Assembly (NCBI GenBank): GCA_045536565.1
Contig: JAZSNU010000017.1
Span: 36,812-68,811 of the forward strand
Direction of reading: 5' to 3'
Source: Clostridia bacterium
Lineage (GTDB): Bacteria > Bacillota > Clostridia > TANB77 > CAG-465
Length of the DNA: 32,000 nucleotides
The position numbers and the translations under genes are program-made. The notes under the pieces were generated by a model, which was not told the origin of the DNA, did not search any database, and saw only the letters and a program-made list of their open reading frames with translations. This document shows positions 1 through 32,000 of this stretch, piece by piece. Position 1 is the first letter of the stretch. Each line of letters opens with the position of its first letter.

Positions 1-53
1 CAGTCATATTTTAGACTCGGAGCTGGGAAGTAGTATAGTGTAAATACAGATCA

Positions 54-92
54 AAATACAGATTTATTAATGTAAATCTGTATTTTTTCTTT
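54..92 (+). terminator. Rho-independent terminator of an upstream, off-window transcription unit
   Basis: Perfect 13-bp stem AAATACAGATTTA (54-66) / TAAATCTGTATTT (73-85) with a 6-nt loop, running into a T-tract. Confidence 0.7.
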
Positions 93-127
93 TATACAAA
101 AACCTTAAAATAAATTATTAATAAAAC

Positions 128-156
128 TTGACAATGCTCTTTAAGTAATATATAAT
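128..156 (+). promoter_or_regulatory. Sigma-A type promoter for rpmF
   Basis: TTGACA (128-133), 17-nt spacer, TATAAT (151-156). Both hexamers are perfect consensus, about 80 nt upstream of the rpmF ATG. Confidence 0.6.
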
Positions 157-236
157 ATATAAGCGAGTTTAAAGTAAATGAAATATGCTTTGCATATATG
201 TATATATTAAATGTATTTACTTAAGGAGGGAATAAA

Positions 237-428
237 ATGGCACAACCAAAAAGAAGATGGTCAAAAGCAAGAACTGGATTAAGACGTTCTACTTGGAAAT
301 TAGAAAATAAAACATATGCTACATGTTCTAACTGTGGAGAAACAATACTTCCACATAAAGCATGCCCAAGTTGCGGACAATACAATAAAAGACAAGTAGT
401 AGAAATTAAAGAAAAAGAAGAAAAATAA
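237..428 (+). CDS. rpmF: 50S ribosomal protein L32
   Basis: N-terminus MAQPKRRWSKARTGLRR is typical of L32. It carries the CxxC...CxxC zinc ribbon (CSNCGE...CPSCGQ). GGAGGG RBS lies upstream. Length 63 aa. Confidence 0.95.
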   Translation: MAQPKRRWSKARTGLRRSTWKLENKTYATCSNCGETILPHKACPSCGQYNKRQVVEIKEKEEK

Positions 429-434
429 AAATTC

Positions 435-469
435 CCTCACTTATATAAGTGGGGCTTTTTATTTTTTTT
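435..469 (+). terminator. Rho-independent terminator after rpmF
   Basis: 8-bp stem CCTCACTT / AAGTGGGG (one G-U pair) with a 4-nt loop, followed by CTTTTTATTTTTTTT. Confidence 0.65.
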
Positions 470-480
470 AGGAGAATCAA

Positions 481-1191
481 ATGAATACATATAAAGATAT
501 AAAAATAATATATGAAGACAATCACCTTTTAGTAGTGGTAAAACCAGCAGGTATACCATCACAGGCAGATAAAACTGGTGATGTAGATATGCTAACTTTA
601 CTTAAAGAATATATTAAAGAAAAATATAATAAACCAGGAGATGTATATTTAGGTTTAGTGCATAGATTAGATAGAATGACATCTGGTATTATGGTGTTTG
701 CAAGAACATCAAAAGCGGCATCTAGACTGTCTAAAAATATACGTGAGGGTGACTTTAAGAAAAGGTATATTGCAGCAGTAAATGGTTATATGAATAAGGA
801 CGATAAAAATACATTACTTGAAAATTATTTAAGTAAAAACGAGAAAACAAATACAAGTAGGGTATGTAAAAAAGAAGATAAAAATTCAAAACATGCAAGC
901 TTAAATTATACAGTTATAGATAATTTTATATATAACAACAAAGAATATTCATATATAGAGGTTAAATTAAATACAGGTAGACATCATCAAATAAGGGTTC
1001 AGATGTCAAATATAGGTCATCCTTTATATGGTGATTTAAAATATGGCGAAAGAGAAAATAAAAAAGGTGAAAATCTAGCACTTTTTGCATATAGTTTGAC
1101 ATTTTTTCACCCAACAAAAGATGAAGTAATGGAATTTAAAGTATTTCCAGAAAAAGATGGAATATGGAGTGAATTAAAAACATGGGAATAA
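481..1191 (+). CDS. RluA-family 23S rRNA/tRNA pseudouridine synthase (no S4 domain)
   Basis: Contains IIYEDNHLLVVVKPAGIPSQ and the catalytic HRLDRMTSG motif. It also has RHHQIRVQ. RBS is AGGAGAA. Confidence 0.9.
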   Translation: MNTYKDIKIIYEDNHLLVVVKPAGIPSQADKTGDVDMLTLLKEYIKEKYNKPGDVYLGLVHRLDRMTSGIMVFARTSKAASRLSKNIREGDFKKRYIAAVNGYMNKDDKNTLLENYLSKNEKTNTSRVCKKEDKNSKHASLNYTVIDNFIYNNKEYSYIEVKLNTGRHHQIRVQMSNIGHPLYGDLKYGERENKKGENLALFAYSLTFFHPTKDEVMEFKVFPEKDGIWSELKTWE

Positions 1192-2294
1192 TAGATGTTA
1201 CAGAGTATAAATCTAAATTAAACGAATATACAAAAGATATTGAGGAATTAAAAAACACATTAAAGATAGATGAAAAAAACATTGAATTAAAAAAACTAGA
1301 AGAAGAAACATTAAAACCTGATTTTTGGAATGATGAAAAGAATAGTTCAAGAGTTTTAGCAAAAGTAAAAGAGAATAAAAACATAATATCTAAATATAAT
1401 GAAATAGTATCTTTTTATGAAGATGTGAGTTCTTTAATTATATTACTTGAAGAAGAAATGGATGAGGAACTGTCATCAGAACTTTTAAATAACATATCAA
1501 ATTTAGAAAATAGTATTGATAATTTAAAAGTAGAATCTTTGCTTTCTAATGAATATGATTCAAATACTGCAATTGTGACAATACATCCAGGCGCAGGAGG
1601 AACTGAATCACAAGACTGGGCTTTAATGCTATATAGAATGTATACTAGATGGGCTGAAAGAACAGATCATACTGTTGAAGTATACGATATGCAAGATGGA
1701 GATGAGGCAGGACTTAAAAGTGTTACATTTGCAGTAAAAGGATTATATCCATATGGTTACTTAAAAGGTGAAAAAGGAGTGCATAGATTAGTTAGAATAT
1801 CACCTTTTGATAGTAATTCAAGACGTCATACTTCATTTGCGGCAGTAGAAGTTATGCCTGAAATAGATGATGATATAAACTTAGAAATAAGAGAAGAAGA
1901 TTTAGAAGTAGGAACATATAGAGCAAGTGGTGCAGGCGGTCAGCATGTAAATAAAACATCGTCAGCAGTAAGAATTAAACATATACCTACTGGTGTTGTT
2001 GTAGCTTGTCAAACCGAAAGATCACAATTTCAAAATAAAGATAATGCTATGAAAATGCTTAAAGCAAAACTTTATCAATTAGAGCTTCAAAAAAATAAAG
2101 ATAAGTTAAGCGAAATAAAAGGAGATTTGACTGACAATAGCTGGGGAAACCAAATAAGGTCATATGTATTTTGTCCATATACTTTGGTTAAAGACCATAG
2201 AACAAATCATGAAATAGGAAATGTTCAAAAGGTTATGGATGGATATATAGATGAATTTATAACTGAATATTTAAAGAATATTACTAAAAATTAA
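1182..2294 (+). CDS. prfB: Peptide chain release factor 2, encoded in a single frame
   Basis: Carries the SPF tripeptide (RISPFDS), the GGQ motif (SGAGGQHVNKT) and RSYVF. The 370 aa align end to end with RF2. The start overlaps the upstream gene by 10 nt. Confidence 0.95.
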   Translation: MGIIDVTEYKSKLNEYTKDIEELKNTLKIDEKNIELKKLEEETLKPDFWNDEKNSSRVLAKVKENKNIISKYNEIVSFYEDVSSLIILLEEEMDEELSSELLNNISNLENSIDNLKVESLLSNEYDSNTAIVTIHPGAGGTESQDWALMLYRMYTRWAERTDHTVEVYDMQDGDEAGLKSVTFAVKGLYPYGYLKGEKGVHRLVRISPFDSNSRRHTSFAAVEVMPEIDDDINLEIREEDLEVGTYRASGAGGQHVNKTSSAVRIKHIPTGVVVACQTERSQFQNKDNAMKMLKAKLYQLELQKNKDKLSEIKGDLTDNSWGNQIRSYVFCPYTLVKDHRTNHEIGNVQKVMDGYIDEFITEYLKNITKN

Positions 2295-2295
2295 T

Positions 2296-2324
2296 TTGAC
2301 ACATATATTTATATAATGTATAAT
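2296..2324 (+). promoter_or_regulatory. Sigma-A type promoter for rnj, giving a leader of about 150 nt
   Basis: TTGACA (2296-2301), 17-nt spacer, TATAAT (2319-2324). The leader contains a 9-bp AT hairpin, TTAAAATGT/ACATTTTAA. Confidence 0.55.
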
Positions 2325-2476
2325 ATTTATTGTAGTTAAAATGTATAAACATTTTAATTTTGTACGGCTATATAACTTATATTTTTAAATAAAATTTAAG
2401 TGTTTTTAAAATATATAGAAATATATAATTGTTCGGATTTTACTTAGGATAAAAATATGAAGGGGGATAATAATTT

Positions 2477-4504
2477 ATGGAAAAAAATAATAAAAATATG
2501 AGCGCTATCTATGATGATAGTGTATCTAGTGGCGCTCTTCTTAAAGATATTAAGAAAAAATTAAACAAAAAAACAAATGTTGAAATTGACACATTTAGTG
2601 TTGAACAGAAGGCAGATAAAGTTATAAAAAGTCTTGATAATGGTAGAAAAAGTCAAGAAGAAAAAACAGAAAAGAAAACAAATAGAGTAAACAAAACAGT
2701 AAAATCTAATGAGCAAAAGAAAATAAATAACAAAAGTAGAAATGTAGGTAAAGAAGTAAAAAATATAGCCGGAAATAATAAAGCTACATTAAAACCAAAA
2801 AGTGTAAGAAAAAATAGTATATTTGAAAACGAAAAATTAAAAATAATACCACTTGGAGGACTTCAAGAAATTGGAAAGAATTTAACAGTATTTGAATATG
2901 CAAATGAAATAGTTATAGTTGACTGTGGAGTTATGTTCCCAGACGATGAAATGCTAGGTGTTGACTTAGTTATACCTGATATAACATACTTAGAAAAAAA
3001 TGCAGATAAAATTAAGGGTATAGTTATAACACACGGACATGAAGACCATATAGGAGCAATACCATATTTCTTAAAGAAAATAAATGTTCCAATATATGCT
3101 ACAAAACTTACTATGGGACTTATAGAATCAAAACTTGAAGAGCATAATTTACTAAGAAGTTCAGAACTTCACATTGCAAAAGCTAAGGATGTTATAAAAC
3201 TTGGCAAATATTTTAATGTTGAGTTAATTAAAACAACACACTCAATAGCAGATTCAGTTGCACTTGCTCTTCATACACCAGTAGGAACAGTAGTACATAC
3301 AGGTGACTTTAAAATTGACTATACACCAATAGATGGTGAAGTAATGGATTTTGCAAGATTTGCAGAACTTGGTAAAGAAGGGGTACTTCTTCTTATGTCA
3401 GATTCTACAAATGTTGAAAGACCAGGTTATACAATGTCTGAAAGAAGTGTTGGATTAGAGTTTGATAAAATATTTATGAATTCAAATAAGAGAATAATAG
3501 TTGCAACATTTGCATCTAATATTCATAGAATGCAACAAATCATAAATTCAGCAGTTAAATTTGGTAGAAAAGTAGCAGCAATTGGTAGAAGTGTTCTTAA
3601 AGTAATAGATGTAGCAAAAGAACTTGGATATATTACAGCACCAGAAGGCTCTATAATAGATATAGATAAAATAGGATTATACAATCCAGAACAACTTGTA
3701 ATTATAACAACTGGTTCACAAGGTGAAAGTATGTCAGCACTTGCTAGAATGTCTACTGGTGAACATAGAAAAGTTACAATTACACCAGAAGATTTAGTAA
3801 TATTCTCATCTTCACCAATACCAGGTAATGAAAAATCAGTTGGTAAGTTAATAGATGAACTTCAAAAACTTGGAGCAGAAGTAATATACAATCAGCTTGC
3901 GGATGTCCATGTATCAGGACACGCGTGTGAAGAAGAGTTAAAAATGATGCTTACACTTACTAAACCAAAATTCTTTATGCCAGTACATGGTGAATACAGA
4001 TTTTTAAGACGCCACTGTCAAATAGCACAGCTTGTTGGTATGGAAGATAAAAATGTATTTATTATGGCAAATGGAAAAACTCTCGAAGTAGATCAAGATT
4101 CAGCAAGAATAGGTGCACAAGTACAATCTGGAATAGTTCTAGTTGATGGTTTAGGAGTAGGAGATGTAGGAAATATAGTAATAAGAGATAGACAAATGCT
4201 TTCTGAAAACGGTATGATTTTAGTAGTATTTTCTCTTGATTCTAAAACTGCAAAACTAATAGGCGGACCTGATATTATAACAAGAGGATTCGTATATGTT
4301 AGAGAATCAGAAGATCTAATGGAAGAAATAAGAGAATTTTCTAAGAATCAAATATTAAAACTAGAAGAAGAGGGAGTAAAAGAATGGGCTACTATAAAAG
4401 CAAAAGTTAGAGATAGCCTATGTGATTTTGTATACAAGAAAACAAGAAGAAATCCTATGATACTTCCAATTATTACTGAAATAGATATAAAAGATTTTGA
4501 ATAA
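2477..4504 (+). CDS. rnj: Ribonuclease J (metallo-beta-lactamase / beta-CASP) with a Lys/Asn-rich N-terminal extension of about 120 aa
   Basis: Core starts at KIIPLGGLQEIGKNLTVFEY. It has the HGHEDHIGA zinc motif, TGDFKID, and MPVHGEYR near the C-terminus. RBS is GAAGGGGGA. Confidence 0.92.
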   Translation: MEKNNKNMSAIYDDSVSSGALLKDIKKKLNKKTNVEIDTFSVEQKADKVIKSLDNGRKSQEEKTEKKTNRVNKTVKSNEQKKINNKSRNVGKEVKNIAGNNKATLKPKSVRKNSIFENEKLKIIPLGGLQEIGKNLTVFEYANEIVIVDCGVMFPDDEMLGVDLVIPDITYLEKNADKIKGIVITHGHEDHIGAIPYFLKKINVPIYATKLTMGLIESKLEEHNLLRSSELHIAKAKDVIKLGKYFNVELIKTTHSIADSVALALHTPVGTVVHTGDFKIDYTPIDGEVMDFARFAELGKEGVLLLMSDSTNVERPGYTMSERSVGLEFDKIFMNSNKRIIVATFASNIHRMQQIINSAVKFGRKVAAIGRSVLKVIDVAKELGYITAPEGSIIDIDKIGLYNPEQLVIITTGSQGESMSALARMSTGEHRKVTITPEDLVIFSSSPIPGNEKSVGKLIDELQKLGAEVIYNQLADVHVSGHACEEELKMMLTLTKPKFFMPVHGEYRFLRRHCQIAQLVGMEDKNVFIMANGKTLEVDQDSARIGAQVQSGIVLVDGLGVGDVGNIVIRDRQMLSENGMILVVFSLDSKTAKLIGGPDIITRGFVYVRESEDLMEEIREFSKNQILKLEEEGVKEWATIKAKVRDSLCDFVYKKTRRNPMILPIITEIDIKDFE

Positions 4505-4516
4505 TAAATAAAAAGT

Positions 4517-4546
4517 AAACCGCATAGTTAATAATCTATGCGGTTT
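4517..4546. terminator. Bidirectional hairpin terminator between convergent rnj and the 232-aa gene
   Basis: Perfect 11-bp stem AAACCGCATAG (4517-4527) / CTATGCGGTTT (4536-4546) with an 8-nt loop. An A-run lies upstream. Confidence 0.7.
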
Positions 4547-4553
4547 AATAATA

Positions 4554-5252
4554 CTATTTATCAGAAACAGTATCAAGTTTAAATTCTTTTTTTAGCAGAT
4601 AGATAAGATATCTAAGTCTAGATGCATAATAACTAGAATAAGATTCATCTTCTGCACACTTTTTGCATTCATCTTTCACACATTCGGAAATTTGTTCCAA
4701 GATTAATTCAAGACAATGTGAAAGATAAGTTCTAGTACAATCATAGAGCGGTGTATCTAACAAATCTTCATTTAATTCCTTAAAATCTGATATAAAATCA
4801 TCAATTCTAGGATACTTAAAGACTTCTGCTTTATATGCATTATACATGTCGTTATATTGTTTTGGGATTTTTAACAATGTTTCTCTATATTCTTTGTATC
4901 TTACACATAATTCATCTCTAACAAGAATAACAAACATATTTTCATAAAAAGATAATTTTTCTTCATGGAAAAATTCAATAATATCTCTTTTAAAATTTTT
5001 ATCTAAGAATAGAATAATTTTTTCCACGACTGTATAAACTTTAACCGTCTTTTCATCTTCGGATTCGTTACTAAGCAGAGTATCATATAATGTTCTGTTA
5101 AGTTCACGAAATAGTTTTCTTATAGGAGCCTCAAATTTTTGTTTTTCGTCTTTCGTTAATGCAAAGTACGATGGATGTAGTTTTGATAGAGCAGGAATGT
5201 TTTCAATTGTTTCTTTTAATACTTCTAATTTTTCACCTTTTTGGTATAACAT
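4554..5252 (-). CDS. Hypothetical all-helical protein, paralog of the upstream gene
   Basis: 232-aa ORF with RBS AAGGAGGAG, 14 nt after the stop of the preceding gene. It shares blocks with 5267..5974: YQKGEKLEVLKETI vs YKQGERLEGLKNDI, FFHEEKLSFYENMF vs DFYEEKLNLYNGIY, and LRYLIYLLKKEF vs IRKLLYVLKHEL. No family was recognised. Confidence 0.75.
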   Translation of the reverse strand: MLYQKGEKLEVLKETIENIPALSKLHPSYFALTKDEKQKFEAPIRKLFRELNRTLYDTLLSNESEDEKTVKVYTVVEKIILFLDKNFKRDIIEFFHEEKLSFYENMFVILVRDELCVRYKEYRETLLKIPKQYNDMYNAYKAEVFKYPRIDDFISDFKELNEDLLDTPLYDCTRTYLSHCLELILEQISECVKDECKKCAEDESYSSYYASRLRYLIYLLKKEFKLDTVSDK

Positions 5253-5266
5253 GATAAGTCTCCTCC

Positions 5267-5974
5267 TTATAGTTTTTCTTTTTTAATATTAATTCTTAGT
5301 TCGTGCTTTAATACATAGAGTAACTTTCTTATTCTTCTATATCTTGTTGTATTACTTTCTTCTTTGAAAAATTCTTTTGAAAGCATATTTTGTATTTCTT
5401 CAATCAGAAGTTCGTTGCAGTGATAGATATAATCAAGCGATTTAGATGTGAAATAAAAATGAGTGTTTTGGTTGCTTAATCCGTCCTGCATGTGGTTGTA
5501 CAATGTTGTTAATGAAGTATACTTGGAAAAATCAAATGAATCAATAACAGTTTTTCGAAGTTCTACATACTCATGTGTAATAGAATTTAAAATATCAGTG
5601 TAGCTTGGATAGCCTTTGATTAAGTTGTTTTGAATAAATTCAAAATATATACCGTTGTAGAGGTTTAATTTTTCTTCGTAAAAGTCTCTTTTTAAATCTT
5701 CTACTACATTTTGCTTTAAAAAATCAATTACTTTTTGACAGGCATCTGAAACTTTGTTTGTTTTAATTTCAAGACAGTCTTCGCCAATAACTGTTCTTAA
5801 AAGTACATCATGTAATTGGGTTACAGGTTGTTTTATTTTTTCTGCAAATTTATCGTAATGTTCTTTTGACATGAATAGCTTTGACTTCGCAGGCTCGTTT
5901 TCAAAAATGAATTTTATATCATTTTTTAACCCTTCTAATCTTTCGCCTTGTTTATAATATTTTTTCTCTGACAT
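5267..5974 (-). CDS. Hypothetical all-helical protein, paralog of the downstream gene
   Basis: Start trimmed to Met17 of the track ORF (ATG at 5974), which lies behind AAAGGAGAT and aligns with the start of the paralog. No family was recognised. Confidence 0.72.
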   Translation of the reverse strand: MSEKKYYKQGERLEGLKNDIKFIFENEPAKSKLFMSKEHYDKFAEKIKQPVTQLHDVLLRTVIGEDCLEIKTNKVSDACQKVIDFLKQNVVEDLKRDFYEEKLNLYNGIYFEFIQNNLIKGYPSYTDILNSITHEYVELRKTVIDSFDFSKYTSLTTLYNHMQDGLSNQNTHFYFTSKSLDYIYHCNELLIEEIQNMLSKEFFKEESNTTRYRRIRKLLYVLKHELRINIKKEKL

Positions 5975-6079
5975 ATTAATATCTCCTTTCAAATTATTGT
6001 TTGGTTGAATAGTAATATGCAAATACTATATCATAATAATTGTAAAAAGCAATAGGTTACATAAAATGTGTGATTTTGG

Positions 6080-6108
6080 TTGAATTTGTGAAATCGTTGT
6101 GTTATAAT
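6080..6108 (+). promoter_or_regulatory. Sigma-A type promoter for the 169-aa membrane protein gene
   Basis: TTGAAT (6080-6085), 17-nt spacer, TATAAT (6103-6108) preceded by TGT (extended -10). Confidence 0.55.
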
Positions 6109-6162
6109 ATTTGTGTAAATTGATGTACTAACTAAAATATAATTATTTAGGAGGATTAAATT

Positions 6163-6672
6163 ATGCAAAAAACCACCAGTATTATTTTATTTGTTTTTAT
6201 GATTTTAATTGTAGTAATTATGCTCTTTATACCTGTTTCAAATATGGAGGATTGGACAGATAGCTATAATCTTTATAAAGAGGTAAAAGATTACAAGAAA
6301 ATTTCAGAATTAGAAGAATACTTAAACACAAACAATATCAAATATAAAAAGAATGAAGACAATATTTTACTCTATTTAAAAGATGGTAATAACTATGCTG
6401 ATCAAGTATTTATTACAATTGAAACAGAGTGTAAAGTAAAGCCAGGCACATATGATATAAACTTTGAAAAATTAGATGAAGTATATCAAAAAAGTGGTAA
6501 AGAACATATCACTCTTATAAATGACGGAATCAAGTATACCTATTTGGAAGGAAAATATTATATAACCTGGATTAACTCTCTTTGGCTAAAAAGGATAGGC
6601 ATAGTTTCAGGAATAGTCCTTGCTATTTTCTGGCTATATTTAGGTTTTAAACCAAAAAAGAAAGAAGTTTAA
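6163..6672 (+). CDS. Hypothetical membrane protein with N- and C-terminal TM helices flanking a soluble domain of about 110 aa
   Basis: RBS is TAGGAGGA. The hydrophobic N-terminus is SIILFVFMILIVVIMLFIPV and the C-terminal TM is IGIVSGIVLAIFWLYLGF. No family was recognised. Confidence 0.7.
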   Translation: MQKTTSIILFVFMILIVVIMLFIPVSNMEDWTDSYNLYKEVKDYKKISELEEYLNTNNIKYKKNEDNILLYLKDGNNYADQVFITIETECKVKPGTYDINFEKLDEVYQKSGKEHITLINDGIKYTYLEGKYYITWINSLWLKRIGIVSGIVLAIFWLYLGFKPKKKEV

Positions 6673-6744
6673 TTTTGTATATATCTCAAATAGTAGACAA
6701 TTGTTTATTTTTGGGATATATTTTTTATAATTTTATTTAAAATA

Positions 6745-6783
6745 TTGCAAATATATCATAATTATAGTATAATTTGCATATGC
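6745..6783 (+). promoter_or_regulatory. Sigma-A type promoter of the TA operon with a likely operator palindrome
   Basis: TTGCAA (6745-6750), 17-nt spacer, TATAAT (6768-6773). The palindrome GCATATGC (6776-6783) lies at the start site. A TTGCA(A)ATAT-like motif repeats on both sides of the -10. Confidence 0.55.
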
Positions 6784-6800
6784 GAAAAGGAGGTATGATT

Positions 6801-7148
6801 ATGGCAATAATAAGACCATGTGCAGATTTAAGAAATAACTATAACGAGATTTCAAAAATTTGTCACGAAACAAATGAACCAGTATTTATTACAAAAAATG
6901 GATATAACGATTTAGTTATATTAAGTAATGAGGCGTATGAAAGTATGGAAGAAACGGCAGAAGAAAGAGTAGATAGACTAATATCAGAAAAGTTTGATAA
7001 ACATTATGCTAGTTTTGAAGAATTTAAGGCTGATATTATAAGAAACATTGAAATTGCTAGAAAAGAAATTGCTGACGGGAAAGGTGTTCCTATGGAAATT
7101 GCAATTGCTGAATTGGAGGCTGAATATGGAACTAATGAAGCGATATAA
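6801..7148 (+). CDS. Type II antitoxin, Phd/YefM family
   Basis: N-terminus MAIIRPCADLRNNYNEISKICHETNEPVFITKNGYNDLVILSNEAYE matches the Phd/YefM pattern. The start was chosen at 6801, 7 nt after AAGGAGG (6787-6793), because the earlier ATGs sit too close to or upstream of the RBS. Confidence 0.85.
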   Translation: MAIIRPCADLRNNYNEISKICHETNEPVFITKNGYNDLVILSNEAYESMEETAEERVDRLISEKFDKHYASFEEFKADIIRNIEIARKEIADGKGVPMEIAIAELEAEYGTNEAI

Positions 7149-7437
7149 AATTACTTGGTCTCCTTCTTTTATTCAAGAATTAAAAAATATTTGTTCATAT
7201 TTAGCATACGATTTAGGAAATTATAGTTCAGCACAAAAATTTCGAAATGAAATATATGATAAAATATATTCATTAGAATTTTATCCTGAACGATTTACAA
7301 AATTATTATTTTCAAAAAATGTTAGAAAATTTTATGTAGGTAATTACATAGTTCTATATGAAGTGTATAGAGATTATGGTAAAGTTGACATCTTACATAT
7401 ATTTCATTCGAAACAAAATTATTTTAATTTGATATAA
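7126..7437 (+). CDS. Type II toxin, ParE/RelE superfamily
   Basis: 103 aa, beginning MELMKRYKITWSPSF and ending ...YVGNYIVLYEVYRDYGKVDILHIFHSKQNY. This is typical of the plasmid-stabilisation ParE/RelE fold. GGAGG (7115-7119) precedes the ATG. It overlaps the antitoxin by 23 nt. Confidence 0.8.
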   Translation: MELMKRYKITWSPSFIQELKNICSYLAYDLGNYSSAQKFRNEIYDKIYSLEFYPERFTKLLFSKNVRKFYVGNYIVLYEVYRDYGKVDILHIFHSKQNYFNLI

Positions 7438-7561
7438 TTCATTTTATACATAAATCTAATCAATTTTAATCAATAATTTTTATAAATACTCTCAATAAAA
7501 TATTATTTATACTTTAATCAATTTAAATTAACCATTATCTATAATTTGTTGGCTATTTTTC

Positions 7562-7591
7562 TTGCAATATTTGGTATATTAATGATATAAT
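7562..7591 (+). promoter_or_regulatory. Sigma-A type promoter for gltX-ileS
   Basis: TTGCAA (7562-7567), 18-nt spacer, TATAAT (7586-7591) preceded by TGA. This leaves a leader of only about 35 nt. Confidence 0.5.
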
Positions 7592-7630
7592 ACATCATTA
7601 TGATATTAATAGAAAAAGGAGCGAATATAG

Positions 7631-9292
7631 ATGGATTTAGGTTACGAGAAATTGGCTAATTTAATATTTCCAGATATAACTGAAACAATAGATGATTTAG
7701 AGAAAAGATATTCTGAAAGAAACTTACCAGAAGGAGCAGAGGTTACTAGGTTTGCACCATCACCAACTGGTTTTTTACACTCAGGTGCACTTTTTACAAC
7801 ATTAGTAAATAAAAAGATTGCGGAGCAAACAGGTGGTATTTTCTATTTTAGATTAGAAGATACAGATACTAAAAGAGAAATTGAAGGTAGCGCTGATGTA
7901 TTCTTAAATGAACTTGAAGCTTTTAATTTACTTCCACACGAAGGAGTTCAAAAAGGCGGAAGTGAAATAGGAGAATACGGTCCATATACTCAAAGTAAAA
8001 GAGAGAATATATATAAAATATGTGCGAAGGAGCTCATACGTAAGGGTCTTGCTTACCCTTGCTTCTGCACAAGTGAAGATTTAGATAAATTAAGAACAAT
8101 GCAAGAAAAGGGTAAGATGAGACCCGGATATTATGGCAATTTTGCTAGATGTAGAAATAATACACCAGAAGAAATGATTGCAAGAATTGAAAAAGGAGAT
8201 AAGTACATATTAAGACTTAGATCTGGTGGTTCTCACTTAAAAAAAATTGCATTTACAGATAAAATTAGAGGAAAGATAGAACAAGCGCAAAACGATCAAG
8301 ATATTGTAATTATTAAGTCTGATGGACTTCCAACATATCATTTTGCACATGCAGTTGATGATCATTTTATGAGAACAACTTTGGTTGTAAGAGGTGAAGA
8401 ATGGGTAGCATCAGTACCACTTCATTTAGAACTATTTTATGTGCTTGGATTTAAGCAAGTGAAATATGCTCATGTTCCAACTATAATGAAATTAGATGGA
8501 GATAGCAAAAGAAAACTAAGTAAGAGAAAAGACCCAGAAGCAGCATGTTCATATTTCTTAGAAAGTGGATATCCAACTGAGGCAATTATTGATTACTTAC
8601 TTACAATAATTAATTCTGATTTTGAGCCTTGGAGAAAAGGACATCAAAACACGGATATATCAGAGTTTGAAGTTAGACTTTCAAAAATGAATGTAGCAGG
8701 TGCACTATTTGATATGGTTAAAATAAATGATATTTCTAAAAATATTATTGGTAATATGACAACTGATGAATTATTTAATAAAGTATCAATTTGGGCTGAG
8801 AAATATAACGAAGAGTTAAATAGTGTTATTAATAAAGATCCAGAATACTTCAAACAAATATTAGGAATTGAAAGAGATAATGTGACAAAAGTTAGAAAAG
8901 ATTTTGCAAAATATGAAGATATACTTCCAAATATTTCATATATGTATACTGATATGTTTGAAGAAGATATAAAAAACGGATATAACTTTAATGAAAATAT
9001 TTCAAAAGAAGAAGTTAAGAATATTATATCTAAATATCTTGAAATAATTGATATAGATGTAGATAAAGATACATGGTTTGCAAACTTAAAAGAGTTTACA
9101 GATTCTATTGGTTTTTGTTCAAATATGAAAGAATATAAGCAGAATAAAGAAGCATACAAAGGAAGTATTGCTGATGTATCTGGTGTTATTAGAGTAGGGG
9201 TTACAAATAGACAAAATACACCTGATATATATAGTATTATGAATGTACTTGGAATAGATGAAGTAAAGAGAAGACTAGAATTAGTTAAATAA
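7631..9292 (+). CDS. gltX: Glutamate--tRNA ligase (long form, 553 aa)
   Basis: RFAPSPTGFLHSGALFT is the class I HIGH region. SDGLPTYHFAHAVDDHFMRTTLVVRGEEW is the GluRS signature. KLSKRK is the KMSKS-like loop. Confidence 0.9.
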   Translation: MDLGYEKLANLIFPDITETIDDLEKRYSERNLPEGAEVTRFAPSPTGFLHSGALFTTLVNKKIAEQTGGIFYFRLEDTDTKREIEGSADVFLNELEAFNLLPHEGVQKGGSEIGEYGPYTQSKRENIYKICAKELIRKGLAYPCFCTSEDLDKLRTMQEKGKMRPGYYGNFARCRNNTPEEMIARIEKGDKYILRLRSGGSHLKKIAFTDKIRGKIEQAQNDQDIVIIKSDGLPTYHFAHAVDDHFMRTTLVVRGEEWVASVPLHLELFYVLGFKQVKYAHVPTIMKLDGDSKRKLSKRKDPEAACSYFLESGYPTEAIIDYLLTIINSDFEPWRKGHQNTDISEFEVRLSKMNVAGALFDMVKINDISKNIIGNMTTDELFNKVSIWAEKYNEELNSVINKDPEYFKQILGIERDNVTKVRKDFAKYEDILPNISYMYTDMFEEDIKNGYNFNENISKEEVKNIISKYLEIIDIDVDKDTWFANLKEFTDSIGFCSNMKEYKQNKEAYKGSIADVSGVIRVGVTNRQNTPDIYSIMNVLGIDEVKRRLELVK

Positions 9293-9306
9293 AGGAGAGA
9301 AATAAA

Positions 9307-12102
9307 ATGTCAAATGAAAAGAAAAATTATGGGGAAACCTTAAACCTTCCAAAGACAGATTTCCCAATGCGTGGCAATCTGCCAGAAAGAGAACCATTCT
9401 TTTTAGAGAGAATGGAAAATATGAAAGTATATGAGAAAGCATTAGCTAAAAATAAAGAATCAGGTAAAAACTTTATTCTTCATGATGGACCACCATATGC
9501 AAATGGAAATATCCATTTAGGTCATGCTTTCAATAAAATATTAAAAGATATTTGCGTAAGATATAAAACAATGCAGGGATATTATGCACCATTTATTCCT
9601 GGATGGGATACACATGGTCTTCCAATAGAAAAGAAAGTTCAAAAAGAACTAGGTGTAAGTAAAGATGAAGTTGGAATTCCTAAATTTAGAGAAATATGTA
9701 AAAATTATGCCTTAGAACAAGTTGAACTTCAAGAAGGACAATTTAAAAGACTTGGTGGTTTAGGAGATTATGAAAAGAAATATCTTACTCTTACTCCTGA
9801 ATTTGAGGCAACACAAATAGAAGTATTTGGTAAAATGTATGAAAAAGGATATATTTACAGAGACCTAAAACCTGTATATTGGTGTCAAGATTGTGCAACA
9901 GCACTTGCTGAGGCTGAAATTGAATATGAAAATGACACTACTACATCTATATATGTAAAATTTAAAGTTGTAGATGATAAAGGTGTATTTGCAGGACAAG
10001 GAAATCTAGATGAAATATACTTTGTAATTTGGACTACAACACCTTGGACAATACCTGGTAACCAAGCAGTAACTGTAAATAAAGATTTCGAATATTCGCT
10101 AGTAAAAGTAAAAGACAATGAAAAATATATCATAGCAACTGAACTTGTAGATGTTGTAATGAAAGAAGCAGGAATTGAAAATTATTCAACAGTTGCTACA
10201 TATAAAGGTGAAGAATTTGAAAACATGTGGCTTGCACATCCAATTATGGATAAAAAATCAAGAGTGTTATTAGGTGCAGATAATGATCTATTAGTAACAC
10301 TTGATGCAGGTACAGGTTGTGTACATACAGCTCCTGGATTTGGTCATGAAGACTATCTATGTTGTAAAAGATATGGTGATATTGAAATAGTTGTTCCAGT
10401 AGATGAAAAAGGATACATGACAGCTGAGGCTGGTGAATTTAATGGAATGCTATATAGTGATGCTAACGATAAAATAATCGAAAAATTAGATGAAGTAGGA
10501 AGTTTAGTTACATCTAAGAAATTAGAACATCCATACCCACATTGTTGGAGATGTCATAAACCAATTATTTATAGAGCAACAACTCAATGGTTTGCATCAG
10601 TTGATAAATTTAGAGATGCAGCATTAAATGAAATAAAGAATGTAAACTGGTACCCTAAATGGGGAGAAGACAGAATGACTAACATGGTAAAAGACAGAAG
10701 TGACTGGTGTGTTTCTCGTCAAAGAACATGGGGTGTTCCAATTCCAATTCTATACTGTGAAGATTGTGGCAAGGAACTTATAACACCTGAAACAATAGAA
10801 GCAATAGCAAGACTTGTTAGAATAAACGGATCAAATATTTGGTATGAAATGACAGCAGAGCAAATTTTAGCTACTGTAAAAGGTAATGTTAAATGTGAAT
10901 GTGGATGCGAAAAATACATCAAAGAAATGGATATCATGGATGTATGGTTTGATTCTGGTTCAACACATTTTTCAGTATTAAATGATGAGAAAAAAGGTCT
11001 TATGTGGCCTGCAACATTATACTTAGAAGGAAATGATCAATATAGAGGATGGTTCCAATCATCACTTCTTACATCAGTTGCAGTAAATGGCAAAGCCCCA
11101 TATGAAAATGTTGTAACACATGGTTTCTTAATTGATGAAGAAAAGAGAAAAATGTCAAAATCAGCTGGTAACGGTATTAACCCACAAGATGTAATACAAA
11201 AATTTGGAGCAGATATATTAAGATTTTGGACTATATCTTCTGATTATCATACTGATGTTAGAGTATCAAATGATATCTTAGCACAAGTTGCAGAAGTATA
11301 TAAAAAGATAAGAAATACTGCAAGATTTATGCTTGGTAATTTGTATGACTTTAATCCAAATTCTGATTATATAGAATATGAAGATAGAAATGAATTAGAC
11401 AAATACATAATGTATAAAGCAAATAAACTTGTAGAAACAACAATAGCTGCTTATGAAAAATATGATTTCCATATTGTATATAACGAAGTACATAAATTTG
11501 CATCATCAGAACTTAGTAGCAAATACTTAGATGTTGTAAAAGATGCACTATATACATTAAAACCAGAAGATAAAACAAGAAGAGCAATACAGTCTACAAT
11601 GTATGATGTACTAAATATTGTTGTAAAATTAATATCACCAGTATTATGCTTTACAGCAGAAGAAATTTGGAGTTACATGAATCATGATTCTAAGAACAAT
11701 GAATCTTCTGTACTTCTTACTAACATGCCAACAGTAGATGAAAAATATAACAATGAAGAATTAGTTGCTAAGTGGGATAAGATTTATGAAATAAGAGAAG
11801 AATTACTTGGTGAAATTGAAAAAGCAAGAGCAGAGAAAAAAGTAGGTCATCCACTTGATGCAAAAGTAACAATAACTACAAAAGGAAAAGACTACGAATT
11901 TAAATCTGAAATAACAGAAGTTTTAGAAATGATATTAATTGTTTCTAAGGTTGAAGTTGTAGAAGGAGAAGAAAAGAAAGTAGAAGTAGATAAAGCACCT
12001 GGATATAAATGTGCGAGATGTTGGAAATATGATGAGGATATCGGCAGAGATAAACACAATCCTGACATATGTCCAAAATGTATAGCAAATACAACAAAAT
12101 AA
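9307..12102 (+). CDS. ileS: Isoleucine--tRNA ligase
   Basis: PPYANGNIHLGHAFNK (HIGH), the CP1 editing region GTGCVHTAPGFGHEDY and KMSKS are present. The C-terminal zinc motif is CARCW...CPKC. Length 931 aa. RBS AAAGGAGAG lies 14 nt after the gltX stop. Confidence 0.95.
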   Translation: MSNEKKNYGETLNLPKTDFPMRGNLPEREPFFLERMENMKVYEKALAKNKESGKNFILHDGPPYANGNIHLGHAFNKILKDICVRYKTMQGYYAPFIPGWDTHGLPIEKKVQKELGVSKDEVGIPKFREICKNYALEQVELQEGQFKRLGGLGDYEKKYLTLTPEFEATQIEVFGKMYEKGYIYRDLKPVYWCQDCATALAEAEIEYENDTTTSIYVKFKVVDDKGVFAGQGNLDEIYFVIWTTTPWTIPGNQAVTVNKDFEYSLVKVKDNEKYIIATELVDVVMKEAGIENYSTVATYKGEEFENMWLAHPIMDKKSRVLLGADNDLLVTLDAGTGCVHTAPGFGHEDYLCCKRYGDIEIVVPVDEKGYMTAEAGEFNGMLYSDANDKIIEKLDEVGSLVTSKKLEHPYPHCWRCHKPIIYRATTQWFASVDKFRDAALNEIKNVNWYPKWGEDRMTNMVKDRSDWCVSRQRTWGVPIPILYCEDCGKELITPETIEAIARLVRINGSNIWYEMTAEQILATVKGNVKCECGCEKYIKEMDIMDVWFDSGSTHFSVLNDEKKGLMWPATLYLEGNDQYRGWFQSSLLTSVAVNGKAPYENVVTHGFLIDEEKRKMSKSAGNGINPQDVIQKFGADILRFWTISSDYHTDVRVSNDILAQVAEVYKKIRNTARFMLGNLYDFNPNSDYIEYEDRNELDKYIMYKANKLVETTIAAYEKYDFHIVYNEVHKFASSELSSKYLDVVKDALYTLKPEDKTRRAIQSTMYDVLNIVVKLISPVLCFTAEEIWSYMNHDSKNNESSVLLTNMPTVDEKYNNEELVAKWDKIYEIREELLGEIEKARAEKKVGHPLDAKVTITTKGKDYEFKSEITEVLEMILIVSKVEVVEGEEKKVEVDKAPGYKCARCWKYDEDIGRDKHNPDICPKCIANTTK

Positions 12103-12115
12103 CAAAGAATAGAAT

Positions 12116-12149
12116 AAAGGCCCCTATATGAATAGGGACCTTTATTTTA
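12116..12149. terminator. Bidirectional hairpin terminator between ileS and the convergent small gene
   Basis: Stem AAAGGCCCCTAT / ATAGGGACCTTT (one mismatch) with a 4-nt loop, followed by TTTATTTTAT. Confidence 0.7.
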
Positions 12150-12554
12150 TGCTTCGGTAGCTTCAAAGTTATTAAACAATGTATCTATTTTACCCGAATT
12201 CTTCTCTTTAGGAAACCAAAGCACGATTTCTTTTAGAGGTGATGATAGCTTATGAATTGACCAAGATGTGGTGACAATTGGTAAAGTGAGTATTGCGGTT
12301 TTTTCAGGAGCACCGCCAGATTTTTCAGTTTTAAATTCGATAACACCACGTAAAGATCGCTGAGATGTTGATATATATGAAGAAATATTTTTGATTTTTG
12401 ACAAATCAGCATCAATTCCATCCCTTATTGCAAAACCGTATCCTTCGACATCCTTAGTAAAATCAAGAGTTGTCATATATGGCAGTGTATTTATTTGATT
12501 ACCAAAGTTAACCTCCTTACCAAAAGCAAACTCAAACATACTTGAAATTTTCAT
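12147..12554 (-). CDS. Hypothetical small soluble protein (135 aa)
   Basis: Start trimmed to MKISSMF... (ATG at 12554), 8 nt after GGAGG. It is monocistronic, with its own promoter and terminator. No family was recognised. Confidence 0.65.
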   Translation of the reverse strand: MKISSMFEFAFGKEVNFGNQINTLPYMTTLDFTKDVEGYGFAIRDGIDADLSKIKNISSYISTSQRSLRGVIEFKTEKSGGAPEKTAILTLPIVTTSWSIHKLSSPLKEIVLWFPKEKNSGKIDTLFNNFEATEA

Positions 12555-12604
12555 AATATTTTCCTCCATAAAATTATTTATATAACAAAAATTACTACAT
12601 TAAT

Positions 12605-12634
12605 ATTATATCATACACTTCATATTTATGTCAA
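12605..12634 (-). promoter_or_regulatory. Sigma-A type promoter for the 135-aa gene
   Basis: On the minus strand: TTGACA (12634-12629), 18-nt spacer, TGATATAAT extended -10 (TATAAT at 12610-12605). Confidence 0.55.
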
Positions 12635-12710
12635 TTCGATAGGTTCTATATATTAAATGTTGTAACATATGTATGTAGTATAGTATAGAATATATAAAGG
12701 TGATAATTTT

Positions 12711-13853
12711 ATGAAAGAAATATATGTGGATCATAGTGCCACAACTTATGTAAGAGATGAAGTATTAGATGCTATGTTACCATATTTTAGTGAGAAATTT
12801 GGTAATGCCTCATCTGGCTATTCTTTAGGCAGAGAGTCAAAAAAAACAATAGATATAGCAAGAAAACAAGTAGCAGATGCAATAAATTCAAATGCTGATG
12901 AAATATATTTTACAAGCGGTGGAAGTGAGGCAGATAACCTCGTTATAAAAGGCATTGCTTATGCAAATAAGGATAAAGGTAATCATATTATAACTAGTAA
13001 AATTGAACATCCTGCTGTGTTAAATACATGTAAATGTTTAGAAAAAGATGGATTTGAAGTGACTTACTTATCAGTAGACGAAAATGGTTTTGTCAAATTT
13101 GATGAGCTTAGGAATAGTATAACAGATAAAACAATTTTAATTAGTATTATGACTGCAAATAACGAAATAGGGACAATACAAAATATACAAGAAATAGGGA
13201 AAATAGCTAGATTTAAAGATGTATATTTTCATACCGATAGTGTTCAAGCAATAGGAAATATGAAAATAGATGTAAAAGAAATGAATATAGATGCACTCAG
13301 TATGTCTGCTCATAAGTTTTATGGCCCCAAAGGTATAGGAGCAGCATATATAAAAAAAGGAATATCATTTAATCCAATTATAAATGGTGGTCATCAAGAA
13401 AATTCAAAAAGAGCAGGAACTGAAAATGTACCCGCAATAGTTGGTATGGGTAGGGCAATTGAGCTTGCAAATAGTGAGATTGAGGAATATAACAAAAAGT
13501 TAGTAGAGCTTAGAAATTATACAGTGGATAGAATATTAAAAGAAATCTCGGATGTAAGGATAAATGGGGATTTAGACAAAAGATTACCAGGTAATGTAAA
13601 TGTTTCATTTAAAGGTATAGAAGGGATGTCTTTACTTCTTATGCTTGATATGAAAGGAATATGTGCATCTAGTGGTAGTGCGTGTACTACTGGAACAGTT
13701 AATCCTTCACATGTTCTTAAAGCGATAGGACTAGAAGATAAAATGGCAAAAGGAACATTAAGACTAACATTTGGAAAGGCTAATACACTTGATGATGCAG
13801 AGCATATAGTAGATATATTAAAAGAAGCGATAGAAGAACTTAGAAATATGTAA
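12711..13853 (+). CDS. nifS: Cysteine desulfurase, NifS/IscS class V aminotransferase
   Basis: IYVDHSATT is present. The PLP-lysine region is SMSAHKFYGPKGIGAAY and the catalytic Cys loop is SSGSACTTG. Length 380 aa. Confidence 0.9.
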   Translation: MKEIYVDHSATTYVRDEVLDAMLPYFSEKFGNASSGYSLGRESKKTIDIARKQVADAINSNADEIYFTSGGSEADNLVIKGIAYANKDKGNHIITSKIEHPAVLNTCKCLEKDGFEVTYLSVDENGFVKFDELRNSITDKTILISIMTANNEIGTIQNIQEIGKIARFKDVYFHTDSVQAIGNMKIDVKEMNIDALSMSAHKFYGPKGIGAAYIKKGISFNPIINGGHQENSKRAGTENVPAIVGMGRAIELANSEIEEYNKKLVELRNYTVDRILKEISDVRINGDLDKRLPGNVNVSFKGIEGMSLLLMLDMKGICASSGSACTTGTVNPSHVLKAIGLEDKMAKGTLRLTFGKANTLDDAEHIVDILKEAIEELRNM

Positions 13854-13913
13854 TATTCTGTTCTTTATTTTTTCTTGTTATTATGATAGAATATCTAAAA
13901 CGGAGGAGATAAA

Positions 13914-14795
13914 ATGATAGATTTACATACTCATACAACATATTCAGATGGAACATTTAGTGTTAAAGAGGTTTTAACAGAAGCAGAAAAAACAGAAGTT
14001 ACAATGCTTTCAATAACAGACCATGATAAAGTTCAGGCATATATTGAAATGAAAGAGTTTGATGTAAAAGATTACTATACAGGTAAAATTATGGTAGGAG
14101 CTGAATTTAGCGTAGCACATGAAGGCAAGAGAATGGAACTTCTTGGCTATGGTTTTGATATAGACAAAGTTAAATCATGGCTAGATAAAACATTTGCTAA
14201 ACAAAAATTAATAGATGATAATATAATTGAATTTAACGAAATATATGAAACTTGTAAAGAAAAGGGTATAAAGGTAACAGATAATTTACACTATGATCCA
14301 AACGGTTATGCGGTTGATGCAATATATTATGATGTTACAAAATACGAAGAAAATAAAAAGTTTTTTACTGATGATGAATGGAATAACATAGATATATTTT
14401 GGAGAAAATGTTCTAATGATAAAGACTTTATACTTTACTGGGATTTTTCAAAAAGAACACCGTCAGCAGAAGAAGTTTCAAAATTAATAAGAGAAGCAGG
14501 CGGAAAAGTATTTGTAGCTCATATATTTAAGTATCAAATAGATAATCATATTGAACTTTTAAATAGCTTGGTGGATAAAGGTGTTTTAGATGGAGTAGAA
14601 GTATATTATTCTGCTTTTACTGATGAGCAAATTAAATACTTAGAAGATTATTGTAAAAAGAATGATATGCTTATGTCAGCGGGCTCTGATTTTCATGGTA
14701 TGAAGAAAAAAGATAGAAAAATAGGGATAGGATATGGAAACATGAATGTCCAAGAAGAAGTAGTTAAAGATTGGTTTAAAGAATATATAATATAA
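13914..14795 (+). CDS. PHP-domain metal-dependent phosphoesterase (TrpH/YciV-like)
   Basis: MIDLHTHTTYSDG...SITDHD is the N-terminal PHP signature. Later motifs are AHIFKY and GSDFHG. RBS is ACGGAGGAG. Confidence 0.8.
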   Translation: MIDLHTHTTYSDGTFSVKEVLTEAEKTEVTMLSITDHDKVQAYIEMKEFDVKDYYTGKIMVGAEFSVAHEGKRMELLGYGFDIDKVKSWLDKTFAKQKLIDDNIIEFNEIYETCKEKGIKVTDNLHYDPNGYAVDAIYYDVTKYEENKKFFTDDEWNNIDIFWRKCSNDKDFILYWDFSKRTPSAEEVSKLIREAGGKVFVAHIFKYQIDNHIELLNSLVDKGVLDGVEVYYSAFTDEQIKYLEDYCKKNDMLMSAGSDFHGMKKKDRKIGIGYGNMNVQEEVVKDWFKEYII

Positions 14796-14833
14796 TGAAT
14801 AATATTTAAATTTTTGTAAATAATATTAGTATT

Positions 14834-15250
14834 ATGAAGAGATTTTTTATATATGGATTTATAGGTTGTTCTATGGAAGTGTTTTGGACTGGTATAGCAT
14901 CGCTATTTAAAGGGGATACTGCCTTAATGTCACATAGTAGTATATGGATGATAGTAATATATGGCATGGCACTGTTTTTAGAGCCATTTCAAAATATGTT
15001 AAATAATAAAAACTGGTTTATTAGAGGAATAGTATATATGCTGCTTATATATTTGACTGAATATGTTACGGGTTTTATACTAGATATTTTTGATATACAA
15101 GTTTGGAGATATACAGATATATTAAATATTAATGGATATATAACAGGCACATTTGCTCCACTTTGGTTTGCAGTTGGATTATTCTTTGAAAGAGTAAGAA
15201 TGTGGCTTGATAATGTATCTGAAATTGATCCAGAATTAAGTTATGAATAA
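14834..15250 (+). CDS. Small polytopic membrane protein (about 4 TM)
   Basis: The ORF is hydrophobic throughout (FIYGFIGCSMEVFWTGI, WMIVIYGMALFL, IVYMLLIYLTEYVTGFIL, FAPLWFAVGLFF). The RBS at 14834 is weak, so the start is uncertain. Confidence 0.6.
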   Translation: MKRFFIYGFIGCSMEVFWTGIASLFKGDTALMSHSSIWMIVIYGMALFLEPFQNMLNNKNWFIRGIVYMLLIYLTEYVTGFILDIFDIQVWRYTDILNINGYITGTFAPLWFAVGLFFERVRMWLDNVSEIDPELSYE

Positions 15251-15268
15251 TTAAAAAAGTACAAAATA

Positions 15269-15299
15269 GCCTTCGCGTTTTAGCGAAGGCTTAATTTTG
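15269..15299. terminator. Bidirectional hairpin terminator
   Basis: GC-rich 8-bp stem GCCTTCGC (15269-15276) / GCGAAGGC (15283-15290), flanked by an A-run upstream and TTAATTTTG downstream. Confidence 0.75.
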
Positions 15300-15311
15300 T
15301 CATGTTATTCG

Positions 15312-16907
15312 TTATTTTGTAACACTTGTTACATCGTAATAATTATTGGACTCATAACATTTAACATTAATTGTGTCACCGATTTTAACAAGTGGCAAAT
15401 ACTGTTTACCAGAAGTTATACTTGCAATATACAGTTCTTTATCTGAGGACATAATGTAGTAATATGAGTTGCCCTCTATTGTTGCAGTGTAAATTTCTGA
15501 CACAGTTATTTCTTTATCAAGAATCTCTGGTTTAGTAGCATTTAAATTAGATGTATCTTTATTTAATGCTTTCAAATATTCTTGCATTCCGTATTCAACA
15601 CCTAATTTAGATTCTGTAACAGAAAGAATCTGAATGTTTTCAACGGATACAAATGCATACATTTTAACAAGTCCTGCGTTGTCTTTTAATGATAAGAAAT
15701 ATGTTGGAACTCCATTAGCATTAATAAGGATAGGGAAGGTTGAAGAATAATTTAAGTGTTGTACTTGCCCTTTGGCTGAATCCATAGCAGAATATTCCTC
15801 GGCAGATGGCATTTCAAAATATTTTGCTTTGCCAGTTCTCATGTTTACCATCATAAACCCAATGTTAGATTCATCCTGAACAACAGAGGTAATACCAGTG
15901 TACAAATATACATCATTATCAATTGTTACATAGTTATATCCTTCTGTTGATTCTCTTACATTCTTTTGACCGAATATATAATTCCAGAATCCGTTTTCAT
16001 AAGTTCCCCAAGCATCAATCATTTCGACAGCTGTGTTAGCATCAATTGCATGGTCAATCCAAGTTGGAATATTTTTGATATCGTATACCTCGATTTCACC
16101 ATTAATAGGATTTACTAAAATACATCCAGTAGGCATTTTGGCACGACCGATTCCTGCTGTATATCTAAAAGTAGGAACAATATAATATGGATTACCATTG
16201 TCATCAACTTCAAATGAGAAGGTGTCAAATAGTACTGTTCTGAAATTTCTTCTTAAATAACGCTGTAAGTCTTTTCCAAAATATGCAGATGGTGAATATT
16301 TCATACCTTTTTCAAGTCTTACAAATTCTGCTTCTTTTGATATACCATCTACTGTGATATATCCTGGTATACCAAAATGTTTATTACTGTTATACTTAAA
16401 CAAACCAGCATAACCAAGAGGTGAAACTCTAACTGGCTTTCCGCCATAATTTATTTGAGTGTAATTAGTCATTACATTAAACTGAGAAACCTCGTTTGTT
16501 AAAGTTCCCATTTTTCTATTACCTAAAATAGAAGAACTTGCTTTATCAATTTGGGGTACCGTATTCCAATCTACCTGAGGAATTTCTTTTTCAAATGTTG
16601 TTTTTTCTACATCTAATCTTGAATAATGTGCAGAAGAATTACACATAGGTCCGCCTACTAGTACACCTATTAGCAATACTGCAACAAATAGTGCTGTAAC
16701 GCCCCAAGATATACCAGTTGCGATGTATGATTCATATTCTATTGCATCAAATATATTTATACATATACTAAATATTGCGCCAATAGAAATTAGGTAGAAC
16801 CAAAAACCAGGTGATGATAGGTTAAAAGCAGGTAATGCAAAATAGTAAGTTATCCAACTTAAAATAGCAGTGATAGCTGTTGAAACAGCAAATTTAATGA
16901 TTTTCAT
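15312..16907 (-). CDS. Conserved-looking membrane protein: 3 N-terminal TM helices plus a beta-rich extracytoplasmic domain of about 430 aa
   Basis: 531-aa ORF with RBS AAAGGAGAT. The TM segments fall within the first 90 aa. The remainder is rich in G/Y/N/T beta-type sequence. No family name could be assigned with confidence. Confidence 0.75.
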   Translation of the reverse strand: MKIIKFAVSTAITAILSWITYYFALPAFNLSSPGFWFYLISIGAIFSICINIFDAIEYESYIATGISWGVTALFVAVLLIGVLVGGPMCNSSAHYSRLDVEKTTFEKEIPQVDWNTVPQIDKASSSILGNRKMGTLTNEVSQFNVMTNYTQINYGGKPVRVSPLGYAGLFKYNSNKHFGIPGYITVDGISKEAEFVRLEKGMKYSPSAYFGKDLQRYLRRNFRTVLFDTFSFEVDDNGNPYYIVPTFRYTAGIGRAKMPTGCILVNPINGEIEVYDIKNIPTWIDHAIDANTAVEMIDAWGTYENGFWNYIFGQKNVRESTEGYNYVTIDNDVYLYTGITSVVQDESNIGFMMVNMRTGKAKYFEMPSAEEYSAMDSAKGQVQHLNYSSTFPILINANGVPTYFLSLKDNAGLVKMYAFVSVENIQILSVTESKLGVEYGMQEYLKALNKDTSNLNATKPEILDKEITVSEIYTATIEGNSYYYIMSSDKELYIASITSGKQYLPLVKIGDTINVKCYESNNYYDVTSVTK

Positions 16908-17114
16908 AATACAATCTCCTTTATAAAATTATTTTTAAAGCATAATATTACTACGATATACATTATACCATATTTATGTAAACAAATCAAGATATACTTT
17001 ATTATAATATACTTGTTAATATTTAAATAAATTTTATAATACACCATTTAAAAAATATTAGTAATATGATATAATTTGTATGAAAAATATATTAAAGACA
17101 GAAGGTTGTATTAT

Positions 17115-17642
17115 ATGTATATAGATAAACTAGAAACCAAAAATCTTATACTACGAAAAGCAAGAAAAATTGATTTAGATAGTATATGGAATAATATATG
17201 GAAAGATGATAAAATTGCAGAAAATATGCTCTGGGAAGTAACAAAAAATATTGAAGATGCAAATTCTAGGTTAGAGAGAACTATTAAATATCAGTCAGAA
17301 AATTATGCATATTTTGTTTGTTTGAAATCAAATGATGAGCCTATTGGATTTGCTGGTATAAAAGAAATAGAAGAAGGTGTTTATGAGGAAAGTGGAATAT
17401 GCATCGCTCGTAAGTACCAAGGAAAAGGATATGCAAAAGAGGTAGTAGATGCATTAAAGACTTTAATATTTGATATCCTAAACGGCGATAAATTTATATA
17501 TGGATGTTTTTCAACAAATGAAAGATCTAAAAAAGTCTGTCTTTCACAAGGTTTTAAATATTTAAATAGCGTAGATATAACAAGGGATTATGATAATAAA
17601 AAGTTTACAGTAGATTATTATTATTTTGATAAAGATATGTAA
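17115..17642 (+). CDS. GNAT-family N-acetyltransferase (RimJ/RimL-like)
   Basis: LETKNLILRKARKIDLDSIW is the typical N-terminus. ARKYQGKGYAKEVVDAL is the acetyl-CoA binding Q/RxxGxG/A motif. The start was trimmed to Met14 of the track ORF. Confidence 0.8.
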   Translation: MYIDKLETKNLILRKARKIDLDSIWNNIWKDDKIAENMLWEVTKNIEDANSRLERTIKYQSENYAYFVCLKSNDEPIGFAGIKEIEEGVYEESGICIARKYQGKGYAKEVVDALKTLIFDILNGDKFIYGCFSTNERSKKVCLSQGFKYLNSVDITRDYDNKKFTVDYYYFDKDM

Positions 17643-17695
17643 ATGAGAAAAGAATAGCATATGTTTTTTATGGAGAAAAAGGAAGGAGAATGATA

Positions 17696-18715
17696 ATGGA
17701 AGAAAAATCACTGCAAATAACAAATCATGATTTTTTAATATATAAAGATGGAAATAATGATGTTAAAGTAAGTGTTATATTAATTAATAATGATTTATGG
17801 TTAACGCAAGATTTAATTGCTGAATTGTTTGGTACTGCAAGAAGTACAATTACTGAGCATATAAATAATATATTAAATGATGGAGAATTGTTAGAAGAAA
17901 CTTCCGTCGGAATTTCCGACATAAGTTCTGGTGGAAGAAAACCTAAAATATACAATTTAGATATGATAATTGCTGTTGGATATAGAGTTAATTCTAAAAA
18001 AGCTACTAATTTTAGAATATGGGCTACAAAAGTATTAAAAGAATATATGATAAAAGGTGTAGTTATGGATGATGAAAGATTAAAAAATCCGAACTATATT
18101 TTTGGTGAAGACTATTTTGAAGAAACTCTTGAAAGAATTAGAAATATTCGTTCTAGTGAAAGAAGATTTTACCAAAAGATTACAGATATATATTCACAAT
18201 GTAGTATTGATTATGATAAAGATGCAGAAATAACTAAACATTTTTTTAAAACTGTACAAAACAAGCTGCATTTTGCTATAACTGGTAATACAGCGGTAGA
18301 AATAATATATAATAGAGTAGATTCTGAAAAAGAACATATGGGACTTACAAATTGGAAAAATTCTCCTGATGGACCAATTTATAAATATGATGTGGATATC
18401 GCAAAAAACTATTTAAACGAAGATGAATTAAAAAAGTTAAATAGAATAGTAACAATGTATTTAGATTATGCTGAAATGCAAGCAGAAAATCATAATGCAA
18501 TGACAATGGAAGATTGGGTAGAAAAGTTAAATGCATTTTTACAATTTAATGGAAAAGAGATATTGAAAAATGCTGGAAAAATATCTCAAAGAGTTGCACA
18601 AGAATTAGCATATAAAGAATATGATAAGTTTAAAATAAAACAAGATAAAATGCTTATTTCGGATTTTGATGAATTTGTAAAACAAACAAATTTATTAGAA
18701 AAAAATAAAGAGTAA
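17696..18715 (+). CDS. RhuM-family protein (virulence protein RhuM family, PF13310-like)
   Basis: Characteristic blocks are VSVILINNDLWLTQDLIAELFGTARSTITEHINNI, IYNLDMIIAVGYRVNSKKATNFRIWATKVLKEY and SSERRFYQKITDIY. The start at 17696 lies 6 nt after GGAGA. Confidence 0.85.
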   Translation: MEEKSLQITNHDFLIYKDGNNDVKVSVILINNDLWLTQDLIAELFGTARSTITEHINNILNDGELLEETSVGISDISSGGRKPKIYNLDMIIAVGYRVNSKKATNFRIWATKVLKEYMIKGVVMDDERLKNPNYIFGEDYFEETLERIRNIRSSERRFYQKITDIYSQCSIDYDKDAEITKHFFKTVQNKLHFAITGNTAVEIIYNRVDSEKEHMGLTNWKNSPDGPIYKYDVDIAKNYLNEDELKKLNRIVTMYLDYAEMQAENHNAMTMEDWVEKLNAFLQFNGKEILKNAGKISQRVAQELAYKEYDKFKIKQDKMLISDFDEFVKQTNLLEKNKE

Positions 18716-18833
18716 ATAAGATATAAAAAAAAATGAGGTAATTACAACCTAAGTAAAACTTTAATTAAATGATTATAATGTAAAATTAAATAAAAAGAAT
18801 TTTTACATATTTGAGTGAAATGAGATGTGAGTT

Positions 18834-19520
18834 ATGAAAGAACAAAAATTTAAAGAATTAATAAATAAATTAGGAACTTGTAATAAATGCACGAATTTAA
18901 AATGCAAGGATAAATCATTGATTAATATTTTTGAAGACAATAATTTCTGTACTAATATACCATCTATTTGGACAGATTGGTTAAATAGATTAGATTCTAA
19001 AATAATAATTATTGGGCAAGATTGGGGTCCACATAATGATATGAAAAAGTTAAACGAAATGCTTTATAGTGATAAAAGTAATTGGAATGAATTGATTGAA
19101 TTTGAGAAAAGTAACACAAAAAAATTACTTGATTATTATATTGACGAATCTTCCAGTAATAAGTATAATCTTAATGATATTTTTATTACTAATGCTATAA
19201 TGTGTGCAAGACAAGGAAATAATTATAGAGGTAATAATATCGATTTGAAAAAATCCACTTTGAATTGCGGTGAATATTTATTAGAACAAATTGAAATTGT
19301 AAAACCAAAAGTTATATTGACTTTAGGATATTATCCGTTATTATCATTATCAAATACATTTAATTTTAAAATAGATAAAACATTAAAAGAGACTATTTTA
19401 AATTATCCCGAGATAAAGATTAAAAATTATGTCATAATTCCTTTATATCATCCTGTTGCTCAAATAAAAAAAGCTGAGCAATTGGAACAGTATAAAAGAA
19501 TATGGAAATATATAGATTAA
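18834..19520 (+). CDS. Uracil-DNA glycosylase superfamily protein, atypical (GQDWG motif A, family-4-like Cys pattern)
   Basis: IIIIGQDWGP (nt 19014-19028) sits at the motif-A position. FITNAIMCAR resembles family 4/5, and PLYHPVAQ sits at the motif-B (HPS) position. Cysteines fall at C16-x2-C19, C124 and C145. Confidence 0.7.
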   Translation: MKEQKFKELINKLGTCNKCTNLKCKDKSLINIFEDNNFCTNIPSIWTDWLNRLDSKIIIIGQDWGPHNDMKKLNEMLYSDKSNWNELIEFEKSNTKKLLDYYIDESSSNKYNLNDIFITNAIMCARQGNNYRGNNIDLKKSTLNCGEYLLEQIEIVKPKVILTLGYYPLLSLSNTFNFKIDKTLKETILNYPEIKIKNYVIIPLYHPVAQIKKAEQLEQYKRIWKYID

Positions 19521-19533
19521 GGAAGTGATAAAA

Positions 19534-20421
19534 ATGAGTAACGAAGAGAAAGGTTTTGCGAAGTCGAACATTAACTGGTTTCCAGGACACATGGTAAAAA
19601 CCATTAATGATATGAAAGCAAATATTAAATTAATTGATATAGTATGTGTAGTATTAGACAGTAGAATACCAGACAGTTCAAGAAACAATATTATATTTGA
19701 TATAGCCAAAGACAAGCCAGTAATAATTGTATTAAATAAATATGATTTAGCAGATACTGAAAAACTAGGTGAAAAGATTAATGAGTATAAAGAAAAAGGA
19801 TACGAAGTAGTTTTAACTAATGCAAACCTTGGACAAGGTATAAGTGAACTAGTAAATAAAATAATAGAGGTAGGAAAAAAGACTAAGTATTCAAATAAAA
19901 CAAGTGAAGAATATAGTAAAATGACACCTGTATACAGAGTTTTAATATCTGGTATACCTAATGTTGGTAAATCAACTTTAATAAACAAACTTGCAGGCAA
20001 AAAAGCAGCAAATGTTGGTAATAAACCAGGTGTAACAAGAAGTAAACAATGGATAAGAATAGATAATAATATAGATTTATTGGATACACCAGGAATATTA
20101 TGGCCTAAACTAGATGAAAATGACGCAGGCATGAAACTCGCATTAACTGGAAATATTAAAGAGGAAATATTAGATTTAGAAGAATTAGCCTTTTATTTTA
20201 TAAAATACATTCGACAAAATCCTAAATATTTAAATTACTTAATTACAAGATATAATTTAGAAGAAGATATAGCTGAGCTAGAAGATTATGAAGTATTTGA
20301 AATGATTGGTGCTAAAAGAGGTGCATATATAAAAGGCGGAGAGATTGACTATAATAAAACGGCTAAAATAATAGTTGATGAATTTAAGGCAGGAATAATA
20401 GGTAAAATTAATTTGGAATAA
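19534..20421 (+). CDS. rbgA: Ribosome biogenesis GTPase A (YlqF/RbgA), circularly permuted GTPase
   Basis: Contains NWFPGHM, NKYDL (G4) ahead of GIPNVGKSTLIN (G1), and DTPGILWP. The start at ATG 19534 lies 8 nt after AAGGAAG. Confidence 0.92.
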   Translation: MSNEEKGFAKSNINWFPGHMVKTINDMKANIKLIDIVCVVLDSRIPDSSRNNIIFDIAKDKPVIIVLNKYDLADTEKLGEKINEYKEKGYEVVLTNANLGQGISELVNKIIEVGKKTKYSNKTSEEYSKMTPVYRVLISGIPNVGKSTLINKLAGKKAANVGNKPGVTRSKQWIRIDNNIDLLDTPGILWPKLDENDAGMKLALTGNIKEEILDLEELAFYFIKYIRQNPKYLNYLITRYNLEEDIAELEDYEVFEMIGAKRGAYIKGGEIDYNKTAKIIVDEFKAGIIGKINLE

Positions 20422-20433
20422 GAGGTATGTATA

Positions 20434-23400
20434 ATGGGTAAAACTGTTAAGCTTACAAAAGAACAACAGCAAGTAATAGATGTAAGAGATAGAGATGTAT
20501 TAGTTGCTGCTTCTGCTGGAAGTGGTAAAACTTTTGTAGTAGTAGAAAGAATAGTAAATCGAGTTATAAACGATAATATAGATATTGATAAAATACTGGT
20601 AGTTACATTTACTAATGCTGCTGCTGCCGAATTAAAAGAAAGAATAGTAAATAGGTTTTATGACTCTTTAAAAGATAAGGATATAAATGAAGATACAAAA
20701 AGACATGTACAAAAACAACTTACTTTAATTAACAGAGCACAAATATCTACAATACATTCTTTTTGCCTTAATGTAATTAAAAGTAACTTCTTTTTACTTA
20801 ATATTGATCCTAATGTAAAAACATTGGACGAAAATAAAGCAAAACTTTTGCTTTTAGAAAGCATAAATGAAGTTATTGAAGAGGAATATGAATTAAAAAC
20901 AGAAATATTTTCTAAAATATTAGAAATATACAAATCAGAGGAATTTGTTATAAATTCACTAGAAAAGTTATATAATTTTTCAAGAACAATGGTAGATTCA
21001 AAAAAATGGTTAGAAGATTCACTAAACAAATACAGTATAGAAGGTGTAAAAGATTTATCTGAAACAGATTTTGGAACTCAAATTATAACAATGATTATGG
21101 AGAAAGCAGAACTATTAGAAAATGAATTGACTAGTATATGCGATAAAATTAGAGGAGATAGTGATTTTCAAAGCAGGTTAGATATATTAGAAGGTATTAA
21201 AGAAAATGTTGAAAGCATAAAACACTTAAATAAATATGATGATATATATTCTAACATAAGAAGTATATTACCACTTTCAAGATTACCAAGTAGTAGGTGT
21301 GTAAACGAAGAATTAAAAAATGAAGTATCAAATGTTAAAAAAAAGATTGCTAGTGAATTAGAAGATATATCAAAAATTGCATATTTAGATACTGAAAACA
21401 TATTAAAAGAGCTAAATTCAATGCATGAAATTTTAAATTGGTATGTAAATAGCACATTTAAAATAGATGAGGTTTATTCTAACAAGAAAAAATTATTGGG
21501 TCAGATTGATTTTAATGATTATGAACATTTAGCACTCAAAATTTTATCAAACGAAGATGTAAGCAAAGTATATATGGAAAAATTTGAAGAAATATATATT
21601 GATGAATATCAAGATACATCATATATACAAGAAACTATAATTAGTAAAATAGCTAAAAATAATAGAGTAATGGTTGGAGATGTTAAGCAAAGTATATATA
21701 GTTTTAGAAGTGCAGAGCCTAAACTATTTAACGAAAAATATGTAAGTTATAAAAAATATGAAGAAGAGGATAAAGAGGTATGTGATGCTAAAATCCTTCT
21801 ATCTAAAAATTTTAGAAGTAGAAAAGAAGTATTAGATAGCATCAATTATATATTTTCAAAAATAATGTCCGAAAAAATAGGAGAATGTAATTATTCTAAT
21901 GATGAGTTTTTGGTTTATGGTGATGGTTATGATTTAGAAAAAGAAATAAATCATGATACTGAAATAAATATAGTAGAAACGAAGGAAGAAGAATTTGGCG
22001 AAGATGATGTATTAAAAGAGGTAGAAGAAATTACTGATACTCAAAAAGAGGCATGTGAAGTAGCACATAAAATAGAGGATATAATAAAAAATGGATATGA
22101 AATATATGATTTAAAAAAGAAAGAATATAGAAAAGCACAGTACAAAGATATAGTTATATTAATGAGGTCTGTATCTGGCAAGGCAAGTATATATGAAGAT
22201 GCATTAAAATCAATAAATATTCCAGTATTTTGTGATACTTCTGAGGGCTTCTATAACGGTGAAGAGGTAGGAATAATATTATCGTTATTAAAAGTTTTAG
22301 ATAATAGTTATGACGACATTTCGCTTGTGTCTGTAATGTACAGTATTATTGGTGATTTTACACCAGACGATATTATGTATATACGAAATTATGATAAGAG
22401 AGCATATTTTTATGAAGCTATCAAGAAAGCATATCTAGATGAAAATAATAAGGATAAGGAAATATATACAAAAATTAATGATTTATTTAAAATTCTAGAT
22501 AAATTCTCTGTATATTTAAATACATACTCACTTGCTGAAACTATTTTAAAAATATATGAAGAAACAGGTATATATTATTCCTTTTATTTAGAGGAATTGG
22601 GAACACAAAAATGTGCTAACTTAGATAGATTAGTAGAAGTTGCAAGAAATTTTGAAAAAGAAGAAAAATCATCTCTTCACGAGTTTATAAATTACATAGA
22701 AAATATGAAAGAAAGTAAAGCTAAAGGGACAGATACACCTAAACTTTTAGGAGAAGGTGAAAATGTTGTTAGGATATTAACCGTTCATAAAAGTAAAGGT
22801 TTAGAGTATCCTATTGTATTTTTAGTAAATTGTTCTAAAAAATACAATACTATGGATACGGCAGATAGCATGTTATTTGATAAAGAATTTGGTATTGGAC
22901 TAGATATATTTAATACGGATATTGGAATATCATATGCTTCAATTATAAAACAGGCTATAAAAGAAAAAATAAAAATTAGAACTTTGTCAGAGGAAGAAAG
23001 ATTGTTGTATGTTGCTATGACAAGAGCAAAAGAAAAACTATATATATATGGAACGGTTAAGGATTATTCTAAATTTATAGATAAACTTATGCAAAATTCA
23101 GATAAAATATCACCGGTTTTAGTTAAAGAATGTAATAACTATTTAAAAGTTATTATGCTTGCTTTAAATTCAAAGGCAACTGATAAAATAGATAATTTTA
23201 AAATAAATGTCATAAACGGTAAAGAAATCAGCAACAAGGATAATGTGTCAAATACAACTAAAATAGATAGAAGTATCAGTATCAAAGAAAAGTTTATAAA
23301 CGCATGTAAAGAAAAAGAAATTACAGAGAGTAAAATAAACTTGAGCTTTGAAGAAAAATATAATTATTTGGATAATTTAAATATTAAGAAAAAATATAGC

Positions 23401-24015
23401 GTAACTGAAATAAAAGAACAAAATATGGCAGAGAACGAGGAGATATTTAGTCTTGATGATAGTATAAATCAAGGTTTGAATTTAGAAAATATAAAACCAA
23501 AATGCGTAGAAGATAAAATTTCAGCACTAAATTATGGAACTATAATTCATAGAATATTAGAAAAAATTGATTATAGCAAACTAGACAAAGAAAGTATAGA
23601 TAAATGTATAGAAAGTGAAATCTCACAAACAGAATTAAGTGTACATAGTATTAAAAATAAAATATATGGTTATCTAAATAGTGAAATAATTGATGAAATA
23701 AAAAATGCTGCTCTGGTGCAGAAAGAACAACCTTTTGTAATATTTGATAAATTAGAGAATATCTATAATGCTAACTTTGAAGAAAAAACATATATTCAAG
23801 GAGTTATAGACCTTCTTATAACAACCAAAGATAACAAGAAAATAATTGTAGATTTTAAAACTGATAAAGTAGAAAATGAGCAAGAGTTAATAGATAGATA
23901 TAGAGTGCAACTTGAAATATACAAAAAAGGTGTAGAGGTATCGTGTGGAGAGGAAGTTAAATCCATGTACATCTATTCTTTTAATTTAAATAAAGCAATA
24001 AAATTAGAAATATAA
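20434..24015 (+). CDS. addA: ATP-dependent helicase/nuclease subunit A (AddA/RexA type)
   Basis: UvrD-like motifs are present: AASAGSGKT, IDEYQDTS, VGDVKQSIYSFRSA, TVHKSKGLEYPIVF and YVAMTRAKEKLYI. The C-terminal PD-(D/E)xK nuclease motif is GVIDLLI...IVDFKTDK. Length 1193 aa. The gap after rbgA is 12 nt. Confidence 0.9.
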   Translation: MGKTVKLTKEQQQVIDVRDRDVLVAASAGSGKTFVVVERIVNRVINDNIDIDKILVVTFTNAAAAELKERIVNRFYDSLKDKDINEDTKRHVQKQLTLINRAQISTIHSFCLNVIKSNFFLLNIDPNVKTLDENKAKLLLLESINEVIEEEYELKTEIFSKILEIYKSEEFVINSLEKLYNFSRTMVDSKKWLEDSLNKYSIEGVKDLSETDFGTQIITMIMEKAELLENELTSICDKIRGDSDFQSRLDILEGIKENVESIKHLNKYDDIYSNIRSILPLSRLPSSRCVNEELKNEVSNVKKKIASELEDISKIAYLDTENILKELNSMHEILNWYVNSTFKIDEVYSNKKKLLGQIDFNDYEHLALKILSNEDVSKVYMEKFEEIYIDEYQDTSYIQETIISKIAKNNRVMVGDVKQSIYSFRSAEPKLFNEKYVSYKKYEEEDKEVCDAKILLSKNFRSRKEVLDSINYIFSKIMSEKIGECNYSNDEFLVYGDGYDLEKEINHDTEINIVETKEEEFGEDDVLKEVEEITDTQKEACEVAHKIEDIIKNGYEIYDLKKKEYRKAQYKDIVILMRSVSGKASIYEDALKSINIPVFCDTSEGFYNGEEVGIILSLLKVLDNSYDDISLVSVMYSIIGDFTPDDIMYIRNYDKRAYFYEAIKKAYLDENNKDKEIYTKINDLFKILDKFSVYLNTYSLAETILKIYEETGIYYSFYLEELGTQKCANLDRLVEVARNFEKEEKSSLHEFINYIENMKESKAKGTDTPKLLGEGENVVRILTVHKSKGLEYPIVFLVNCSKKYNTMDTADSMLFDKEFGIGLDIFNTDIGISYASIIKQAIKEKIKIRTLSEEERLLYVAMTRAKEKLYIYGTVKDYSKFIDKLMQNSDKISPVLVKECNNYLKVIMLALNSKATDKIDNFKINVINGKEISNKDNVSNTTKIDRSISIKEKFINACKEKEITESKINLSFEEKYNYLDNLNIKKKYSVTEIKEQNMAENEEIFSLDDSINQGLNLENIKPKCVEDKISALNYGTIIHRILEKIDYSKLDKESIDKCIESEISQTELSVHSIKNKIYGYLNSEIIDEIKNAALVQKEQPFVIFDKLENIYNANFEEKTYIQGVIDLLITTKDNKKIIVDFKTDKVENEQELIDRYRVQLEIYKKGVEVSCGEEVKSMYIYSFNLNKAIKLEI

Positions 24016-24058
24016 ATGTAACTTGTTTGTAAAAATTCAAACATACTTTGCCATTTTA

Positions 24059-24087
24059 TTGAAATGTTGTTATCTTTATTATAGAAT
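24059..24087 (+). promoter_or_regulatory. Candidate sigma-A promoter for the pilin-like operon
   Basis: TTGAAA (24059-24064), 17-nt spacer, TAGAAT (24082-24087). Confidence 0.45.
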
Positions 24088-24117
24088 AAAAATAACGATG
24101 TAATTTGGAGTGATAGA

Positions 24118-24609
24118 ATGATTAAAAATAATGGAAAAAGGGCAATAGCATTAATATCATTAGTTTTAGTAATATTAGTGCTTTTGATGATAACAGGATT
24201 AATTACTTATGTAAGTGTGGACATGATAGCAGAAGCAAAAAAAGTTGCTTTTTCAAAAGATATGACTACAATTTATGATTCTGTTCAAGAATATTATGCA
24301 GTAAATGGAGATATACCAGTTCTAGAAGGTGGTTATGAATTAAGTGCAGATGCGTATAGAAATAGTATAACAGAAGCAAGCCATAAAACTGCACTTAATA
24401 CAGAAATAATAAATAACGGGGACGAAGCAGCTACCTTTTATGAAATTGATATGAGTAAATTAGGAATAGAAGAAATGAGTTATGGAGTGAAAAAAACTGC
24501 TACTGATGTATTTTTAGTTTCAAATGTTTCACAAAATATATATTATTATCAAGGAAGAGAATTTAATAACAATATTCATTTTTCGAATTCTTATATTTTA
24601 GAAAAATAA
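24118..24609 (+). CDS. Pilin-like protein A (163 aa): prepilin-type N-terminus without Glu5 plus the shared globular domain
   Basis: N-terminus is MIKNNGKRA/IALISLVLVILVLLMITG. Shared-domain motifs are ATFYEIDMSKLGI and DVFLVSNVSQNIYYYQG. RBS is GGAG. Confidence 0.75.
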   Translation: MIKNNGKRAIALISLVLVILVLLMITGLITYVSVDMIAEAKKVAFSKDMTTIYDSVQEYYAVNGDIPVLEGGYELSADAYRNSITEASHKTALNTEIINNGDEAATFYEIDMSKLGIEEMSYGVKKTATDVFLVSNVSQNIYYYQGREFNNNIHFSNSYILEK

Positions 24610-24626
24610 TATTTAGGGAGGTTTTT

Positions 24627-25799
24627 ATGAATAACAAAAAGGGAATATCACTAGTTATGCTAGTTATTACTATTTTGGTAATGCTGATTTTAGCGTCTGT
24701 TATAGCATTTATCACTGCTGATTCTGTAACAAACGCAAAGTTAGCCGCTTTTGCAACTGATTTAACATCAATTGAGGATACAATTGATGAATATTATTTA
24801 AATAATAATTATTTACCTATTATAGAGGGAGTTACATATAGTAAATCATTAGTAGTATCTTTAATATCGCAAAATTCTGATGTGCTGGCAAGTGAAATTG
24901 CTGAAAATGGTGATGATGATGCCGTCTTTTATAGAGTTGATATGTCAAAATTACCAATTAAATATTCAACTCGTGGAAAAGAGGCAAACGGAGATGCTAC
25001 TGATATATATCTAGTATCAAGTAAAAACTTCAATCTATATTATTTAAAAGGTGTGGAAATATCAGGAGAATGGTATTTTTCGCTTACAGAAAAGTTAACT
25101 GGTAAGACTAAAATTAAGAGTAGTACATCAAATGACACATCAAATATAACTATGACTACTACATCTGGAATTAAACTTACTAAAAATACAACTGATTGGA
25201 CAAATGAGTTAACAGTTAACATACAAACAACATTAAAAACAAATGAAACTATTGAGTATTTTGTAGCAGAAATAGCAGCAGGTACATCAACAACTAGTCC
25301 AGTAAGTGTTAATGTGACTGATATATTAAATAATAACGAAACAATCAGAAATGCTTTTAATACAAGCGAAACTAATAAAGTATTAAAAGTTAATAAATAT
25401 GATACAACAAGTGGTTCTAATGTGCTTATTGCAACAACTGAAATTAAACTTGCTAACCTTGATATATTAGCACCATCTGTTATAGAAACATCTAATATTA
25501 CATACAGTGAATATACTGATTTTATACTTGCTACATTAACAGGAGTAACTGATTTAGGCTCAAGCGGAATAAAAGAAGCAAGAGTGCTTTATACAAAAAA
25601 ATTAGATGACAGTAATAATGAAGTGGCATATTATGAATATTTACCTGCTGAGATAACAGCAGAGTATGTAAAAAATACAGGTAAAACATCAGCATTTAAT
25701 ATGATTAGACTTCCAAAAGATGTTGTTTCATATGTTTTGGTATTTATAGACAATGCTGGAAATATATCTACACCTACTACATATACGGTTAATTATTAA
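24627..25799 (+). CDS. Pilin-like protein B (390 aa): same N-terminus and shared domain, then a T/N/S-rich linker and an Ig-like C-terminal domain
   Basis: N-terminus is MNNKKG/ISLVMLVITILVMLILA. Shared-domain motifs are AVFYRVDMSKLPI and DIYLVSSKNFNLYYLKG. It has 9 N-x-S/T sequons. The C-terminus carries VLVFIDNAGNIS. RBS is GGGAGG. Confidence 0.78.
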   Translation: MNNKKGISLVMLVITILVMLILASVIAFITADSVTNAKLAAFATDLTSIEDTIDEYYLNNNYLPIIEGVTYSKSLVVSLISQNSDVLASEIAENGDDDAVFYRVDMSKLPIKYSTRGKEANGDATDIYLVSSKNFNLYYLKGVEISGEWYFSLTEKLTGKTKIKSSTSNDTSNITMTTTSGIKLTKNTTDWTNELTVNIQTTLKTNETIEYFVAEIAAGTSTTSPVSVNVTDILNNNETIRNAFNTSETNKVLKVNKYDTTSGSNVLIATTEIKLANLDILAPSVIETSNITYSEYTDFILATLTGVTDLGSSGIKEARVLYTKKLDDSNNEVAYYEYLPAEITAEYVKNTGKTSAFNMIRLPKDVVSYVLVFIDNAGNISTPTTYTVNY

Positions 25800-25814
25800 T
25801 AACGGAGGAGTTTT

Positions 25815-26600
25815 ATGAGAAAAGGTATTACAGCGGTGAGTGTATCTATTATGGTTGTTATTATGCTTATTTTAGCAGGAACTGTGTCAATAACTTCATA
25901 TAATAGTATTCAAAGCGCAAACAAAATAACATTTGCACTAGAACTTTCAGAAATTCAAGAACAAGTTACTAGATACTATAAAGATTCTGAATTGGGAGGG
26001 TATCCAATTAGTGATAATGTTTATACAGTAAATTTGGCTAATGTAACTACTAGTTCGCTTACTCAATTTGATAAAGAAAATATAAACTCAAATAATGAAA
26101 TAACTTTATACGAGTTAGACCTTACAAGTATTGGAGTTACAGATACTAAGTATGGCACTAAAAAAACAGATAAAGATGTTTTTGCAGTTTCAACACAAAC
26201 AGGCAGAGTATATTACTTAGAAGGATTAAAATATAACGGGAAAACATATTATACAATCACTAACGATTTAATAGATATAGACCAAAGAAATGAAAATGTA
26301 TCAGATGAGGAAAAAGAATTAATACCACCAGTGATAACTACTGATGGTATTGTAACAAAAACTTTATCATCAGGAGAAAAAGAAATATATGTATCTAATA
26401 TAAAGGTAACAGGCGATGATATACAATATGTAAAATATGAGCTAGGAGAAATTCCAGAAGAAAATGCAGTAGAATATTTTAGAAGTAATGGAAATACTTT
26501 TAATTCTGATAGAATTAGATTAAAAGAGTTAACAACAATAACTATATATGCACAAAACAGTCAAGGAGAATATGACATTGTGTATGTACAAAATAATTAA
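25815..26600 (+). CDS. Pilin-like protein C (261 aa): same N-terminus and shared domain, plus a C-terminal beta domain
   Basis: N-terminus is MRKG/ITAVSVSIMVVIMLILA. Shared-domain motifs are ITLYELDLTSIGV and DVFAVSTQTGRVYYLEG. RBS is ACGGAGGAG. Confidence 0.78.
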   Translation: MRKGITAVSVSIMVVIMLILAGTVSITSYNSIQSANKITFALELSEIQEQVTRYYKDSELGGYPISDNVYTVNLANVTTSSLTQFDKENINSNNEITLYELDLTSIGVTDTKYGTKKTDKDVFAVSTQTGRVYYLEGLKYNGKTYYTITNDLIDIDQRNENVSDEEKELIPPVITTDGIVTKTLSSGEKEIYVSNIKVTGDDIQYVKYELGEIPEENAVEYFRSNGNTFNSDRIRLKELTTITIYAQNSQGEYDIVYVQNN

Positions 26601-26642
26601 GTAAAAACATATATTAAGATAATATATAATTAAGGGGGAATT

Positions 26643-27134
26643 ATGAAAAGAGCAGAATACATATCATGGGATGAATATTTTATGGGTGTTGCGTTACTTG
26701 CAGCAATGCGTTCAAAAGATCCTAATACACAAGTTGGAGCATGTATTGTAGATAGTGAAAATAGAATATTATCTACTGGATATAATGGATTTCCTAGTGG
26801 ATGCTCAGATGATGAGTTTCCATGGGAAAGAGAAGGTACATTTTCGGAAACAAAATATCCTTTTGTTGTCCATGCGGAACTTAACGCTATATTAAATGCT
26901 CGCGGTAAAAATTTAACGGGTGCCAAAATATATGTAGCGTTATTTCCTTGTAATGAATGTGCAAAAGCAATAATCCAAAGTGGGATAAAGGAAATTATTT
27001 ACCTTTCAGATAAATACGCTACTGCTGATAATACAATTGCTTCTAAAAGAATGCTTAAAGCAGCAAGAATAAAGTTTAAACAGTTAGAACCTTGTTCTGA
27101 TTCATTAACTATAAATTTTAATACTAACGATTAA
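26643..27134 (+). CDS. comEB: dCMP deaminase (ComEB-type cytidine/deoxycytidylate deaminase)
   Basis: SWDEYFMGVALLAAMRSKDP is present. The zinc motifs are HAELNAI and PCNECAKAI. RBS is AAGGGGGA. Confidence 0.9.
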   Translation: MKRAEYISWDEYFMGVALLAAMRSKDPNTQVGACIVDSENRILSTGYNGFPSGCSDDEFPWEREGTFSETKYPFVVHAELNAILNARGKNLTGAKIYVALFPCNECAKAIIQSGIKEIIYLSDKYATADNTIASKRMLKAARIKFKQLEPCSDSLTINFNTND

Positions 27135-27162
27135 ATAAATGTATAAATAAGAATAAGCAATA

Positions 27163-32000: not shown

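Follow-up and report, generated by a model that had tools for sequence, protein, structure and literature searches.

A three-gene cluster of paralogous pilin-like proteins without Glu5 in Clostridia and the large family around it

Organisation of the locus

The window, by which we mean the whole 32-kb stretch of Clostridia DNA that was analysed, carries three consecutive genes for pilin-like proteins, A, B and C, and a further such gene, D, 3′ of them (Table 1). The reading frames lie where the first-pass annotation had placed them, with B spanning 24627-25799 (390 aa) and C 25815-26600 (261 aa), spacers of 17 nt between A and B and 15 nt between B and C, and a GGAG-type ribosome binding site 6-8 nt 5′ of every start. 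Pairwise BLASTP over the first ~155 residues confirms that the three products are paralogues, with 38% identity between A and B (E 8e-31), 28% between A and C (E 2e-22) and 26% between B and C (E 2e-15), and the motifs FYxxD(M/L)(S/T)x(L/I), D(V/I)(F/Y)xVS and YYxxG described for their shared domain are found in A, B and C alike. The trio had been described as lying between addA and comEB. One flanking gene does encode an AddA-type helicase-nuclease, of which a 64%-identical orthologue has UvrD-helicase and PDDEXK_1 domains, but the other could be identified by Pfam scan only as a dCMP deaminase, and no ComGA or ComEC context was found.

Table 1. Positions of the pilin-like genes, their modules and a promoter-like site in the window
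Feature	Position	Strand	Description	Basis
Gene A	24118..24609	+	163 aa, single-module Glu5-less pilin-like protein	ORF and GGAG ribosome binding site
Gene A, N-terminus of product			leader MIKNNGKRA, then IALISLVLVILVLLMITGLITYV, then head domain	
Gene B, pilin-like module	24627..25106	+	residues 1-160, KKG/ISLVMLVITILVMLILA	family-profile hmmsearch, 2e-55
Gene B, T/N/S-rich linker and C-terminal module	25107..25799	+	SGIK...DNAGN motif, common to B-type orthologues	
Gene C, pilin-like module	25815..26282	+	RKG/ITAVSVSIMVVIMLILA	family-profile hmmsearch, 2e-43
Gene C, C-terminal beta-sandwich (Ig/PKD-like)	26322..26600	+	residues ~170-260	AF2 and Foldseek
Gene D	28107..29432	+	441 aa, modular Glu5-less pilin-like protein; alpha1 of major-pilin type; C-terminal module weakly FGE-sulfatase-like	
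Promoter-like site 5′ of gene A	24059..24087	+	TTGAAA-17-TAGAAT	consensus scan

Promoter-like matches are no commoner in this region than in shuffled sequence, so that for the site 5′ of gene A the position alone is suggestive. Clostridial pilin genes are known to be preceded by c-di-GMP riboswitches, and an Rfam search at the gathering threshold and at E ≤ 1 returned no leader RNA or riboswitch 5′ of A or D. A phage origin was considered and rejected, as B and D have no tblastn match in 50,697 phage records; the PHROG collection gave two weak, sub-threshold matches only (E 0.008 and 0.002), both to entries without an assigned function.

Beyond the shared N-terminal module, B, C and D have the arrangement of modular pilins, in which a pilin module is followed by an independent C-terminal domain. 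An Ig-like C-terminal module had been proposed for both B and C. For C this holds in so far as residues 170-260 are predicted with confidence to form a beta-sandwich (AF2 pLDDT ~90) whose best local Foldseek matches are PKD/Ig-like (probability ≤ 0.93, TM to target 0.5-0.59, E-values not significant), while the module of B is recognisable as one conserved among orthologues: B is homologous, C-terminal region included, to the B orthologues of two related metagenomic loci, L001 and L007, and over its full length to a 364-aa protein of a third, L079 (30% identity, E 4e-47). The nine N-x-S/T sequons counted in B are present, but an enrichment in glycosylation sequons was rejected, the number being explained by composition (shuffle mean 7.8, sd 2.4). 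Gene D, first taken for a remote gene, belongs with the trio and is functionally tied to it: in L001/L006, L007 and L058, three relatives, the C orthologue carries the C-terminal module of D as a fusion. The first 58 residues of D are 67% identical to a 115-aa pilin inside the pil cluster of L079. Its C-terminal domain has no match among PDB sequences, and its match to PF03781 is weak, covering a 16-residue stretch only (E 0.008, 16.3 bits against a gathering threshold of 23.3), so that we name it as FGE-sulfatase-like and no further; the same model matches four family members with E down to 1.4e-7. Elsewhere in the family the modules include Laminin_G_3 (ConA-lectin), FGE-sulfatase, DUF285/LRR and Flg_new (Listeria-Bacteroides repeats), and the C-terminal modules across the family (Ig/PKD-like, ConA-lectin, FGE-sulfatase-like, LRR) look adhesive.

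A conserved pilin-like N-terminus and a large family

Each of A, B and C begins with a short basic leader and a Gly or Ala, followed by ~22 hydrophobic residues without an acidic one. The junctions read KRA/IALIS in A, KKG/ISLVM in B, RKG/ITAVS in C and KRG/ISLIV in D, and the ORF translations bear out the register noticed at the outset, with ILA at +15 to +17 in B, C and D and with Ser, Met, Ser and Val, respectively, at the position of Glu5. Statistics drawn from 139 sequences among the top 148 matches to the family show that this is the rule: the leader has a median length of 6 aa, position -1 is Gly in 132 and Ala in the remaining 7, +1 is Ile or Val in 123/139, +2 is Ser or Thr in 128/139 and +3 is Leu in 104/139, giving a junction K-[KR]-G/[IV]-[ST]-L whose conservation is far above chance. 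Asp or Glu occurs in none of the 139 anywhere from +1 to +10, and the helix breakers Gly14 and Pro22, usual in pilins, are absent from the family as well. A-D and the family therefore share with class III signal peptides the short basic leader, the Gly or Ala at -1 and the stretch of ~20 hydrophobic residues, and A-D, like all 139 members, lack the Glu or Asp at +5.

The first-pass annotation had called the trio pilin-like, and profile comparisons that align the leader junction and the entire alpha1 in register sustain that description. Searched against PDB sequences, the family profile matches geopilin (E 2.3e-7), GspG (5wda, 2e-5), PilE1 of S. sanguinis (2.2e-5) and PilE of Neisseria (3e-4), and all matches that are significant (E ≤ 0.001) are pilins or pseudopilins aligned from the Gly at -1 through alpha1. 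An hhalign comparison with canonical GspG-like pseudopilins (97.8%, E 1.1e-12, 68 columns) likewise ends after alpha1. By these comparisons the leader and alpha1 are homologous, in register, to their counterparts in type IV pilins of bacteria and in pseudopilins of the GspG type. The curated models respond weakly: Pfam and NCBIfam scans gave no match to PF07963 or TIGR02532, TIGR01710 is matched by the N-terminal helix only (E 0.006-0.06, 13-17 bits where the cut-off is 88.85), which falls short of an assignment to GspG, and PF08334 weakly matches one family member.

The shared domain of ~100 aa that the first-pass annotation could not recognise matched no curated family in Pfam or NCBIfam. 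In its AF2 model (pLDDT 84) the gene A product has the shape of a pilin, with a long N-terminal helix (residues 5-63, 59 residues), short helices, an alpha-beta loop and a small beta-sheet head of 4-5 predicted strands. The shape is pilin-like but neither A nor C has a significant structural neighbour; the best PDB match of model A by Foldseek is PilA1 of C. difficile (6t8s) at an E of 0.78, which is not significant, and the N-terminal module of C is modelled with low confidence.

The family is large. An exhaustive HMMER profile search recovered at least 4153 clusters at 50% identity with E ≤ 1e-3, and 1147 with E ≤ 1e-10, so that the trio is not peculiar to one genome; the same search identified the 11-34 matches returned by word-indexed searches as an artefact of sensitivity, and the idea of a tiny family was dropped. 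A module of ~160 aa is always N-terminal in host proteins of 132-1955 aa, and the hosts are low-GC, mostly uncultured, gut-associated Clostridia, all sequences compared being from MAGs or metagenomes. The family has no Pfam or NCBIfam model, and literature searches found no description of it. We consider it probable that A-D belong to an extensive branch of the type IV pilin superfamily in bacteria that has so far escaped annotation, each protein having a hydrophobic alpha1N of ~22 residues, then alpha1C and a small beta-sheet head.

Gene neighbourhoods and linkage to pilus machinery

As the first-pass annotation had stated, the window is devoid of pilus machinery. PilB/T, PilC and an A24 peptidase are absent from its 32 kb as judged by Pfam on 20 other ORFs, by motif scan and by phmmer with machinery proteins from related loci as queries, and none of the remaining ORFs without a Pfam match resembles a polytopic peptidase or platform protein on inspection. 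Scanning genome contigs with protein A gave no match, and scanning them with AddA placed the lineage among uncultured Clostridia and gave three relatives only, at ~60% AddA identity, from which the synteny derives. Machinery, prepilin peptidase and a small major pilin are also absent from the syntenic loci of the closest relatives (L001/L006, L007 and L058).

As a trait of the family, however, this isolation does not hold, being a feature of local synteny. In five related loci (L079, L092, L090, L108 and L111), out of 55 metagenomic loci, Glu5-less pilin genes, either family genes or pilin genes with a Glu5-less alpha1 of the same type, adjoin T4P assembly genes or lie within ~5-9 kb of them. 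The run in L079 is on one strand throughout, with two family genes (364 and 153 aa), Asp23, PilM/N, PilO and x151, followed by a 115-aa Glu5-less pilin, a PilD N-domain, a 142-aa pilin, PilB, PilT and PilC. Its Asp23 is 82% identical to that of the window, and where L079 has its pil cluster, between Asp23 and recG, the window has gene D and nothing else; the 115-aa pilin is small, Glu5-less and of major type. Only one pilin-like gene among those seen, p134 in L092, retains Glu5. The PilD homologues of L079 and L092 consist of the A24_N_bact domain only, the A24 protease domain being missing, so that even in those clusters cleavage is putative.

Across related loci the set of one small and two modular genes recurs. 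It comes after addA in L001/L006, L007 and L058, as it does in the window, after truB in a different lineage (L061 and L063/64), and stands in other orders in L072/73 and L077/81. Many family genes are isolated among housekeeping genes.

A model for the trio and comparison with known systems

We propose a model in which the trio encodes minor pilins of modular build that belong to an atypical lineage of bacterial type IV pili, and to this reading we give a probability of about 0.6. The N-terminal half of alpha1 (alpha1N) would insert A-D into the membrane, and the leader would be removed by a prepilin peptidase encoded elsewhere in the genome. A T4aP-type machine (PilB/PilT/PilC/PilM/N/O) such as that linked to the family in related contigs, and presumed present in the source genome, would then incorporate them into a filament. 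The small subunit and the two modular ones would most likely come together as a complex of minor pilins that probably sits at the filament tip. There it may prime assembly and display the adhesive modules, and the major subunit of the filament would also be Glu5-less. Against this model weigh the lack of machinery in the window and its syntenic relatives, a linkage confined to 5 of the 55 metagenomic loci, the protease-less PilD homologues, the near-universal loss of Glu5, and the non-significant Foldseek similarity of the head domain to solved pilins.

That the proteins are instead exapted pilin scaffolds, uncleaved signal anchors that tether adhesin-like or wall-spanning proteins in cells with no pilus machine, perhaps one that has been lost, appears to us unlikely. 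It is consistent with the lack of machinery in the window and its three syntenic relatives and of pil genes in the Asp23-recG slot of the window, with the joint absence of Glu5, Gly14 and Pro22, with protease-less PilD homologues in related clusters and with the many solitary genes amid housekeeping genes; but a Gly or Ala at -1 after Lys or Arg in 139/139 junctions, together with [IV]-[ST]-L, is hard to reconcile with a plain membrane anchor, and the linkage to PilB/T/C/M/N/O in related contigs argues against it, as does the fact that different lineages keep orthologues of A, B and C together. We think it less probable again that they belong, as pseudopilins, to an apparatus resembling type II secretion or Com, and form a short periplasm- or wall-spanning pseudopilus for protein export or DNA uptake rather than an adhesive pilus. 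The best matches among curated models are to GspG (TIGR01710, and PF08334 in one member), the GspG structure 5wda is also matched, and C. perfringens has been reported to employ T4P genes in secretion (PMC11580942), yet the linked clusters are T4aP-like in having a PilT-type retraction ATPase and PilM/N/O, the lectin, LRR and Ig modules of the family are typical of adhesins, no ComGA or ComEC context was found, and the gene called comEB encodes only a dCMP deaminase.

The view that the junction looks more like archaeal class III signal peptides was not upheld, and an archaeal origin with FlaK/EppA/PibD-like processing is very improbable. The junction does fit the loose archaeal pattern [KR][GA][ILV][ST], and absence of Glu5, the rule in archaeal pilins, is shared; but Pfam searches at E ≤ 1 match none of the models for archaeal pilins or class III signal peptides (PF04021, PF07790), the PDB sequence matches at E ≤ 0.001 are all bacterial, the pattern G/[IV][ST]L[IV] at -1 and +1 to +4 equals the bacterial G/FTLIE motif except at +1 and +5, and the linked machinery is of bacterial T4aP type with the bacterial A24_N_bact domain.

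Glu5 is treated as a hallmark of nearly all type IV pilins in bacteria. It is built into PilFind, PF07963 and TIGR02532, and models of assembly pair it in a salt bridge with the N-terminal amine of a neighbouring subunit. Its near-universal absence from the pilin-like genes seen here conflicts with this accepted role in bacterial assembly, and a family of thousands of clusters missed by Glu5-based tools implies that current annotation of gut Clostridia undercounts their pilins. With its physical linkage, in some genomes, to a full complement of T4aP genes, the family offers a natural bacterial system in which the requirement for Glu5 becomes testable. A large set of pilus-displayed lectin, LRR and Ig modules, which in these uncultured gut bacteria are likely adhesins for host or glycan targets, becomes recognisable from sequence. 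The truncated PilD, of which only the N-terminal domain is left, raises the question of how, or whether, prepilins are processed. A wider extension of the minor-pilin model, which we offer tentatively and regard as possible rather than probable, is that a clade of gut Clostridia runs a machine of T4aP type (PilB/T/C/M/N/O) on pilins that almost all lack Glu5, Gly14 and Pro22, among them a small Ala-rich major subunit and a large repertoire of modular adhesin-pilins. PilD in the cluster would have lost its aspartyl-protease domain, and the trio would be a conserved priming and adhesive complex. Were this so, subunit docking and the handling of charge in the filament core would differ from those in every bacterial type IV filament characterised so far, and would represent convergence on the archaeal solution, perhaps with a different processing of the leader too.

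Among known systems, archaeal type IV pilins (e.g. the Sulfolobus bindosome) likewise lack Glu5 and place a class III signal peptide on varied functional domains, but they show no sequence match to the family, whose linked machinery is bacterial (PilM/N/O, PilT, A24_N_bact). The clostridial T4aP of C. difficile (PilA1) and C. perfringens share the host class and the PilB, PilT, PilC, PilM/N/O and PilD set, whereas their pilins are canonical (G/FTLxE, matching PF07963/TIGR02532) and their PilD has two domains, unlike the linked PilD here. Tip subunits of the GspK/PilK type are members of the pilin superfamily that lack Glu5 because no subunit lies above them at the filament tip (PMC10191384); they occur, however, as one Glu5-less subunit per system beside Glu5-bearing partners, whereas the loss here is family-wide (0/139). 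The PilA-PilB-PilC operon of S. sanguinis differs in that only PilA is without Glu5, PilB, PilC and the major pilins being canonical, while here A-D and the related putative major pilins all lack it; its genes also lie inside a pil locus with PilD, whereas those of the window lie apart from any machinery, and its head domains have no detectable sequence homology to the present family. In design it is nonetheless alike and serves as a published precedent, being a three-pilin operon of a monoderm host that encodes one small Glu5-less and two modular adhesive pilins of a tip complex (PMC9934059; modular pilins also in PMC8179133). Its small, degenerate PilA is missed by PilFind and Pfam, PilB and PilC carry grafted vWA and ConA-like lectin modules, of which the ConA-like type is also found in the present family, and the complex is proposed to prime assembly from the tip.

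The gene trio and its protein family

Genes A, B and C (see table) are separated by spacers of 17 nt (A/B) and 15 nt (B/C), with a GGAG-type ribosome-binding site 5′ of every start codon and no terminator-like site at either junction, the sole match on the + strand lying inside B. Their products are paralogous across the first ~155 residues (BLASTP, E 2e-15 to 8e-31), and the N-termini and motifs quoted in the first-pass annotation were all found in the register that it gave. Its account of the trio is confirmed in ORFs, spacers, ribosome-binding sites and paralogy, except that the 9 N-x-S/T sequons counted in B equal the composition-based expectation. The remote related gene D is richer in GC (35%) than the window as a whole (28%) or the trio (27-29%).

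Pfam returned no match for A, B or C, NCBIfam only sub-threshold GspG matches confined to the N-terminal helix, and word-indexed searches few relatives. When 1.84 billion representatives were searched exhaustively with an HMMER profile, 4153 proteins matched at E<=1e-3, and 1147 at E<=1e-10; all family sequences come from MAGs or metagenomes. Neither Pfam nor NCBIfam holds a curated model for the family, and we found no published description of it in the literature. Protein length ranges from 132 to 1955 aa among the matches listed, and the whole ~160-residue module is N-terminal in nearly all of the best 150 of the 4153 matches. The junction, placed automatically in 139 of the best 148 matches, follows a leader of median 6 residues (n=139), with K at -3, K/R at -2 and Gly (132/139) or Ala (7/139) at -1, and is followed by I/V at +1 (123/139), S/T at +2 (128/139) and L at +3 (104/139). 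None of these 139 sequences has Asp or Glu in +1 to +10, the range that includes Glu5 of canonical pilins, and Gly or Pro never occurs in them at +14 and +22. Among 66 longer proteins (window B, C and D plus 63 family matches) the recognised C-terminal domains are Laminin_G_3 (6), FGE-sulfatase (4), DUF285 with LRR, and Listeria-Bacteroides/InlB repeats, a repertoire that is, judged by domain content, adhesin-like. In L058, a related locus, the B orthologue (and likewise protein P0078) carries an insertion of ~200 residues within the pilin module, right after the N-terminal helix alpha1, and the family profile matches its residues 5-68 and 273-376.

A profile of single-module family members, searched against all PDB sequences, matched at E <= 0.001 bacterial type IV pilins or pseudopilins without exception, and pilins dominate the weaker tail too. 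The best matches were geopilin (2.3e-7), GspG (2e-5), S. sanguinis PilE1 (2.2e-5) and Neisseria PilE (3e-4), with alignments that start at the -1 Gly, span alpha1 and reach a common Y-Y-x-x-N-x-x-x-P segment. Profile-profile comparison with the canonical PF07963/PF08334 pseudopilins gave 97.8% probability (E 1.1e-12, 68 columns) and placed the canonical Glu opposite the hydrophobic +5 of the family. Residues 5-63 of A form one unbroken helix in its AlphaFold2 model (pLDDT 84), which also contains two short helices and a sheet of 4-5 strands; this predicted fold is the pilin 'lollipop'. The pilin-likeness proposed at first pass thus stands for signal peptide and alpha1, whose homology to the pilin superfamily is well supported, but Foldseek with the model of A gave no significant neighbour (top, C. 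difficile PilA1, E 0.78). The head domain is a new, unannotated variant. In the model of C the N-module is poor because the alignment is shallow, and the C-terminal beta-sandwich is confident (~90), with PKD/Ig-like domains as best local matches.

Features of the window and of related loci
Feature	Position	Context	Basis
Sigma-70-like hexamer pair	window 24059-24087		consensus scan
Gene A	window 24118-24609	same strand as B, C	ORF, 163 aa
Gene B	window 24627-25799	same strand as A, C	ORF, 390 aa
Gene C	window 25815-26600	same strand as A, B	ORF, 261 aa
Gene D	window 28107-29432	related to A/B/C	ORF, 441 aa
FGE-sulfatase-like module	window 28107-29432	separate gene D, major-pilin-type alpha1	
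FGE-sulfatase-like module	L007:6925-8607; L001:12058-13722; L058:6961-8718	fused to C orthologue	
B orthologue with insertion	L058:5192-6946		
PilD homologues	L079:15555-16373; L092:537-974		A24_N_bact (PF06750), E ~1e-29
Pilin-like gene with Glu5	L092:943-1347	directly after truncated PilD	
Tandem paralogues	window 4554-5252 (-); 5267-6022 (-)		29% identity, E 3e-22
531-aa protein	window 15312-16907 (-)		ORF
RhuM-family gene	window 17690-18715	between GNAT and UDG genes	PF13310, E 8e-109

Gene order and linked pilus machinery

The host belongs to an uncultured Clostridia lineage of low GC (28%); of 185,579 species representatives, only 3 have an AddA that is 59-62% identical to its own, the next being at ~37%. 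The order addA-A-B-C is kept in three related loci (the pair L001/L006, L007 and L058), where Asp23 and recG directly follow the cluster and the C orthologue bears the FGE-sulfatase-like module that gene D bears in the window. This module is the one most often joined to the family pilin module in other loci, and its placement in the sequences suggests that domains have been shuffled among pilin scaffolds. The same set of one small and two modular genes follows truB in another lineage (L061, L063/64) and occurs in other arrangements, often adjoining addA (L072/73, L077/81); single family genes are also found amid housekeeping genes. Across several distinct lineages (L065-L071, L077, L081, L082, L024) addA repeatedly neighbours family genes, up- or downstream, and recG and Asp23 also recur near them.

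The first-pass annotation saw no pilus machinery alongside the trio, which is upheld for the window, where none of the 5 ORFs without Pfam match is a pilus component by appearance, and for its syntenic relatives, but not for the family at large. In 55 further metagenomic loci, for the most part of human or animal gut origin, screened by family HMM, motif and phmmer, type IV pilus machinery lies beside Glu5-less pilin genes in 5, many loci being short. L079 encodes on one strand two family proteins (364 and 153 aa), Asp23, PilM/N, PilO, a 151-aa protein, a 115-aa pilin, a PilD homologue, a 142-aa Glu5-less pilin, PilB (T2SSE 6e-98), PilT and PilC. Its 364-aa protein is a full-length homologue of B (E 4e-47), its Asp23 is 82% identical to that of the window, and its 115-aa pilin, Ala-rich and Glu5-less (MKKG/ISLIVLVITIIVLAILAG..., the slash marking the junction), is 67% identical to the first 58 residues of gene D; the Asp23-recG slot holds gene D in the window and the pil cluster in L079. 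L092 runs major-type pilin, A24_N_bact-only protein (145 aa), KKG/MIAAE pilin-like protein, pilin, PilB, PilT and PilC (T2SSF), and in L090, L108 and L111 PilM/N-PilO or PilC adjoins Glu5-less pilin genes or lies within about 5-9 kb of them.

The PilD homologues of L079 and L092 have A24_N_bact only, neither having a Peptidase_A24 domain, and the L079 ORF runs on into a pilin-like C-terminal half (KKAGG/LNVDIV...). The sole Glu5 seen is in the L092 pilin-like protein (KKG/MIAAEILV), so that one subunit has an acidic +5, the reverse of the usual single Glu5-less subunit.

Remaining genes of the window

The other genes are housekeeping: RluA-type synthase, RF-2-like factor, RNase J, GluRS, IleRS, cysteine desulfurase-like enzyme, GNAT, RhuM, UDG, YlqF-like GTPase, AddA-type helicase, dCMP deaminase, Asp23 and RecG. 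The RhuM-family gene is long established rather than newly inserted, because L001 has it at the equivalent place. Two tandem paralogues without Pfam match both appear soluble and helical, and a 531-aa protein, also without Pfam match, has transmembrane helices at its N-terminus. Rfam at gathering threshold gave zero matches across all 32 kb, including no T-box leaders 5′ of the GluRS (7631) and IleRS (9307) genes, whose absence there is unusual in Firmicutes.

A probable atypical pilin lineage

A, B, C and D are most economically read as pilins of a bacterial T4aP lineage that is atypical in having given up Glu5 across nearly its whole pilin set. The main rival holds that in the host lineage they act as uncleaved, membrane-anchored surface proteins, which would suit both a window and syntenic relatives free of machinery and the PilD of the linked clusters with its missing protease domain; the strict conservation of Lys/Arg-Gly at the junction, however, argues against a plain anchor. 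The earlier lean towards archaeal class III signal peptides, and with it an archaeal origin of the family, is unsupported, as every significant match and all linked machinery are bacterial.

As pilins, the trio would make up a set of minor pilins (one of them small, the other two modular), whose cleavage, assembly, tip position and adhesion are all steps that we infer. The family is a variant within type IV pilins and modular pilins rather than a new kind of system. The trio may be likened as a minor-pilin set to S. sanguinis PilA/PilB/PilC, a proposed tip complex with roles in priming assembly and displaying adhesive modules, in which PilA also lacks Glu5 and escapes PilFind (PMC9934059; PMC10191384).
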